Assembly (NCBI GenBank): GCA_036170915.1
Contig: JAVHQC010000036.1
Location: 64,001 to 128,000 of the forward strand
Reading direction: 5' to 3'
From: Cyanobacteria bacterium auto_48_18
GTDB lineage: Bacteria; Cyanobacteriota; Vampirovibrionia; Obscuribacterales; Obscuribacteraceae
Length of the DNA: 64,000 nucleotides
Part shown: positions 1 to 64,000 of the stretch, piece after piece
Layout of the letters: every line of letters starts with the position of its first letter
Numbering within the stretch: position 1 is the stretch's first letter
Notes under the pieces: model-generated
What the model saw: only the letters and a program-made list of their open reading frames with translations
Told to the model about the DNA's origin: nothing
Databases searched by the model: none
Translations under genes and position numbers: made by a program

Positions 1-276
1 AACTAACAGTCTTGTCTTGGTTGTCATGATCGTTGATATCCCGAGAGTGCCATGGAGAGGCTTAACGGCGCATTATCTCACTTAAGGTAAGCACCCATTA
101 TTGCTCATCAGTAGACTTACTAAGATGTCAAAACTTTTAGGAGTGCGCCGGTTGTCATTAGTATTTCCGGTCAAACCCTTGCCCGTGCCGATTTAGCAAT
201 TACTAGAGGTACTAATACTATAATAAGCAAGTTGATGGTAAAGATGTTTCAGTGTTGAAACGTGTGAGGTTAAACG

Positions 277-717
277 ATGGCTCGGCCTTATTCCAATTTA
301 AAGGTCATAGTTGGCAAAAGATCATTCGCCTCCATAAGCGCATGGTTACTGGGCTTCGTTGTACCGGTTATGGCACAGAACACTATAGTGGCGGGCGAAG
401 CCAAAGCACCGGTTACACATCAAGGTAATGCTTTTTTAGAAGCTCTTTTTCCTATTCTCAACAACATCGCACTTGTGGCACTTGTTGGAGTTGTAGTGTT
501 CGGTCTGATCTGGCTTTTGCAGCGAAAAAAATCAGATGCAGGTGCTGCTGCTGAGGGCGAGGCAACAGCCGATGCCAAGCCTGCCGAGGCGGAGGCCACT
601 GCTGCACCAGCAGCTCAATCTGCAGAAACGGTTTCAGAAGACAGTCACACAACCGAGTCTAAGTCAGACGAAAGCAGCGAAAAAGTTGACGAAAGCCAGG
701 CAGAAAAGTCAGTTTAG
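277..717 (+). CDS. Small membrane protein with one TM helix and an acidic low-complexity tail
   Basis: Hydrophobic IALVALVGVVVFGLIWLL followed by QRKK and an A/E/S-rich tail; start uncertain. Confidence 0.6.
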   Translation: MARPYSNLKVIVGKRSFASISAWLLGFVVPVMAQNTIVAGEAKAPVTHQGNAFLEALFPILNNIALVALVGVVVFGLIWLLQRKKSDAGAAAEGEATADAKPAEAEATAAPAAQSAETVSEDSHTTESKSDESSEKVDESQAEKSV

Positions 718-775
718 TTAACTGGTGAGCTCTGCGCACCGAATGTGGTGCCCCTGATTTTACAATTCAAAGAAG

Positions 776-2386
776 TTAGCTTTCTGATGAATTGACAAGT
801 TTTGCTTGAGCCAGGGCGCCGGCCGAATTAGGATCAGTAAAGCGCATTGATATTGCCACCATCTCACCGTTATCGGTAGGTATAGTGGTGATGCGCAATT
901 CCACTTCATCTTCTTCTACTCTGGTGGTGAACTTTTTGTCTTGAGGTTTGTCTATCGACTGCGGATCAAGGCCGGCTATAACTTTATATGAGCCCACCAG
1001 AGCGGTATGAATTTCCAACGGCAACATGCAATCTGCAAGAAGTTCACCGTGCAGAAAATAGCGCAGAGCAACTCCTGTGCCATCCGGTTCAAGATGAATA
1101 TCTGAGCAACGCTTCTGTGTTGCTTTACCAATAATTTCATGAGCTAGCAGCATCACTGAGGCGTTCTGAGCCTCTTTCATACGATGAATATCTGTTTCTT
1201 CTTCACTGCCCCCAAGTTCAGATTCCACTACTTCTTCAAGAAGTTTGCGATTGGCGCTGGCATTAAGCGCGCTCTGACTCGACTCGAGCAGGTGACTGGT
1301 GACATTGGCGAGGGCTGCTTCCATGATGATCTCCGCCTGGGCCAGTTTGCTGTCGCTAGCTGACGGCACCACTCTAAGGTCTTCCGGTTCAACCTTAGAA
1401 ACAGGATCAGGCAATGCAACTGGCTCTGTTGCTTGAATCGGCTCAGGCTGTGCAATTGTTTCAATATTTTCAGGCGCCTTGGTCACCACAGCAGGCTCAG
1501 AAACAGCCTCAATTACAGAAGATTCAACTACCGAAGCCTCAACTACCGAAGCCTCAACTACCGAAGCCTCAACTTTGACCACCGAATCAAAGTCATCGTC
1601 ATCATCGTCGTCACCAAACAGAGACTGTAAGTGTTTTTTCGCAGGCACTTTTGCCACAGGCTTTACTGGCTCTGCGACAGTCGCTTCTGGGGCGGGAGTA
1701 CCGTTACCATTCGGAACAGGAGTCAATAAACTTGGAGCACTTGATGCACTTGATCCAACTGACGTCTCCACTTCCGACGACACTTTCGGCTCGAGCTTGT
1801 TCTCTTGTAGCTCTTTTAACTGATTAATTTCACCTACTTCACCTACTTCACCTACTTCACCGACTTCGCCTATCTCAGCAGCCTCGCCACCATAAAGCAC
1901 TTGCATAGCGTGCTCAAATTCGTCGGCGGTACAAACAAGCTTTTTCAGATGTCCGCTACGTAGCTGAACCCGCAGAGTGTCGAGGGCAATTAGATCGTCA
2001 GGGTTAACCATGGCCACTGTAAATTGTGTGCCGCTGTTGGCCACTGGAATGAGCTTAAATTTGCGTTTAGTTTCCTCAGAGACCAGATCGGCAATTTCGC
2101 GGCTGGGCACATTTTTTGAAAGAGCTATGAAATTTACACCAAATTGCAGCTCAAGCGAGTCTTTGAGCTGATGGTAAGACACCAGACCCATGCGGTCGAG
2201 AATGAGGGTCAATCTCTCTCCCGACCTGATCTGCTCATCGATTGCACCAGCCAGCTCTTCAGGCGTAATGATGCCAATATCGACCAACAGGTCGCCAATC
2301 TCGTTACCACTAACTGACAGCGGCTCTCCTGAAGAAATACTAGTGGGGCTCATTGGGTGTCTGTTTGAAAAAGTAGAGGAAGCCAT
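776..2386 (-). CDS. PilB/GspE N-terminal-domain protein (MshEN-like, N1D, acidic linker, N2D) lacking the ATPase domain
   Basis: IGDLLVDIGIITPEELAGAIDEQ...RLTLIL MshEN-like motif; VAMVNPDD; SDIHLEP; RITTIPTDNGEMVAISMRF then ends; no Walker A. Confidence 0.8.
   Translation of the reverse strand: MASSTFSNRHPMSPTSISSGEPLSVSGNEIGDLLVDIGIITPEELAGAIDEQIRSGERLTLILDRMGLVSYHQLKDSLELQFGVNFIALSKNVPSREIADLVSEETKRKFKLIPVANSGTQFTVAMVNPDDLIALDTLRVQLRSGHLKKLVCTADEFEHAMQVLYGGEAAEIGEVGEVGEVGEVGEINQLKELQENKLEPKVSSEVETSVGSSASSAPSLLTPVPNGNGTPAPEATVAEPVKPVAKVPAKKHLQSLFGDDDDDDDFDSVVKVEASVVEASVVEASVVESSVIEAVSEPAVVTKAPENIETIAQPEPIQATEPVALPDPVSKVEPEDLRVVPSASDSKLAQAEIIMEAALANVTSHLLESSQSALNASANRKLLEEVVESELGGSEEETDIHRMKEAQNASVMLLAHEIIGKATQKRCSDIHLEPDGTGVALRYFLHGELLADCMLPLEIHTALVGSYKVIAGLDPQSIDKPQDKKFTTRVEEDEVELRITTIPTDNGEMVAISMRFTDPNSAGALAQAKLVNSSES
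1524..1574. repeat. Intragenic 15-bp tandem repeat (TCAACTACCGAAGCC x3+), encoding VEASV repeats
   Basis: Read directly in the sequence. Confidence 0.9.
1829..1873. repeat. Intragenic 9-bp tandem repeat (TTCACCTAC, about 5 copies), encoding GEV repeats
   Basis: Read directly in the sequence. Confidence 0.9.
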
Positions 2387-2451
2387 ATACTCATGACGAA
2401 ACTAGAGTCATATTATTGATTTTCCCGATGAAAAAAGCGGCTAAACCTGCG

Positions 2452-3417
2452 TCAATGTAATGGATCGAAAATTTCCAGAGGCAAATCTCGACCATTAGAA
2501 ACATCCTTGAGCTTGGTTGGCCTGAAAAATTTTTGCATGCGACGAAAGGCTGGCGTGTCCGACTGATCAAAGTGTACCTCCACTCGTTTAAGATGCTCCA
2601 GGTTCTTCAAGCAGCGCAGGCCCTCTAAGGTAACTTTCGTACCCACAAGATTAATACCGGTGAGGCTTTTGGCGGGTAGCAGCCTAACCAGCCCCTGATC
2701 GGTTATGCCCGAATTAGTACAGAGCTTCACGGTCCTCAGCTTCGGCAATTTGGCAATAGTATCCAAATCAGTGTTTGTCAGTCGGCAGGCGTCCAGACGT
2801 AAAGCCTTAATCTCTTTGCACTCGGCCAGGTCGGCAAAGCCATCTTTACCGAGAGTGTTAAAGCCGAGCTGAAGATTATCCAGCTTCTTCAACTTACTCA
2901 AATACTTGAAGCACTTGCTGCTACACAATGTTCTTGACGCACCGAGAAAAGTAAGGTGAGGTAGCAGCTCTGAAATGACCTTAACGCCGCCATCTGAAAT
3001 ATCAGTGCGATCTATTTCGAGGTGGGTGAGTTGGCGGAAATTTTTCAAAAAACCGATGTTATTGTTCTTGAGCGGCAAACTTTGCAGACCAAGAAAATGC
3101 ACGGGTGCTGTCGCCAGGGCAGCGGTCCAGGTTCTATCACTTGAATCGTCTATCAACTGCAAGAAAAATTCTTTTCCCGCAGGAATCTCTACTCTGCCCT
3201 TTGCCACAGCAAACTTTTGCAGATGGCTGGTTGAAGGGTGGCCTTCTTCGTTGTAATCAAACAGCAACACTGAGCCGACCACATGGTTTTCGGGAAAGTT
3301 CAACACCACTGATTTAGCAGGGGCGGCAGCCGCTGAATTCATTGAAAAAAGCATGGCCCCGGCCACAAGCAAGGTCTGATAATGGCGGGTAAATATATCA
3401 ACTGCAGGCTTGCACAT
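2452..3417 (-). CDS. Exported leucine-rich repeat protein
   Basis: Repeated LxxLxL...TxIxDxG units (LTHLEIDRTDISDGG, LRTVKLCTNSGITDQGL); N-terminal signal peptide-like segment. Confidence 0.8.
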   Translation of the reverse strand: MCKPAVDIFTRHYQTLLVAGAMLFSMNSAAAAPAKSVVLNFPENHVVGSVLLFDYNEEGHPSTSHLQKFAVAKGRVEIPAGKEFFLQLIDDSSDRTWTAALATAPVHFLGLQSLPLKNNNIGFLKNFRQLTHLEIDRTDISDGGVKVISELLPHLTFLGASRTLCSSKCFKYLSKLKKLDNLQLGFNTLGKDGFADLAECKEIKALRLDACRLTNTDLDTIAKLPKLRTVKLCTNSGITDQGLVRLLPAKSLTGINLVGTKVTLEGLRCLKNLEHLKRVEVHFDQSDTPAFRRMQKFFRPTKLKDVSNGRDLPLEIFDPLH

Positions 3418-3422
3418 TCGGC

Positions 3423-3941
3423 TTAAATGCTTCCGGCAACAATTTCAATCAATGGTTTGTTTGAGGTCTGGTCGGTGACAATGTCGCCTACAGAATAGTG
3501 GCAACGCTCTCTGACGCCGACAAAATCTACATTGACGTCGCTCATGGTCGCAGCGATAGCTTTAAAAGCATCTTGGCCGGCTTTTTTGTCAAAACGCCTG
3601 ATCAACGCGGCGGCATAAAGTCTGCCTGCCGGGCTGCCATTGAGACAAATCCATTCAAGGTCAGCTTTGCTTTTAACTCCGCTTTTGCATGCATAGCTAA
3701 TAGCGCCGCTCATCTTACCGTTTTTGAGGCCAGCTTCTTCCAGCTGTTTGGCTGTAGCAATGACGGTAAGCTCAGGGCTCATTGCTCGCTCTGGCGGCTT
3801 GGGTGCGTCTTTTTGAATTACCATTTCGACGCTGGGCTCAGGAAAGGCAGGCATCTGCGCCTCAGCCCGGGTTGATTGAACAAAACAGAGCGATAAAACA
3901 AAAAGACTTTGAGGCAAAAAGGTAGCTCGAGTCATTTTCAT
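3423..3941 (-). CDS. Hypothetical exported protein
   Basis: Signal peptide ending AEA; collinear with neighbouring genes. Confidence 0.65.
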   Translation of the reverse strand: MKMTRATFLPQSLFVLSLCFVQSTRAEAQMPAFPEPSVEMVIQKDAPKPPERAMSPELTVIATAKQLEEAGLKNGKMSGAISYACKSGVKSKADLEWICLNGSPAGRLYAAALIRRFDKKAGQDAFKAIAATMSDVNVDFVGVRERCHYSVGDIVTDQTSNKPLIEIVAGSI

Positions 3942-3977
3942 ACTTATCGCTCTGTTATTCGGTTCAGATATTTTTAT

Positions 3978-4568
3978 TTATTTGACGCCGATCAGATCTA
4001 CTTCAAACACCAGTGTGGCATTTGGTGGAATATCAGCGCCGGCCCCTCTGGCTCCATAACCAAGAGCTGGTGGAATTGTCAGTTTGCGCTTACCGCCGGG
4101 CTTCATGGTGGCAACACCTTCGTCCCAACCTTTGATCACTGATCCGGTACCGATTTGAAATTCAAATGGACGGCCGCCATGATCGTAAGAGCTGTCGAAT
4201 TTCTTACCGTTAGTAAGCCATCCGGTGTAATGAACAATAACGGTTTGACCGTTCTTAGGTGATTCACCTGCGCCGACTTTGAGATCTTCGATTACCAGAC
4301 CTGTTGGTGTGGTGGTGCTTGAAGTTTGTGTCATGGAATTTGCTCCGCTGGTAGTGACGGTATCTGACGTAGTGCCACCGCTGGCAGTGGCATTGCTGGG
4401 CAGTGGGCTGGCCAGGTCTGTTGCTGATGTGGTGGTCGTGGTTGTGGTCGTTGTTTCCGCAGAATTTGAAGCATTCGAACAGGCAGTTGTTGACAGGCCG
4501 GTTAAGGTAGCCAAAGTGAGAGCTAAAAGTGTTGATGCTGGCGCTAATTTACGCATACGGGTCCTCAA
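3978..4568 (-). CDS. FKBP-type peptidyl-prolyl isomerase, probable lipoprotein
   Basis: VHYTGWL...KFDSS...VIKGWDEG...IPPALGYG...[13 protein letters not shown]; lipobox-like TTAC and Thr-rich linker. Confidence 0.95.
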
Positions 4569-4630
4569 TAGTACTGATTGAATTCAATCTGATAGGCCAA
4601 AGTTATAGCAGAACCGGCTGAGAAAACCAT

Positions 4631-4669
4631 TAGACGAGCAAGTAGACGAGCAAATAGACGAACAAGTAG
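4631..4669. repeat. Intergenic 12-bp tandem repeat (TAGACGAGCAAG consensus, x3)
   Basis: TAGACGAGCAAG TAGACGAGCAAA TAGACGAACAAG TAG between divergent genes. Confidence 0.85.
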
Positions 4670-4775
4670 TCAGTGTTCGTAATCACCCCATTTACGCCAC
4701 CGGCCGGGCCGTAGATGATCATGACAAGCAAATTAAAAATCACTTTCACCCCAGAAATCTTCTAAATCATCACCT

Positions 4776-6428
4776 ATGCCTAAAGCCAGTCACAGTTTAG
4801 ATTCAAGTACAGGCGCCGAAAAGAATTTCGATGCTCAACTCAACAGTAAACTGGCAGACGAATCAATCAGCACTCGCTTACTTGCCTCTTTAGGTACCGG
4901 CGATGCTTCCAAACCGGCTCGCACCATGACAAAAGCCGCTGTTGTCGTCGAAGGCACTTTGACCGGTCTCGTTACCCATGGCGTGTCAGAAGCAGCTAAC
5001 AACCCCGGCCGATTCGGCGCTGAAATTTTAGGCGCCACCGCTCTCACGGTTGCCATGAAAGGCCCATCTTGGGTCAAACTCCCGGCTCTGGGAGTTGTGG
5101 CTGTTGGTACATACGCATTCGGTGCGCACGCGCTTGAGTCGGGCCTTAAGGCGGCGTCGATTACACAAAACATGACCGAAGGCAATCTGGCCGAAAGTCG
5201 TGCTGCAATCAGTGAAACCTTAGGACCTCTGGCCTTTGACTCGCTACTTATGGTCGGCTCAGGCTACGCTGGCACCAAGCTGGCCGGTGTTTTACCAAAA
5301 AGACTGCCCACCGTATCTTTTGAAATGTCTCCGCAACTGGCTTTTGAAGGCGGCGCCATGGCAACCTCTGGGCCTCGTTTGCGCTTTGACTATGCACCTG
5401 AAAGTGTGGGCGCAAAAGACAATATCATGGCCATGAGCAACTCCCATGACGGAACTGGTGGTGGCAGCTCGAGCAAGCACATACAAAAAGATGGCTACAA
5501 GATAGTTTCATCTCGCGGTTCGCGTGGTGAAGACGTGCAGCTGGTCGATCAGATGCCGGCAATGAAACCTGTAGAGCTTCTTCATGGTGACCATTCGATT
5601 TCAAATATTCGCGCGAACGGCAAAGTTACCATCGGATTTCCTACCGGCGAAGCGCGTATGTTCGACCTCGGAAAACCAATTAAACGGGTTACCGTAAGTG
5701 AATACGCTGGCGGTCAAAAACAGTATCGTCTCAATGAAACAGCTTTGCCCAATATGGAAGTGAACAATCTCAATCACGAAGTCAAAGCAGTTTTAGCCAA
5801 CGGCGATAAATTGCACATGGTCGACAATGTGCCAGATGGCCACATGAATTTCAATCACCAGGACGGCCTCAAATCATGGGTGGAATATTCAGGGCGGCTG
5901 GTTTTCCAATTGCCCAATGGTGTTTTGACAGAAGCGGTTATCCCCAGCAAGATTGCCAATATAAAGCTCACAGAGCGACTTGACGGCAGTAAGCTTTTTG
6001 AATTTCTAAGCCCTGAAGGTACTGTTCTACCTCAAAAAGTAGAATTGCCATCAACTGCAGCCAAAGCCAAATCTTTTGATGAAATCTCTCAGTGGCGTGA
6101 TTTGAAAAATTACCTCGCCGGTCGCCCCAACACCAGTGGTACCAGCCATGGTTTTGAATTGCATCGTGTGGAGCCTGATGCTGGTGGTGCAATTCATCAG
6201 CAGCAGTCGCATAAAGAGAGCTTCCCGTTTTGGAATCCAAAGCTCAGATCGCAATCAACTGAAAGAGCTATGGCTCAGCACGTTGCTGGTGTTGATCCGC
6301 GCACCATGCGTGGCAATGATCTGGAAACACCAGCCGACATGATGTTGGCCCAGCAAGGCCACAGCTGGATTACAAAGAGATATCTTGATGGCCTTGATCG
6401 TCAAGACAGTCCTTATGGCAATCACTAA
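4776..6428 (+). CDS. Hypothetical protein with a Gly/Ala-rich hydrophobic N-terminal region and a beta-rich C-terminal region
   Basis: 550-aa ORF; no family recognised. Confidence 0.7.
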   Translation: MPKASHSLDSSTGAEKNFDAQLNSKLADESISTRLLASLGTGDASKPARTMTKAAVVVEGTLTGLVTHGVSEAANNPGRFGAEILGATALTVAMKGPSWVKLPALGVVAVGTYAFGAHALESGLKAASITQNMTEGNLAESRAAISETLGPLAFDSLLMVGSGYAGTKLAGVLPKRLPTVSFEMSPQLAFEGGAMATSGPRLRFDYAPESVGAKDNIMAMSNSHDGTGGGSSSKHIQKDGYKIVSSRGSRGEDVQLVDQMPAMKPVELLHGDHSISNIRANGKVTIGFPTGEARMFDLGKPIKRVTVSEYAGGQKQYRLNETALPNMEVNNLNHEVKAVLANGDKLHMVDNVPDGHMNFNHQDGLKSWVEYSGRLVFQLPNGVLTEAVIPSKIANIKLTERLDGSKLFEFLSPEGTVLPQKVELPSTAAKAKSFDEISQWRDLKNYLAGRPNTSGTSHGFELHRVEPDAGGAIHQQQSHKESFPFWNPKLRSQSTERAMAQHVAGVDPRTMRGNDLETPADMMLAQQGHSWITKRYLDGLDRQDSPYGNH

Positions 6429-6430
6429 AA

Positions 6431-7051
6431 TCAGCCGATGGCGTCTTTAAGAGCACTATGCGCAGCCAGATATTTAGTGGTAATCGAAAGCACCTTAGCC
6501 TCTTGAGTTAGCCTGCCATGCGTGTCTTGCAGCTCCAGTAAAGCTTGCTGGTCTTCAGGTACACCATACATGGTGCCGGCCACCCAGTAAGACAAACTGA
6601 GTGGGTCTGATGGTAAATCTTCCGGCAGCTCAACCTCTTTATCAGTTAGCTTGCCGCTGAGTTTTAGAATATTTTTGATACATTCTAAAACTTCCTCAGT
6701 CACCTGGTCGAGATCTTCGCTACAGGGGCCGTCTTCAAGCCATTCGATTTCGCCTTGCAGGTATGGCAGATCTTCAATAGTGCGCAGCACTTTGAAGCGC
6801 CTTCTACCCTGAGTGAGAATATTCATGCGGCCATCGGGCAACTTTTCGCATTCTAAAATTTCGGCAGAAGAACCAACTGAGGCCGCTTGTGAGCTGCGTG
6901 GATCGTAGAGAAGCACACCAAAAATTTTGTCACCAGTCATAATTTTCGCAACCATTTGCCGGTAGCGAGGTTCGAAAATATGCAGTGGCAGCGGCGAGCC
7001 TGGAAAAAGCACCACATCAGGCAGTGGAAATAAAGGAATAATTTGTGTCAA
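6431..7051 (-). CDS. Lon peptidase N-terminal (substrate-binding) domain protein
   Basis: IPLFPLPDVVLFPGSPLPLHIFEPRYRQM; LPDGRMNILTQGRRRF. Confidence 0.92.
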   Translation of the reverse strand: MTQIIPLFPLPDVVLFPGSPLPLHIFEPRYRQMVAKIMTGDKIFGVLLYDPRSSQAASVGSSAEILECEKLPDGRMNILTQGRRRFKVLRTIEDLPYLQGEIEWLEDGPCSEDLDQVTEEVLECIKNILKLSGKLTDKEVELPEDLPSDPLSLSYWVAGTMYGVPEDQQALLELQDTHGRLTQEAKVLSITTKYLAAHSALKDAIG

Positions 7052-7066
7052 CCACTGTCTCCAGAG

Positions 7067-8086
7067 CTATGATCGGCCCGCATTGCCAATTGAGGGCGGC
7101 CTGACAGGCGTATAAGCGCAGCAACCAGGTGCGCACTTATCACTGTTATCAGCCACGTTAGTTGATCTTAGTCGTTCTTCGACCATATCTCCCATCATTT
7201 TTACAAAATTAGCATTGGTGCCGGCCGTGCTGGTGCGCACAAATTGCATGCCAAGCTCACCCGCAAGGTCTTTCGCCTCGGTGTCCAGGTCGTAAAGAAT
7301 CTCCATATGATCAGAAATGAAGCCGATGGGATGAACCAGAACATTTTTAGTGCCCTGCTCAACGAGAGTGCGCATATGGTCCAAGATATCTGGCTCTAGC
7401 CATGGCTGGGCGGCAGGCCCGCTGCGGCTCTGGTAGACGAGTTTATAGTCAGTGATGCCGAGCTCTGAGGCAACTTTGTCACAATTTTCTTGCAGCTGTT
7501 TTACATAATCGCAGTTGTCAGCCATAGCCATAGGTATGCTGTGAGCGGTAAAGGCTACATGCACCTGAGAACGATTCTGCACTGGAAACGTCTCCAGGCC
7601 TGCTTTGACGTGCTCAATATTTGCTAGAACAAAAAGCGGATGTTTGTAATAGACAGGAATTTTGTCAATCTGCAAATCTTCAGCCTCGGCTTCAACCTTG
7701 GCTTTCTCAATATCTTCCAGATACTGTCTGCAACCAGAATATGAACTGTAGGCAGACGTGACGAAGGTGAGCACCCGTTTGATGCCCACCTCCTTCATCT
7801 GTCTGAGCGTATCAGTCAAAAGCGGATGCCAGTTGCGATTGCCCCAGTAAATCGGCAATGAAATGGAACGCAATTTCAATTCACTTTCAAGCGCGGCAAT
7901 CAACTGGCGATTCTGCTCGTTAATTGGGCTGACGCCTCCGAAGCGCTCGTAGTGATGAGCAACTTCTTTCATGCGCGCTTCAGGCACGTTTTTGCCCCGC
8001 AATACATTGGCTAGAAACGGCATTACGTCTGCCATTCCTTCAGGGCCGCCAAATGAAAGAAATAGCACGGCATCGTAATTTTTCAT
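7067..8086 (-). CDS. hemH: Ferrochelatase with a C-terminal Cys cluster
   Basis: SFGGPE, GGVSPIN, YWGNRNWHP, FTAHSIP, YQSRSGP...WLEPD, PIGFISDHMEILYDLD; C-terminal CAPGCC. Confidence 0.95.
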   Translation of the reverse strand: MKNYDAVLFLSFGGPEGMADVMPFLANVLRGKNVPEARMKEVAHHYERFGGVSPINEQNRQLIAALESELKLRSISLPIYWGNRNWHPLLTDTLRQMKEVGIKRVLTFVTSAYSSYSGCRQYLEDIEKAKVEAEAEDLQIDKIPVYYKHPLFVLANIEHVKAGLETFPVQNRSQVHVAFTAHSIPMAMADNCDYVKQLQENCDKVASELGITDYKLVYQSRSGPAAQPWLEPDILDHMRTLVEQGTKNVLVHPIGFISDHMEILYDLDTEAKDLAGELGMQFVRTSTAGTNANFVKMMGDMVEERLRSTNVADNSDKCAPGCCAYTPVRPPSIGNAGRS

Positions 8087-8325
8087 TTTAGATTACTGGT
8101 CAATTTATCGAGCACTTCACCCTCTTGTGGAAAACGGCCGGTTTGCTTTTTAGAGAAAATCAAATTGCCGTCAACCTCTACTTCGAAAACGCCACCAGAA
8201 GACTGATGTATTGTTGTTGGATAGTTAAGTAGTTTGTTGATATCGGCTGCCAAACTGACAGCCCTAGATTTGTATCCTCAAGAACCACAAAAAGTTATGG
8301 ATACGTTTGGTTTATGCTCGCTCAT
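8083..8325 (-). CDS. Rdx-family (SelW/SelT/SelH) selenoprotein, 80 aa, CxxU motif, Sec at UGA 8278-8280; absent from the ORF track
   Basis: My translation: MSEHKPNVSITFCGS-U-GYKSRAVSLAADINKLLNYPTTIHQSSGGVFEVEVDGNLIFSKKQTGRFPQEGEVLDKLTSNLK; AAGGAG RBS at 8331-8336; SGGxFEV.VDG.LIFSK...GRFP is the Rdx signature. Confidence 0.93.
8245..8263 (-). promoter_or_regulatory. Candidate bacterial SECIS hairpin of the Rdx selenoprotein
   Basis: Minus strand GGCUGUC-AGUUU-GGCAGCC: 7-bp stem starting 14 nt after the UGA with G near the 5' side of the loop; GAUA/UAUC may form a lower stem. Confidence 0.75.
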
Positions 8326-8342
8326 ATTGTCTCCTTTTGTTA

Positions 8343-8786
8343 TCACTCTAAAAAATCATTGTTGCGGATGTAGAGCTGTAGCTCTTCAAGATGAGTAACT
8401 TCATCTAAAATAATGGCTTCGTACATCAATTTAAGCACGATATCTTTTTGAAACTCGCGCAACTGCTCTTCATACATTTGAATGTGGCTTTCTTCCATGG
8501 CGATGTCTTCTTGCAGCATTTCAAGAAGAGTTTGCTCACCAGGTTCGCCTACTTCTTCCATTCTTACTGATGGGTGACCACCAAGCGCCACTATTTTTTC
8601 ACCCAGATGAGTGGCGTGCACCATTGAGCCCTGCACCAGACTGCGGAACAGCTTGACGAGCGGCCCGCGCCCGGGACCAAGCACGATGAATGAATGATGC
8701 AGATATCTGACTAGGCCAGCCAGCTCGCGCTCTAACGCCAGATTGAGGGCGGCAATTACTCTTTTCTTGTCAACTGTTGTTTCCAC
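8343..8786 (-). CDS. Bacterioferritin-like / ferritin-like four-helix protein
   Basis: LNLALERELAGLVRYLHHS...HATHLGEKIVALGGHP...MEE...DEVTH. Confidence 0.85.
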   Translation of the reverse strand: METTVDKKRVIAALNLALERELAGLVRYLHHSFIVLGPGRGPLVKLFRSLVQGSMVHATHLGEKIVALGGHPSVRMEEVGEPGEQTLLEMLQEDIAMEESHIQMYEEQLREFQKDIVLKLMYEAIILDEVTHLEELQLYIRNNDFLE

Positions 8787-8865
8787 AGCTTAATCCCCGC
8801 CTTGTGCGATAAATGGTAGATATAAATCCAATGATTAGTCCCATAATTTTAACTCACAGAATCAA

Positions 8866-10230
8866 ATGCAGACACTAACTAATATCAAGAGGACGCTCGC
8901 CTTTTCCCTGGTTCTTGCAGGGGCGGTTGCCTTCTTTGCACCCTTAGCGTGGGCTGCTGCTGAGAACGATATGTCAGTAAGACCACTGGCAGGAACATTG
9001 AACAATACGGCCGTGCTTAATAGTAATTGCCCTGAACTGGTGACTGGTGAGGGCATTTTGGTATCAACACTGTGTGGAGACGGCCGCGACGTACCGCAAA
9101 ATCACCTGAATTTCAAATTTAAAAATGACTTTGCTCTCTTCTTTCACCATATCAATAAGCAGAGCGAGGAAGACGCCAAGAAGACACTTTACGTTAGCTG
9201 GATTGCTTTCAATCCGCAGAAAAAAGCTGCCAAATTAATCGTTTCTGAAGAAGCTTCTTATCTGAGCCAACCTGATGCTCCTTTCGTCGAACGTCCGGCT
9301 TTAGCTCCCGATCCCGATAATATTCTTTATTCAGGCCCAGGAGACAGACTGACAGCTGATTTTATTCATGGCGCAAGATCAGCACAAGATTTACCCCTGA
9401 CTGTAACTGTGCCGGCGGGCGAAATGGCCATCGTCAGGCAAATGGATGTGCCTGTGGCAGATTTAAAATTTCACCATAACGGCCGTTCATTTTATGCTCG
9501 CGGCAATATCCAAGGGGCTCTTAATATGGCCACCATTGCAACTTTTTCAGAGTTAGGCCCACCTTCGTTGGCAGAGCTTGAAGCACTATTGCAGCGCTCG
9601 CTTTTAGCTCAACCTAGAGAGTACGAAAAGCTGGCGCCTACACCGGATGATTTTAAAGGTCGTTTTGTTTATGGCCGAGTGGCCGGAGTGCAAAAGGGAG
9701 CAAAAATTGAAGCTGCCCACAGCGTCACTCTTAGTAAAGCCAGTGAGGTGACGCGCAATTTTCCCATCAGTGCGCTAGTTAAGGGAACATTCGGCACCGG
9801 CGAAATTCAAAGTGCACCGCTTTTGCGCCGCTACCCCGACACCGCATATAGTGCCCATGGTAACTACTGCGTTGATTATAAAGTCAACTTGACCATCCAC
9901 AATAAAGATTACATCAAACGCAAGCTCTATGTCGGTTTTGATTGCCCGCTTAAAACAGACATAGATGAAATGAAGTATGCCGAACTGCCTGAAAAAGCAG
10001 TATTTTTTCGCGGTTCGCTGAAAGTTTCATCTGAACAATATGAGCGCTTTTATCATTTTGTACTACACAAAGGAGAAGCGCTTGAGCCCTTTGAGAGTTT
10101 TGAAATCGAACCAGGGCAGACACGTACTGTCACCGTGGAACTATTTTATCCACCAGATGCGACACCACCCCAGCTGCTTAAATTTTACAGCCCGCAATCT
10201 GAAAGCGAAGTTTCACCAGGGGCGATTTGA
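8866..10230 (+). CDS. DUF3370-family exported protein
   Basis: Signal peptide; VRPLAG.L...NSN.PE...GILVST; YGRVAGVQ; AY.AHGNY; YPPDATPPQ. Confidence 0.8.
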   Translation: MQTLTNIKRTLAFSLVLAGAVAFFAPLAWAAAENDMSVRPLAGTLNNTAVLNSNCPELVTGEGILVSTLCGDGRDVPQNHLNFKFKNDFALFFHHINKQSEEDAKKTLYVSWIAFNPQKKAAKLIVSEEASYLSQPDAPFVERPALAPDPDNILYSGPGDRLTADFIHGARSAQDLPLTVTVPAGEMAIVRQMDVPVADLKFHHNGRSFYARGNIQGALNMATIATFSELGPPSLAELEALLQRSLLAQPREYEKLAPTPDDFKGRFVYGRVAGVQKGAKIEAAHSVTLSKASEVTRNFPISALVKGTFGTGEIQSAPLLRRYPDTAYSAHGNYCVDYKVNLTIHNKDYIKRKLYVGFDCPLKTDIDEMKYAELPEKAVFFRGSLKVSSEQYERFYHFVLHKGEALEPFESFEIEPGQTRTVTVELFYPPDATPPQLLKFYSPQSESEVSPGAI

Positions 10231-10243
10231 AAAGTACCAGATA

Positions 10244-11365
10244 CTAAGGCGCACTAGAATTTATTGCCTGATCGAGATCCTTCCAGAGATCGCTTGCATC
10301 CTCGATACCAACACTGATTCTCAAAAGTGCCGGCGGCAAATGACCTTGTCCAGGAATTGCCGCCCTGCGCTCAATAGTCGACTCGACTGCTCCCAAGCTG
10401 GTGGCATGTCTGATTAATTGCACGTTCTTGCAGACAGCATCTGCAAAATTTGCACTGCCTGCCACATCAAATGAAATTATGCTGCCAAAACCTTTAAGGA
10501 CTCTTTTAGCCGTTTCATGCGTTGCATGTGACGGTAGTCCTGGATAACGAACTTGGGTCACCAAGCCATGTCCGGAAAGTTTCTCAGCCAGAAATTGAGC
10601 CGTTTGCTGAGCCCGCTCCAGTCGCAGAGCCAAAGTGCGTACACCACGAACAGCCAAAAATGACTCAAGCGTGCCGGGAGTAGCCCCTGTCAATTCGCGA
10701 GATTTCCGCAAGCCATGCCACAGTGTTGCATCCCTTGTGGTGGCAACACCTGATAAAAGATCCGAGTGACCGCCAATGAATTTTGTCGCTGACTGTATCG
10801 AAACGGTGGCACCAAAATCGAGCGGTTGTTGGTTTAAGGGAGTTGCGAACGTATTGTCAACTGCTAAAATCGCTCCTGGTTTGCGAGGCGACGTACAGAT
10901 TTTGTCGATATCGACAACCGCGAGCAGCGGATTTGACGGAGACTCAAGCCAAACAAGGTCGGCGTTTACGCAGGCGTTGATCCAACCTTGTGTGTCTTCC
11001 ACAGGTATCCGTAATACTTTCCAGCGCCCTTTTTCCGCACCCGAAAGCACCAGGCCTGCTACACCCTGATAGCAGTCGTCCGGAAGTGCAACTACGGCTC
11101 CAATCGTAAGCTGGTCAAAAACTGCAGCTATAGCAGCCATACCCGAAGAAAAAGCGACCGCTTTGCCTGTCTCAAGCCCGCCTACGATATCTTCCAGGGC
11201 CTCCCAGGTTGGTGTGCCATCATCGCGAGAATATTCGCGTCCGCTGCCTATAATGAAGTTTGATGCTGGCACCATCGGAACGTTCAATGGTGACCCGGCT
11301 TCCAAAAACCTGCCAGCTCCAACAAGCCAGGACGCCGGTTGAATTTCTGAGGGACGCTTTTTCAA
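10244..11365 (-). CDS. PLP-dependent trans-sulfuration enzyme (cystathionine gamma-synthase/lyase family)
   Basis: FSSGMAA, WLESPSNP, VDNTFATP, SATKFIGGHSD, TSLGAVES, LRISVGIE; start taken as the TTG overlapping the upstream stop (track gives 11416). Confidence 0.9.
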   Translation of the reverse strand: MKKRPSEIQPASWLVGAGRFLEAGSPLNVPMVPASNFIIGSGREYSRDDGTPTWEALEDIVGGLETGKAVAFSSGMAAIAAVFDQLTIGAVVALPDDCYQGVAGLVLSGAEKGRWKVLRIPVEDTQGWINACVNADLVWLESPSNPLLAVVDIDKICTSPRKPGAILAVDNTFATPLNQQPLDFGATVSIQSATKFIGGHSDLLSGVATTRDATLWHGLRKSRELTGATPGTLESFLAVRGVRTLALRLERAQQTAQFLAEKLSGHGLVTQVRYPGLPSHATHETAKRVLKGFGSIISFDVAGSANFADAVCKNVQLIRHATSLGAVESTIERRAAIPGQGHLPPALLRISVGIEDASDLWKDLDQAINSSAP

Positions 11366-12891
11366 TTTGATACTCCAGAATATGTCTCTAATAATCCCTT
11401 TTCTTCCCGCCGCCACCAGTGGCCGGTTTTAAAGATAGTTGCTGGGGTCTCCAACTTATAATTGAAGATTCTTACACGCAAAAATTTGGGTGGCTCTTGA
11501 TTAAAAGGATTAGTCTGCACCAAACTCAAGACACTCTTGTCGTTGCGAGATAAGGCGCTAAGAAAGCTAACAAACCAGCGGCTTGGCTGCATTCCAGCCT
11601 GAGCATTGAGTGCTTCGAACCAGAGTTGCCAATCAAGACGTGGCATGTGTGGCGCTACTACCGGCAGTGGCCTATCGAGAGCGCCGATTTTGTAATGAAA
11701 TTCATATGCTCTGTAGTTCGTACCGTCGCTACTGCCTTCAATAATTAGCTCAGGCCGCTCCCTGGTCATGCTGGCAAAGAGGCCATAGCCTGCTGATATG
11801 CCCCAGCTCTGGCACAATGAATATGCAAATCTGGCTGGAGCAGGCAACATGTAGAAAAATTCACGGCCTGACGTAGTTAAGGCCAGGCTTATCGAGCTCG
11901 CAAATACAATAATGGTCATGGCCGGATAAACCATTAGCTTTTCCAGCACGATAAGACCCTTGCCGCTATTGTCTTTAAATGAAGCCGATTGACCAAGAAG
12001 CCAGTTTTGCAGCCATGTGAGGCGCAAAGTAGTCAAAAATTTCTCCAGATCTTTTTCTTGCAGCCAGGAGAGTGTCAGGGCGAAACTCAATAGATTGAAA
12101 AATCCGTAATTGCCAGAACAAGCAATGGCAACTTGCAAAAGACAAAAGAGAATTGCGGCAAATCGGCGCAGGGTAGCGGTGGTAAAGAGCAAGAAGGGCA
12201 CAAGCACTTCGATTATTAGAGTTGCCGCACAAGCCGCTTGGCTCACTAGAAGTGGCATCTGCTGACAAAATATAGATAGTGGCGTTGGTAGTGGCTGCGT
12301 TTCAAAATGATAGGTGAGCGCGGTTAGACTGAGCCAGCTCGAATCATTTGCCGGCTCAGTAAAAAGCTTGACGTAACCAGATGAGAACATTAAGCGGAAA
12401 GTTAACCAGGCAAGCGCTAAAACGGCCAGGTTGCGGCTTTTGGATGAAAAAGAGAAGAGTTGACTGCGGCCGAGAAAAATGGAAATGAATCCACTTTCAA
12501 GCAAAAGCATGTCCCATTGAAAAGAGAGAAAATCTTGGCCCACTGAAACTATAGACAAATAGCAAAGATAAAGTGCAAGGAGCACAAAGGGCTCAAGCAC
12601 TGCAAAGAAGAGCATCAGCGAGAGCAAACATCCCACCACCGTGACAGCTAGAAGAGTATTGAAATGCGGAGCAAAAAGTAAAAAGGAGGGCGAGCTGAGT
12701 AAGCCAGGCACAATAATATTCTGCTGTGATTGCGCTGCCTGTGCAAACAATGCCGTCACCGGAGCAATGCCTTGATCTCCATACAACCCTTGTAGTTGCG
12801 GCAGCAGCGAGGCAAAAGCACAGAAGTAGACTACTGCTAGAAGTCGCAGATATAGAGCAATAATCAGATCTGGAGATTTTTGCAGAATCAA
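11362..12891 (-). CDS. Lipase maturation factor (LMF) family membrane protein
   Basis: GQDFLSFQWDMLLLESGF; FRLMFSSGYVKL; YHFETQPLPTP; RPELIIEGS; PHMPRLDWQLWF. Confidence 0.92.
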   Translation of the reverse strand: MILQKSPDLIIALYLRLLAVVYFCAFASLLPQLQGLYGDQGIAPVTALFAQAAQSQQNIIVPGLLSSPSFLLFAPHFNTLLAVTVVGCLLSLMLFFAVLEPFVLLALYLCYLSIVSVGQDFLSFQWDMLLLESGFISIFLGRSQLFSFSSKSRNLAVLALAWLTFRLMFSSGYVKLFTEPANDSSWLSLTALTYHFETQPLPTPLSIFCQQMPLLVSQAACAATLIIEVLVPFLLFTTATLRRFAAILFCLLQVAIACSGNYGFFNLLSFALTLSWLQEKDLEKFLTTLRLTWLQNWLLGQSASFKDNSGKGLIVLEKLMVYPAMTIIVFASSISLALTTSGREFFYMLPAPARFAYSLCQSWGISAGYGLFASMTRERPELIIEGSSDGTNYRAYEFHYKIGALDRPLPVVAPHMPRLDWQLWFEALNAQAGMQPSRWFVSFLSALSRNDKSVLSLVQTNPFNQEPPKFLRVRIFNYKLETPATIFKTGHWWRREEKGLLETYSGVSN

Positions 12892-13409
12892 TTTAAAAGA
12901 GCGGTGCCGTTGTTATAAATTTTGGGCCACATAGCTTTAAGCCAATAAGTAAAGTGATCAGGGTTGGCTTGCATTGCACTGTCTAATTGGGCCAGTGAAA
13001 ACCAGCGCCAGTCCATTACCTCAGCACTATTGGGCATGGCATCGCCGCTAAAGCGGCCAAGAAATACGTGATCAAATTCGTGTTCAATCAACCCTTTGTC
13101 GAGTTGCACCTGATAAATAAACGAAAAAGCAAATTGTAAATCGGCGATGATACCCATCTCAAATTGCAAGCGAATAGCAGCAGCATCAACTGTGGTTTGA
13201 CCCGGCTCAGGATGCGTGCAACAGGTATTGCTCCACTTACCTGGCGAATGATATTTTTCCATAGCGCGTTGCTGCAATAATATTTCGCCTTGATCATTGA
13301 AAATGATTACTGACACAGCTCGGTGTAGCCGACCTGTCTGGTGAGCCAGCAGCTTCTCTGACTGCCCTAGCTCTTGGTCTAGAGTGTCAACCAGAATTAC
13401 ATCGGTCAT
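12888..13409 (-). CDS. idi: Isopentenyl-diphosphate delta-isomerase, type 1
   Basis: LHRAVSV...LLQQRA..KYHSPG.WSNTCCTHP; EHEFDHVF. Confidence 0.95.
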   Translation of the reverse strand: MTDVILVDTLDQELGQSEKLLAHQTGRLHRAVSVIIFNDQGEILLQQRAMEKYHSPGKWSNTCCTHPEPGQTTVDAAAIRLQFEMGIIADLQFAFSFIYQVQLDKGLIEHEFDHVFLGRFSGDAMPNSAEVMDWRWFSLAQLDSAMQANPDHFTYWLKAMWPKIYNNGTALLN

Positions 13410-14518
13410 GGTTTGCCCACTTTATCTAGCCAGGCTGTCAAACGAGTAAAAGCAGTAGATTTAGAGTCGACGGAAACATTCGCCGATATCGGGGGCGAAA
13501 TGCTGCTGCTCTTTTCAGGGCTTTTTGCGCGACCAAGTGCGTTGAGTGCATGGAATGTCAGCTCTCTAAAAATTTGGAAGTCAGATTCATCCCATTTTCC
13601 GGAGGCAGTGGGCACCAGCGTTTCCATTTGCCGAACGGTTTCTAAAGACAACTGATTGTTGTCTACAAAATTAGCTATGTGAGACGCTAAGATGGTAGTC
13701 GCTTTCTGCAAGAATTCTGCCTCTGTCTGACCATGCAAAGGCAGCCTGTTTTGGAAAAGCTTCATCAGCCTGATGGTGTCCACAGCGTGCAGCATATGCC
13801 TAGCATTGGCTGTGGAAGTTGAAGCAGCATGGAATCTAAAATCGCACAATTCTTGATCGACAAAATAATATTGGCCGCCGTTAATTATCCGCAACCAATA
13901 CTCGAGATCACCCAGCTGATGAAATTTAGTATTGAAACCATCACCAACTAAATTGCTGCGAAATGCCACCGTACATGGTTCGCCAATAAAATTATCAATA
14001 TAAAGCAAAGAAGCTTTGATTACTTCGTCGGCGCTGACAGGCGTATTGACGGGAAAATACTTGGAGGCTGAATTGACCATGCCTTCCAGATTGATGGCAG
14101 CGCCAGACTCGTTTATCCAGCGACGTTTGACACTAACTAAGGCTACATCAGAAAAGTTTGTCAGTACATCATGTACCACATTCAGCATGTTAGCGTGAAG
14201 AATATCGTCTTGGGCAAAAGGTTTTACTACTGGTGCTTTTGCCAATTTGAGACAGGCATTGTAATTGGCGAACAAACCAAGATTGGTGGAGTTGCTTGAC
14301 CAGCGAATGCGCTTGTCTTGTTGACCATAGCGATCAATTATTTCAACAGAATTATCAGTGGAAGCATCGTCGCAGATGATCAACTCAAAATCACTAAGAG
14401 TCTGAGCTTGAATGCTTTCAATAGCTTCGTTCAAATATTTGGCGCCGTTATAAACCGGCATACAAACAGAAACTAATGGTGGCATTGTCTTTCCTTTAAA
14501 TGCATCATATAAGGTCAA
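13406..14518 (-). CDS. Glycosyltransferase family 2
   Basis: VSVCMPVYNGAKYL.EAIES...FELIICDDASTDNS; QDD; DLEYWLR. Confidence 0.9.
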   Translation of the reverse strand: MTLYDAFKGKTMPPLVSVCMPVYNGAKYLNEAIESIQAQTLSDFELIICDDASTDNSVEIIDRYGQQDKRIRWSSNSTNLGLFANYNACLKLAKAPVVKPFAQDDILHANMLNVVHDVLTNFSDVALVSVKRRWINESGAAINLEGMVNSASKYFPVNTPVSADEVIKASLLYIDNFIGEPCTVAFRSNLVGDGFNTKFHQLGDLEYWLRIINGGQYYFVDQELCDFRFHAASTSTANARHMLHAVDTIRLMKLFQNRLPLHGQTEAEFLQKATTILASHIANFVDNNQLSLETVRQMETLVPTASGKWDESDFQIFRELTFHALNALGRAKSPEKSSSISPPISANVSVDSKSTAFTRLTAWLDKVGKP

Positions 14519-14554
14519 AGGCTGCCGGTCATGAACCTCAGTTTAGAATCTAAT

Positions 14555-16069
14555 CTAATGTTCTTCAAGTTGTCTATTGCGCCCTTTGCAGTACCAGAAT
14601 ATGGGTATGCCAGCTAGAAGTATGACCAGGCCTGTCAATTGCGCTACCCAGTGAACACAAACAAAGGCTGCATAAGCCCAGACAGACATTGCGATGAGAG
14701 CCATCACCCAGGCTAGCAAATTGCCACTCTTGCCGATTCTAAAGGGCCTGGCGAGGTCAGGATCAGTATGACGAAGGCTGATCAGGCAAAATCCGTAGAG
14801 AATTGCCACAAAGGCGTACATAAATCCAAAAGTATCACCAAGGAAAGCGTAGGCATCAGGAAATAACTTAGTTCGCGCTACCAGATTTGCTCCGATGGCA
14901 ATAAGTGAGATAAACCAGAACTGGAACCACAATGAATATTTCGGCACCTGAGTGATTGGGTCAAGTTGGGCAAATTGAGAAGGAAAAAGTTTAGTTTCAG
15001 CCATGGAGTAGCTTACTCTCGCTGCTCCCAACAAGGCGGTAAAGCCGCAGCCAACGATGGATGCCACCACGCAGGCACTAAATAACTGACCGCAAAAGGC
15101 GCCACCCAGCCAACCGGCGAGGGCAGGGCAAGTCGCCTGCACTGTAGTACCAGGTACAAGCAGGGTGCTCTTATCGCCACTGAGCTCATATGGCGTACAA
15201 ACGCTCACGCTCAAACACATAATCAGATAAATTGCGGTGATTGATAGCAAAGTCAGGATCAGACCTCTAGGCACGCTGCTTTTGGCATCGGCCGTTTCAG
15301 ATGAGACACAGCACGATAACTCCAGAAATGAGAAACCGGCCATAGCAAGCATCAGTACCGAAGAAACGTTGGCAAAAAAGTCGCTGCCACCACTCGGATT
15401 TGAAAAATTCAAAGCATACTTAAATGACCATTGAGGCGAAGTAAAAACTAAGACTGCAAAAAGCACCACCATACCAAGTTTCATAATGGTAAAGATGTTG
15501 CTGGCACGGCTGGCTTTGCCTATGGGTAAAAGATTGAGAAAGGTGGTGGCACCAAAGAGGGCCAGAATTACTAAGGGCCCGAACCAGAGCGGAGTTTCTC
15601 CACTGCCCCAGATATTAGAGCCGAGTAAATTAGTCAAACCATTAGCCATACAGGCAAGGCCAACAATTAGTGATGACCAGAACAACCAACCCGTGAGAAA
15701 GCCTAAAAGCTCACCACTGGCTGGAAACACTCTTTTGAGAGCGTAATACTTAAATACATATGGCCCACCAGCAGTGGGAAACATGGAGGATAGCTCCATC
15801 AAAATCAAAGTCAAAGGCAATGACAAAACACCGGCCAAGAGCCAGGCGAACAGACAGGCGGCTGTGCCAGATCTTGCCAACATGGGGCCATGCATAAGCC
15901 AAGCCATTGAGCCAATAATGGTGCCAACACCGAGCATCCATGAGCCGAAAGAACTGATGCCGATCTTCAGGTTGGCACCAATTTGCAGTGGTGACAAACT
16001 TTTGCTTGCCGAAAGATCAGGTCCAAGCTCATCGGACATAGAATGTAAAGCTCCGCCACTATCTGGCAA
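14555..16069 (-). CDS. APC-family amino acid permease
   Basis: GTIIGS; ELSSMFPTAGGPY; about 12 TM helices; LRHTDPDLARPFR. Confidence 0.88.
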   Translation of the reverse strand: MPDSGGALHSMSDELGPDLSASKSLSPLQIGANLKIGISSFGSWMLGVGTIIGSMAWLMHGPMLARSGTAACLFAWLLAGVLSLPLTLILMELSSMFPTAGGPYVFKYYALKRVFPASGELLGFLTGWLFWSSLIVGLACMANGLTNLLGSNIWGSGETPLWFGPLVILALFGATTFLNLLPIGKASRASNIFTIMKLGMVVLFAVLVFTSPQWSFKYALNFSNPSGGSDFFANVSSVLMLAMAGFSFLELSCCVSSETADAKSSVPRGLILTLLSITAIYLIMCLSVSVCTPYELSGDKSTLLVPGTTVQATCPALAGWLGGAFCGQLFSACVVASIVGCGFTALLGAARVSYSMAETKLFPSQFAQLDPITQVPKYSLWFQFWFISLIAIGANLVARTKLFPDAYAFLGDTFGFMYAFVAILYGFCLISLRHTDPDLARPFRIGKSGNLLAWVMALIAMSVWAYAAFVCVHWVAQLTGLVILLAGIPIFWYCKGRNRQLEEH

Positions 16070-16080
16070 ACAATTTTACC

Positions 16081-17802
16081 CTAAGCATTATCACTCAGGC
16101 AGGCAAAATCATATCTTAGCGATTTGCCGATTTCATCGGTGGAAAGAGTCGCTGTGTCGCGCGGCAATAGTTTACTCATAGCAGCAGGACTACCGGCTAC
16201 GATTAGCTTCTGGCTTACCCTTCCAGCCAGCAGATACGTAAAATATTGCAGTTTCCACTCAGTCAACTTTTCAATAACAGGGTCAAGTCCAATTAAGATC
16301 ACCACCTTGGCGGTCAGCGCTCTAAACTGAAATAGAGAGGTCTCGAGAACAGTTGGTTTTCCTTGTGGTTTACTCAATTGACGACTGCTTTTCAATCTGC
16401 CGTCAAATTTGAAGCGCCGACTGCATTTTTCATTTCCGGCATGCAGAATGACGATATCACTGGCAGTATAGCCAGACGAAATCAGATCGCTAACAAGAAA
16501 CTCGACTGTTTCACACAACTCACCATCATTTCGAGTCTCATAAAGCTCCATTATTTCTCGGACGTTTGGTTTTCGATCAGGTAAAAGCATTTGCTCTAGA
16601 TCTAAAGTTCTTTTTGCAGTCGGTACCAGACTGAGACGATTGAAGGCCAGTAGTTGCGGATCGTAGAAATAGAGATAAAGCCCTTTGACGTTGTCTTTCA
16701 AACAGTGTTTGAGTGCTCGCCACATACTTGGACCGAAACAATGTCCTTCAATGGCAATTACTACATCGAACTGAATCTCTGGTCGCAATTGTGATGCTTC
16801 AACTAATAATTCAGGAAAGATTTCATTGAAAATTCTTGTACTGATGTATTTGGGAGTTTTCAAACTTGCAGCCTGAGCCGCCCAGTGACACAGTGCGTGA
16901 AAGGTCGATATTGTCAGTTCACCAGCCTGAAGAAGTTTTTCATTGTTTTCAAGATCAATGGCATATTGTTGACGTAGATGAACAGCTAACATGCGTGAGT
17001 GATTGACGAGTAAAACTTTCTTACCCGCAGCTGAAAGCTTCATGGCCAGACCATAAGCAATCTCGGTTTCGCCAATGCCATTGCCGCCGCATATATTTAT
17101 TGTGCTCACGTCTTCAGTCAGCATGCTTAGTTCATGCACCAGATTTGTCATCTTTCTATTTTGCCACTCTGGCTCAATTGAGGGCTTCTCAAGCTGATCG
17201 TCCGATGCAAAAAGCTCGGCTGCTCGCCGCTGCGCTCTTAAAACTTGATAGAGAGCTGAGCGCATGAATTTTGCCACTAGATCACTAAGCAGGCCTTCAA
17301 CCAGATCGCGCACTATCTTTGACTGCAGTCTCGCTTTTAACCTGATCAAAGTTTGTCTGGTTTCAAGAGCTGTCAGTCGCAATCTAAAGGCTATAGAACT
17401 ATTAGAACATGACTGACGACCATAAAATCCATAAAGCAATCTGGCCACCGTAAATAGACGTTTGCCTTCGTCAGTGGTGCCCATCTGCTTACTTAGTTGC
17501 TCAAACAATTCAGGACAAACCGGCGCATAATCGAGGTGTTTGAGAATTTGCACAGTAAGTGATTCACAGCCGATTTTCTCTAAAAGCATGTCAAATGTCA
17601 TTGGCGTATCGTAAATAGCGCTGAGCATGCGTTCAAAGGCTCTTAGCTGCACCATCTGCGCCAGATTCTTGATGATCACCGGTGCTGTTGATTGATCAAA
17701 TAACTCCGTGGGCAGTGGCTGAAGAGTCTCTGTATCTCTGTAATCATCAGAAGCTAACGCAGCACCAGCATGGGCGGTGAGAATTTCGACCATAATGTAC
17801 AC
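16081..17802 (-). CDS. Degenerate SF1 (UvrD-like) helicase-fold protein
   Basis: SF1 motif order retained but altered: GGNGIGET, STFHALC, DVVIAIEGH, YDPQ, SLFQFRAL...VVIL, YLLAGRV. Confidence 0.65.
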   Translation of the reverse strand: MYIMVEILTAHAGAALASDDYRDTETLQPLPTELFDQSTAPVIIKNLAQMVQLRAFERMLSAIYDTPMTFDMLLEKIGCESLTVQILKHLDYAPVCPELFEQLSKQMGTTDEGKRLFTVARLLYGFYGRQSCSNSSIAFRLRLTALETRQTLIRLKARLQSKIVRDLVEGLLSDLVAKFMRSALYQVLRAQRRAAELFASDDQLEKPSIEPEWQNRKMTNLVHELSMLTEDVSTINICGGNGIGETEIAYGLAMKLSAAGKKVLLVNHSRMLAVHLRQQYAIDLENNEKLLQAGELTISTFHALCHWAAQAASLKTPKYISTRIFNEIFPELLVEASQLRPEIQFDVVIAIEGHCFGPSMWRALKHCLKDNVKGLYLYFYDPQLLAFNRLSLVPTAKRTLDLEQMLLPDRKPNVREIMELYETRNDGELCETVEFLVSDLISSGYTASDIVILHAGNEKCSRRFKFDGRLKSSRQLSKPQGKPTVLETSLFQFRALTAKVVILIGLDPVIEKLTEWKLQYFTYLLAGRVSQKLIVAGSPAAMSKLLPRDTATLSTDEIGKSLRYDFACLSDNA

Positions 17803-17849
17803 CCCTCAGTCAACATAATTACTGATGCTAAGGGTGAGCATGCTTAAGG

Positions 17850-17871
17850 ACACTGTGCATAAGCACAGTGT
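17850..17871. terminator. Intergenic hairpin ACACTGTGC-ATAA-GCACAGTGT; possible terminator or operator
   Basis: Perfect 9-bp inverted repeat just downstream of the 17896 gene; weak U-tract. Confidence 0.45.
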
Positions 17872-17895
17872 TATAGGAGCAATCTTTTATCGTTT

Positions 17896-19104
17896 CTAAT
17901 TATTGTGTGTTTTTTTCTTACTCTGCTTTTGAGCATCTGCTTCGGCTTGAAGCTTTTGCTCGATGGTCATAGAAGCTGACTCAGGAGCAGGAATGGCTGC
18001 GGGAACAATTTTTGAATCCTTATTGTTGCCGGTAACCTGATTTTCGATGGTCATTTTATTTTCTAAACTAGTTTTGTTATCTGCATTAGTTTTAGCTTCT
18101 GAATTAGTTTTAGCTTCGCTATCGACTTTTGTTTCAGCGCTGACTTTAGTTTCTTGATTCTCGGTTTTTTTGTCACCAGCGGCAACAGAAGCTGATTCAG
18201 ATGCAGTGAAGTGACTTTGAATGGCAGCGGCTTCGTCAGGTTTTCCGTTTTTTGTCAGCAAAGCTGAATATGATTTCACCAGTCTGGTTTGAATGTCGCT
18301 ATAACCCGCTTTGTTTCTGTCAATCTTATCGAGTGTTTCCACCAGACCACTGTAAAGACTCGCGGCATCAGCTTTGCCTGCGGCGTTGGCGACATCGGCC
18401 CATTCTAATCTAGCTTTGAGCGCATCAGTGCTGGTGGCACCGAATTGTCGCTCTTTAATTTGTGCTACCTGCTGAAAGAATGGCACTGCCTCTTTCTGGC
18501 TACCTGTGGTGTTGTACAGAATTCCTAATTTGGCCAGGGTGTCAAGGCGCTGATAACTGCCTGAGCCGTCTTGTTTGGTGATGTAAATCAGTGCGTTTTT
18601 GTAGCAAGACTCAGCTTGAGAAGTATGTTTCTGCTGTGCATAAACGTCACCAAGTAAGGTAAGCATTTGCGGCATGGCCGTATCACTGTAGCCCCAGATG
18701 GAATTACGAATGCCGATGGCGTCACGCAATAATGCCTCAGCCATTTTTAAATCTGGCGGTTTGGCTGCCATTTTGGATTTGGCTTGTTCAAACTCTTTGA
18801 CTGTTTTAGCACCTAACATTGCGGCCTTTTTAGGGTCGATGGTGGCATTGCCTAGTGCGTCAACCGACATGGCTGAGTTGCTGACACTGGCGGCTTGTGG
18901 TGTCATCCCTGGTACCATACGATATGGACTGGTCATGGCGTTTACTGTTGCCGGTGATGGGATACCTTTAGGCATTGCCATGAGCCCACCATATTCCATC
19001 ATGGCTTGCGCTCTAGCGGCTTGTACACCTAAAAATTGACAGCTGATTAGATTCGCTGTGGCTAGTAAAATCAGGCTTTTGGACACATCCCTGGTCATCG
19101 TCAC
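17896..19104 (-). CDS. Exported TPR-repeat protein with a repetitive C-terminal tail
   Basis: Kinesin-light-chain-like TPRs (LGDVYAQQ...AESCYKNAL); roughly 6-aa KTxxE repeats; probable ATG start at 19098. Confidence 0.8.
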   Translation of the reverse strand: MTMTRDVSKSLILLATANLISCQFLGVQAARAQAMMEYGGLMAMPKGIPSPATVNAMTSPYRMVPGMTPQAASVSNSAMSVDALGNATIDPKKAAMLGAKTVKEFEQAKSKMAAKPPDLKMAEALLRDAIGIRNSIWGYSDTAMPQMLTLLGDVYAQQKHTSQAESCYKNALIYITKQDGSGSYQRLDTLAKLGILYNTTGSQKEAVPFFQQVAQIKERQFGATSTDALKARLEWADVANAAGKADAASLYSGLVETLDKIDRNKAGYSDIQTRLVKSYSALLTKNGKPDEAAAIQSHFTASESASVAAGDKKTENQETKVSAETKVDSEAKTNSEAKTNADNKTSLENKMTIENQVTGNNKDSKIVPAAIPAPESASMTIEQKLQAEADAQKQSKKKTHNN

Positions 19105-19108
19105 TCCT

Positions 19109-19153
19109 TTTAGCTGCGAACATTTTAGCTGCCAAAATCTTAACTGCCAACAT
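19109..19153. repeat. Intergenic 15-bp tandem repeat x3
   Basis: TTTAGCTGCGAACAT TTTAGCTGCCAAAAT CTTAACTGCCAACAT adjoining the RBS of the TPR gene. Confidence 0.75.
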
Positions 19154-19344
19154 CAACATGGACAGCATAAACAGCACAGACAAATTATGCCCTGCATTGG
19201 CGTGGTTTATCTTATTTATACTCTTCCCGGTCCTTAGTTACACTCTTGATTAAGACTGTGCTGAAAACCTGCTGCACATATTGCTAGTGGGTACAATAAA
19301 GTGTCGAATCAATTCACAGTTTCACAATTTCTACAGGTAGCATT

Positions 19345-20493
19345 GTGTCCAGCAATCAGAAATCAGTGCGAGTAGGCGAGCTTTTAGTCGATGCTCAAAT
19401 AATAAGCTCAGCTGAAATGACGGAAGCCATTCAGGTGTCGAAGCGTCTCGGAGTACCCATCGGCCGGGTACTGATGATGAGTGGCAGTGTACGCCATGAC
19501 GAACTGGCGGCTTCTTTACAGATTCAGCCCCTGGTGCGCGAAGGGCAAATTCCTTATGAGGCCGCTATTAGCGGTCTTAAACGTGTTCACCAGTTGCGCA
19601 TGACTATGGCTGATGCCCTGGCGCGAGAAGATTTGCGGCCAGACCTGATAGACAATCCAGAATATCTGGGCGAGCTTTTGCTCGATTCTAATCTTGTCGC
19701 TCCTGAAGATATGGAAAAGGCGATTCAAACCAGTATGGCATCCGGCATCCCGCTTGGCAGTGCTCTGGTCTTGCAAGGTTTGCTTTCACCGGCCCTATTT
19801 CCATCTTTGCAGCGCATTCAGCGCCAGTTGGTAGAAGGCACTATCAGTCGCGAAGACGGTATTAAAGAAGTTCAAGACACTTTCGTACACTGGCTCAAAG
19901 CCGAAGAGTCTAAAGATCGGCCTGATGTTGCACTTGAGTCTGGTGATGCCATTGCCGCCGACGACCATTATGAGGCTCCACAAGCGCCGCCGGCCACAAA
20001 CAATGGCCACAGTAGTCACAAAAAAGATGCGGCGCCGGCAGCTCCTGCCGCTGTTATTCCTCAGCCTGAGCCCGTGAAAGCTAAGGCTGAAAGTGTGGCC
20101 GAGGTCAGACTGGTAGATCTGCTTAAAAGCGCCGGTGTGTTTTCACAGGCCGACGTACAGAGACGCTACGAAGCCATGCTCAAAGATCCGGTACGCTCAG
20201 CCAAGTTTTTCTTCGAGCTGGGTCTGTTGGCCGAAGAAGATATAAAGAATGCTGTACGCAGTCACGCTCTGATGACTAAAGGCAGCCTGACCAGAGAAGA
20301 AGCAATTTTCGCTCTCAATAGTTGCCGCACTGCTGACTTGGAAAAACAGTTAACCACTGCGGCGCCGAACACTGCCAGAGTCGACCGCTATATGGATAAA
20401 GAACAGCGCAATGTGATGTCAAAAGTTCTTGGCGGCGCTCTCTTCGGAGCCTTAATTGCTGGTTTTACTTTCTCTAACCGTGGCAAAAAATAG
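19345..20493 (+). CDS. Tandem MshEN-like repeat protein with a C-terminal membrane anchor
   Basis: RVGELLVDAQII...PIGRVL; YLGELLLDSNLV...PLGSALV; C-terminal VLGGALFGALIAGFTF. Confidence 0.75.
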   Translation: MSSNQKSVRVGELLVDAQIISSAEMTEAIQVSKRLGVPIGRVLMMSGSVRHDELAASLQIQPLVREGQIPYEAAISGLKRVHQLRMTMADALAREDLRPDLIDNPEYLGELLLDSNLVAPEDMEKAIQTSMASGIPLGSALVLQGLLSPALFPSLQRIQRQLVEGTISREDGIKEVQDTFVHWLKAEESKDRPDVALESGDAIAADDHYEAPQAPPATNNGHSSHKKDAAPAAPAAVIPQPEPVKAKAESVAEVRLVDLLKSAGVFSQADVQRRYEAMLKDPVRSAKFFFELGLLAEEDIKNAVRSHALMTKGSLTREEAIFALNSCRTADLEKQLTTAAPNTARVDRYMDKEQRNVMSKVLGGALFGALIAGFTFSNRGKK

Positions 20494-20507
20494 CCATTAA
20501 GTTGAAT

Positions 20508-21695
20508 CTAACTAGAAGTAGCGGCGGATGTTGTCTTTGCCGCGTCCATTACATCAACTGCATCTACCAGCGAGCCGCCCAGGGCGATCTTTTCTACAGC
20601 CAGACTCTGGCGGTTGAAAAAGACGAAATCTGCAGCTTTGCCGGGTTCAAGCGAACCAATGAACTGATCAGCGCCAATGATGCGGGCAGGGTTGAGCGTA
20701 GCCATCTTAATGGCCTGAGCAAAGGTACAGATTCCCCACTTGACCATATTTTGCACTGCTTGCTCAAGACTGATAGATGAACCAACCAGCTCGCCGCCAG
20801 ATGTACCGATGGCGGCCCGGTCAGTGACAAGAATGCTTTTCTCGACTCCTTTGAGCGCAAAAATGAGAGCACAAGCCGCCTTGTCTAAGTGCAGACCATC
20901 AGCAATCAAGCAACAGGTGACCTCATTATTGAGCAAAGCTGCACCTACTGCGCCGAGCTGGCGGTGATGCAGTGGCGGCAGGGCGTTAAATGTATGGGTC
21001 ATAACCCTTACGCCTTGTTTGAAGGCAAGATTGGCTTGATCGAATGTAGCGTTGGAATGGCCAAGAGCGACGACAATACCCTGCTTTTGCAAAAATTCGA
21101 TGGCTTCACCCTGGCCGTCGCCTTCGCAAGCAGCCGTAAACAAAGCAACTGCAGGATCGCACAGGCTTTTGGCATTGGCAGTAGTAAACGGAATTATCCA
21201 CTGAGGCGGATGAACGCCAGGGCGTTGGGGCGACAGACATGGACCTTCCAGGTGAATGCCTATCATGCGCGACAGGGGTGGGCTTTCAGCACCAGTGTTA
21301 AGCAGCTGGCGACTTGCACCCTGCGCTTTAAGGAAGGCAATGTTCTTAACTAGATGGCTAACTTCGGCAGTGATGAGCGTGGGCAGAAAAGCCGTAACTC
21401 CATGGCTGAGTAACTCGGCGCGCATAGCTTTGATTTTCGCTGCTGAGCCAGTGGTCTCAACAAGATTTTGCCATAGATCGCAGTCAGGTCCGCCATTCAT
21501 CTGCAAATCAATCAAACCAGGCGTGACATAACAGCCTGCGGCATCAATCTTTTTAAATGTCTCCTGACCGATTGCCGAACTTTGCGGTAAGTTATCTCCG
21601 ATATGGAAAATCTTGCCGTCATGCGTCCAAAGTCGAGTCAGTCTTTCTTTTTCAGGTGTAATTAAGTAACCGTTCTCAATAACCAGACTATTCAT
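20508..21695 (-). CDS. nagA: N-acetylglucosamine-6-phosphate deacetylase
   Basis: PGLIDLQMNG, GVTAFLPTLIT, GIHLEGP, GHSNAT, THTFNA, IADGLH, NPA, GSLEPGKAAD. Confidence 0.92.
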   Translation of the reverse strand: MNSLVIENGYLITPEKERLTRLWTHDGKIFHIGDNLPQSSAIGQETFKKIDAAGCYVTPGLIDLQMNGGPDCDLWQNLVETTGSAAKIKAMRAELLSHGVTAFLPTLITAEVSHLVKNIAFLKAQGASRQLLNTGAESPPLSRMIGIHLEGPCLSPQRPGVHPPQWIIPFTTANAKSLCDPAVALFTAACEGDGQGEAIEFLQKQGIVVALGHSNATFDQANLAFKQGVRVMTHTFNALPPLHHRQLGAVGAALLNNEVTCCLIADGLHLDKAACALIFALKGVEKSILVTDRAAIGTSGGELVGSSISLEQAVQNMVKWGICTFAQAIKMATLNPARIIGADQFIGSLEPGKAADFVFFNRQSLAVEKIALGGSLVDAVDVMDAAKTTSAATSS

Positions 21696-21936
21696 TGGTA
21701 CTCATTGCTATCAATTGACATCCTTAACAAGCTGTAGTATCGCTTGAGTTCTCTTTGCAAGCACAGTTTTCTCAAGTATGATGGATGAAGGCTATGCGCA
21801 GTCTAGATTTTATTATCCTTCTTCATCTCTTTTAGATAAATAAGAGAACAGATCCTTACCAAAGGCTGGGTAGGAGATACAATTCTTAGTTGAACAAATC
21901 TTCAGTTGAACCCATGCAGTAACTCTTGTCAGGTCT

Positions 21937-22434
21937 ATGCCCGAAATAAATTCTTCCAGCGCTTCTTCTACCTCGCAACCTGCGGCATCTGCTTCAGATG
22001 CTGGGTCGCTTACTTTGAAGCTGTTGGAATTGCAAGAAGCACTGGTGCAATCGCAAGAAAAAAACCTGATGCTTTCTGCGCAACTGCGAGAACTTGAGCG
22101 TACAGGTCGCGATGGCGAAGATTTGAAATCGGAACTTATTAACCAGGGCCTGCTACTTACCGATAAAAGTCGCGAAAATAAACAGCTGCATCAAGAACTT
22201 GGTCGCATCACCAGTTTGCTTGAGCAAAAATTGCAAGAAGTAGAAGAGTTAAGAGCGTCGGTGGTGGAGCTTGGCCACCAATTGAAGACTCGTGAGTCGG
22301 AACGCGATTTGCTGGCAGTAATGCTAAATGAAGCCGAAAACGCTCAACGTCGTCAGACAACAGAAGAAACCTACCAGCAAGTGGCGAAAGACACGCCGGG
22401 CTGGCTCAAAGCCTTTAAGGGCAAAAACAACTAA
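21937..22434 (+). CDS. Coiled-coil protein
   Basis: Heptad L/E/Q-rich sequence; ends 3 nt before meaB. Confidence 0.75.
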   Translation: MPEINSSSASSTSQPAASASDAGSLTLKLLELQEALVQSQEKNLMLSAQLRELERTGRDGEDLKSELINQGLLLTDKSRENKQLHQELGRITSLLEQKLQEVEELRASVVELGHQLKTRESERDLLAVMLNEAENAQRRQTTEETYQQVAKDTPGWLKAFKGKNN

Positions 22435-22437
22435 ATT

Positions 22438-23406
22438 TTGAACTCAAATGTAGACCTCATTGCTAAAGAACTGCTGGCCGGTAACAGGCGGGCTCTCGGT
22501 CGCGCTATTTCGCTGGTTGAAAACGGTGGAGCCGATGCCACCAGTCTGGTGCACGAACTTTACCAACATACGGGCAAGGCTCATATCATTGGCGTCACGG
22601 GCTCACCAGGAGTGGGCAAGTCGACTTTAGTAGATGCACTGATAACAGAATGCCGTAAAGAAGATTTGAAAGTGGCTGTGCTGGCTGTAGATCCTTCAAG
22701 CCCATTTACCGGGGGAGCCATTCTTGGTGACCGCATACGCATGCAAGGACACACTTTAGATCGTAATGTATTCATTCGCTCTATGGCTAATCGCGGCCAC
22801 CAGGGCGGAGTTTCACTGGCAACTTATGATGCCATTCGCATGCTCGAAGCTTCCGGCTATCAAGTCATAATTATTGAAACCGTTGGTGTAGGCCAATCTG
22901 AGCTGGCCATTGCTCAGCATGCCGACACCACTATTTTGGTTTTGATGCCAGGATCAGGTGATGATATTCAAGCAATCAAATCTGGCATCATGGAGATCGG
23001 CGATATTTTTGTGGTCAATAAAGGCGACCTGCCTGGCGCCAATAAATCGGCCAGCGAGATTACAGCTTCTTTAGAGCTAAATCATTTTCAAACTTCGTGG
23101 CGTCCACCCGTGGTGCTGGCTATTGCTGAAACTGGTCAGGGTGTTGACCAATTGTGGCAGGCAGCCAAAGATCACAAAAAATTTCTCACAGATGAAAATC
23201 TACTCGACTCAAGACGCAGTTTGCGCATTCGTGCTGAACTTTCAGAAATAGTGGCCGATATTGCTCGGCGCAACTTGCAAGGCTCTATGGATAGTGACAG
23301 CGTGCGTCAAATTTTGAGCCAGATCGTCAACCGCGAAGTTGATCCGCACACTGCCGCAATGAATTTATTGCCTGGCTTATTTAACGGCGTCACTTGCCGC
23401 TCTTAG
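22438..23406 (+). CDS. meaB: MeaB/ArgK family GTPase (cobalamin-dependent mutase chaperone)
   Basis: GVTGSPGVGKST; AVDPSSPFTGGAILGDRIRM; IETVGVGQSE; VVNKGD. Confidence 0.93.
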   Translation: MNSNVDLIAKELLAGNRRALGRAISLVENGGADATSLVHELYQHTGKAHIIGVTGSPGVGKSTLVDALITECRKEDLKVAVLAVDPSSPFTGGAILGDRIRMQGHTLDRNVFIRSMANRGHQGGVSLATYDAIRMLEASGYQVIIIETVGVGQSELAIAQHADTTILVLMPGSGDDIQAIKSGIMEIGDIFVVNKGDLPGANKSASEITASLELNHFQTSWRPPVVLAIAETGQGVDQLWQAAKDHKKFLTDENLLDSRRSLRIRAELSEIVADIARRNLQGSMDSDSVRQILSQIVNREVDPHTAAMNLLPGLFNGVTCRS

Positions 23407-23717
23407 CTGCTTCTATATAGCCTCTATATGCAATGCATGAGCTTAGTTGATACCGCCGGTGATGTGACTGCTTTAGAGCAGATAAATTTGATAATTCTCT
23501 AAATAGTTTCATATTCCCGCAATACGGCTGGTACTGGGGAAGACTACAGTTCCTTACTGATATGTCATCAAGATCTAGTGCGATCGTATATGCACCCACT
23601 ATCTCAAGCGGCTTGACGTGCGGGTATCAGCACAATAGGATGGTAACGTTGAACTTCACATTTGTTTAGCCGGTTCAACCTTTCCCTTATAACCCTCTAC
23701 CCGCGCGGATTACTTTC

Positions 23718-24575
23718 GTGTCTAAAATTGCCATAATCAGTCAACCAGATCAGGGCGTCTTAATTGATGTCGGCGGTTGTTCATCACTTAAAGAAGCACT
23801 GGAACATTTAAGTTCGACTCTGCAATCTTCCAATCAATTTTGGAAAGGTCACAAGGTCATTCTTGGCCTGGGTGGCATTGAGCTCACCGTGGCACAGGCA
23901 GCGCAAGTTTTAGCGCTCGCTAAAGGCGTTGGTGTATTCCCTGAAGAAGTTTATTCCAAGAACGAAAAAACCAGAGCCGCCTTTTTAGAAAACAGCGTCA
24001 AGGTGACTAACAGCTTGCCCATGTCGCTACCCAAGATCAATGTTGATATTCCGCTTGGTGGCATACCATTTGCTACTGCTGATGCAGACAGTGACTCAGA
24101 ATCGCAAAATAAAAATGTGGTGCTCGATGTCACCATGATTGAAATGGAACATGACACCGTTGAAGATACGCCGCTGCCTGCCGCCAAAGTTGAAGTAGAC
24201 AAAGATGGCGCTGTAGTGACTACAGTTTTGCCACAAGTGCTTTATATCAAGCAAACCTTGCGCTCGGGCCAGGTAGTCAGCCATAAAGGCGATCTGGTAA
24301 TTGTGGGTGACGTTAATCCGGGGGCTGAAATTTTAGCCGAAGGTGACATTACAGTTTGGGGAAGTTTGCGTGGTATCGCTCACGCTGGTATCGGCGGTAA
24401 TACCGAAGCCGAAATCAGAGCGCTTAACTTGCAGCCGATTCAAATTCGAATTGCCCACGCGATTGCCCGCGCTCCCGACCGCCCGCGCATCACTTATGCG
24501 AACGGCACGGGCCCTGAAATTGCCCGCATAGTCGAAGGCAAGATTCGCATTCAAAAAAACAAGATTGAAAACTAG
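23718..24575 (+). CDS. minC: Septum site-determining protein MinC
   Basis: TLRSGQ...GDLVIVGDVNPGAEI.A.G.I.VWG.LRGIAHAG; upstream of minD. Confidence 0.93.
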   Translation: MSKIAIISQPDQGVLIDVGGCSSLKEALEHLSSTLQSSNQFWKGHKVILGLGGIELTVAQAAQVLALAKGVGVFPEEVYSKNEKTRAAFLENSVKVTNSLPMSLPKINVDIPLGGIPFATADADSDSESQNKNVVLDVTMIEMEHDTVEDTPLPAAKVEVDKDGAVVTTVLPQVLYIKQTLRSGQVVSHKGDLVIVGDVNPGAEILAEGDITVWGSLRGIAHAGIGGNTEAEIRALNLQPIQIRIAHAIARAPDRPRITYANGTGPEIARIVEGKIRIQKNKIEN

Positions 24576-24639
24576 AAATCTAATTCTAGTTCCCAAAGTT
24601 TCTTACAGTCATTATTACAAAGCCATACGAGGATACTAA

Positions 24640-25455
24640 ATGAGCGGACGAGTAATCGTAATCACCTCCGGCAAGGGTGGTGTTGGCAAGACAACAGCTT
24701 CTGCCAATATCGGCGTGGCTCTTGCCTCCACAGGGGTGAGCGTTGCCCTGGTGGATATGGATATAGGACTGCGCAATCTCGACATCTTGATGGGTCTCGA
24801 AAACCGCGTGGTCTACAACCTGGTTGATGTGGTGGAAGAGCGTTGCAAACTGCGCCAAGCTCTGGTCAAAGACAAAAAGTTGCCAAACTTGAGTCTATTG
24901 CCCGCAGCTCAAACCAGAGACAAATCAGCAGTCAATGCTGAGCAAATGAAAGCTCTCTGCGGCGAACTGAAAAGCATGTACGATTTTGTGCTCGTTGACA
25001 GCCCGGCTGGTATTGAGCAAGGTTTCCAGAATGCTGTGGCTGGTGCTGACGAAGCTATTGTCATCACCACCCCTGAAATGTCTGCCGTGCGTGACGCTGA
25101 CCGCATTATCGGTTTGCTTGAAGCTCGTAAAGACGAAATTAAAGAATATCGCCTGGTGCTCAATCGTTATAGACCAACAATGGTGGCCAATAACGACATG
25201 ATGAGCGTTGACGATGTGCTCGAAATTCTTTCTGTAAAACTGCTTGGTGTAGTGCCTGAAGATGAAGACATCATCATCTCCACTAACAAAGGCGAGCCCA
25301 TTTCCGGCACCGACAACATCAGAGCTGGCCTCGCATATCGCAATATCGCTCGTCGCATTCGCGGTGAAGATGTAGCGATAATGGATCTTGAATCTAAGAA
25401 TTCCACCTGGATCAACAAGATCGTCAGCTTCTTTAATCCCACAGTTAGAGTTTAA
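24640..25455 (+). CDS. minD: Septum site-determining ATPase MinD
   Basis: TSGKGGVGKTT; DIGLRNLD; DSPAGIEQGF; AVRDADRIIGLL; amphipathic C-terminus. Confidence 0.97.
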   Translation: MSGRVIVITSGKGGVGKTTASANIGVALASTGVSVALVDMDIGLRNLDILMGLENRVVYNLVDVVEERCKLRQALVKDKKLPNLSLLPAAQTRDKSAVNAEQMKALCGELKSMYDFVLVDSPAGIEQGFQNAVAGADEAIVITTPEMSAVRDADRIIGLLEARKDEIKEYRLVLNRYRPTMVANNDMMSVDDVLEILSVKLLGVVPEDEDIIISTNKGEPISGTDNIRAGLAYRNIARRIRGEDVAIMDLESKNSTWINKIVSFFNPTVRV

Positions 25456-25469
25456 GGGAGGAGGTAACA

Positions 25470-25733
25470 GTGCAAATGCAAATATTCAACTGGCTCTTCC
25501 CCGCAAAAGGCGACGACGTTCGTTCTACAGCCAAAGACAGAATGCGCAGCATGCTGACTCATGACCGTTTAGAGCTGCCCGCCGGCCGTCTGGAAACCCT
25601 GGAAGAAGAGCTTATGGCAGTGGTCGGCCGCTACTTTGAGCTTGATAAAGACACAACTCACTTCGATCTGCAACAATATGAGCGTCGGGCCAGCTTAATC
25701 GCTAATTTCCGATTGCTTCGCTCCAAGTGCTAA
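25470..25733 (+). CDS. minE: Cell division topological specificity factor MinE
   Basis: AKDRMRSMLTHDR...ELMAVVGRYFE; position after minD. Confidence 0.9.
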   Translation: MQMQIFNWLFPAKGDDVRSTAKDRMRSMLTHDRLELPAGRLETLEEELMAVVGRYFELDKDTTHFDLQQYERRASLIANFRLLRSKC

Positions 25734-25761
25734 TTCTGATTAAGAGCATAATGCAGATTTC

Positions 25762-27063
25762 GTGACTTCTCGAGTCGCTCCATCATCACTAATCCCGTCC
25801 GCTGTGCGGAGCCTGTTCAATGTCGTCAACGGCATCGACTTTTGGCTTCTCGGAGCGACGGGATTTTTGATTGCGGTGGGTTTGAACGTGCTGCATTTTT
25901 CGCAGCATACTCAAGGCTATTTTGATAAACAGTTGAGCTACATGTACGCCGGTCTGGCCCTGATGGTGATCGTCAGCCGTATTCCCCATAAATTATGGAC
26001 GAATAAGTGGATGGTCAGTTTGATGTACTTAGTCAATCTTGGACTGCTTGTAGCCGTTATGCTCAAAGGTCACGCCGCCCAGGGGGCGCAGAGATGGCTG
26101 GCGCTGGGACCGATCACACTACAGCCTTCCGAGCTGGCCAAACTAGTGGTAATTTTTTCACTGGCCGCCTGGTTGAGAAATCATCGCATCAATTCGTTTT
26201 TTGATATTTTCAAAATACTGGGCATCATGCTTGTGCCGGCAGTGCTGGTATTCAAGCAGCCAGACTTAGGCACGTCTCTGACTTTTGGTGCCGTCTTCCT
26301 TGGCCTTTCCTACTGGTCGGGTGCCACGGTGATGGACATTCTGGTGCTGATTAGCCCTTTGCTTTCGCTCATTCTCAACGCGCTTAATCTGGAGTGGTGG
26401 CACATGTTTTTAGGAGCCCTGGCTGTGGTGCTCTTAATTTTCTGGCGCACATTTGATTGGAAGATTTGGATTCGGCTGGCCATGATTGTTGTGGTGATGG
26501 CGGCAAATTATGGCTGCGGCGAGGCCCGGCCACATCTCTGGGGTTTACTGAAAGAGTATCAGCAGAAGCGGCTCACCAGTTTCGTAAATCCATATGACGA
26601 CCCCAGGGGCTCTGGTTATCATATTTTGCAAAGTTTAATCGCCATTGGCTCTGGTGGCATCAGTGGTGCTGGTCTAGGACACGGCAATCAGGCCCAGGGC
26701 GCATTTATCCCTGAACGACACACCGACTTTATTTTTGCTGTGATCGGCGAAGAGTTAGGGTTTCGCATCTGTCTACTTATTGTCATCGCCTACGGAATAA
26801 TTTGTCTGCGAGCTCTGTTTATTGCCCATCAATCCAGGGGTGACCCCGCCGGGGCGGCTATGGCTATTGGTCTTATGTGCATGTTTCTCTTTCACGCTTT
26901 CATCAATATTGGCATGACCATCGGCTGTATGCCGGTGGCCGGTGTGCCGCTGCCATTTCTCAGTTATGGCGGCACGGCTTTGATTGTCGATCTCGTTGCC
27001 ATCGGCCTGTTGCAGTCAATTTATTATCACAACCCTAAAGAAGTGAAAGACGACTGGGGTTAG
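25762..27063 (+). CDS. rodA: Rod shape-determining SEDS protein RodA
   Basis: GAQRWL...QPSELAK; QPDLGT; GYHILQSLIAIGSGG; PERHTDFIF; GVPLPFLSYGG. Confidence 0.9.
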   Translation: MTSRVAPSSLIPSAVRSLFNVVNGIDFWLLGATGFLIAVGLNVLHFSQHTQGYFDKQLSYMYAGLALMVIVSRIPHKLWTNKWMVSLMYLVNLGLLVAVMLKGHAAQGAQRWLALGPITLQPSELAKLVVIFSLAAWLRNHRINSFFDIFKILGIMLVPAVLVFKQPDLGTSLTFGAVFLGLSYWSGATVMDILVLISPLLSLILNALNLEWWHMFLGALAVVLLIFWRTFDWKIWIRLAMIVVVMAANYGCGEARPHLWGLLKEYQQKRLTSFVNPYDDPRGSGYHILQSLIAIGSGGISGAGLGHGNQAQGAFIPERHTDFIFAVIGEELGFRICLLIVIAYGIICLRALFIAHQSRGDPAGAAMAIGLMCMFLFHAFINIGMTIGCMPVAGVPLPFLSYGGTALIVDLVAIGLLQSIYYHNPKEVKDDWG

Positions 27064-27217
27064 ATAACACTATCAATATAGGGCCCGCCTGCGGCTAACA
27101 TAGATATTTCGTACTTTGTTCCAACGTTGTTCACACTATGCAAGCATAATTTTATCTGTAAGCCTCGTGGCACGATTTGGTGGTCTAGGCAAACGAACGC
27201 GATTTTAGCTTGCGCCA

Positions 27218-27253
27218 AAACGCAGAGAAATTTTCGAAAATTTCTCTGCGTTT
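27218..27253. repeat. Perfect 36-bp palindrome
   Basis: AAACGCAGAGAAATTTTC|GAAAATTTCTCTGCGTTT with no spacer. Confidence 0.95.
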
Positions 27254-27313
27254 CGGACACTTAAAATCAATCACCTGCCCCGAATACACCAAACAATACT
27301 CAAAGAGTCAAAC

Positions 27314-27766
27314 TTGAATTTCGAAATTGCCATTCTACTAGTAAACGCTTTTTCCACCTGGTTTATGACTGGCTTAATTTGGTTCGTTCAAGTTGTTCAC
27401 TATCCATTGTTTGATGGAGTTGGTGCCGAAGACTTTCAACGCTATGCAAACAGGCATCGCCATCTGACTTCACTTGTCGTGGCAGCGCCAATGTTGACTG
27501 AAGCTTTTAGTTCGGTGGTTCTGGCAGCAACTTGGAGCCGTGCGTACACCTGGTTATTGTGGCTCAATTTTGCCTTAGTCATAGCAATTTGGATTTCCAC
27601 AGCACTCTGCTCAATTCCATGTCATGAAAAACTTTGCGCTGGTGGCTATGTAGCCACGACACATCACTGGCTGGTTTTGAGCAACTGGTCGCGTACCTGC
27701 CTATGGACTATGAGATCACTAATTCTTGCTTTTGTGATTTACAGCTCGTTAACGAAAGCAAATTGA
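27314..27766 (+). CDS. Four-TM membrane protein of unknown function
   Basis: GLIWFVQVVHYPLF; four hydrophobic segments; NWSRT. Confidence 0.75.
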   Translation: MNFEIAILLVNAFSTWFMTGLIWFVQVVHYPLFDGVGAEDFQRYANRHRHLTSLVVAAPMLTEAFSSVVLAATWSRAYTWLLWLNFALVIAIWISTALCSIPCHEKLCAGGYVATTHHWLVLSNWSRTCLWTMRSLILAFVIYSSLTKAN

Positions 27767-27774
27767 TAATTGCG

Positions 27775-28104
27775 CTACTGCTTGGCAAATAGTTTATCCG
27801 CACCGTCACCTGGTTTCAGACGGTACAGGGCGATCAGGGCATAGATAGACATAGCGATGTTGCCGAGAAAAACAACAGCAAAGAACCACAATATTTTCTT
27901 TAAGAGTGATTTCTCCCGATAGCAGATCCAGAGAAAGAATGAGAGAAACGCGAAGTAGGCATCAAACAATGTGGCCTTGAACCAGGGATCGTTTAACACC
28001 ATTGGTGGTATCATCAAAATATTTTCGTGAGCGGCAGCCCAGATAGTTATGGCAACCATGGCTACGAAAATTGCAGCATAGAGTAATCTCAATAACAGAA
28101 TCAT
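27775..28104 (-). CDS. DUF1475-like small membrane protein
   Basis: PWFKATLFDAY...WICYRE...LGNIA. Confidence 0.7.
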   Translation of the reverse strand: MILLLRLLYAAIFVAMVAITIWAAAHENILMIPPMVLNDPWFKATLFDAYFAFLSFFLWICYREKSLLKKILWFFAVVFLGNIAMSIYALIALYRLKPGDGADKLFAKQ

Positions 28105-28763
28105 GACTTGAAATTCTTGTTTGGAGTCTCAACCCTGGTCTTAAGAGCGTTCAAAACTGTCGGTAGATAACCTTTGACTTGCGACGCCAGCAACCAAGGC
28201 GGCAGAATCAATCCACCATCTAAATGAATGCTATACACAACAGATGTAGCTGCAGTTTTGGCCATGGGCTTAAGCTCCCAAGTTCCCATCACTTCTTTAA
28301 ATGAACCCGACCGTCTTTTCCACTTAATCAACCCAGGTTTTTTCTCGGTCAAATTAACGACATAATCAAATTTGACTGGTCCACCTGGCTTGACCAGCTG
28401 CCTGACTAATTTCACTTCGCCCTCAGAGCCGATTACCTTACATAGACTTAGATTGGCGAAAATTTCAGGAGCCTTGTCATAATCGACTAAGGTATCCCAT
28501 ATTTTTTCTCGAGGTGCGTTGATTGTCACAGAACCAACCACGTAGGTGAGACCATCGCGTTTTTCGATTTTGACGATGGGCTTCTCACCAGCTTCGTCAC
28601 TATTCATGGGAATGCTCTCTTTGTTTGCCTGTTGAGCATATGCGCAGGAAGGATTAACTATGAGAAATGGGGCAACGCAAAATGGGCCCATAAAAAGAAG
28701 GCCAAAGCTGAATAGACTCGACAAAACAGTCTTTTGATTCACATCACTTTCCAGAGAAAACAC
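28101..28763 (-). CDS. START/SRPBCC (polyketide cyclase-like) protein
   Basis: INAPREKIWDTLVDYD; GSFKEVMGTWEL; C-terminal helix; start uncertain. Confidence 0.8.
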   Translation of the reverse strand: MFSLESDVNQKTVLSSLFSFGLLFMGPFCVAPFLIVNPSCAYAQQANKESIPMNSDEAGEKPIVKIEKRDGLTYVVGSVTINAPREKIWDTLVDYDKAPEIFANLSLCKVIGSEGEVKLVRQLVKPGGPVKFDYVVNLTEKKPGLIKWKRRSGSFKEVMGTWELKPMAKTAATSVVYSIHLDGGLILPPWLLASQVKGYLPTVLNALKTRVETPNKNFKS

Positions 28764-28770
28764 AAGTAAG

Positions 28771-28792
28771 GCCGGCGGTAGAGACCGCCGGC
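28771..28792 (-). terminator. GC-rich hairpin after the fasciclin gene
   Basis: GCCGGCGGT-N4-ACCGCCGGC, 10 nt past the stop, followed by a U-rich minus-strand tail. Confidence 0.65.
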
Positions 28793-28801
28793 GATCTTCA
28801 C

Positions 28802-29365
28802 TTATTCAGGCATTAACACTGTATCAATTACGTGGATTACTCCATTTGAGCATTTGATATCAGTAGCAGTAACCGTAGCATTTCCTACCATCACTTTACC
28901 GTCTGCTTGCTTAATAGCAACACTTGAACCTTCAAGAGTCTTAGCCGACTTCATTTTTACTACTTTACTAGCCAATACTTGACCATTGACAACGTGGTAG
29001 GTGAGCACTTTGGTGAGCTTGGCCTTATCGGCGAGCAAACCGTTGAGAGCGTCAGCAGGCACCTTGGCAAAGGCGGCATCATCTGGCGCAAAAACTGTGA
29101 AAGGGCCTTTACCCTTGAGAGTCTCGACCAAGCCGGCTGCACCCAAAGCTTTGGCCAATGTACCAAACTTGCCTGCGGCAACAGCAGTATCGACGATGTC
29201 ACTGGTGGCTGCATCCGAGGCTTTTTTTGTTTCGCTGCTCGCTACTTTAGTAGAGCAAGAGGATCCAGCAAGGGCAGCAGTGAACGGGGCCACGGCGCAG
29301 ACGCAGGCTAACGCAAATACTGCGCCTGAAGTCATGTAGGTGCGTTTCGATTTAGTTGACAACAT
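28802..29365 (-). CDS. Fasciclin (FAS1) domain protein, exported
   Basis: [50 protein letters not shown]. Confidence 0.95.
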
Positions 29366-29422
29366 AATTTCCTCCCGCTGCCACTAGTAGGCAGCAATAT
29401 TTAACTGGTGACTGAAAGAATT

Positions 29423-29448
29423 TTGACTCAAAATACATTTATAGTCAA
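29423..29448. promoter_or_regulatory. Candidate TetR operator TTGACT-N14-AGTCAA
   Basis: Inverted repeat in the divergent fasciclin/TetR intergenic region. Confidence 0.45.
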
Positions 29449-29488
29449 TCCTCTAGTCGTTAATTGTAAAATGTGTCAGGAGAGAAGA

Positions 29489-30109
29489 ATGAATCAAACG
29501 CGACGCGGGAAAATTTTAGAGTCGGCAACCTGGCTATTTGGTTACTATGGCTTTGAAAAGACCACTGTTGACGATATAGCTGACCGAGCGTCAGTCAGCA
29601 AGGGTTCTGTTTATCTAGAATTTCAGAACAAAGAAGCGATTTTGGTCGCAGTTGTTCAGCAATTTACAAGCCGCGAACTTGAGCGCATCAATCGACTTTT
29701 GAAAGAAGCAAAGGCGCCCTACCTTGAGGTTTTACGCGAGCTTCTATACGGTCATGTTATGTCGTACTGGTCAATCGCCAGCGGCCAGTTACATAGCCCC
29801 GAAGTTATTGCTTCGGCAAACCCTTCGATCATGGCTGAAATTATCAACTTTCAGAGTGCAATATTTTTACAGATTGCATTTTTACTTGAGAAAGCCGCAA
29901 CTAACAAAGAAATTGCGCCGGCAAAAGCGGCTGACGAATATTTCTTTCAGGCCGAACTTGTCTGCTATCTTTTGGCCGCCTTATTCCCGCCTTACGACAG
30001 ACTCAAAGCACGAGACCCCGCGGCGTTTACTGAAGCAACTTTGCGCAAATACGCAGAGAGCATGATCACCATGACCTTGAATGGTGTTCGCTCGAGCGGT
30101 GTATTGTAG
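29489..30109 (+). CDS. TetR/AcrR family transcriptional regulator
   Basis: ILESA..LF...GFEKTTVDDIADRASVSKGSVYLEF.NKE; ATG at 29489 with an AGGAG RBS preferred over the track start 29408. Confidence 0.93.
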   Translation: MNQTRRGKILESATWLFGYYGFEKTTVDDIADRASVSKGSVYLEFQNKEAILVAVVQQFTSRELERINRLLKEAKAPYLEVLRELLYGHVMSYWSIASGQLHSPEVIASANPSIMAEIINFQSAIFLQIAFLLEKAATNKEIAPAKAADEYFFQAELVCYLLAALFPPYDRLKARDPAAFTEATLRKYAESMITMTLNGVRSSGVL

Positions 30110-30150
30110 AAGAATCAAGAATCTTGGTTCAGTTTCAGGAGAATTTTTCT

Positions 30151-30963
30151 ATGAGAACGATCAAGGCGTGTGGCTGTGGGTTCATCGCCTTGGTCGCTTG
30201 TTTTATTCTTTGTGCGCAGGCTTTTGGGCGTCAAAGCTGGAATCAAGAAGAAGCTGTTAGGCGCGTGCAATCGGTGATCACCCAAGAAGAGGCCAACGAT
30301 TTCCGCTGGGACAAAATTGACTGGCTGGTGGACGCAAAATTAGCTGCCAGTAGATCGCAAGCTGAACACAAGCCAATTTTGCTTTACTTTTTCCTCAAAG
30401 GCGATATTGGTCCGAAGGCGGCGCCTTGCTGACCAGGCGGACGCTTGATGAGGACGGTCTGTCTCTCTAATGAAATCGTGCAAGAGAAAGTAAACGCTTC
30501 GTTCATTCCACTGAAGGTTCAAATCGATCGCGGCACTGCAAAATTTCCCCTGGATTGGCCGGCTCTAAAAAATTGGAAAACTACTTACGCCCTGATGGGT
30601 GGCAGTAAAGCTACGGGCATCACTGCCTGTGTAGTGGTAAGTCCAGATCTGAAATTGCAGTTGGGCAGCACTGGCTCTGCGTTCGTTTGGGAACTGTTTG
30701 ATTCAATTGCTTATGATCCTGTGAAGTTCGCTGCCATGCTTGATGCTTCCTTAGCGAGATCTTCTCAATACGAAAAGATCCTTTCAACCGGTGCTACAAA
30801 CGCAAAAGAACTTCATCGCTTTCGCCATGAGCTTAGTCAGGCATTACAAAAGGAAGGCAGATTTCATTTGCCTCCTCGCGGATTTACCATTGAAGGGGCT
30901 AAAGAACTTTTCCGTCAGACTGGCGACTTAAAAGACGACATGGGTAAACGCCGTTCCAAATAA
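30151..30963 (+). CDS. Exported thioredoxin-fold selenoprotein with CU motif (SelN-like), 270 aa, Sec at UGA 30430-30432; joins two track ORFs
   Basis: ORFs 30124-30432 and 30445-30963 are in one frame separated only by TGA CCA GGC GGA CGC; reads ...AEHKPILLYFFLKGDIGPKAAPC-U-PGGRLMRTVCLSNEIVQEKVNASFIPLKV; AGGAGA RBS; signal peptide ending AQA. Confidence 0.82.
30450..30467 (+). promoter_or_regulatory. Candidate bacterial SECIS hairpin
   Basis: GAGGAC-GGUCU-GUCUCUC, loop starts 24 nt after the UGA and resembles the E. coli fdhF SECIS loop; an alternative 8-bp stem AGGCGGAC/GUCUGUCU is also possible. Confidence 0.6.
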
Positions 30964-30982
30964 ATGTTTGTCTTGGTGTTTT

Positions 30983-31645
30983 CTAGACCGGCACAGCCGC
31001 TGGATTAAAGACTATTTCGGCATCAAAGGCGCCAGCCGGCTGATCATGCAATTGCAAAAAGCTTTCAGCAATCACTGCAGGGTCGAACGCGGTACCAGGC
31101 GCCACGATACCACATATGGTGACAGTGGCTACATGTATTCCTGATGAACTTAACTCTTGATGCAGGCACTGATTTAATGCTCTAAGAGCCGCCTTACCCA
31201 CAGACAGCGCTGTCACTTGAGCTGCCGGTTGCAATGCGTAGCCTCCACCAGTGAAAAGAATAGTGCCTTTACCGAGGTTTTTCATCCCTGGAATTACTGC
31301 TTGCGACGCGGCCAGTGCGGGCGTGACATTGACACCTAATGATTGGCTGAATTTCTCAGCGTCAACACGAGAACCTCTGCCTGGCGTCAAACTAAAAGCA
31401 TTAAAATGAAGTACTTCTATTTCTCCATGTTTTTCTGCAATTTCTGCTAGACAGGTTTTTAACTCTTCTAAGTTAGAGACGTCGAGCTGCCAGGCCGAAG
31501 CATTCTCACCTAATTCGGCACAAAGACCATCAAGCTTTTCACGATTTCGCGCGCACAAGGCGACGTGATAACCGCGGCCTAAAAACGCTTTGGCCACCGC
31601 CTGACCTACACCTGCTCCTGCTCCAAGCACTACGCATGTTGCCAC
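30983..31645 (-). CDS. Short-chain dehydrogenase/reductase, atypical subtype
   Basis: VLGAGAGVGQAVA; FNA; GTILFTG; catalytic YxxxK position reads LSVGK. Confidence 0.88.
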   Translation of the reverse strand: MATCVVLGAGAGVGQAVAKAFLGRGYHVALCARNREKLDGLCAELGENASAWQLDVSNLEELKTCLAEIAEKHGEIEVLHFNAFSLTPGRGSRVDAEKFSQSLGVNVTPALAASQAVIPGMKNLGKGTILFTGGGYALQPAAQVTALSVGKAALRALNQCLHQELSSSGIHVATVTICGIVAPGTAFDPAVIAESFLQLHDQPAGAFDAEIVFNPAAVPV

Positions 31646-31724
31646 ATCAATAACCTCACGATGACACTAACGAACCATCGTAGTGGAAATTTCGATGTAT
31701 TTTCCCAGTTTAAATTACAAGTTA

Positions 31725-32036
31725 TTACCCAGGACACTTTGAAGTTGGAATTGTGGCTTTGAGAATCGGAATAAATTGAACGGGGCCCAGGCCATGCGTT
31801 GTAGGTCTTGCAAGTCTTAGCTCAAGCACTTTCTGTTCGTCAGTGATTTCAACATTAACGAGATATTTTCCCAAGATGTCGTCACTGTTTGTTCGCGCGT
31901 TGGCAGTCTTCACTGCCTCACGCAATACAGCCTGGCGATCGCAGAGAGGTGTTTCCTCAAAAATTTTCACCGCATCCAATGTTTCTGTAGCATTTGCCAT
32001 TAAGGCACCACGCTGCTCAATTTCGGTCTCGTTCAT
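31725..32036 (-). CDS. Hypothetical protein
   Basis: ATG at 32036 preceded by AAGGA; track ORF extends to 32168. Confidence 0.5.
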   Translation of the reverse strand: MNETEIEQRGALMANATETLDAVKIFEETPLCDRQAVLREAVKTANARTNSDDILGKYLVNVEITDEQKVLELRLARPTTHGLGPVQFIPILKATIPTSKCPG

Positions 32037-32269
32037 AACCACATCCTTTCGCCCAATCTGCAAGCCAATTGTCTTCAGGTAAATATACAAGCAACTGGTG
32101 ACCGAACTGTGACCCTCTAAACGGCGGCCTTTAGCCCTGTAACTACCTGTCCCAGAAAACGCGGACATTCTCTGTTTGCGTAATGCTGTTCAAGTATGGT
32201 TAGAACTCGGTCACTTTTAAACAATATTCTGAATCTGCAGGCACAGCAGGGACAGCTTAGGAAAGTCGA

Positions 32270-33142
32270 ATGGCAGAATATCGTCCACCACAGCGTTTCG
32301 ACTTGGACGACTCTAGCAGAATCGACAGGGTCGGCCAGTTTCGAAATCCAATAATGTTACTGCTAGAGCAGGGGCGTTCAGATACATTTTACCCTCGCCG
32401 CAACTTTGCCGAACAGCAATGTGGTAACAGTATATGGCCTTGCGCCGAAATAACTGCTGGAATGGTTAGAATTGGCGATTCTGTGTCTAGCGCGTTCGAC
32501 CGCAGAACCGCGACAAAAGATACGCAGGTGCCGTCGGGCATAATCACTGAGGGTCTCTATCTGACCAGGGCGACCTCCGAACCACCAATGTTCGACCGAA
32601 GTATTTTCGCATCAATGACCCGTCGAGAGCCAAATCTAGAATCACTTTTGATGCAGCGACTTTCCAGTCAACCAGGTCCAATTACGCAACAAAAATTAAG
32701 TGAAGCAGCTCTAGAACTTTGTACCGGCCCGGATCAATTAACAGACAAAAAAATGGCTCTGTTGTTGCTCCACAATTTTACTAAAAACCTCACTGCAGCT
32801 GCACGCAATCCAAATATTCTCGCTCAACATGACGCCGACAAGTATCCAGCTAATACCTATAGCAATGAGCTGGTAAAGCCCATTGTTGATCGATTAGAGC
32901 ATCTTGGTAAAAGTAAAAGTCAGTCTGATGCTTTGGGTCAGATATACCATTTCTATGGTGCGACCCTGGCCACTTATACTTTTGAAAGGGGATCTTGGGT
33001 TGGTCTGCAAAAATACTGGCGATTGGTAAGTAGTACCGATCCGCGCAACGTTGTGAAAAACGGTGCAGACAGGCTAGGCTATCAGTTAGGGCGACAGCTG
33101 CAAGAAAGTGACGTGCTGGATCAATTGTTGCGGCCCCAATAG
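32270..33142 (+). CDS. Hypothetical protein
   Basis: 290-aa ORF with an AGGA RBS; no family recognised. Confidence 0.65.
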   Translation: MAEYRPPQRFDLDDSSRIDRVGQFRNPIMLLLEQGRSDTFYPRRNFAEQQCGNSIWPCAEITAGMVRIGDSVSSAFDRRTATKDTQVPSGIITEGLYLTRATSEPPMFDRSIFASMTRREPNLESLLMQRLSSQPGPITQQKLSEAALELCTGPDQLTDKKMALLLLHNFTKNLTAAARNPNILAQHDADKYPANTYSNELVKPIVDRLEHLGKSKSQSDALGQIYHFYGATLATYTFERGSWVGLQKYWRLVSSTDPRNVVKNGADRLGYQLGRQLQESDVLDQLLRPQ

Positions 33143-33194
33143 TTTGAATTGATTTGAATTGAATTGAATTTCTTGAACCCGCGTTAGGCGATAC

Positions 33195-33941
33195 GTGCTG
33201 CATCGTGTTATATTCGGCATGCTTTTAAAAGTAGAAGATCAATTGCCTGTAACTGCACATCATGAAGACCACGGCTTAGAAAGTGTAGCCTGGCTGCGGG
33301 CTGCCGTGCTTGGTGCCAACGATGGCATTGTCTCTACCGCCAGTCTTTTGCTGGGAGTAGCGGCAGCTCATACAGATCTTCATCATTTACTTGTGGCCGG
33401 TGTTGCAGGTACGGTGGCCGGAGCCATGTCTATGGCTGCAGGTGAATACATTTCAGTTAACTCGCAGTCCGACACCGAAAAGGCCGCACTGGCCAAAGAG
33501 AATGCAGAGCTTAAGGCAGATTACGAAAGCGAAATCAAAGAGCTGGTCAACATTTATCAGCGCCGTGGGGTTGAGCTGAGCCTGGCTTTACAAGTGGCTG
33601 AGCAATTAATGACTCACGATGCTCTCGGCGCGCATGCTCGCGATGAACTAGGCATTACTGAGGCCTATCGTGCTAAACCTGTTCAAGCGGCCCTGGTATC
33701 TGCATTGAGCTTTGCTCTGGGAGGCTTGCTACCACTGCTGGTGGTGCTCATGGTTCCGGAACACGCTCTAACTCTTGCTGTGAGCACCGCTTCTTTAGTA
33801 GCTCTGGCTATTTTAGGAGGAGTGGCAGCTAAAATTGGCAAAGCCAATGTGGTTAGAGGGGTAATGCGCGTAACTGCATGGAGTGCCCTGGCCATGCTCA
33901 TTACAGCTGCCATCGGTTCACTTTTTGGCACTAAGCTTTAG
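33195..33941 (+). CDS. VIT1/CCC1 family iron/manganese transporter
   Basis: WLRAAVLGANDGIVST; AGAMSMAAGEYISV; HARDELGI; start may be slightly downstream. Confidence 0.95.
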   Translation: MLHRVIFGMLLKVEDQLPVTAHHEDHGLESVAWLRAAVLGANDGIVSTASLLLGVAAAHTDLHHLLVAGVAGTVAGAMSMAAGEYISVNSQSDTEKAALAKENAELKADYESEIKELVNIYQRRGVELSLALQVAEQLMTHDALGAHARDELGITEAYRAKPVQAALVSALSFALGGLLPLLVVLMVPEHALTLAVSTASLVALAILGGVAAKIGKANVVRGVMRVTAWSALAMLITAAIGSLFGTKL

Positions 33942-33959
33942 AGCGCGCTCTGCATGGCA

Positions 33960-34793
33960 TCATGCCACTTGACTGACTGCATAGGGCAGATTAGGAAGGT
34001 TTGAATTGCTAAGCCAGTTATTGAATTGGGCATGCGAGATTAGTTTCGATTGAATACCATTCTGTATTCGCAGCACGATTGCCAATTCCGATGCTGTAAT
34101 TTTATTTCTATGCACGAGTACTTTACCGAGAAGTTCTTCTTCATCTAATCCGCACTCTAACGCAGTTAAGAGTTCATTTAAATCCACCAGACCTGCCTGC
34201 AAAAGCAAATAGCCGAGGCGCTCTTTTTCAGTATTCAGGTTGGTGAGCGCTGGCCTGCCACCAGTAATGCTCGGCTCATTGCACTCGAACAGAGCCTGCC
34301 GCACTGAGAGTTCTCGTCGTTTGATCTGCAAAACTAATTCAAGCGCTTCCTGCCACTTTCCCAGTGTAATCAAGCCGGCGTTAAAAAGGTCTTTGCCGCT
34401 AATCATCTGATAGGGAGTATTCACAACGGCTAACGTGAGTACTTCACTTGATGCAACCAGTCCTGCTGCAATTAAGAGCATAACCACACTATTGCTGGTC
34501 TTGAGTTCGTCCTTTTGCCAGAGAAGCTTGAAAGGTATTTGAGTCTTAAAGCTATAGTCAAGGATAACTGCAGCCCTCATGATTGAAATTTGACGACTGA
34601 GCACAGTTATTGCGGCAGTTAAGGCTGATTCAAGTTCTAACTCGCTGAGCCTCTGAGTGGTCACCAAGATTCGCCCCAGAGGTATCCCTGACTTAGCAGA
34701 GGCGTCCACAAGCATGTGAATTTCCGTTTGATAGAGTTTTCCTTGAGCAACCAAAATTTCTGCTAATACCTTGGAGACTTTTCCTGTACTCAT
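33960..34793 (-). CDS. Tandem MshEN-like repeat protein
   Basis: LAEILVAQG...PLGRILV; RLGYLLLQAGLVDLNELLTAL...LLGKVLV. Confidence 0.7.
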   Translation of the reverse strand: MSTGKVSKVLAEILVAQGKLYQTEIHMLVDASAKSGIPLGRILVTTQRLSELELESALTAAITVLSRQISIMRAAVILDYSFKTQIPFKLLWQKDELKTSNSVVMLLIAAGLVASSEVLTLAVVNTPYQMISGKDLFNAGLITLGKWQEALELVLQIKRRELSVRQALFECNEPSITGGRPALTNLNTEKERLGYLLLQAGLVDLNELLTALECGLDEEELLGKVLVHRNKITASELAIVLRIQNGIQSKLISHAQFNNWLSNSNLPNLPYAVSQVA

Positions 34794-34794
34794 A

Positions 34795-35622
34795 TTATTT
34801 GTTTGACCTCTCTAGCACGGCCTGAGCCCGTCCCATGTTGTAGGTGATTCCTTCCTGCTGCAACTGAATGGTCTTAATTGACAATGGTGGCGGACTCCAG
34901 TCGATTGCGATCTCATCAGCTTTTTTGACAAACATGGAGTTAGTATCCTGCAGCCTGCAGTGACTCATATAAGAACTAAATATTTCCATCATGCTGCAGG
35001 CGGCTTGCCGGCATTTACCAAAATCACAAAAGAAGCCGCTTAGAAGTGCAGCTCTGCCAGTAGGGATAGTGGCAGCTCTTACGACAATCACTGTACGTTC
35101 TTGCTCTATCGCCATTGCAGTTAGCTCTACATATGTGGCGGAGTAACGTGACTCGCTCATCAGTCCAATTATTCGTTTACCGTCTGGGTCGAGCACCCAA
35201 TCATCATCTGCAACTTGTTCTGTCATGTAATTTTGGCATAGTGGTACGGCGAAATTTTGAGGGAGATCGACCACGAAAGAATGAGTGTATGCTGGAGGTC
35301 CAAATTTAGAACGGAGAAAAACCTTTCCAAAGATGGCCAGAGTCAATATTGTTGAACTGCTGACGAAAGCAGCGAAAAGTGTTGACTGAGTCCAGTCTTC
35401 AGTTCCCAAAGTGTCATTCCAAAATCCAGTGCCAAGAAACGAAATTACCTCATTCAATACATCTGATATGCTGAACAGAATGAAGGACACAGCACCTACG
35501 ATTATAAAAAGGCAGAATGCCTGTAATGGCGTGCGCAAATCATTCTGTGGGTGACATAGATTTGTCATTTTTTTACTTGACGGAAGAGCCGCAAAAAAAT
35601 TACTCATAATTTGACCTGCCAA
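34795..35622 (-). CDS. Hypothetical membrane protein with two TM helices
   Basis: Two hydrophobic segments; ends 1 nt before the next gene. Confidence 0.6.
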   Translation of the reverse strand: MAGQIMSNFFAALPSSKKMTNLCHPQNDLRTPLQAFCLFIIVGAVSFILFSISDVLNEVISFLGTGFWNDTLGTEDWTQSTLFAAFVSSSTILTLAIFGKVFLRSKFGPPAYTHSFVVDLPQNFAVPLCQNYMTEQVADDDWVLDPDGKRIIGLMSESRYSATYVELTAMAIEQERTVIVVRAATIPTGRAALLSGFFCDFGKCRQAACSMMEIFSSYMSHCRLQDTNSMFVKKADEIAIDWSPPPLSIKTIQLQQEGITYNMGRAQAVLERSNK

Positions 35623-35750
35623 TTCGATTGGTTGGGTTTCTTTTGAGTAATTAAACTACGGCAATATGTCGAAACCGTGGCAAGTGCCTAAAGACACGCG
35701 GAAGGACACCGGCGCAGGAGAGCTTAGAGCAAAAAGGTTTTGTCTGCGAC

Positions 35751-36455
35751 TTAATCGTCTAATAAAAACTTGCGCAGCACATCATCAGCCTTCTGTCGCA
35801 TAGGCTCCATTTCTGGCTTACGCAAATTTACCATAAGATCGTCCATTTGTACCTGCACCGCCGCTGGTGCTCGAGTTACTTGCCTAAGATCAAGAGTCTT
35901 GTTTACCAGAGCCGTTAAGACTGCGGGCTTTTCGCCGGTAACCGTGGCACCATTTAGTTTCATAGACATGTTGATGTCACGAATTGTGCTGGTACCAAAG
36001 CTAGTTAGATTGCTACTTTTAAGAGCATCTACAACGTGTTCACCCTGATGTCTGCTACCAGTCAACTCACCATCAACAAAGGCAAACTTGAATTTGCTCG
36101 GTTGGACAACTACTTCCTTGCCTTCGTGAGTGACACCAGTAAAGGGTCTGAGTTTCGACACGCCTGTGAACCAGGTGACTTTTTCACCTTGCTCTTCCAG
36201 AGCATGCTTAAATGCCTTGCCCATGAAGGGCGTATCTTCGACAAGCATTATGCCGTCTCTGCCACCACCCGGCATCAGTCTAGCTAATTTACCGCGGCTG
36301 GCGGCAATCACACCTATGGTGGCTGCAGCTCCGCCAATTACGAGAGCCGTGGTACCAGGGTTTTCATAAGCATCTTCAAATAAAGCAGCGGCAGCATTTG
36401 TCGGCTTATCTTCTTTAATAGTGTCATTGGCTTTGTCGGAACTGTTTTTTGGCAC
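35751..36455 (-). CDS. Receiver (REC)-like domain protein with an N-terminal hydrophobic helix
   Basis: IMLVEDTPFMGKAFKHALEEQG; FAFVDGEL; ALVIGGAAATIGVIAA. Confidence 0.6.
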   Translation of the reverse strand: MPKNSSDKANDTIKEDKPTNAAAALFEDAYENPGTTALVIGGAAATIGVIAASRGKLARLMPGGGRDGIMLVEDTPFMGKAFKHALEEQGEKVTWFTGVSKLRPFTGVTHEGKEVVVQPSKFKFAFVDGELTGSRHQGEHVVDALKSSNLTSFGTSTIRDINMSMKLNGATVTGEKPAVLTALVNKTLDLRQVTRAPAAVQVQMDDLMVNLRKPEMEPMRQKADDVLRKFLLDD

Positions 36456-36545
36456 GGTTGCATACTCAGGGGATGAGTAATGTTTTACGCCTTTAAAAGG
36501 CCGCTGTCACTGAGGTTTCTACGCAATAACCATTAAATCGCGCGA

Positions 36546-38255
36546 TTAATATCCGCGGTAAGCGCGACCCTGAGCCACAGCTTTGACACCAGGTACGTTC
36601 TGCAGTGAGCCATAACGGCTAGTGGCATAGCGAATACCAGCAATCATATTGTCTACCGGATCAAGAATGTTCTTGTGTCCAGGTATGGAATAGGCATTGA
36701 AAGTTGGTCCGATGGTTTGCATCAAACCTTTAGATGGTGTGCCTTTGCGAGCATTAGAGTCCCAATTGTTAACAACGTTTGGATTCCAGCTGCTTTCTCT
36801 TTGCACAATCAAATTGACTGCTGCCAGGTTTGCCGCAGTGACTGGCACACCTGCTTTCTCAAGGGCAGTCTCAATCAACTCGCGTTTTTCGCCTTGAGGA
36901 ATTGTGCCGGTAACTTGTTGTTCAGTATTTTGTCTGTTCATAGCTACGTCATAGAGGCGCTGCCCGGCAGTAGCTAATTGCTGACCTTCACCCTGAGTAA
37001 CGTCCTCTCTGGTGACGTCTTTGGGAGCTTTTCCAGACAAAGCCGCTGCGGCTATGGCACCTGGATTGTCGCCAAACTTGCCTTTCAGATCAGCGATCAT
37101 GCTTGATACCATGCCCTCTTGGGCTTCTTTCGGCAGAAGGTTATTCAACTCTTCTTTGGCTGGCTTCTCGCCTTTTTCCATCTTCGCTGCCATGCCTTTG
37201 AGCTTGGCGAGAAATTCAGGATTTTTCAGCTGTTCAGCAAAACCTTTGGAGAGCTTGCCTTCCCTTATAAGCTTTTCAATCATTTCCGGATCTGGCGGAT
37301 CGCCTAAACTTTCGAGGAAACTCATGATTTGCCTGCCTGAAAGTCCATAACGGCCGACTCTGGTATCTCCGTCAGGGTGACGCCTGACAGTTTCATAGGC
37401 AGCATCACGTTCAGGTTTCCACAAACCAGCTACCGCTTCTTTTACGCCCATATCTTTGTCAGTTTCATTTGGCTGTCTGGGCACGTCTCGTGTGCCGAAC
37501 GAACCCATGCGCTCAGTAGCGACGCGAGGCATGTCTACACCATTGCTGCCATTGAAGCGGTTCGTTTGCTCAACACTTTCCCTGGTCTCAGGGGTAACGT
37601 GTTTCATCTCTTTGGCCGGCTTGAGGTTTTGCGCCTGTTCAACCTCGGGCGAAATTATATTGTCCTGGTCGTTAAGCTCCACACCATTAGCTGCCTGACT
37701 GTTCGTGGATTTGATACGCTCAGATAGGTACTTAACCAGGTCATCAGCAGCTTGTTGCTGAGCTTCAGTAGGATTGAGCTGACCATCTTTACGCTCAATT
37801 TGCACTTTAATGTCTTTAGAGTTGAGCTTTTCGGGATCGCCGTTCATCTCCACGCGGCCGTCTTCTTTGACTACGAAGTGCGGTTGCGCTTTGGCAGGCT
37901 TATCTAAATCTTGCATCTCCACGTTGATTTTCGGCACGCTGCGGTCGAGCGGTGGGCTGGACTCAATGCGATGTTCAGGTGTGATGGAGCTGTTGTCCAC
38001 GATCACACCACTGCGGGCCAGTTCGGAAGGCGGTTTGCTCACATCAAATTTGCGAGTGGCCAGGTTTTTGGGATGAATCGGACTCATCTCCAGGCTAGCA
38101 GGTGCCGTGTTGTCACCGGCGGCTGTTTTTAAGACCATGTCAGAGCTGGCAAGCAATTTGCCGGCTTCCAGCGAGAGCGGACCAATATGGCCGACTTTAA
38201 CGTTTGCTTTTTCGACTTGCTTGTCGCCATCGCCTGCTGATTGTTTGCCTGTCAT
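36546..38255 (-). CDS. Multidomain protein with a C-terminal lytic transglycosylase (SLT) domain
   Basis: QRESSWNPNVVNNWDSN...SKGLMQ...F...NILDPVDNMIAGIRY...RYG. Confidence 0.88.
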   Translation of the reverse strand: MTGKQSAGDGDKQVEKANVKVGHIGPLSLEAGKLLASSDMVLKTAAGDNTAPASLEMSPIHPKNLATRKFDVSKPPSELARSGVIVDNSSITPEHRIESSPPLDRSVPKINVEMQDLDKPAKAQPHFVVKEDGRVEMNGDPEKLNSKDIKVQIERKDGQLNPTEAQQQAADDLVKYLSERIKSTNSQAANGVELNDQDNIISPEVEQAQNLKPAKEMKHVTPETRESVEQTNRFNGSNGVDMPRVATERMGSFGTRDVPRQPNETDKDMGVKEAVAGLWKPERDAAYETVRRHPDGDTRVGRYGLSGRQIMSFLESLGDPPDPEMIEKLIREGKLSKGFAEQLKNPEFLAKLKGMAAKMEKGEKPAKEELNNLLPKEAQEGMVSSMIADLKGKFGDNPGAIAAAALSGKAPKDVTREDVTQGEGQQLATAGQRLYDVAMNRQNTEQQVTGTIPQGEKRELIETALEKAGVPVTAANLAAVNLIVQRESSWNPNVVNNWDSNARKGTPSKGLMQTIGPTFNAYSIPGHKNILDPVDNMIAGIRYATSRYGSLQNVPGVKAVAQGRAYRGY

Positions 38256-38559
38256 TGCGGATCCCTAGCGGTGAATACGTTCATATTTTTCAATATAGAC
38301 GCCCATTCAACAATGGGGAGATCACGTAGACCACTTATGACCCATGCGTACTTCCCCCACAGACAGGGGCCTGCCGCAGGGGCATAATGAAAGTCCCCAT
38401 TCGACACGGACATTTTTTTTCATTAGTAGCTGACTAAGTCGGCTGCAGTCTTTCGCCGGTCAAAATTTGCCGTATATAAAAGGATGTAATCGGCAAAGTC
38501 GAAAAATAAGTAAAGGCACCAGATGCGGTGCCATGTCAATTGGGAAAATCATTAGCTAA

Positions 38560-39114
38560 CTAGCCATTAGCGTCTGTTTTTGGTATATGAGCCGAAACCA
38601 TGCTTTCTTCGCTGCGTTCAAAGGCTTCTAATTGCGACGAAGGTACATTCATGCCCGACAATTTGCTGCCGTATCCAAGAGTTACCATACGGTCTTGCAC
38701 GGCAAATATATCTTCTACATAGCGAGCAAGTGCACGACCTTGAGGCAAGATTTGTTCAACTGTGGCAGTGAGGAAATAGTCAGCCACGATGCCGCCGGCG
38801 ATGTTGGCCGTGCGCTCAGCACCCCATTGTGTAGCGAAGCGTAGACTTAGAGGGGCGCCCGGCTTAGCAATGACACTTAACCTGCGCGTGAATCCCTGGC
38901 TGTTCATATCAATTTCGCCAATCAGCTGATTGAAAGAATCGGGGCCGCTTGGCAGTTGACCTTGCATGCGACCGGCAGGTACGCCCAATTCCTGTGATAG
39001 AAGCTCTACCAGCGAGGCAAAAGATGCAACACCTTGCAAGTCAATAGTTTTTCCTGATCCGTCAAATGTCATAAACTGGTTCCACTGGTTAGATTGAACG
39101 GTTGTGTTAAACAA
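38560..39114 (-). CDS. Hypothetical protein
   Basis: 184-aa ORF; probable ATG start near 39072. Confidence 0.55.
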   Translation of the reverse strand: MFNTTVQSNQWNQFMTFDGSGKTIDLQGVASFASLVELLSQELGVPAGRMQGQLPSGPDSFNQLIGEIDMNSQGFTRRLSVIAKPGAPLSLRFATQWGAERTANIAGGIVADYFLTATVEQILPQGRALARYVEDIFAVQDRMVTLGYGSKLSGMNVPSSQLEAFERSEESMVSAHIPKTDANG

Positions 39115-39162
39115 TCCAAATGATGCCAGTTATGAGGGAATTCTTCAAGTAGAGTAGTTTTT

Positions 39163-40059
39163 ATGCAAGCAGAAATTGTCCCTGAAAAGAAAAACGGCCT
39201 GGCACTCATCCGTGAGTGGACAGAGATGATCAAACTGGAACATACGGTTTTTGCTCTGCCTTTTGCACTTTCGGGCCTGGTCCTGGCCACAAATCATCTG
39301 CCTTCATGGCACACCATAATTTTTACCATTCTAGCCTTTGTGGGCGCCCGCTCGGCTGCCATGACCCTGAACCGCTTGATTGACGCGCGCATAGACGCCG
39401 TTAATCCACGCACAAAAGACCGCTCAATCCCTGCTGGTCGCATAAAACCGGCCACTGCATTACTGTTCGCCATTGCAGCCTTCGGGCTGATGCTTGGTGC
39501 TGCCAGTCAATTGCCGCAGATTTGCTTACAACTTTCTCCCATAGCGGTTTTCTGGTTGAGTTTTTATTCATTCACCAAACGATTTACCTGGCTCTGCCAC
39601 ATTGTGCTCGGCATAGCTCTTGGTGGTGCTGCTTTAGGTGGCTGGGTGGCCGCCGCGGGCACCATTCATGGTGCGGCACCCTGGCTGCTTGCTTTTGCTG
39701 TGGCCACCTGGGTAGCTGGTTTTGATATTATCTACGCCTGTCAAGATGAAAAGTTTGACAGTGATCAGAAATTACACAGCATTCCCGCCCGGTTTGGTTT
39801 GAGCAAAGCACTGACAATTTCGAGCGCTCTTCATGTGGTCACTGTGGCAGCTCTAGTGGGTCTGGGTCTCACTGTTAAACCTGCAGCCGGAATCTTCTTC
39901 TATGGTGGTGTGGCACTTGTTACCGCAATGCTGATTTACGAGCATAGCTTGGTTAAGCCGACAGATCTTTCAAAAGTAAACGCGGCCTTTTTCACCACCA
40001 ATGGTATCGTCTCTATTGTCACGTTTTTTACTATTTTGCTTGATCGTCTCGTGCGTTGA
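39163..40059 (+). CDS. UbiA-family prenyltransferase (4-hydroxybenzoate polyprenyltransferase/MqnP-like)
   Basis: IKLEHTVFALPFA; NRLIDARID..NPRT..R.IPAG; GFDIIYACQD. Confidence 0.92.
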   Translation: MQAEIVPEKKNGLALIREWTEMIKLEHTVFALPFALSGLVLATNHLPSWHTIIFTILAFVGARSAAMTLNRLIDARIDAVNPRTKDRSIPAGRIKPATALLFAIAAFGLMLGAASQLPQICLQLSPIAVFWLSFYSFTKRFTWLCHIVLGIALGGAALGGWVAAAGTIHGAAPWLLAFAVATWVAGFDIIYACQDEKFDSDQKLHSIPARFGLSKALTISSALHVVTVAALVGLGLTVKPAAGIFFYGGVALVTAMLIYEHSLVKPTDLSKVNAAFFTTNGIVSIVTFFTILLDRLVR

Positions 40060-40066
40060 GAAGCAT

Positions 40067-42208
40067 TTACATAGCCAGCGCAAAACAATTGACTTCACCA
40101 TCTACGGTGCCCAAATACACTTTATCTTTGACGACTAAGGGCTGCGAATCGATTTGCTTGTGCAAAAATCGCTGAAAGCGCGGTTTTCCTGTTGCTGTAT
40201 CAAACCCTTCCAGCCAACCGTCTTTACTGGTGCAGATTACGCTGGCGCCCACAGTTTCAAGAGCTCCAGCTGGTGGCCCTTTAAGTGGTGCTTTCCATTT
40301 AATAGTGCCTGAGTACTTCTCACAACAATAAAGCCACTTATTTTCACTGGCAAACATCACGGAAGTGAAAACAATGACACCACTTCGAAGAATAGGGCTA
40401 TATGTCGGATACTCCCAAATTAACCGCCCGGCTTCAGCATCAAGGGCGAAATAAACACCACCCTGAGTACCAACATAGACGGTGTCCACAGAGGCTGATG
40501 GTGTACTGACGATGCGACCATCGGCTACATACTTCCAATTTAACTTGCCGGTGTGAGCGGCAATCGAATAGACATGACCGCCCCTGGTGCCAAAATATAG
40601 CGAGTCTCCATGCACACGCGGTGCGGCCACAATAGCGTCTAATGCATTGAAGTGCCATAGTCGCCTGCCTAAACGCAAATCAAGTGCGGTCACCTGCCCC
40701 TGTCGGTCGCAGACCACCACTGCCTTACCAGCAATAACCGGGCTTGCCACCACAGGTGAGGCCCCTTCCCAGCTCCAGATCATTTCTCCACTGTTTGGGT
40801 CGAGTGCCTGTGTTTTGCCACCACTATCACTTAAAAACAGTTTGCCATCGAGCAATACAGGGCTCGTCAAGATTGGTGCATCAGCATTAAAATTAAATGT
40901 GGGGCTCCCACTCTGCGCGTCAAATGCATAAAGGCGGCCGTCCGTAGAACCTACATAAATCAGTTTCTCGTCTTGACTGAGAACCGCACTGGCCGACCAG
41001 CCAATTGGTCCATGGGTGGGTGCAGTCCAGATGGCAGGCTCGCCCGAACTAGTTTTAACAGGAGTAGGCTCGCGCTCGGGCACCACTGGTTTGTCACTAA
41101 AAGTGGGCGTTGATTTGGGTGTGGTTATAAAGGAGGGCACGCCAGTGATAAATACTTCTTCGCCTCTTTCTCCCTTTTTAATCAGTGGTTGATCGCGGTT
41201 GCGAACGGCATGCTTGTCTGGCTCGAGCGGCTGTGTCACAGGCTTTGGCGCTGTGCTTGCATCTAGTAGTGCTTGCGGCGGCTCTTTCGGCTCTGGAGCA
41301 GGCGGTGTTTGTACATTTACTGTGGTGCGTGGTGAAAGACCCATACGGGCAACGCGCAACTCGAAAATCAAATCGTCCACAATGCCGAGCACATCAGTCA
41401 TCGATTTATAACGATCATCCGGTTGTTTCGCCATCATGCGCTTCACCACACGGTCAAGCACCTCTGGAATTTCAGCGTTCAATCTTTTTGCAGAAGGCAC
41501 TGGCGCGTTGGTGTGCTTCATGGCCATTTCAATCATGCCCTGGGCGCGGAACGGCAGTTGGCCGGTACACATTTCAAAAAATAAAATGCCCATGGAATAA
41601 ATATCTGAGCGGTGGTCTTGCTGCTCACCGCGACATAGCTCCGGTGACATATATGCAGGCGTGCCCATGCCTTTAGTGGCCGAATTGAGATAGACCCTTC
41701 CCACCAGCAATCGTGCCAGACCAAAATCGCCGATTTTTAAATCGCCTTCATTGGTAATAAAAATATTGTCGGCCTTGATGTCCTGGTGAACCACTCCCCT
41801 TTTGTGGGCGAACGACAGCCCGGCAGCCAGCTGTTTCATCCAGTTTAAACAGTGCTCCAGAGGCAGCGGCCCCTGGGTCACTCGGGCGGCCATATTGCCT
41901 CCAGGCAGATATTCCATAGCGACAAAGTGATGGTCGCGCCCATTCTTTGGCTCTGCGCCAATATCAAAGACAGTGACAATATTGGGGTGATCAAGCTGCG
42001 CGGCCAGCCTGGCCTCTTCTTTGAAGACGTCAACGTTCTTTTTATCTGCCATGAGGCTGGGTAGCAACATTTTAATTGCTACATCGCGCAGCAATAGCTC
42101 GTCGCGGCAGTGATAGACCACCCCCATGCCACCCACGCCAATCTCTTCAAGCACGGTGTAGTGGCCGTCCTCCAGTCGATCTCCGCGGGCAAAAATTCTT
42201 GGGGGCAT
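40067..42208 (-). CDS. Ser/Thr protein kinase with a C-terminal PQQ-like beta-propeller
   Basis: IGVGGMGVVY, VAIK, HQDIKADN, DFG, GTPAYMSPE; repeated YAxDA.TG...W units. Confidence 0.93.
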   Translation of the reverse strand: MPPRIFARGDRLEDGHYTVLEEIGVGGMGVVYHCRDELLLRDVAIKMLLPSLMADKKNVDVFKEEARLAAQLDHPNIVTVFDIGAEPKNGRDHHFVAMEYLPGGNMAARVTQGPLPLEHCLNWMKQLAAGLSFAHKRGVVHQDIKADNIFITNEGDLKIGDFGLARLLVGRVYLNSATKGMGTPAYMSPELCRGEQQDHRSDIYSMGILFFEMCTGQLPFRAQGMIEMAMKHTNAPVPSAKRLNAEIPEVLDRVVKRMMAKQPDDRYKSMTDVLGIVDDLIFELRVARMGLSPRTTVNVQTPPAPEPKEPPQALLDASTAPKPVTQPLEPDKHAVRNRDQPLIKKGERGEEVFITGVPSFITTPKSTPTFSDKPVVPEREPTPVKTSSGEPAIWTAPTHGPIGWSASAVLSQDEKLIYVGSTDGRLYAFDAQSGSPTFNFNADAPILTSPVLLDGKLFLSDSGGKTQALDPNSGEMIWSWEGASPVVASPVIAGKAVVVCDRQGQVTALDLRLGRRLWHFNALDAIVAAPRVHGDSLYFGTRGGHVYSIAAHTGKLNWKYVADGRIVSTPSASVDTVYVGTQGGVYFALDAEAGRLIWEYPTYSPILRSGVIVFTSVMFASENKWLYCCEKYSGTIKWKAPLKGPPAGALETVGASVICTSKDGWLEGFDTATGKPRFQRFLHKQIDSQPLVVKDKVYLGTVDGEVNCFALAM

Positions 42209-42288
42209 GAGTTAAAAGTATTATCTTATGGTAATCACGAGGTTGTAAGAAGGCGCTAAAATGACGCTGTTAACTTCAGGACTTTACC

Positions 42289-43338
42289 ATGAGCCAACCT
42301 GCATTAAACCAGTTTAACAGCACTTGCCCACTTCCCGGTGAAGGCGTCATGGCAAGCGCTCAGACCGAACCGCTCTCCCGCATGGCGGCTCAGGCCCATG
42401 CTGTATTGCAAGAAGAAGCCGATGCCATTTTGCGCGCCAAGAGCCGCCTCGGACCTAGCTTTGATAAAGCCCTGTCACTGTTGCTCGGCTGCAGCGGCAA
42501 AGTTGTTGTCACCGGCATGGGCAAATCAGGTCATATCGGTTGCAAGATTGCCGCCACATTTGCCTCCACAGGCACACCAGCATTTTTTGTTCATCCAGCT
42601 GAGCTGCGCCACGGCGATTTTGGCATGCTCGATGAACGCGATCTCGTCATCGCCCTTTCAAGCTCAGGCGAAACCCAGGAAATCAAACTGGTGCTCGAAC
42701 CAATTAAAAGACTGGGGCTCAAACTTATTGCTCTCACCGGAAATCTGACATCAACACTGGCAAAATATGCCGATGTGGCGATTGATGTTTCTGTTGAAAA
42801 AGAAGCCTGCCCACTCAATCTAGCGCCGACAACATCTACTACTGTGGCACTAGCCATGGGAGATGCCATGGCCATGGTGCTCATGGCAGAAAAAGGCATT
42901 GAGGCCGAAGATTTTGCCAAGAGTCACCCTGGCGGCGCCCTGGGCCAAAAACTGATTACCGTAGAAGGCATCATGCGCTACGGTTTCGATGTGCCCATAG
43001 TTTCACTTGATGCCACTCACGAAATGGTCATCGAAGAGATTGGCAAGAAAAAGTTAGGTTTCACCGCTGTCTGCGAAGACGATGGCAAATTGCGCGGTAT
43101 CATCACCGATGGTGACTTGCGCCGTTCGCTTTCTAAATATCGCGATCAGGTCTTTGACAAAAAAGCGCGCGATTTGATGACTGGCTCACCTAAGACCATA
43201 TCCTCACAATCATTGGCTGTAGAAGCATTACGCGTGATGGAAAAGTATTCGATTTCAGATATTTTAATTGTCGACGGCAATAGCAGACCAGTTGGTTTAG
43301 TCGACTTAAAAGATCTGCTGCGCGCCGGCATTATTTAA
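42289..43338 (+). CDS. kdsD: Arabinose-5-phosphate isomerase (KpsF/GutQ family, SIS plus CBS domains)
   Basis: VTGMGKSGHIG.KIAATFASTGTP; HGDFG; EACPLNLAPTTSTT; HPGG.LG; TDGDLRR. Confidence 0.93.
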   Translation: MSQPALNQFNSTCPLPGEGVMASAQTEPLSRMAAQAHAVLQEEADAILRAKSRLGPSFDKALSLLLGCSGKVVVTGMGKSGHIGCKIAATFASTGTPAFFVHPAELRHGDFGMLDERDLVIALSSSGETQEIKLVLEPIKRLGLKLIALTGNLTSTLAKYADVAIDVSVEKEACPLNLAPTTSTTVALAMGDAMAMVLMAEKGIEAEDFAKSHPGGALGQKLITVEGIMRYGFDVPIVSLDATHEMVIEEIGKKKLGFTAVCEDDGKLRGIITDGDLRRSLSKYRDQVFDKKARDLMTGSPKTISSQSLAVEALRVMEKYSISDILIVDGNSRPVGLVDLKDLLRAGII

Positions 43339-44211
43339 AAAAGCCTTTTGTTCGACTTCGCGGCGCAATAAGATTTGCTCTTTTGACGCGTCCATATTTT
43401 CATCACGATAGGGCACACGCGAACTGCTAGCCAACCTTTTGAGCTCGTCTTTCGACAAAGGCAAGATGCAGTCTCCTGAGCCGATAGTGACTGTATTGAG
43501 AGTAGATTTCACGGCCATAGTGCCACCAACCTTGCCACCTAATGCGGTGGTACGAAAAACTTTAAATCCTAGCTCCAGAAGTGCACCTCTCACTGCTGAT
43601 GCGCTGGAATAAGTGAGCATTATTCCATCATCTGCCATAAGGCGATGGTAATGTTGAAACAACTCAATAGTCCAGAGTTCTGGAACTTTTTTAGGTGAAA
43701 AGGGATCATGAAAAACAATGTCATAGCCTGCGTTCTCGCCTTGCGCATTCTGCAAAAATAAACGCAGGTCACAAACATAAATTTGAAAGCGCATGCCTGG
43801 TAGCTCTATTGTGCCACCATTGAAGTTAGCAAGATCAACTGCCTTGCTTTCGAGCAGGGCGGAAATCTCACTGAGGCATGGCTGTTTCACCACCTCAGGC
43901 ACCAGCTCAAGCACTGAGCTGTCAATTTCTATGGCGTCAATATTGAGACTTACTTTTGCATTGATTTTCTGATCTGCTTGATTATAATTAGCCAGAGCCA
44001 AGCTGTTATAACCAAGGCCAAAGCAACTATCTAAAGCTTTCAGACTACCACCAGCTGCAAGTCGCTCCTTAAAATATTGGCTTGCCGGTTGCACATAGGT
44101 AACCATCGCTTCGGTAAAGGCACCAGCGCGATTGTGATACAGTTCGTCGAGCTTGCTCTCATGCAGCGAAAACGAACCATCACTGGTGGTGGCTAGGGTA
44201 AAGTCACTCAT
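43306..44211 (-). CDS. MnmC/MnmD-like SAM-dependent methyltransferase
   Basis: T.DGS.SL...E.YH..GA..EA; LDSCFGLGYN; FHDPFSP.K.PELWT; TYS; start at ATG 44211 overlapping the upstream stop. Confidence 0.85.
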   Translation of the reverse strand: MSDFTLATTSDGSFSLHESKLDELYHNRAGAFTEAMVTYVQPASQYFKERLAAGGSLKALDSCFGLGYNSLALANYNQADQKINAKVSLNIDAIEIDSSVLELVPEVVKQPCLSEISALLESKAVDLANFNGGTIELPGMRFQIYVCDLRLFLQNAQGENAGYDIVFHDPFSPKKVPELWTIELFQHYHRLMADDGIMLTYSSASAVRGALLELGFKVFRTTALGGKVGGTMAVKSTLNTVTIGSGDCILPLSKDELKRLASSSRVPYRDENMDASKEQILLRREVEQKAFLNNAGAQQIF

Positions 44212-45205
44212 TCTCATCATTACCTGAGGGTGCCAGGTCGAGCACAATTTTGCCAAAATTTTGATTCTCTTCCATCATCTTATGAGCCTCAGCAGCATCT
44301 GACAAAGCGAATACTTTATCGACCACGGCCTTCAATTTTCCCTCACTAAAGAGAGGCAAAATTTTGCTAGCAAAAGCTTTCGTAACCTCAGATTTTTCTT
44401 CGGTTGAGCGGCCGCGCAGCGTTGTGCCTTTAACCGTTAATCTTTTAGACAACAAGGCACTGAGGTTAAAGTTGCATTTGGCACCAGCCAGCAAACCTAC
44501 TACCATAATGCGGCCTCTGCTGCGAGTACACTTTAAATCTTCGGCCACATAGTCGCCGCCCACGAGCTCCAGTACGACGTTTACGCCACCACCACTTATT
44601 TGGTTAACTGCATCGGCAAATAGGCCATCTCCTACGCAGAGGACATGATCGAAGTATTTCTTCAGCTCTTCAACTTTGCTGGCTTGCCTGACAGTGCCAA
44701 TTGAAACTGCCCCATGAGCACGAGCCATTTGTGCAGCAGCAATACCAACTCCGCTAGCCGCGGCACTAACGAGCAAATATTCATTTTCTTTCAATTGAGC
44801 CTGTAAAAACGCCGCGTCATAAGCTGTGATGAAGGCTTCAGGAATGGCAGCGGCTTCAAGCCACTGGAGAGACTCAGGCAAGTGCATAACGGTGGCACTC
44901 TCCACAGCTAAAAAATCTTGATAGGTGCCACCTGCTGCCAGACTGAAAACTCGATCACCAATTTTAAATCCGTCTGCTCTTGCCCCAATCGCTTCTACCA
45001 CTCCCGCATACTCAAGGCCTGGCACATCAGGGCTGGCACCAGTAGGGGGTGGATAATTACCTTTTCTTTGTAATACATCTGCTCTGTTAACAGCGGTGGC
45101 CTTAATTCTGACAAGAATTTCACTGTCTTTGCAATTTGGCTTAGAACGGCTCTGTAACTGCAAAACCTCTGGTCCGCCGGCAGCGGTGATAACTATTGAT
45201 CGCAA
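44204..45205 (-). CDS. NAD(P)H:quinone oxidoreductase, PIG3/zeta-crystallin family
   Basis: GGPEVL; VNRADVLQRKG.YPPP.G; PGLEYAG; IPEAFITA; KRLTV.GTTLR; NFGKIVL. Confidence 0.93.
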   Translation of the reverse strand: MRSIVITAAGGPEVLQLQSRSKPNCKDSEILVRIKATAVNRADVLQRKGNYPPPTGASPDVPGLEYAGVVEAIGARADGFKIGDRVFSLAAGGTYQDFLAVESATVMHLPESLQWLEAAAIPEAFITAYDAAFLQAQLKENEYLLVSAAASGVGIAAAQMARAHGAVSIGTVRQASKVEELKKYFDHVLCVGDGLFADAVNQISGGGVNVVLELVGGDYVAEDLKCTRSRGRIMVVGLLAGAKCNFNLSALLSKRLTVKGTTLRGRSTEEKSEVTKAFASKILPLFSEGKLKAVVDKVFALSDAAEAHKMMEENQNFGKIVLDLAPSGNDENE

Positions 45206-45313
45206 GATATTTACCCTTAACTAACACGTATAAATTCTCAACATAACAATCGAGGTCTATTGTCTCAATATTGCTCGACAAGTAGTGGTTTGCACTTGTA
45301 TTCTTATTGAGTT

Positions 45314-46267
45314 ATGAAGATGAAGACTTTAGAGAAGACCCAACGCGATACGTTTGATGCCGACGAACTCTGTCAAATGGCCTCAGTGAGCAACGGGCTC
45401 ACAAGTGACACCTCTGACGGTAACAGACCCGTCAAAGACAACTGGGACAAATTGGGAGCAGTGGCACCAATTATTTCCGGCATGTTGATATTTGTTATGG
45501 GCGGCTGGTTCACCTATACATTCAATCAACAGCAGTTGCGCTTGCAAGAAATTCAAACTATCGAAAAGTTCATTCCGCATTTGATGGGCAACGATCAAAG
45601 CAAAAGAGCCGCTATTCTTGCCATTTCGTCTCTCACTAATGCCGAACTGGCGACTAAGTTTGCCCAAATTTTCTCCAGCCCAGGTACTGTTTCAGCTCTG
45701 CAGTCACTGGCGGAAAATGGTACTGAAAAAGACAAAAGTATTGCTACAGACGCTCTGGCTCGAGCTTTGGAGAATCTTGCCGCCCGTGAGAGTCGCCTCA
45801 ATGACATTGAAGTGGCTTTCAACAAGGCCGCTTCTGAGCGCGTTTCTTCCAATACAAAAAATGATGGCCCCGGCGATCAAGTTGACGAAGCCCAGAAACT
45901 TGAGCGTTTAGCCATTGTCTGCCGTGAGAGAGGCCATTTAACGGCCGCTGAAGCACTGTTAAAACAAGCGGTGAATGTCAGATTTAAAGCCTCGGGTGAC
46001 AGCAAAGAAGTGGTCAACACATTAAAAAAATTAGCCGAAGTGCAAGTGGCTCAAGGCAACAACAACGAAGCAGAAGAAACCAGTAAGAAAGTTTCTACCC
46101 TGGAAAATAAGCTTGCTCCTGTTAAAGAGCCTGCCCCTCCTGTAATACCCGCGCCTCCAGCCGCCAAACCAGCAGTTGAAGAAAAAACAGAAAGCAAAGC
46201 TGTTACACCGGCTGCTGAAACAGTAGAAAAAGCTGCCCCTGAAGCGAAAACTGAAACTGAAAGCTGA
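45314..46267 (+). CDS. Membrane-anchored helical-repeat (HEAT/TPR-like) protein
   Basis: One TM helix; AEALLKQAV TPR-like unit; Pro/Ala-rich tail. Confidence 0.7.
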   Translation: MKMKTLEKTQRDTFDADELCQMASVSNGLTSDTSDGNRPVKDNWDKLGAVAPIISGMLIFVMGGWFTYTFNQQQLRLQEIQTIEKFIPHLMGNDQSKRAAILAISSLTNAELATKFAQIFSSPGTVSALQSLAENGTEKDKSIATDALARALENLAARESRLNDIEVAFNKAASERVSSNTKNDGPGDQVDEAQKLERLAIVCRERGHLTAAEALLKQAVNVRFKASGDSKEVVNTLKKLAEVQVAQGNNNEAEETSKKVSTLENKLAPVKEPAPPVIPAPPAAKPAVEEKTESKAVTPAAETVEKAAPEAKTETES

Positions 46268-46306
46268 AATCGAAAACTAAATCGAACAGAAATTGAAAAT
46301 CTGGGC

Positions 46307-46540
46307 TTAATTCTTGATGTATTGGTCCCAGTATTCTGTTCTTTCTTTCCAGCCGCAACTGTCATTGCCGCAAATTAAAGTCACTTTAGAACCCTTGGTT
46401 TCCAGTGCTGAATCTCCGGCGCCGTCCCAGACTGACTCAGTCATTTCCACAAATTTTTCAAACGACTTAACAGGTTTTTTGCAGGTAGGGCAAGCTATCT
46501 TGCCGTTCTCAATGGCGGTTTTAATAGTCGAAAGTGACAC
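46307..46540 (-). CDS. Small putative zinc-ribbon protein
   Basis: CPTC...CGNDSC; GGAG RBS before the GTG. Confidence 0.65.
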   Translation of the reverse strand: MSLSTIKTAIENGKIACPTCKKPVKSFEKFVEMTESVWDGAGDSALETKGSKVTLICGNDSCGWKERTEYWDQYIKN

Positions 46541-46652
46541 TTTCTCGCTCCATGGAATAAATGACAGTCAATGCCAGTATCGATAATTGTAATCCATAGA
46601 TACCGTCAATAGGTGCGATCTGACTTATGGCATCCGCGCTAAACTACTTCTT

Positions 46653-48410
46653 ATGACTAAAATAATTGCTATTGTCGCTGTGGCCTTGATGATGGCCTCG
46701 CCAGCCGCATTCATTTCTACGGCCGCCCCGGCCTTTGCCCAGGACGTAGACTTACAAACCCGTGCTAACGAGGCATTCTGGCATCATCACTATCGTAAAG
46801 CACAAAAAGATGTGCTGGAAATTCTCAAGAACGGAAAACTTTCTTGTGCTGAACGCGCTCGTTGCTTGACCAATTTATCAATCTGCGAAGCACAGTTAGA
46901 CGAAGAAGATTGTCAAAAGCATGCACAGGCAGCCTTGAAATTGGCCGATGTCAAATCGCTCACATATGCTGATGCCATGGCCATCAACGCACGCTGCTTG
47001 CTAATGAATGGCGACACTGAAAAAGCGCACAAAGCCTACGAAGAGGCAATTGCCATTGCTACTAATTTGCAGGGCGAGTGGAGCGCTGATGTAGCACCAT
47101 TTTATGAAGGTTTGGCGGCGTGTTGCATGCGTGAGAAAGATTATGCAAAAGCTGAAACTAATTACTTCAAAGTGGCTAAACTCGACCTGATTAAGTATGG
47201 CCCTAATGCAACACAGTTGGCATGGAGCTTAATGAGTCTCAATAATGCTGCCAGAGCCCTTAAGCATGATCAATTAGCATCAACAATATTCAAAAAAATG
47301 TTTTGGAATTTTCGCCACCAAAATGAATTGCGCATTTTGGAAGAGTACAAAGACGTGTCTAATAGCGAGATCTTCAAGGCATCGCTGAGAGAACAATTGT
47401 ATGGCAGCGAAGGCGCTTACGGCAATAAAGATCTTGCCCTTGATGTGATTAAGGCAGGCATTCCAGAGTCTGCCCTGGCTAGCCCAACAGTGCGTCCTAA
47501 GACTTTCGACAACTGGTTTAAAGAACGTATCGGCAGAGACCGAGCACCCGGAATGGCTTTTTTCGACCCCACCAAAAAGCTTAAAGGAATCATTGTCACA
47601 ATTCACGGTCTCGGTTTGCATGGTGGTGCGTTTACACCATTTGCAACACGCATTCAACACGACGGCATCGGAGTGATTTCATTTGATGTCCGCGGTTTCG
47701 GCAGTTACCGTAACGATGAACTGCTGCAGCAACTTGATCTGCTTTCTACGGTGGCAGATATAAAACGCATTTTGACCGAATTACGCAGCGATTATCCGAA
47801 CACTCCCTTGCTATTGTTGGGTGAATCTATGGGTGGTGCCATCGCTTTGCGCATTGCTGCAGAGGCACCACAATTAGTAGATGCAGTAATCAGCTCTGTG
47901 CCTTCAGGTTCTCGCTATCAGGCAAAAAGTACCGCACTAAAGGTTGGCTTGAAATTTCTCAATAACAAACATACCCAACTTGACCTCACCAAAGAAGTTG
48001 TAGAAAAAGCCACCTGCAAAACCGACTTACGCGATATGTGGGAAGGTGATGAGCATATGCGTATGAAATTATCGCCTTCTGAACTGGTCAACTTTCAGAA
48101 TTTCATGAGCGACAACATCAAAGCTGCTCAAAAAATTGCAAGTACACCAGTAATCATCTATCAGGGCTATAGCGATAACCTGGTTAAGCCCATGGGCACG
48201 TTAGCTATTTATCAAGCGATTCCGCAGAAAGACAAAGATCTAATATTTATTGGTCGGGCGGAACATTTGATATTTGAAGAAGGACAATTTGACGACGTTA
48301 TTTACAATGGAACACTGGGCTGGATATTCAGGCATCTTCCGGACAGAAATACAATCTCAGCCAAGTCAGACCCCTGCGATGAACCAGTCGCAAAAGACAA
48401 AAGCAAATGA
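46653..48410 (+). CDS. Exported TPR plus alpha/beta hydrolase (lysophospholipase-like)
   Basis: Signal peptide; TPRs; IHGLG; FDVRGFG; GESMGG; QG..D.LV; catalytic-position His in AEHLIFE. Confidence 0.88.
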   Translation: MTKIIAIVAVALMMASPAAFISTAAPAFAQDVDLQTRANEAFWHHHYRKAQKDVLEILKNGKLSCAERARCLTNLSICEAQLDEEDCQKHAQAALKLADVKSLTYADAMAINARCLLMNGDTEKAHKAYEEAIAIATNLQGEWSADVAPFYEGLAACCMREKDYAKAETNYFKVAKLDLIKYGPNATQLAWSLMSLNNAARALKHDQLASTIFKKMFWNFRHQNELRILEEYKDVSNSEIFKASLREQLYGSEGAYGNKDLALDVIKAGIPESALASPTVRPKTFDNWFKERIGRDRAPGMAFFDPTKKLKGIIVTIHGLGLHGGAFTPFATRIQHDGIGVISFDVRGFGSYRNDELLQQLDLLSTVADIKRILTELRSDYPNTPLLLLGESMGGAIALRIAAEAPQLVDAVISSVPSGSRYQAKSTALKVGLKFLNNKHTQLDLTKEVVEKATCKTDLRDMWEGDEHMRMKLSPSELVNFQNFMSDNIKAAQKIASTPVIIYQGYSDNLVKPMGTLAIYQAIPQKDKDLIFIGRAEHLIFEEGQFDDVIYNGTLGWIFRHLPDRNTISAKSDPCDEPVAKDKSK

Positions 48411-49000
48411 CAAATAGTAAGATATTTTTGACTCTTGTTTTGGGGCTTGTAGTACCACAGGCAGTGTCATGCCAGAACTTTCAAAATTGGTATCCTCAGT
48501 CCATTGCTTTACCGAGCGGCCATAGTTACCCATGTGCCCTGACCGCACTTCCTGCTAATCTCGAAGGCGTGCCGCCGGCCGACCGAGCCTTTATTAATCA
48601 TGTTTATGCCATGTTGCTGCAGTGCGTGCAGGCCAAAACTGTGATGATTGACACGTTGCGTGAGGGCAAAGGCGGCTTTGACCAGGCCTACGGTACTTAT
48701 TACGCTAAAACTACACAGGCTCGCCAGAAAATAATGGCCGAAGCGGTGCCCAGTGGTTTGCAAAGTTTTAGAGATGGAGTGGTCAGTGCCGTCGACCAGC
48801 AGATACTTTTTTTTGGCAAGGCAACAAAAGCCAGAGGTGCAGGCAAATCATTTCAAGAAATTATTAGCTACCCTGAGGGCCGCACTGCTTCCGGGTTGCT
48901 GATACAAGCCTGGGGTGCCATGCAGGGTCGCTATCCGAATCTTTCACCGGCTGTCAAAGACAGTACTTATCATCATCTTTGTGCTCTAGATCTGTTTTAG
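48407..49000 (+). CDS. Hypothetical exported helical protein
   Basis: Signal peptide; ATGA overlap with the upstream gene. Confidence 0.7.
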   Translation: MTNSKIFLTLVLGLVVPQAVSCQNFQNWYPQSIALPSGHSYPCALTALPANLEGVPPADRAFINHVYAMLLQCVQAKTVMIDTLREGKGGFDQAYGTYYAKTTQARQKIMAEAVPSGLQSFRDGVVSAVDQQILFFGKATKARGAGKSFQEIISYPEGRTASGLLIQAWGAMQGRYPNLSPAVKDSTYHHLCALDLF

Positions 49001-49005
49001 CCTGT

Positions 49006-49611
49006 TTAAGGACTAAAAAGTTCGTGCTGCATCATTATTTGCAGTTTGGCTTTGTCAAATTTAGACTTCCTGCCAGCTACCAGAGCAGCGTTGTTGATCG
49101 CATCTTGAGCAATTGCGTCCAAAGGCATCGGTGCTTCACCTAACTGTTCACTCCTAATCAGAGCTCCCTTCACGAGCGCAACCTTATTGAAGACTATGGT
49201 TCCCATTGGCTCTTTAGTATTGCCATAATTTCTCGCCAAAAGAGCGGCATTCTGACTGGGATTAAGTGCAATATTAAAATCGCGCTGCGAAATTATTTGG
49301 CCTTCCTGAATATCAAACATCGGCTTTCTGCCGGTTATGGGCGCAGTTAGCAACCAGCAATCAACCGGCATTTTTCTTGGCATTACTTCTGCTTCTGTAA
49401 TCTGGTCGGAGCGAATGGCCTCACCCTTTGCAATTGGTTTCACGCAATAGTAAATTTTCTTTTTACTTGCCAACTTTGTTTCAAGTTCTTTCAGCTTGGC
49501 ATTTACTCGCTCTTCATTGCCAATCTGTGCTGCTGCTGGCGGCAACTGACATAAAATCAAGAAGAGAGCCACCACGGTGGCACACTTGAATTTCAAATTT
49601 AAGTTCAGCAC
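49006..49611 (-). CDS. Exported protein with two SAF (FlgA/CpaB-like) domains
   Basis: KPIAKGEAIRSDQI...GRK...I.EGQII; second copy LVKGALIRSEQL...AGRK. Confidence 0.7.
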   Translation of the reverse strand: MLNLNLKFKCATVVALFLILCQLPPAAAQIGNEERVNAKLKELETKLASKKKIYYCVKPIAKGEAIRSDQITEAEVMPRKMPVDCWLLTAPITGRKPMFDIQEGQIISQRDFNIALNPSQNAALLARNYGNTKEPMGTIVFNKVALVKGALIRSEQLGEAPMPLDAIAQDAINNAALVAGRKSKFDKAKLQIMMQHELFSP

Positions 49612-49714
49612 TAAAGCCTATCTTTCTCAGGGAGGAAAAGTTTACTATTAAAATTCACAACGGGCAACAATGCGCCATTAATTGCCTTTAGCGGCCATGG
49701 CTTGGTTATGATCA

Positions 49715-50161
49715 ATGTTCATTGAGGAAATTATGAATTCGCTGCACGTGCACCGTCGTTTTGAAACTAAAATGGCCATTCGAGTGGCCACCTATGACAT
49801 TGATTATGCCAATCATGTCTCAAATATTGTGTATTTTCGCTGGTTGGAAGATTTGCGCCTGCAACTACTGGAAGAAAACTTTCCACTACAAGAACTGATG
49901 AGTCAGGGCTATATGCCTGTGCTGGCATCGTCGTCTATTGAGTATAAAAAGCCAGTCAAACTTTTCGATCGGCCGGTCGGCCACATGTGGATTGAACGAT
50001 TAGGCGCCGCCAGTATGTACTTTGTGGGCGAATTTTTAGTCGACGGGCAAGTCACTACCAAAGCCAGTCATATTGGTCTTTTTGTTGATACAGTCTCGCA
50101 AAAGCCAGTAAAAATTCCTGCACAAATCGTAGAAAAATTTGCCAGTTACTCGAAAATTTAA
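49715..50161 (+). CDS. Acyl-CoA thioesterase (4HBT/YbgC hotdog family)
   Basis: VATYDIDYANHVSNIVYFRWLE..R; IEYKKP. Confidence 0.9.
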   Translation: MFIEEIMNSLHVHRRFETKMAIRVATYDIDYANHVSNIVYFRWLEDLRLQLLEENFPLQELMSQGYMPVLASSSIEYKKPVKLFDRPVGHMWIERLGAASMYFVGEFLVDGQVTTKASHIGLFVDTVSQKPVKIPAQIVEKFASYSKI

Positions 50162-50170
50162 ATTAGTAAA

Positions 50171-51013
50171 TTGAGGCATCAGATTTTGACAGTTCAGAGT
50201 GATAGTTCATCCACAAGCATAACCACATCCACACCTGCATGTACCACAGTACTAGTTACAGGTGCCACATCAGGCATTGGTAAGGCTGTAGCACTCGGTT
50301 TTGCCAGAAATAAATGTGCGGTTGCTATAAACGGTTTTGGTGCGGAAAATGAAATTGCCTCTGTTTTAGAAGAACTCAAAGCATGTGGTGCCAGTAAAGC
50401 GATTCATGTGCCCTCAGATATGAGTCAAGCAAAAGATATTGAAAGACTGATCAGCACCACTCAGAATCAGCTTGGTTCACTTGATGTACTAATAAATAAC
50501 GCCGGCATTCAGTACACAGCCAAAGTAGAAGATTTTCCAGCCGAAAAGTGGGATCAAGTAATCGCCATTAATCTCACGTCAGCCTTTCACACTATCAGGC
50601 TAGCACTGCCAATGATGAGAACGCGCAATTTTGGCCGCATCATCAATATTGCTTCAGTTCATGGCCTGGTAGGATCTGTGCAAAAGGCAGCCTATGTTGC
50701 TGCAAAACACGGTATTATCGGTTTAACGAAAGTGGTGGCACTTGAGTGCGCTGAGCAGAATATAACGGTCAATTCGGTATGCCCAGGCTGGGTGCTTACA
50801 CCTCTGGTGGAAGCTCAGCTTACTGCCAATGCCACAAGAGATAAGGTGAGCAATGAGCAGGCCGTGCAAAATTTGCTGCTTGAGAAACAGCCTAGTTTGC
50901 GCTTCGTGCCTTTAGAAGAACTCTCACAACTTTGTCTTTTTCTTGCATCACCGGGAGCATCTTCTATTAATGGTGCTGCCTTGCCTATCGATGGCGGCTG
51001 GACTGCACGATAA
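50171..51013 (+). CDS. bdhA: 3-hydroxybutyrate dehydrogenase (SDR)
   Basis: TGATSGIG; NGFG; NNAGIQ; IASVHGLV.S..K.AYVAAKHG; CPGWVLTPLV; LLEKQP. Confidence 0.88.
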   Translation: MRHQILTVQSDSSSTSITTSTPACTTVLVTGATSGIGKAVALGFARNKCAVAINGFGAENEIASVLEELKACGASKAIHVPSDMSQAKDIERLISTTQNQLGSLDVLINNAGIQYTAKVEDFPAEKWDQVIAINLTSAFHTIRLALPMMRTRNFGRIINIASVHGLVGSVQKAAYVAAKHGIIGLTKVVALECAEQNITVNSVCPGWVLTPLVEAQLTANATRDKVSNEQAVQNLLLEKQPSLRFVPLEELSQLCLFLASPGASSINGAALPIDGGWTAR

Positions 51014-51036
51014 ACTTGCTTATTTTGGAAATCTCG

Positions 51037-52587
51037 ATGAAAAAAATTGTTTTCACTTCAGCGGCTCTGTTATCGATTGCTTTGTTATCCATAACTGTGC
51101 CTGTGGCCTCTGCCGCTCCTGCGGCGCGCGATTGCGCTACTGCATGCAAAAGCTGGCTCACCCGTGCCGATATCAGTCACTCACGGGTAGGCGTTGAAGT
51201 GATGGAATTGCCCTCAGGAAAAGTTGCCTTTGAGAGCAGTGGAAGCAAGCGATTTACGCCTGCATCCACCGCTAAGGTGATAACAACTTCGTGCATTTAT
51301 GATTTACTCGGTGCCAATTATGTCTATCGCACAAGGCTTGTTAGTAATGGTGTGCTTGAAGGTGGAATACTCAAGGGAGATTTGATTTTAGAAACCAGCC
51401 AAGATCCTAGCCTCAAGCGCAACGATCTGATCAAGCTTGTCCGCGACGCTGGCGTAACTCAAGTTGACGGCAGAGTTTTTGTTGCTTGTCCCCCCGACGG
51501 CCACGACAATTATGCAGTCAGCTGGTTAGCTGAAGATTTCGGTCAGGACTGGATGCCTGTTTCATCAAATCTTGTGATCGACGGCAATATTGCCTATGTC
51601 AGTGGCATACCAAAGCAATTCCGTGTTGCCGATGTTAAATCAACCGGCCTCGCTGTTTTAGATACATTGATGCAATCAGGTATTGGCTCTGCCTGGCTCT
51701 CGCTTGATCCCACTACTAATATCGTCAACGTTAATCGCGGTACCGCCTACAGTAGCAACGGTAAAATTGACGCATCGATAAAGCGTGATGGTCCCTTTGT
51801 TGTGGCTAACCCTGACGCTTACAACACTGGTATTTTTCAGTCAGTGTTGAATGATCAGCACATCAATGCCAGTTACCCTGTGGTTACAACTTTTGGCTCT
51901 TACAAAGAAGCGCGCACCATTCTTTCAGAGCATGTCTCTAAACCGCTTTCACAAATTATTCGCCTCTGCTTGCATGAAAGCGACAATCTGTATGCTCAAC
52001 AGTTGCTACGCACCATTGCCCTCGCCGGTGATACCAGAGTGCAGAAGACTAAATCCAAAAGAGTTGATGCCCGCACTTTAGAAGAGAAGGGTCTAAACCG
52101 AATTGGTGAATGGCTATCAGGCCTCGGTGTGCCTGGAAGAGAAGTTGTATTGTTTGACGGCTGCGGGCTTTCACGCAAAGATTGTCTTACGCCCCACGCA
52201 CTTAACCTGGTGCTGAAACATATGGCAGGTGAAGGAGTTGATGGCCCATACTTAGATTTACTCAAAGCTAGCGGCGAGGGTGCCAGCTCTTTCCGCTTCA
52301 AAACTGGCGCCATGGATACAGTGCGCGCCATAAGCGGCATTCTAATAAACAATTACAATCAGAAAGAAGCAGTCACCATTATGATCAATGGCCATACCCC
52401 GTCGGTGAAAGATCTGCGTATTGCCCTTTCAGACCTGATAGAACGCCTGAAAAACTCAGCCATCAATCGTGCTGATGCGGCACAGCCTGCTGGGGCAAAG
52501 ACCCCTGCTGCTGCCGTTCAGACGCCTAAAAAATTGGCCCCAGCCAGTCGCAGCAGTGTTCGCCGGAAGAATCAGCGACGCCATTAA
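51037..52587 (+). CDS. dacB: D-Ala-D-Ala carboxypeptidase/endopeptidase (PBP4, peptidase S13)
   Basis: PASTAK (SxxK), SDN, DGCGLSR, KTG; signal peptide from MKKIVF. Confidence 0.9.
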   Translation: MKKIVFTSAALLSIALLSITVPVASAAPAARDCATACKSWLTRADISHSRVGVEVMELPSGKVAFESSGSKRFTPASTAKVITTSCIYDLLGANYVYRTRLVSNGVLEGGILKGDLILETSQDPSLKRNDLIKLVRDAGVTQVDGRVFVACPPDGHDNYAVSWLAEDFGQDWMPVSSNLVIDGNIAYVSGIPKQFRVADVKSTGLAVLDTLMQSGIGSAWLSLDPTTNIVNVNRGTAYSSNGKIDASIKRDGPFVVANPDAYNTGIFQSVLNDQHINASYPVVTTFGSYKEARTILSEHVSKPLSQIIRLCLHESDNLYAQQLLRTIALAGDTRVQKTKSKRVDARTLEEKGLNRIGEWLSGLGVPGREVVLFDGCGLSRKDCLTPHALNLVLKHMAGEGVDGPYLDLLKASGEGASSFRFKTGAMDTVRAISGILINNYNQKEAVTIMINGHTPSVKDLRIALSDLIERLKNSAINRADAAQPAGAKTPAAAVQTPKKLAPASRSSVRRKNQRRH

Positions 52588-52605
52588 TAACCTATATTGT
52601 CGCTA

Positions 52606-53340
52606 TTAACGAAGGGCGTGATGACTGACGGCGCTCAAATTAGCAGCCAAAATTGTGTGGGCTTCAGGCTGTTGTTGATCTTCGTAGACGGCCTTAATAC
52701 GTTTTTTCAATGCTAGAAGAGTGCGTGGCAACTCGTTTTTGACGCCTTCTCGGACGGCCCATTGAGGCACGAAGAAACCAGGATCAATAAACATGCTGTA
52801 TGTCAATGCAGTTTTGGTGCCACCATCTGCGGGGCTCATATCCCAATAACCACGAAAATCTTTTAGCGTGCCGCCTATGCGTTTAAACTCTATGCGCCCA
52901 CCCTTGTCTGTTTGTTCGTAGCGTGACTCAACGGTGTAAGCCATTTGCGGCATGAAAGGTATTGGAGCCGTGTCAAGAGTCATCTTGAGCACAGAAAAAT
53001 TAGCCTGGTCTGTCACAACTTCTACTCTTTTGACCCGAGGCGCGATACGACCGGCAAATTCAAAGGGGTTAACCATAATCGGCCATACTTTGTCTGGAGA
53101 CTGATCGATAATAATGCGACCGGTGACATATTTTTGCGCACCGATGCCTTTTAAACCAACTACCACTTCGCCTCGACCAAGCTTTTCTAAAGCAACTTTC
53201 TCTTCGAGAGCGGCTTTATCAGCAGTAACTGCATTATTACCCGCATATGACGGCACCGCTGGTGAAGTCATTGTTATTGTCAGAGCGATGAGCAAACTTG
53301 TAGCAGCGCTTTTGGCCACCGGGTGAAAACTAAAGGTCAT
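52606..53340 (-). CDS. Exported START/SRPBCC (cyclase-like) protein
   Basis: Signal peptide; GTLKDFRGYW; TALTY...P.FFVPQW; paralogue of 28101-28763. Confidence 0.82.
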   Translation of the reverse strand: MTFSFHPVAKSAATSLLIALTITMTSPAVPSYAGNNAVTADKAALEEKVALEKLGRGEVVVGLKGIGAQKYVTGRIIIDQSPDKVWPIMVNPFEFAGRIAPRVKRVEVVTDQANFSVLKMTLDTAPIPFMPQMAYTVESRYEQTDKGGRIEFKRIGGTLKDFRGYWDMSPADGGTKTALTYSMFIDPGFFVPQWAVREGVKNELPRTLLALKKRIKAVYEDQQQPEAHTILAANLSAVSHHALR

Positions 53341-53359
53341 TATTTCTCCAGAACACTAG

Positions 53360-53460
53360 CCTGCAGACAAACTTCAACTGGTCGTGCACAAATTTGAAGT
53401 TATGCAGGATGACGACTTCTATAGTCGGCTAAAAGATATAAGCCGTCAAGTGCACGACAG
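53360..53460 (-). ncRNA. Candidate structured 5' leader RNA with pseudoknot or alternative helices
   Basis: Helices GUCGUGCAC/GUGCACGAC (9 bp), UGACGGCUU/AAGUCGUCA (9 bp, G-U only on the minus strand), AACUUCAA/UUGAAGUU plus CCUGCA/UGCAGG, about 20 nt before the ATG. Confidence 0.5.
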
Positions 53461-53834
53461 GCATAGCGTATATATCTTAGCAACCTCGCAAAGGTGCACC
53501 ATGACAATCGCACATAGTATCCGCTAGATATCAAGCGGTGAGGCAATCGAGAAAGTTTTATCTGCGTGGTGAAAAAATATTCAGTTTCATATCAACCGTC
53601 GAGCTTATATCACCGTATCTGGTGGCAATAACCAAAACAGTATCGTTCAGTTATCAGCGCCTGATGGTTTTGTAGACGTCCATAGATCTGTAAAAGTTTC
53701 TCACAACAACGAATGTCCGCAAGTTTTGTTAAGAGAATTTGGCCTTGACTACCTCTGTCAGAGTATAATAGACGACACAACTGCTGCTGTCCGCTCCGCG
53801 ACAGTGGCACTAGTAGTACTCAAGAGGATACAAG

Positions 53835-54539
53835 ATGCCTACCTTCGATAAAGATCAGCAGCCACTTTTCGCCAGAGAAGGTCTTTTCAGGCAAAAATTA
53901 AATCAGTTGCGCACTGGTGAAAGTCAAAATCCTCGCACTCCGCCAGCTGATGCATCATCACGTTTTCGTGAATTAGAGCAAGGCAGTTACATCTCTAACG
54001 TTAAAGAGAGCTTGTCTAAAGCCGATCCAGACGAGAAAGACCGTGCCGCTTTGCTTGACGCGCCAACCGAGCTCTACAACCGCTCCGCCATTACAACTAT
54101 TATTCGCAATGAACTCAAGCGATCCAAGCGCTACAAGCATAATTTGAGCCTGCTCGTACTCAGCATTGACGACCTTGATACTGTCGCTAAGAAGCACGGA
54201 CAAGCCACTACCGATTCGATCATTAAAGGTGTCGCCACCTTCTTAATGGGCATTATTCGCGACGTAGATATTCCTGCCCGTTATGACAAAAATACTTTCC
54301 TCGTGCTTTGCCCAGATACTGAGCCTAAGGGAGTCAGCATTTTAGCCGAGCGTATTCGCAGCAAAATTATGCTGACCAGAGTTTCAGACGTTGGACAAAA
54401 CTGGCACGTTACAGTGAGTCAGGGTATTGCAGGTTTCCCTGGCGCTGCCGTTAAGGGTGAAGAGCTGATTGAAAACGCTGTTATAGCGGCAAATACAGCG
54501 CTTAAGAATGGCGGAAATCAAACGGTTATCGCCGAATAG
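53835..54539 (+). CDS. Degenerate GGDEF-domain protein (probably inactive, I-site retained)
   Basis: LDAPTELYNR; SLLVLSIDDL; RDVD I-site; ARYDKNTF in place of RYGGDEF; VTVSQGIA. Confidence 0.88.
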   Translation: MPTFDKDQQPLFAREGLFRQKLNQLRTGESQNPRTPPADASSRFRELEQGSYISNVKESLSKADPDEKDRAALLDAPTELYNRSAITTIIRNELKRSKRYKHNLSLLVLSIDDLDTVAKKHGQATTDSIIKGVATFLMGIIRDVDIPARYDKNTFLVLCPDTEPKGVSILAERIRSKIMLTRVSDVGQNWHVTVSQGIAGFPGAAVKGEELIENAVIAANTALKNGGNQTVIAE

Positions 54540-54548
54540 AGTACTAAA

Positions 54549-55751
54549 TCACCATTTGAAAGTATTGAGGACCTCATCGAGGTCTTCATTCTTTTTGTCC
54601 GCCAGGCGCAATTGCAATGCAAAAGCGCACTGCTCATCATTGAGTCTCTTGCTTTGAAAATAAAAGTAGGTCTGCTTGGCGAAGGCGGTAAACGAATGCT
54701 CAAACAACACTTTTGACTCTACTAAGTCGTCCACTGATTTCTCTCTGGTGGCAGCTTCCTTTTTGCAGTCAACTAAATCGGCCTTCGACAAAAGGCCACA
54801 GACTGCTAAAAATTCGGCGAAAGAAATTACCCGAGCATTTTCATTTTTCTGTTGTTCCGCTTGCGATAGTGCTTTTGAAAGACTTACACCAGAAGCTTTT
54901 ACGCTTGCCAGAACGTAAGTAGCATCTTGAGCCGCCACGGTGCCGGCACTAATCATGTCGTGCAAAGTTAAGGCTTGGTTCAGCTCTACGTCAGTCAAAA
55001 GTTGCATGCGTACAAGAATTCGACCCAGAGGTACTTCTTCACTGATGCCTTTCTCAAGTGCGCTCAAAAGATCTGCTTGTGCCACCAGGCCTGATAACAA
55101 AAGCAGCTCACCCAGCCGCATAGAGCTTGCCAGGCCTGCAGTCATGGTGGCCGAGATCAAAACACCTTTGTTTTTTGCCAAACTGGCACTATCAGCTCTA
55201 GCCGCCATTACTGTTTGAATGGCTGTTACGGCTTGCTCTCTAGTCAGTTTTCCATCGCGCAAAAGCGACTGCGAAATCAATGCTATGAATGCCGTTTGCT
55301 CGCGCACAATACCGCGTAGAGCAAGTATTCTAGCCAGCTGCAGGCCTGTGGTGTATGAAGCTGTTAATGCTTGGTCTAGTGTCGCTTTATCGATTGCTCC
55401 AGCCGAAATTAAAATCTCACCGAGCTTATTGGCGTGATTAAAGAACTCGCTCTCGATACCAAGCTTTGAAAGAGCCAAATTCAGATCAATACTTTCGCTA
55501 GCCACCAATTTCAACGCAGCTACCGCGTCTTCTTCACTAATTAAACGGTCGCGAACCAGTGATTGCAAACTGAGAGCCTGTTTGAATTTTTCCTCACTGA
55601 GAAAGGCGGAAGCGATTAAAACGCGACCAACTGGCACACCGGCTTTAAGTGCCACAGGCATGGCATCAGCGAGCTGAGGCAAACTTACCAATTCAGACTT
55701 AACTAAAAGGTCACCCACTAAAATTTGAGAAGCTCTTTTTTGCATTCTCAA
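54549..55751 (-). CDS. Tandem MshEN-like repeat protein (3-4 units)
   Basis: LVGDLLVKSELV...PVGRVLI; KLGEILISAGAI...; RLGELLLLSGLV...PLGRILV. Confidence 0.78.
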   Translation of the reverse strand: MRMQKRASQILVGDLLVKSELVSLPQLADAMPVALKAGVPVGRVLIASAFLSEEKFKQALSLQSLVRDRLISEEDAVAALKLVASESIDLNLALSKLGIESEFFNHANKLGEILISAGAIDKATLDQALTASYTTGLQLARILALRGIVREQTAFIALISQSLLRDGKLTREQAVTAIQTVMAARADSASLAKNKGVLISATMTAGLASSMRLGELLLLSGLVAQADLLSALEKGISEEVPLGRILVRMQLLTDVELNQALTLHDMISAGTVAAQDATYVLASVKASGVSLSKALSQAEQQKNENARVISFAEFLAVCGLLSKADLVDCKKEAATREKSVDDLVESKVLFEHSFTAFAKQTYFYFQSKRLNDEQCAFALQLRLADKKNEDLDEVLNTFKW

Positions 55752-55754
55752 AGT

Positions 55755-56375
55755 CTACCGTACTGTTTTGATTTTACTGTCTATGCGCCTTAGTTGAACT
55801 GCGATTTTTTCGGCCTCAGAAGTCCGCCCACACTGTGTCAGAAAGGCTTTATAGTGCATGAGAAATTGGCAAAGTTTAGGATCGTCTTCTTGATTTTTAG
55901 AGGCAATGGTGGCAATCGCTCGTTTGTAAAGTAGCTCCGCCTGACCGGTGTTGCCGTGCCATTGATATAACCAGGCCAAATCCGGCAGAAAAGCAGCGAA
56001 TTTTTCTGAGTTTGGTCCAGCAAAACCCTCCTCATAGCGCATAGCCAGCTCATACAATCTCTCTGACTCAAAGATATGACCGCGTTTATGTTCGAGCAGG
56101 GCCAGACCGGCCAGGCTATTTACGAGGCCAGGATCCATATTGGTATTTTTTTCGGCAATTTTTACCGCTGCTTCAAAGGCCAGTTTCGCCTGATTGAGAT
56201 CACCGCTCTTAAGCAATAGCCTGGCTTCGTGGTCTTTTTTCCACCATTCTTGTGCATTGCTAAACGGCTCTGGCTCGGGCACTGCACCAAAAGTTGTATC
56301 TACAGCAAAAGCAGACGATACAAAAATAGAATTTGCTGAGAGCAAAATCAACAGCGCTCGGCAAATCGTCGGCAA
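55755..56375 (-). CDS. Exported TPR protein
   Basis: SLAGLALL...SERLYELA; LAWLY...AELLYKRA; TTG start at 56375 with AGGA avoids an 86-nt overlap. Confidence 0.75.
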   Translation of the reverse strand: MPTICRALLILLSANSIFVSSAFAVDTTFGAVPEPEPFSNAQEWWKKDHEARLLLKSGDLNQAKLAFEAAVKIAEKNTNMDPGLVNSLAGLALLEHKRGHIFESERLYELAMRYEEGFAGPNSEKFAAFLPDLAWLYQWHGNTGQAELLYKRAIATIASKNQEDDPKLCQFLMHYKAFLTQCGRTSEAEKIAVQLRRIDSKIKTVR

Positions 56376-56376
56376 T

Positions 56377-57807
56377 CTACTTTTCCTTTGTTTGCAGCTT
56401 GGCCAGCCTCTGTTCATAAGGAATGGCATCAGATGCACGGCCATTCTCTTTGAGAGTGTCAATTACATACTTGAGGATTATGGGAAAATTAGAGTGATTC
56501 TCGCCTTTATGTCCCGGTGCACTTCTTGATAGCTTTTCTTCCATGGCCGCAACGTGTGCAGCAGGATTAGCCAGAACGCGAGCTTTTAAGTTCTCAGCCG
56601 GAAGGTCAGCACCATATGCCGGCGGAGTTGCAGCTGGAGTCGGTTTAACAGATTCTGCTGCACCAGATTTGGTGGCACCCAACGGCTTAAAATCATGCGC
56701 TGTTTTAAGATTATCTTGTAGTTTAACTAGAAGCATTTTGAGTTTATCGATTTTTTCAAGCAACTCAACATCAGTAGCAGTATTGGCGCTGTCTTCTAAA
56801 TCTAAAAAAGCCAAAACTGTGGCTTTGCCAACGCTTACACCAGCTTTATCGAGAGTCTGCATTTCAGCAAGAATAGCGGCTCTTTCTTCTTTTCTCAAAC
56901 CTTCTTTCAATTCATAATTTTGCAAATCGAGCTTGCCGTCTGCTCCGTTGCCCTTAATTACATTTACAGCTACTTCCTTCAAAGAAGTGTTCAGTGCTTC
57001 ACCAACGGTGGCAATGGCGTTGCGGCTGAGAGTAATCACGCGATTATCTTTACTGAGGCTGGTATCGACAAAGGTTACCTGCGCTATTTTATATTCAATG
57101 GGAGCAGCTTCAAGAGCCTGATCGGCTAAGCGCATCGCTTCTAGCTTGAGTAGCCGTTCGCTCAATGATGAATCAAGATTTGTACTGATAAAAATTTGAT
57201 TGTCGCGAAGCTGTGTGTTTACTTTTTTCGGCCGCACATACTGGCCTTCACTCAAATAGCTGGCAACACGCTTAGATGGATCAAGTATGGCGTCTTCTTT
57301 AATTTCAAGAGACTTCAGAAGCTCATCTTTTGACAGGGTGCCGTTACCGAATGCTTTAACATCGCCGGCGGTGACGGCAACTTCCTTAAAAGTGCTGAGA
57401 GAGTTTGAATTATAAAAGTAGACAGTCACGCGGGAGACTTGCCCTGGAGCGTAATCCATAAGCGTTTTCGCTATTAGTACTGCCTCAATCTTGCAATCGT
57501 TGGCATTGGCTTTGGGATTCTTAAAAGTGGCAATTTCTACTTCTTCAGGTTTGACTCGGGCATTAATGCGAATGTTGGGGGCCAAAATCTTGGCCTTCTC
57601 TACTACTTCCACCGCTTCGGTGTCTGAGATGTAGGCAGCTGCCGGTAGGATGCATGGCGCGAAGCAAGCTATTGCCAGAGCGCCAAATTTACTAAACGCC
57701 AATAGTGATGGGTGTTTCGAGTTCTTTTTCAACTGCAGGGCCCCTGGTAAGCCACTAGCTAAATGAGCTATATTTAACATTCTATGCTCTATGTTCATTT
57801 TTGCCAA
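56377..57807 (-). CDS. Hypothetical exported protein with an apparent internal duplication
   Basis: KIEAVLIAKTLMD...VTVYFY and KLEAMRLADQALE...AQVTFV repeats; start uncertain. Confidence 0.65.
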   Translation of the reverse strand: MAKMNIEHRMLNIAHLASGLPGALQLKKNSKHPSLLAFSKFGALAIACFAPCILPAAAYISDTEAVEVVEKAKILAPNIRINARVKPEEVEIATFKNPKANANDCKIEAVLIAKTLMDYAPGQVSRVTVYFYNSNSLSTFKEVAVTAGDVKAFGNGTLSKDELLKSLEIKEDAILDPSKRVASYLSEGQYVRPKKVNTQLRDNQIFISTNLDSSLSERLLKLEAMRLADQALEAAPIEYKIAQVTFVDTSLSKDNRVITLSRNAIATVGEALNTSLKEVAVNVIKGNGADGKLDLQNYELKEGLRKEERAAILAEMQTLDKAGVSVGKATVLAFLDLEDSANTATDVELLEKIDKLKMLLVKLQDNLKTAHDFKPLGATKSGAAESVKPTPAATPPAYGADLPAENLKARVLANPAAHVAAMEEKLSRSAPGHKGENHSNFPIILKYVIDTLKENGRASDAIPYEQRLAKLQTKEK

Positions 57808-57815
57808 GATTGCAG

Positions 57816-57841
57816 AAAAAAGCGGGCCCTTTCAAGCCCGC
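57816..57841 (-). terminator. Rho-independent terminator
   Basis: Minus strand GCGGGC-N8-GCCCGC followed by UUUUUU, about 30 nt after the 57872 stop. Confidence 0.8.
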
Positions 57842-57871
57842 GCACAAAGGTCTGATAACTAAAGCATGTGC

Positions 57872-58621
57872 TTACTCAGGCGTAAAACCAAGCGACCGAC
57901 CAAGCTTGAACCAGAAAGTATTTTTCATACGGTCAACTCGAGCTTGTGTCTTAAACAAAAGATCTCGGCTCTGTTCATGTGTGAGCTGCTCAGCTTCAAG
58001 CGCTTCTTGCAGCTCGTTCAATTGATTTTTTAGTTCAGTGGCCAGCAGCGCTTTGTTGAACAATTCAGGCATGTACTTAAGTTGATCGGCATTGGCGGCA
58101 ATTTGCAAATCGAGGGCGCGAATATCGTAATCGCGATCTTTCAACTTTTGACGCAGCTGCGAAAGCTCTCGTTGTTGAGCTTCGACCACTACCTGAAGTC
58201 TGCTGTCTACTTCGTCTTCTTCAATTATGCTTTTTAAGATCGGAGTAGAAGAGGATGACTTGAAAATATCATTGCTTTGACCAGGCGAAAAATCGAAGAG
58301 GTCGAACTCTGTCATAACCGCATGAGATTTTGCTAGTTGCACGTCAACTTGGACGTCAACTTCGGTCTCCACTTTTAAATTTGCGTTTGCTTCTTCTTTA
58401 AGTGGAAATTCAATCAAATTAGATGCGTGGTCAACGCCATCGATTTTTTCAATTTCATCGCCAAAAATTTTGTTGAGCAGAAGCTCAAGATGCTGAACTT
58501 CGGTGCTCATTTTTAAAGGCTCAACGAACACTTCTACGTCAGCTGATGTTGTGGAAAAACTTTGCATGATTTCCTCAAAGAGATCGGTGCGTGACAACTC
58601 CACAATGACTAGAGCTATCAA
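57872..58621 (-). CDS. Coiled-coil protein
   Basis: Heptad-rich C-terminal half; probable ATG start at 58567. Confidence 0.7.
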   Translation of the reverse strand: MIALVIVELSRTDLFEEIMQSFSTTSADVEVFVEPLKMSTEVQHLELLLNKIFGDEIEKIDGVDHASNLIEFPLKEEANANLKVETEVDVQVDVQLAKSHAVMTEFDLFDFSPGQSNDIFKSSSSTPILKSIIEEDEVDSRLQVVVEAQQRELSQLRQKLKDRDYDIRALDLQIAANADQLKYMPELFNKALLATELKNQLNELQEALEAEQLTHEQSRDLLFKTQARVDRMKNTFWFKLGRSLGFTPE

Positions 58622-58781
58622 CGCATAAATGTTATCTCAGCAAAGCTAAATTGTACACAGTTAATCTTGCGAATTAACCCTGGCATCACATATACAGTTA
58701 CGCCACACTAGTTATACATCCTCACCCTGACCGGGTCTTAGTGCATATAACAGACCTTAGAATAGTGAAGGCCTGCTCTAG

Positions 58782-61574
58782 TTACTGCTTGACAAGAGTG
58801 CCACTGAGGACGGTGACCGCACGCTTAGGTTGGAAATATTTATTCATCGCAGCGTCGACTTTTTCTTTGGTCAGATCGATGTAGTGACTAGAAATATTGT
58901 CTAACTCAGCGGTTCCCAGGCCTAAGAATTCAAACTCAGTCAACACCCGGGCAATACCCAGAGATGACGATAGACCAACCTTAAATGAGCCCAACGCCCG
59001 GCCGCTTTCTTTAGCCAGATCATCTTTGCTGATGCCCCGTTCTAAATAATCGCTCAATGTAGCGTCTACTAGTTGTAGTGCGCGAGCGACGTTGCGTGGA
59101 TTTGCCGAAAGCGAGACAGACCAGGGTGCGCCACCAAAAGCGGTGTCGGCAAAAGTAGAATAGATTCCATAAGTCAAACCGGCCTTATCACGCACCACCT
59201 GACCTAGCCTGGAGGTGATGGTGTCTTGACCAAGGGCAGCATTGGCGATACGAGCGGCATAGAAGTCACTGGCAGCTCTTTTGACTGTACATGGGTGGGC
59301 CATGACAATATCGACACTGGCTTTCTCCGGCAGCTCTACTTCAACTCTGGTGGCACTGGCGGGCAGAGCGCACTCGGGCATAATGATGGCAGCAGGCTCT
59401 TCTCCTTGCCAATCACCAAATTGTTTTTCAATCAACTTCAGCGCCTGGTCTATATCAATATCACCGACAAGCGTAATGATCGTTCCTTTAGGGCTGAACA
59501 GCTTCTTATGTGAGGAATGCAAAATCTTGCTTTGCACACTATCAAGTTCTTTCAACTGCTCGTCAAAATCTTTGTCATAGAACAAATGTTCTTTAGGATA
59601 AAGTGACTGCCTTAGCTTATTCCAGGCCATAGCGCGGGTGTTCATTTTTGACTCCACCACCCTTGCTTGCCACTCGATTTTAGTTTTATCGAGTTCGTCT
59701 TCGGCCAACAGTGGGTTGCGAATAACATCGCTAAGTAGTTCCAGATAATGGGGCAGATCTGACACCACAAGATGAGTGCCCAGGCCTACGCGATAATTGT
59801 CGACAAAGAATTCCAAACCACCAGGAATGCCCATTTCTTCGAGGTTTTCGGCAATCTGCAATTTGTCGTACGATTGCGAACCGCGGGGCAATAAATCACC
59901 GATGATTTCAGAAATAGAGCCGGGAATATGCTGGCTAAAATATCTGCCGGCCTTAATATTGATTGCCAGGCCCACAGATTCGGTGCCGGGATTGTTCATC
60001 AAAATAACGACCATGCCATTGGGCAGAACCACTCTTTTGACTTGTTTCTCGTAGGTGCTGGCAGTCGAAGATTTAAATTCCACAGTTACCGGTGTGGTTT
60101 TTATATCGAGAAATTCTTTTACTTGCTCAGCGGTATAAAGGTCTGCTGCTTTATCTGCCGGGCCGGCGCTAACCAGGCCGGCACCATGGTCGTGGCCTTC
60201 ATGCTTGTGGTCATCACTATCATCGCCAGTCTCATCCATTTCCTCTTGAATCTCTTCTTGATCTTCGCGAGGAATAAAATAGCCAATAGTGCGATTGCTT
60301 CTGACAAAATAAGTCTTAGCTACGCGCATAATATCTTCTTTGGTGACCGCATCAAAACGGTCGTCATAATCCATAAGCCAGTGCCAATCTGCCTTTGACT
60401 CTGCCTCGCCAAGCATGAATGCCAGGCTCGACGGATCAGCTTTGGCAAGAATGGTGCCCTTTAAATTTGAGCATTTGATTCGATTTAATTCCTCATCGCC
60501 CACAGCTTCGCGTGCGAGCCGTTCGAGTTCATCGAGTAATTCGATTTCTACCTTAACCGGATCAACACCCGGATTAACAGTGGCACCAATAATCATCAAA
60601 CCAGGATCTTTTAAGTCATCGTGGCGAGCAAAAACTTCCGCTGCCATAGAAGTGTCGATCAATCTTTTATAAAGTCTCGAACTGCGTTCAAAAGAACTGC
60701 CTAGCAAATGGCGAATGGCTGCCAGCGGATAATTATCATCATGTGTAGCTTCCGGTACGTGGAATCCGATCCACACTCGAGGCATATCTCCAGCCCTGGT
60801 AACTTCAAATCTGCGCTCGCCTTCTTGAGGTGGCTCAGTGGTATAGACCTCAGGAATATCGTGAGGGGCAGTGGGAATAGTGCCAAAATGTTTGTTGATC
60901 AACCCTAAAGCGTGATCTGTGGTGAAATCGCCCAGGGCAATTACAGTGGCATTATTGGGCCAGTAAAAAGTGTTATAGAAATCACGTAGTCTAGCCATAG
61001 GCACGCCTTCTACGTCTGAGCGCCAGCCGATTGTAGGATGGTGATAAGGGTGCTCACGAAAAGCGATGGCATAAAGTTCTTTTTCCAGCGCTTCTTCAGG
61101 ATGATTCTCTCCGCGCTCAAGTTCGTTGCGCACCACTGACATTTCACTGTCATGATCTTCTTGACGCAAGCGCAAATTGCGCATCCGGTCAGCCTCAAGC
61201 TCGACACACATTTCTAGAAAATCGTTGGGCACCACTTCGTAATAACTGGTGCGGTCAAACCAGGTGGTGGCATTCCAGTAAGCACCAATTTGCGTGAGCA
61301 AATCGTCAATGCCATTGCCGCTTTCGGCATTGTGATTTTCGGTGCCCTTAAAAAGCATATGCTCGAGAAAATGGGTGCTGCCAGTGTTGCCAACAGCCTC
61401 ATTGCGTGAGCCGACTCTATAAACAACCAACAAAGTGGCCACCGGTGCGCTGTGGTTCTCAGCAATCAAAACGCGCAATCCGTTTTCCAGCCTGAACTCG
61501 CTCACTCCCTTGACTTCAGATACTTTCTGAGGTGAGACGGGCGAGCCCTCTACTTTCTTGACGGCGTTTACCAT
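58782..61574 (-). CDS. M16 family zinc peptidase (fused alpha/beta halves)
   Basis: VGSRNE..G.TG..HFLEHMLFKG (HxxEH); NATTWFDRT; second half LPNG...; SRL...VR...GL.Y. Confidence 0.95.
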   Translation of the reverse strand: MVNAVKKVEGSPVSPQKVSEVKGVSEFRLENGLRVLIAENHSAPVATLLVVYRVGSRNEAVGNTGSTHFLEHMLFKGTENHNAESGNGIDDLLTQIGAYWNATTWFDRTSYYEVVPNDFLEMCVELEADRMRNLRLRQEDHDSEMSVVRNELERGENHPEEALEKELYAIAFREHPYHHPTIGWRSDVEGVPMARLRDFYNTFYWPNNATVIALGDFTTDHALGLINKHFGTIPTAPHDIPEVYTTEPPQEGERRFEVTRAGDMPRVWIGFHVPEATHDDNYPLAAIRHLLGSSFERSSRLYKRLIDTSMAAEVFARHDDLKDPGLMIIGATVNPGVDPVKVEIELLDELERLAREAVGDEELNRIKCSNLKGTILAKADPSSLAFMLGEAESKADWHWLMDYDDRFDAVTKEDIMRVAKTYFVRSNRTIGYFIPREDQEEIQEEMDETGDDSDDHKHEGHDHGAGLVSAGPADKAADLYTAEQVKEFLDIKTTPVTVEFKSSTASTYEKQVKRVVLPNGMVVILMNNPGTESVGLAINIKAGRYFSQHIPGSISEIIGDLLPRGSQSYDKLQIAENLEEMGIPGGLEFFVDNYRVGLGTHLVVSDLPHYLELLSDVIRNPLLAEDELDKTKIEWQARVVESKMNTRAMAWNKLRQSLYPKEHLFYDKDFDEQLKELDSVQSKILHSSHKKLFSPKGTIITLVGDIDIDQALKLIEKQFGDWQGEEPAAIIMPECALPASATRVEVELPEKASVDIVMAHPCTVKRAASDFYAARIANAALGQDTITSRLGQVVRDKAGLTYGIYSTFADTAFGGAPWSVSLSANPRNVARALQLVDATLSDYLERGISKDDLAKESGRALGSFKVGLSSSLGIARVLTEFEFLGLGTAELDNISSHYIDLTKEKVDAAMNKYFQPKRAVTVLSGTLVKQ

Positions 61575-61666
61575 TTCTTTGCTAGTTCCTTAATATAGAG
61601 AAATTCTCAGGGTCTAAGATACCGCGAAGAGGGCATCAAAGGCTCGTAACTAGATAAAATTGTAAG

Positions 61667-62959
61667 ATGGTCTCTATGTTTACGCAAAAAAACCGCTCAA
61701 AGAGCACAATATCTCCAGCCTGGGCCGTTTGGGCCATGACCCTGGTCTGCCAGGTTCACCCTGCCACGGCTCAAACTCAACCAACCACCGGGAGTCCTAG
61801 CAATACTGCTAGTACCACCACAGAAGCCGTTGCCGCTGCTATTTTTGATGGAGCAAAATGGGCAAAGCTGACCAAGGCCGGCTCCAATGCTTTCATTAAC
61901 TCCGACTTTGCTGGTGCCGAGCGTAATTTTAAAGCTGCCTTAGAAGAAGTCAAGCGAGCGCCTGCTAATGATTTACGCATTGCTGAAAGTTTCAACAATC
62001 TGGGTGTTCTCTACGTCGCCAGAGCCCTGCCGGCAAAGGCCGAATCATATTTTGAGAAAGCAGCCAAAGTAAGAGAAGCGGCTCTCGGCAGCGGTGATAA
62101 AGATGTTATAGCCGGCCAGAGCAAATTGGCCCAGTTTTATTTGACCAATGGCAAGCGCGACAAAGCCATGTTATTGATCAGCAAAATAGCTGACTATGGT
62201 GATACGGAGTCGCGCCATTTAAACGAGGTGGCCGCGTCCTTTAAAAAGTTAAGCACCTACTACCAAACTCATCGCAAATTAGAAGAAGCGGAAATTGGAG
62301 TTAAACAAGCCGAAGAAAAAACACTGAGCGAAATGAAAGCTCAAGCGGTAGAAACCGCAGTGATGCTTGATGCCGTAGGCAATGCGGTGAAAGATCTGAG
62401 CGGTGAAAAAACCGCATCTCTGGCGGAGCGCCTGTTTAAATCGGCACTGGCGCTGCGCCAAAAGACTTTATCGAGTGAACACGCGGCGCTGGCTTCGTCA
62501 TTAGAAAATCTGGGCAGACTTTATCTCAGCCAGGGTCGCACCGCTCAAGCCGAACCACTGCTCAAGCGCGCTTATGAAATTTCTTTAGCCACCCTTGGCG
62601 AGGGCCGCCGAGAAACTCAAATGCGGCTGGATTATTACGCCCAGGTTTGCCTGGCCATGAACCGCACAGGTGAAGCTGAAGCGCTGTACCGTAAAATATT
62701 AGACTCACAAGAAAAAGGGGCTAAAAAAAATTCGCCTGATTTACTGGCCAATTTTGCCGCTCTTTTAGTCAAACAAGGTAAATGCGCCGAAGCAGTGCGG
62801 TATTATGCCCGTGCTCTCAAGATTCAAGAATCACTGAACGGTCCACAGCACGCTTCACTAGCTGCCTTGCTCGACAGCTATGCTTACGCTCTAAATAAAT
62901 GTAATCGCGGGGCAGAAGCACAAAAATGTTTGGCAAGAGCCAAGTCAATTCGTGGCTAA
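61667..62959 (+). CDS. Exported TPR-repeat protein
   Basis: SFNNLGVLY; SLENLGRLY.SQGR..QAEPLLKRA. Confidence 0.88.
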   Translation: MVSMFTQKNRSKSTISPAWAVWAMTLVCQVHPATAQTQPTTGSPSNTASTTTEAVAAAIFDGAKWAKLTKAGSNAFINSDFAGAERNFKAALEEVKRAPANDLRIAESFNNLGVLYVARALPAKAESYFEKAAKVREAALGSGDKDVIAGQSKLAQFYLTNGKRDKAMLLISKIADYGDTESRHLNEVAASFKKLSTYYQTHRKLEEAEIGVKQAEEKTLSEMKAQAVETAVMLDAVGNAVKDLSGEKTASLAERLFKSALALRQKTLSSEHAALASSLENLGRLYLSQGRTAQAEPLLKRAYEISLATLGEGRRETQMRLDYYAQVCLAMNRTGEAEALYRKILDSQEKGAKKNSPDLLANFAALLVKQGKCAEAVRYYARALKIQESLNGPQHASLAALLDSYAYALNKCNRGAEAQKCLARAKSIRG

Positions 62960-62991
62960 TTAAACTAAGAATCAGGCATTGGGGTAATTTG

Positions 62992-64000
62992 ATGAAAACT
63001 TATGGTATTGCTTTCAAAATAATTTGCTGCGCCTTCAGCCTGCAGATAGCGACGCAACTACCAGCAGTAGCGGCAGAGTCAAAAGAAGCAATTCTTACTC
63101 GAATTACCGGCCAATTAGAAAGCGAGTCGCGGCCCGATGAGGCTGGCTTAAAAGTTCTCGAAAGCGAGCTTGACAAAATTATTGCTGCTAACCCAAGTGC
63201 GGCCGCCTATCACCTGCGGGCCATGATCAAGTTTTACTTAAATGATTATGGTGCATCACTTAACGACTGCAATGCCGCCATAAAACTAGATAGCAGGTAC
63301 AGCAAAGCATACATGCAGCGCGGCGTTGACTATTGCCTGAACGGCAAACCAGAGCTCGGAGTAGCAGACTTTACCAAAGCCATCGAATGTGGTGACAAAA
63401 GGCTCAGTACATATTTGAACCGCGGTTCGGCTGAACAGCAAATTAATAAACACACTGAGGCCATTGCTGATTTTACTAAGGTAATCGCTGGCGATAAAAA
63501 TTTGGAAACCGTGTTATTGGCAAGAATGTTGCGCTCACGATCATATTTGGCGTTGAAAAAATATGAGCTAGCAGCCAAAGATGCCGATCTGGTCATTGAA
63601 GGTAAAACCAGCGGTTTGCCTCCGGAAGCAAAAGCTGAAGTCTATAAAACTAAAGGCAGCGCCATGTTTTTCCTCGAAAAATATCAAGAAGCCATTGACG
63701 CTCTCAAGCTTTCTGCTGCTCTATCTACTGGTGATGCTAAAGGTAGCACCACTTTTATTTTGGCTGCCAGTTATGCCAAACTTGGCGACAAAGAAAAGGC
63801 GATGGAATCACTAAAGATTTCCAAGAAGCTGGGCTACACTCATGCTGACCCGCCACCAGATCGTCCTGTGCATCTGACTTCCAGTAAAGCTGATGAGATG
63901 CTTAAACCCTTAATTGAAAAGGCCAGAGAATCACTGCCCGACGCTAAAAAAAGATTTCTAGATGGTCTACCCAGCGGGTACAAGTTGTCTGTCACAACTC
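62992..64000 (+). CDS. Exported TPR-repeat protein, runs off the window end; absent from the ORF track
   Basis: My translation: MKTYGIAFKIICCAFSLQIATQLPAVA...AYHLRAMIKFYLNDYGASLNDCNAAIKLD..SKAYMQRG...ADFTKAI; no stop before 64000. Confidence 0.85.
   Translation, partial: MKTYGIAFKIICCAFSLQIATQLPAVAAESKEAILTRITGQLESESRPDEAGLKVLESELDKIIAANPSAAAYHLRAMIKFYLNDYGASLNDCNAAIKLDSRYSKAYMQRGVDYCLNGKPELGVADFTKAIECGDKRLSTYLNRGSAEQQINKHTEAIADFTKVIAGDKNLETVLLARMLRSRSYLALKKYELAAKDADLVIEGKTSGLPPEAKAEVYKTKGSAMFFLEKYQEAIDALKLSAALSTGDAKGSTTFILAASYAKLGDKEKAMESLKISKKLGYTHADPPPDRPVHLTSSKADEMLKPLIEKARESLPDAKKRFLDGLPSGYKLSVTT

Follow-up and report, generated by a model that had tools for sequence, protein, structure and literature searches.

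The window, by which we mean the whole 64,000-nt stretch of DNA analysed here, belongs to an Obscuribacterales MAG (G000; 86% complete) of an uncultured, non-photosynthetic cyanobacterial relative. As the initial annotation had it, four close-packed co-directional genes lie on the minus strand of positions 8786-6431, and every part of this operon belongs to a known family by Pfam and NCBIfam profile searches. The in-frame UGA, the ATGA overlap and the lack of a Shine-Dalgarno (SD) sequence before hemH had also been read correctly, as had the upstream sequence quoted with them. The features are as follows.

8866..10230, plus strand: divergent DUF3370 gene, the boundary of the operon (PF11850, E 1e-116)
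8845..8851, minus strand: TAAAATT block in the divergent intergenic region, conserved upstream of ferritin-first and selW-first loci
8343..8786, minus strand: ferritin-like (bacterioferritin-related) gene, GTG start, 147 aa (PF00210, E 6e-18)
8331..8336, minus strand: SD of selW, AAGGAG, from the sequence (-8.9 kcal/mol)
8083..8325, minus strand: predicted SelW-like/Rdx selenoprotein gene (selW), ATG start, 80 aa, motif C-G-S-U, stop codon TGA at 8085-8083
8278..8280, minus strand: in-frame UGA, predicted selenocysteine codon 16 of selW, a UGA in 22/22 hemH-adjacent copies
8245..8263, minus strand: predicted bacterial SECIS hairpin, loop about 21-22 nt past the UGA
8251..8253, minus strand: in-frame TTG within the SECIS loop, a possible weak restart reaching the overlap (ORF 8253-8083, SD -3.0 kcal/mol)
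8083..8086, minus strand: ATGA overlap of the selW stop and the hemH start, from the sequence and the ORFs
7067..8086, minus strand: hemH, predicted coproporphyrin-type ferrochelatase (CpfC-like), ATG start, 339 aa, C-terminal C-x3-C-C motif
6431..7051, minus strand: stand-alone Lon substrate-binding-domain (Lon-N) gene, TTG start, 206 aa, own SD (PF02190, E 9e-38)

The ferritin-like gene is separated from selW by 17 nt and hemH from the Lon-N gene by 15 nt, and the spacing between selW and hemH is -4. The TAAAATT block is a candidate -10 element of the operon, or else of the divergent gene; it is absent among the sites listed by a sigma-70 promoter scan. At the other end, a 550-aa ORF (window 4776-6428, plus strand) converges on the Lon-N gene with 2 nt between the stop codons, and a Pfam search with it gave no match.

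The product of hemH is predicted to be a coproporphyrin ferrochelatase with coproporphyrin III as its substrate. Like known CpfC (NF000689; PDB 28wn), it scores above the family cut-off (438 bits vs. 408), and among PDB entries it matches a coproporphyrin III ferrochelatase best (E 4e-81). The gene is the sole PF00762 match in G000. Because the genome also holds ChdC/HemQ (NF008913) and a HemY-type oxidase (TIGR00562), both above cut-off, the coproporphyrin pathway is the one predicted for this host. It differs from known CpfC in its Cyanobacteriota lineage and in its place behind a selenoprotein gene. The C-x3-C-C motif recurs in 35 of 37 HemH rows among those listed, one row being incomplete, and we take it to resemble the iron-sulfur ligands of actinobacterial ferrochelatases.

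The ferritin-like protein is not a canonical bacterioferritin. It shares with bacterioferritins (TIGR00754; the small PDB 9qq4 type) the ferritin-like domain and the Met of the E-M-x-H motif, which is presumably their haem ligand, but its TIGR00754 score of 32.8 bits falls far under the cut-off of 125.55. In helix B, S-M-x-H replaces E-M-x-H in all 31 aligned homologues, with Ser at the ferroxidase Glu position that the nearest PDB chain, 9qq4, keeps as Glu; the ferroxidase centre is therefore incomplete and non-canonical. The link that had been drawn from selenium status to iron storage was not upheld. The ferritin-like gene precedes the UGA in the operon and is therefore out of reach of gating by read-through, and selenium gating of this gene was rejected; the Ser substitution and the absence of the gene from 17 of the 22 loci with selW next to hemH weaken the link further. 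A second ferritin-like paralogue (L140:1400-1861) belongs to the same lineage-wide S-M-x-H subfamily. PF00210 matches in G000 number four, none a canonical bacterioferritin and one Dps-like in look.

Selenocysteine decoding

Judged from its conservation, the hairpin and the decoding genes present, the UGA of selW is almost certainly a selenocysteine (Sec) codon. The encoded protein scores 65.5 bits with PF10262 and 62.6 bits with TIGR02174 (cut-off 34.2), and its PDB matches are of the Rdx family. Like the bacterial SelW-like/Rdx protein of Campylobacter jejuni, it is about 80 aa long and has C-x-x-U with an in-frame UGA. In bacterial SECIS elements the loop G lies 16-37 nt from the UGA, and the hairpin of selW has its loop within this range. 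It folds at -12.7 kcal/mol with a z of -4.75 for a hand-picked 23-nt piece, the z being -1.98 for the 61-nt region. The 33 distinct UGA-type sequences, from 43 loci, are invariant or nearly so at codons +7 to +9 (GTC 27/27, AGT 30/30, TTG 32/33) down to the synonymous sites, whereas flanking codons are free to vary. The hairpin is missing from 13/13 Cys-type Rdx paralogue loci. Codon and hairpin are thus both conserved, and the UGA stands far above chance. SelB would be expected to read the SECIS and insert Sec.

For C. jejuni selW, full-length translation is reported from Ribo-seq and peptides (10.1101/2022.11.09.515450). In contrast to that gene, selW of Obscuribacterales precedes a ferrochelatase gene, a context not found in the literature searched.

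The decoding machinery of G000 comprises tRNA-Sec (75.8 bits vs. a cut-off of 47), selB and selD. selA was not found in this 86% complete genome by TIGR00474 or PF03841, and one could argue that its loss has left the UGA without Sec decoding and selW dying or reliant on near-cognate read-through. This we regard as very improbable. selA is present in 13/14 congeners and 31/36 family relatives. In the close relative G006, the contig with selA opens with 74 bases that match the terminal bases of G000 contig C27; for the other gene on this G006 contig, G000 offers a short paralogous match but no orthologue. Since this neighbour is likewise missing, selA likely lies in an assembly gap. Also against selA loss, tRNA-Sec, selB, selD, the SECIS and three further genes with UGA plus hairpin are all intact.

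These three genes are paralogous ORFs of 44-48% identity (C22:441063-442460, minus; C16:90909-92045, plus; C22:55264-56436, minus) with signal-peptide-like N-termini. In the alignment their in-frame TGA codons coincide, each followed at 23 nt by the same hairpin. No Pfam family matched them at E 0.05; they may be thioredoxin-like. From these features they are probably selenoproteins, of a family possibly undescribed. A genome-wide screen of G000 for Sec genes gave 66 candidates, mostly noise, and its generic part missed selW itself. selD was rejected as a selenoprotein, there being no stop within its profile match; the gene directly after it (L017:730-1398, minus) looks to us like a YedF/SirA-DsrE selenium-metabolism protein.

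A longer Rdx paralogue precedes another gene, which we call cmk-like from its sequence (L056:1474-1824 in G000:C29; also L062 and L063). Genera g1 and g19 have it as a Cys-type gene, other genera as a Sec-type gene with SECIS: a Sec/Cys switch in which the hairpin is lost along with Sec. UGA-type Rdx genes also occur in 12 genomes from other families of the phylum. In other Cyanobacteriota families (150 further genomes), none of 13 Rdx loci has a partner gene within about 1.5 kb. A GTDB scan with the selW alignment, its patterns too narrow for other phyla, returned 23 loci, nearly all from Obscuribacterales/Melainabacteria or unclassified; one, from a delta-proteobacterium, has none of the three partner genes.

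Gene order and the selW-hemH junction

The order-wide sample comprised 107 genomes, 100 with hemH and 85 with an Rdx gene. A UGA-type selW lies directly upstream of hemH in 22 of the 100: 14 in the window's genus (in a fifteenth hemH is cut at the contig end), 6/6 in g19 and 2/2 in g44. All four genes stand together in five genomes (G000, G006, G009, G099 and G100). Other combinations occur among the loci listed: ferritin-selW-Lon-N without hemH (G123, G124), ferritin-selW alone (g16) and selW-Lon-N (G019, G028). In G031 the ferritin gene overlaps hemH and there is no selW. Since ferritin-first and selW-first loci share the TAAAATT block, one ancestral cluster with repeated losses is suggested.

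SD pairing was scored against a generic anti-SD consensus, the 16S 3' end of the host not having been found, and an SD was counted as present at -3.5 kcal/mol or better. On this scale hemH scores +0.6 kcal/mol, selW -8.9, the ferritin-like gene -7.2 and the Lon-N gene -6.4. With a rough gene caller, whose starts are noisy, 145 of 2546 co-directional pairs in G000 are ATGA overlaps; an SD is lacking at 39% of these 145 and at 44% of all ATG starts. The overlap of selW with hemH and the missing hemH SD are thus not above chance.

At the 22 junctions the spacing is -4 in three, +2 in three, +10 in two, +21/+23 in two, +26 to +37 in eleven and +50 in one. The three overlaps (G000, G006 and G009) are all SD-less and form one clade with 100/99 support in the HemH tree (36 rows, without G017); the node above the trio does not polarise the change in spacing. 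Of the 19 non-overlapping loci, 17 have an SD of their own for hemH. G069 has an alternative TTG hemH start at -4. Conservation therefore splits: the gene order is kept in three genera and the overlap in one clade.

Similar junctions arise with or without Sec, since Cys-type Rdx paralogues also precede them: in G102 and G032 (2/9 Cys-type loci listed) such a gene is followed by the cmk-like gene through an SD-less ATGA overlap. In G024 and G122 a Sec-type Rdx gene stands before the cmk-like gene at +6/+8, again SD-less. Overall, a downstream ORF is overlapped in 5/56 distinct Sec-type Rdx loci, near the background of co-directional pairs in G000, and three of the five are the clade described here.

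Selenium and ferrochelatase synthesis

The main claim of the initial annotation was that hemH translation may depend on Sec read-through in selW. It stands in part. The mechanics are plausible in G000, where some 190 nt separate the UGA from the hemH start, the stop/start overlap of a termination-reinitiation pair is present as ATGA at 8086-8083, hemH is SD-less and no other ferrochelatase was found. Loss of synteny or of the overlap in relatives had been named with the claim as its refutation; with the order kept but the overlap confined to one clade, this partly goes against the claim. Overlapping pairs were coupled in 13/14 published tests, with a variable need for an SD (PMC6728339), and for this reason ribosomes stopping at codon 16 probably lower hemH initiation in the clade. 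Re-initiation is almost lost across gaps of about 20 nt (PMC10666635), which leaves 14 of the 22 loci, with gaps of at least 21 nt, without tight coupling geometry and eight that could have it; one review lets weaker coupling last to about +40 (PMC12548453). These known -4 pairs share with the present junction the ATGA and the fact that an SD is not always needed. They differ in that here translation of the upstream gene has to pass a Sec codon, most relatives lack the overlap and the coupling is predicted from sequence.

We consider it somewhat more likely than not that hemH depends measurably on Sec read-through in G000, as an incidental consequence of coupling of the usual kind. The reading that we favour, and hold to be probable with room for doubt, is that of an ordinary redox/iron-haem operon in which gene compaction has brought about a clade-restricted, incidental selenium dependence of hemH. 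One promoter would serve the ferritin-like gene, the Sec-containing SelW-like oxidoreductase, the coproporphyrin ferrochelatase and the Lon-N protein, genes most likely kept together for co-expression. In the clade the stop codon of selW would have moved onto the start of hemH, which would have lost its SD, and at least some of the ribosomes that begin hemH are probably those that have just completed selW. Under selenium shortage a larger share of ribosomes would halt at codon 16 and less ferrochelatase would be made, a drop buffered by leakiness of the UGA and by de novo initiation at the A/U-rich site. The selenium dependence would then be a passive outcome of compaction and not a selected sensor. 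The redox protein perhaps services the C-terminal cysteines of the ferrochelatase or iron delivery, which is speculative. Two other routes were tried and rejected: restart at the in-frame TTG at 8253 as the main route, because the codon lies within the hairpin and its SD is weak, and Rho-type polarity after the premature stop, which is unlikely because a search for rho found it in 0/41 genomes (the control was positive in 8/14).

Some observations sit uneasily with a mere by-product. UGA is kept in every hemH-adjacent copy though the genomes carry Cys-type Rdx paralogues elsewhere, and besides the overlap trio the five loci at +2/+10 could couple, as could G069 from its alternative start. One alternative is a selected selenium sensor, in which selW is a leader gene whose read-through licenses translation of the sole ferrochelatase, by overlap here and by a short gap elsewhere, and matches haem to selenium-based redox protection. 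Haem in Obscuribacterales would then scale with selenium, and the device may recur at the cmk-like gene in G024 and G122. The direct adjacency of selW and hemH in 22 genomes of three genera, always with UGA, the spacing of +10 or less in 8/22 loci and, among the loci listed, the position of selW as first gene after the divergent neighbour in many that have no ferritin gene speak for such a sensor. So does a precedent: in Treponema primitia fdhF-Sec, expression downstream of the Sec codon is selenium-dependent, at the transcript level and within the gene (PMC3892789). There too, ribosomes stopping at the Sec UGA cut downstream expression. Unlike in fdhF-Sec, the candidate target hemH is a separate, selenium-free enzyme, the putative route is translational, and no rho was found. 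We nevertheless judge a selected sensor improbable. The wide gaps in most selW-hemH loci, the SD that hemH has of its own in nearly all non-overlapping loci, the lack of rho, the 78/100 hemH-bearing genomes without selW-hemH adjacency, the ferritin-hemH overlap of G031 and the lack of enrichment of overlaps after Sec-type Rdx genes all argue against it.

A stronger competitor of incidental coupling, though itself unlikely, is that hemH is translated independently. Ribosomes would start de novo at an A/U-rich, SD-less site without structure, or an internal promoter would serve the gene; the overlap would be mere compaction and selenium would have no effect. In G000 the 60-nt region of the hemH start has a folding energy of -4.9 kcal/mol (z +0.29) and leaves the surroundings of the AUG unpaired, and 84% of ATGA junctions in this genome are more structured; because of this weak folding, coupling may be needless there. 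The frequency of SD-less ATG starts in G000, noisy as these starts are, agrees with de novo initiation, and a sole ferrochelatase would have reason for robustness. An AUGA overlap without coupling is on record for chloroplast atpB-atpE (PMC3241655). Against independence stands, besides the near-universal coupling of tested overlaps, the folding of the start regions in G006 and G009 at about -12 kcal/mol, which favours coupling in those two genomes. As for an internal promoter, the sigma-70 scan, a weak test, gave three promoter-like sites vs. 3.2 expected and none on the minus strand upstream of hemH.

If hemH output follows Sec read-through, the operon would be a small natural example of recoding at one codon that governs a core enzyme encoded next to it and free of selenium. 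Ready controls exist among the relatives, with the same gene pair at -4, +2, +10 and about +36 nt and with Cys-type paralogues. Neither the gene link of selW with hemH nor Sec use in Obscuribacterales was found in the literature searched, which covered few subscription papers; selenoproteome tables could already list the genes. Regardless of regulation, the Sec trait is widespread in Obscuribacterales, as the selA matches among family relatives indicate, in contrast to a review that lists Cyanobacteria, meaning photosynthetic members, among the lineages without Sec (PMC9312934).

A last observation concerns another contig of the genome. G000:C33 carries two tRNA clusters of nine genes each, at 15652-16458 on the minus strand (region about 8492-16458) and at 164122-165603 on the plus strand. 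They duplicate isotypes present elsewhere in G000 and are possibly mobile tRNA arrays.

Follow-up and report, generated by a model that had tools for sequence, protein, structure and literature searches.

The two open reading frames that gene calling places on either side of an in-frame TGA in the window (the whole analysed stretch of DNA, 64,000 nucleotides long) are best read as a single gene, in which the UGA at codon 94 is almost certainly decoded as selenocysteine (Sec), so that the two "hypothetical genes" become one thioredoxin-fold protein, predicted to be exported. This proposal, already made in the first-pass annotation, is borne out by a conserved TGA, homologues carrying Cys, a conserved hairpin and the presence of Sec machinery. 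The reading as a whole, i.e. a Sec-decoded, exported, periplasmic thiol reductase with DsbD as possible electron donor, seems likely to us, and its parts are graded separately below.

The region 30151-30963 (+) is a single frame of 270 codons, with its TAA ending at 30963, and the only internal stop is the TGA at 30430-30432, directly after the TGC of Cys93; frame and residues are those first described, i.e. two reading frames in register, joined across a TGA that follows a Cys. Gene calling with table 11 splits the locus into ORFs 30124-30432 and 30445-30963. That annotation pipelines would split the gene was correctly foreseen: half-proteins constitute 100 of the 116 homologues, and three of the C-halves were named "hypothetical protein" by NCBI. 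The AGGAG upstream of the start codon (Table 1) is shared with a relative at 91% identity (L020). The claim that the second ORF has no clear Shine-Dalgarno of its own does not stand, as AGGCGG is found 7 nt before ATG 30448; judging from the codons, this motif is a by-product of those for Pro-Gly-Gly, and gene callers start at Met100 probably because it precedes that ATG.

Conservation of the TGA was evaluated in the 104 genomes of the host's family, 20 of which contain matches to the read-through protein. Exactly one TGA is present in 22 of the 24 matches; the remaining two derive from one frameshifted copy in genome G075, of which each covers a half. This decayed copy (L028/L043, G075:C18:93371-93771) keeps the TGA, at which its N-half likewise ends, and its frame shifts soon 3' of it. 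Seven of eight metagenome loci show TGA at the aligned site, and the eighth (L048) begins 3' of it. The first-pass annotation had named TAA or TAG at this position as evidence that would count against it; the stop is TGA in all intact loci examined and TAA or TAG in none. Among the 116 protein homologues there are 53 N-halves (48 of them terminating in Cys), 47 C-halves and 16 spanning proteins, whose protein records show Cys (13), Gly (2) or Arg (1) at the Sec site, and a further homologue, P0183, has Asp; an aligned TGA or Cys was what the homologue search had been expected to yield. The Cys form P0039 corresponds to NCBI record HYE07962.1, from a Planctomycetota genome. The residue preceding Sec is Cys in 31 of 39 loci, Thr in 5 and Gly in 3, these 39 being what is left of 62 after removal of duplicates and of loci without a matching site, and loci within one family not being independent of one another. 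The names of the homologue sources include Melainabacteria, Verrucomicrobiota and Planctomycetota. A Cys-form homologue, P0113 (E 6e-4), comes from an MMETSP marine eukaryote transcriptome, being either a eukaryotic member or a bacterial contaminant. No relative was found among 11 candidate stretches of viral contigs, and in a sample of 400 genomes from elsewhere in the phylum the A5 profile had no match at E 1e-8. Matches by phmmer to designed helical repeats were dismissed as chance.

Bacterial SECIS elements are typically stem-loops located just 3' of the UGA with a G early in the loop. A structure of this kind is found here, with its loop at +24, and it is the GGUCU-loop hairpin that had been noticed in the first pass. 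Its support comes from conservation, not from thermodynamic stability, which is ordinary compared with shuffled sequences (z 0.04, -0.56, 0.07 and 0.43). In ten close homologous genes, of the 204 pairs at codons +6 to +12 that encode an identical amino acid, 156 also use an identical codon, compared with 1792 of 4291 elsewhere (such pairs not being independent of one another); the most constrained of 215 seven-codon windows begins at +5, and the hairpin is overlapped by each of the seven highest-ranking ones. Under thresholds chosen post hoc (loop start at +20 to +27, G in the first two bases), a hairpin is present in 35 of the 39 distinct loci, the other four failing the test, and at 256 of 2031 control codon positions of the same genes (12.6%). 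An alternative hairpin right after the UGA (30434-30447) was rejected as the element because codons +1 to +5 are synonymously conserved only at background level (third positions alike in 98 of 225 pairs). The Rfam search returned no SECIS family match, and promoter and terminator scans of the locus gave nothing useful.

As to the decoding machinery, the search for sel genes recovered selB (above its curated cut-off), selD in its Cys form (364.5 bits) and the tRNA-Sec gene selC (75.8 bits; L012, G000:C16:70007-70101), which is the only one of the 59 tRNAs reported by ARAGORN with a TCA anticodon; selA was not found in the host assembly, 86% complete, with two models and with tblastn using the protein of the nearest relative. 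The simplest reading of this absence is an assembly gap, because host contig C27 breaks at the syntenic place of selA: in the single-contig genome G033 a tandem-repeat array is followed, after about 1.7 kb, by selA, C27 starts inside the same array, and the host assembly also lacks the genes that lie past selA. Among the family genomes 83 of 104 have selA, as do 13 of 14 further members of the genus, G032 with its 91%-identical gene being one of them. A selA match occurs in 18 of 19 other carriers of the gene, a co-occurrence that is uninformative because the base rate is already 83 of 103. The sel genes are scattered in the genome (L012, L064, L009); with neighbours named by sequence reading, tRNA-Sec lies between a XerC/D-like recombinase and rpoB, the Cys-form selD is followed by a YedF-like gene, and selA in the genus sits beside tuf and a ribosomal-protein cluster. 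FdhA was not found in the 86%-complete host assembly. Relatives of the C-U family aside, the genome contains a selenoprotein gene of a known type at G000:C22:456962 (-), a TlpA/redoxin and probable lipoprotein with U-x-x-C, whose GGUC-loop hairpin is located further 3', at about +32.

The AlphaFold model of the read-through protein (P0001; pLDDT 91.6) displays a Thioredoxin_7/DsbH-type fold, and the best structural matches are generic Thioredoxin_7, DsbH, AGR and UAS domains, in agreement with the thioredoxin fold first proposed. Sec94 precedes the active-site helix, which begins at residue 95 in the model, and a split at the TGA would, according to the same model, separate strand 76-82 from helix 95-103 of the fold. 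Two arginines follow on this helix, at U+4 in 33 of 39 loci and at U+7 in 37 of 39. The active site reads C-U-P-G-G, with no Cys at +3, hence it is not of the CxxC type. In what is putatively the strand bearing the cis-Pro loop in thioredoxins, T158 is invariant among 25 C-halves, and G156 and C160 are conserved in at least 90%; more distant TGA forms show Ser or Thr in place of C160, and it is within the close subfamily alone that this Cys might serve as resolving thiol. Export to the periplasm or beyond, also part of the initial proposal, is very probable from the sequence: an N-terminal 10-residue stretch with mean hydropathy of at least 1.8 is found in 42 of 45 N-termini, P0001 included (a count made with no control set). 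pLDDT is low across the signal-peptide region of the model.

Table 1. Coordinates of the features discussed in the text; positions are those of the window, except for the paralogues, which are located on host contigs by the first base of the TGA or, for L070, by one contig position.
Feature	Position	Strand	Basis or remark
TetR-family regulator, upstream, 41-nt gap	29408..30109	+	PF00440, E 1.7e-14
Shine-Dalgarno-like AGGAG, 9 nt 5' of start codon	30137..30141	+	sequence; kept in L020
Read-through CDS P0001, 270 aa, Sec at codon 94	30151..30963	+	translation, homologues
Probable cleavable signal peptide: basic N-region, hydrophobic core, A-Q-A end	30151..30222	+	predicted cleavage site
Thioredoxin-fold core, about residues 49-210	30295..30780	+	
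Cys93 (TGC) and Sec94 (TGA)	30427..30432	+	sequence; AlphaFold model
Shine-Dalgarno-like AGGCGG, 7 nt 5' of ATG 30448 (Met100)	30435..30440	+	sequence
Arg98 (U+4) and Arg101 (U+7), active-site helix	30442..30453	+	locus alignment
SECIS candidate: 6-bp stem, one bulge, loop GGUCU	30450..30467 (loop 30456-30460, +24 to +28)	+	
G156-I-T158-A-C160, strand bearing the cis-Pro loop in thioredoxins	30616..30630	+	putative register
Short-chain dehydrogenase, convergent	30983..31645	-	PF00106, E 8e-34
L067, exported Trx-fold paralogue, T-U	G000:C22:56067	-	
L069, exported Trx-fold paralogue, T-U	G000:C22:442163	-	
L068, exported Trx-fold paralogue, T-U	G000:C16:91224	+	
L070, UGA-split Trx7-like gene, V-P-G-T-W-U, hairpin +25	G000:C5:71483	+	

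The mechanism that we propose follows the standard bacterial route, in which SelB would bind the hairpin with the GGUCU loop, 24 nt 3' of the UGA, and bring Sec-tRNA(Sec) to UGA94, a step for which the case is strong, and the signal peptide would then direct the protein to the periplasm. In the model, and with the register assumed here, Sec94 would stand at the N-terminus of the active-site helix, in the place of the attacking Cys of CxxC, and Gly97 would replace the usual resolving Cys, yielding U-x-x-G. The selenolate may attack an oxidised thiol target, be it a disulfide or a sulfenylated Cys, possibly also a peroxide, and the resulting mixed Se-S bond could be released by the neighbouring Cys93 through a vicinal selenenyl-sulfide, much as in thioredoxin reductases with their C-U; in forms with Thr or Gly at position 93, release would have to come from an outside thiol. 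Thiol-redox catalysis of this sort is, in our judgement, quite likely. Re-reduction might use electrons from DsbD, which is encoded in the host genome (G000:C20:80466-81623) and which we put forward as donor only tentatively; comparison of the homologue loci revealed no conserved gene neighbourhood hinting at substrate or donor.

Were the UGA a true stop, the locus would yield two polypeptides, one of 93 aa that is exported and one of 171 aa that starts at Met100, and the two might reassemble. The SD-like AGGCGG before Met100, the predominance of halves among the database homologues and the failure to find selA in the host assembly would all fit such a pair of polypeptides, which we nevertheless consider very improbable: the codon is always TGA in the intact loci examined, full-length Cys forms are known, the five codons from the TGA to Met100 are in frame and conserved as protein (P-G-G-R-L), export of the N-half would leave behind a C-half that lacks a signal peptide, and half-proteins are what table-11 gene calling is expected to make of a Sec gene. 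Extremely improbable is that the TGA is a nonsense mutation in a pseudogene, an assembly error, or a codon for Trp, Gly or Cys under another code. The same TGA recurs across many genera and unrelated metagenome contigs, the sole TCA-anticodon tRNA is tRNA-Sec and homologues show Cys, not Trp, at the site, which outweighs the decayed copy in G075 and the Gly of two spanning homologues; regarding assembly, a contig from a possible source run is identical to the stretch, and is not an independent witness. A 231-nt contig of depth 2 from a possibly-RNA soil run spans 30344-30574 and proves nothing on expression.

A different function for the Sec-decoded, exported protein has also to be weighed, namely that the C-U pair binds a soft metal or metalloid, be it Hg, As, Cu or Ag, or senses redox state or a ligand, and is no reductase. 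AGR and UAS domains, which are largely non-catalytic, rank among the top structural matches, CxxC is absent and, by register, so is the cis-Pro; several catalogued C-U selenoproteins, SaoL, MbdU and HgcA, are tied to metal handling (PMC13188914 Table 1). Yet Sec occupies the canonical attacking position of the thioredoxin fold, among the ORFs around 10 loci, judged by their N-terminal sequences, no metal-resistance gene was evident, and a two-ligand site is not required, because Thr or Gly replaces Cys93 in 8 of 39 TGA loci while Sec is kept. We therefore regard metal binding or sensing as unlikely and favour thiol-redox catalysis.

The genomic context offers little in this respect. A conserved operon was rejected because neighbourhoods differ between homologues, and the upstream TetR-family regulator belongs to the surroundings of the gene, being no conserved component of the system. 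Elsewhere in the window, a minC-minD-minE-rodA/ftsW-like cluster (23718-27063) and a MeaB-like GTPase (22438-23406) were recognized by eye. Dense tRNA arrays are often seen in mobile elements, and the host genome has two, of nine genes each, at G000:C33:15652-16458 and 164122-165603.

Thioredoxin_7-like genes that contain UGA form a large set still without a name, within which P0001 represents one subfamily. The host genome itself encodes four further UGA-containing genes of the same fold, each with a hairpin at +24 or +25 (Table 1); three of them, L067, L069 and L068, have in common a hairpin with loop CGUGUC at +24, and NCBIfam gave no match for two of these and weak unrelated matches for one, while L070 matches weakly the TsoB and Trx7/PDZ models. 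A mechanical genome scan reduced 617 TGAs to 17 hits, five of which are the P0001 gene and these four paralogues. The A5 profile finds matches in 75 of 104 family genomes, mostly with one TGA, its weak matches including ordinary CxxC proteins. A large second subfamily, of L-D-D-x-x-C-U type and UGA-split, occurs in Melainabacteria and Planctomycetota (L033-L040, L085-L102; P0186-P0305), and its loop length is presumably nearer to that of selenoprotein N than is the loop of P0001. Together with the three T-U paralogues this subfamily makes up A6, which aligns to A5 (probability 98.6) and has at least 296 database relatives. Smaller UGA-split subfamilies are represented by L033/L085, L086/L090 and L088.

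Selenoprotein N (SELENON) is a human muscle-disease protein, and a SelN-like identity had been suggested for the present gene. Profile searches brought no SELENON to light: among longer proteins, 7996 scored candidates gave one unrelated DsbH-domain match, and of the 296 matches to the profile built from the more distant family, the 120 listed included none named SELENON. Atlas searches with the natural homologues P0002 and P0039 had bacterial clusters alone among the matches listed; PDB sequence and fold searches had no SELENON chain among theirs. All these look-ups depend on shared words or an available structure, so that a miss says little. P0001 and SELENON were compared by described motifs. 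A SelN homologue in Poribacteria is reportedly the subject of an unpublished thesis, and our literature search found no paper describing one.

According to PMC12839072, SELENON is a 590-aa protein with an S-C-U-G motif, Sec462 (also numbered 458 there), Arg466, an EF-hand and a membrane anchor. With it P0001 shares the C-U dyad, a thioredoxin-like domain, an Arg at Sec +4 (Arg466 there, Arg98 here) and, if exported as predicted, an active site that faces away from the cytosol (PMC12839072). P0001 differs from the protein so described in its P-C-U-P motif, its 270 aa, a predicted signal peptide instead of a retained single-pass anchor, and the lack of a Pfam match to an EF-hand; its SECIS candidate lies inside the ORF, whereas that of SELENON is in the 3'-UTR, with an SRE in addition. 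P0001 would work like an extracytosolic C-U thioredoxin of SelN type and cannot be filed as SelN. Shared specific ancestry with SELENON has, in our estimate, about an even chance. Slightly below even we place the broader idea of a bacterial SelN superfamily of exported C/T/G-U thioredoxin folds that descend from an ancestor shared with SELENON, have multiplied in the host's family and the PVC group and are maybe the main clients of the Sec machinery, the last because FdhA was not found here and SelD is a Cys form.

With or without that link, a large and systematically mis-annotated selenoprotein family is added, most of whose database records are half-proteins called hypothetical, and without it there would still be a new active-site type, C-U-x-x-G, of periplasmic thioredoxin. 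If the link is true, a soluble bacterial version makes the catalytic chemistry and structure of SELENON testable: the catalytic domain, together with disease residues such as Arg466, could then be modelled conveniently on the soluble 27-kDa protein, which is small and has natural Cys variants. Among the publications listed by our literature search none was a study of how this Cyanobacteriota lineage uses Sec, and such use may be undescribed so far. According to the parts consulted of a 2026 review, aerobic bacteria rarely retain selenoproteins, and SelN is not listed there among the families shared with eukaryotes (PMC13188914).

Concerning selenoproteins already catalogued, the 119 prokaryotic families of PMC13188914 Table 1 include no SelN-like entry and no thioredoxin-fold entry with C-U-x-x-G/R, its C-U entries being other families (SaoC, SaoL, SaoB, HgcA, MbdU, KCU-star and Csac_0668). 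No motif match came from a text-term search of the accessible portions of PMC12013277 and its four supplements, and the literature search found no description of this selenoprotein family. No model of NCBIfam (June 2026) or Pfam reaches its cut-off for P0001, which scores 16.7 bits with NF041383 (cut-off 275) and 15.1 bits with PF13899/PF03190 (cut-off 27); over 13 proteins, NF041383, NF041199 and NF045694 attain at best 18.4 bits against cut-offs of 275-805, and 18 of 80 family members match PF13899 at E <=0.05. We take this to be a real selenoprotein subfamily, uncatalogued with respect to PMC13188914 Table 1, NCBIfam and Pfam, on whose novelty BSepDB Table S2 (PMC13326102) may also bear.

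Similarities to the catalogued thioredoxin-fold selenoproteins are nonetheless clear. P0001 has, like them, the UGA at the thioredoxin active site, a hairpin just 3' of it and Sec/Cys homologue pairs; an in-ORF SECIS is also a property of VPGUxxT type 2 (NF041383), Trx7/PDZ (NF041199), TsoB (NF045694) and the TlpA/redoxin U-x-x-C proteins (PMC13188914 Table 1), and their profiles match weakly its Trx7-like N-terminal region. What sets it apart is the motif C-U-x-x-G/R, in which neither +3 nor -3 holds a further Cys. Compared with the Thioredoxin_7/Thioredox_DsbH clan (DsbD-gamma, DsbH, 3f9u, 2lst, 3ira; AGR2/AGR3; UAS), to which its identity is 9-20%, P0001 has a longer loop that leads up to the active site and ends in C-U, the motif U-x-x-G in place of CxxC, a Thr at the putative cis-Pro site, and an extra N-terminal helix (32-47) as well as additional C-terminal helices (190-257).
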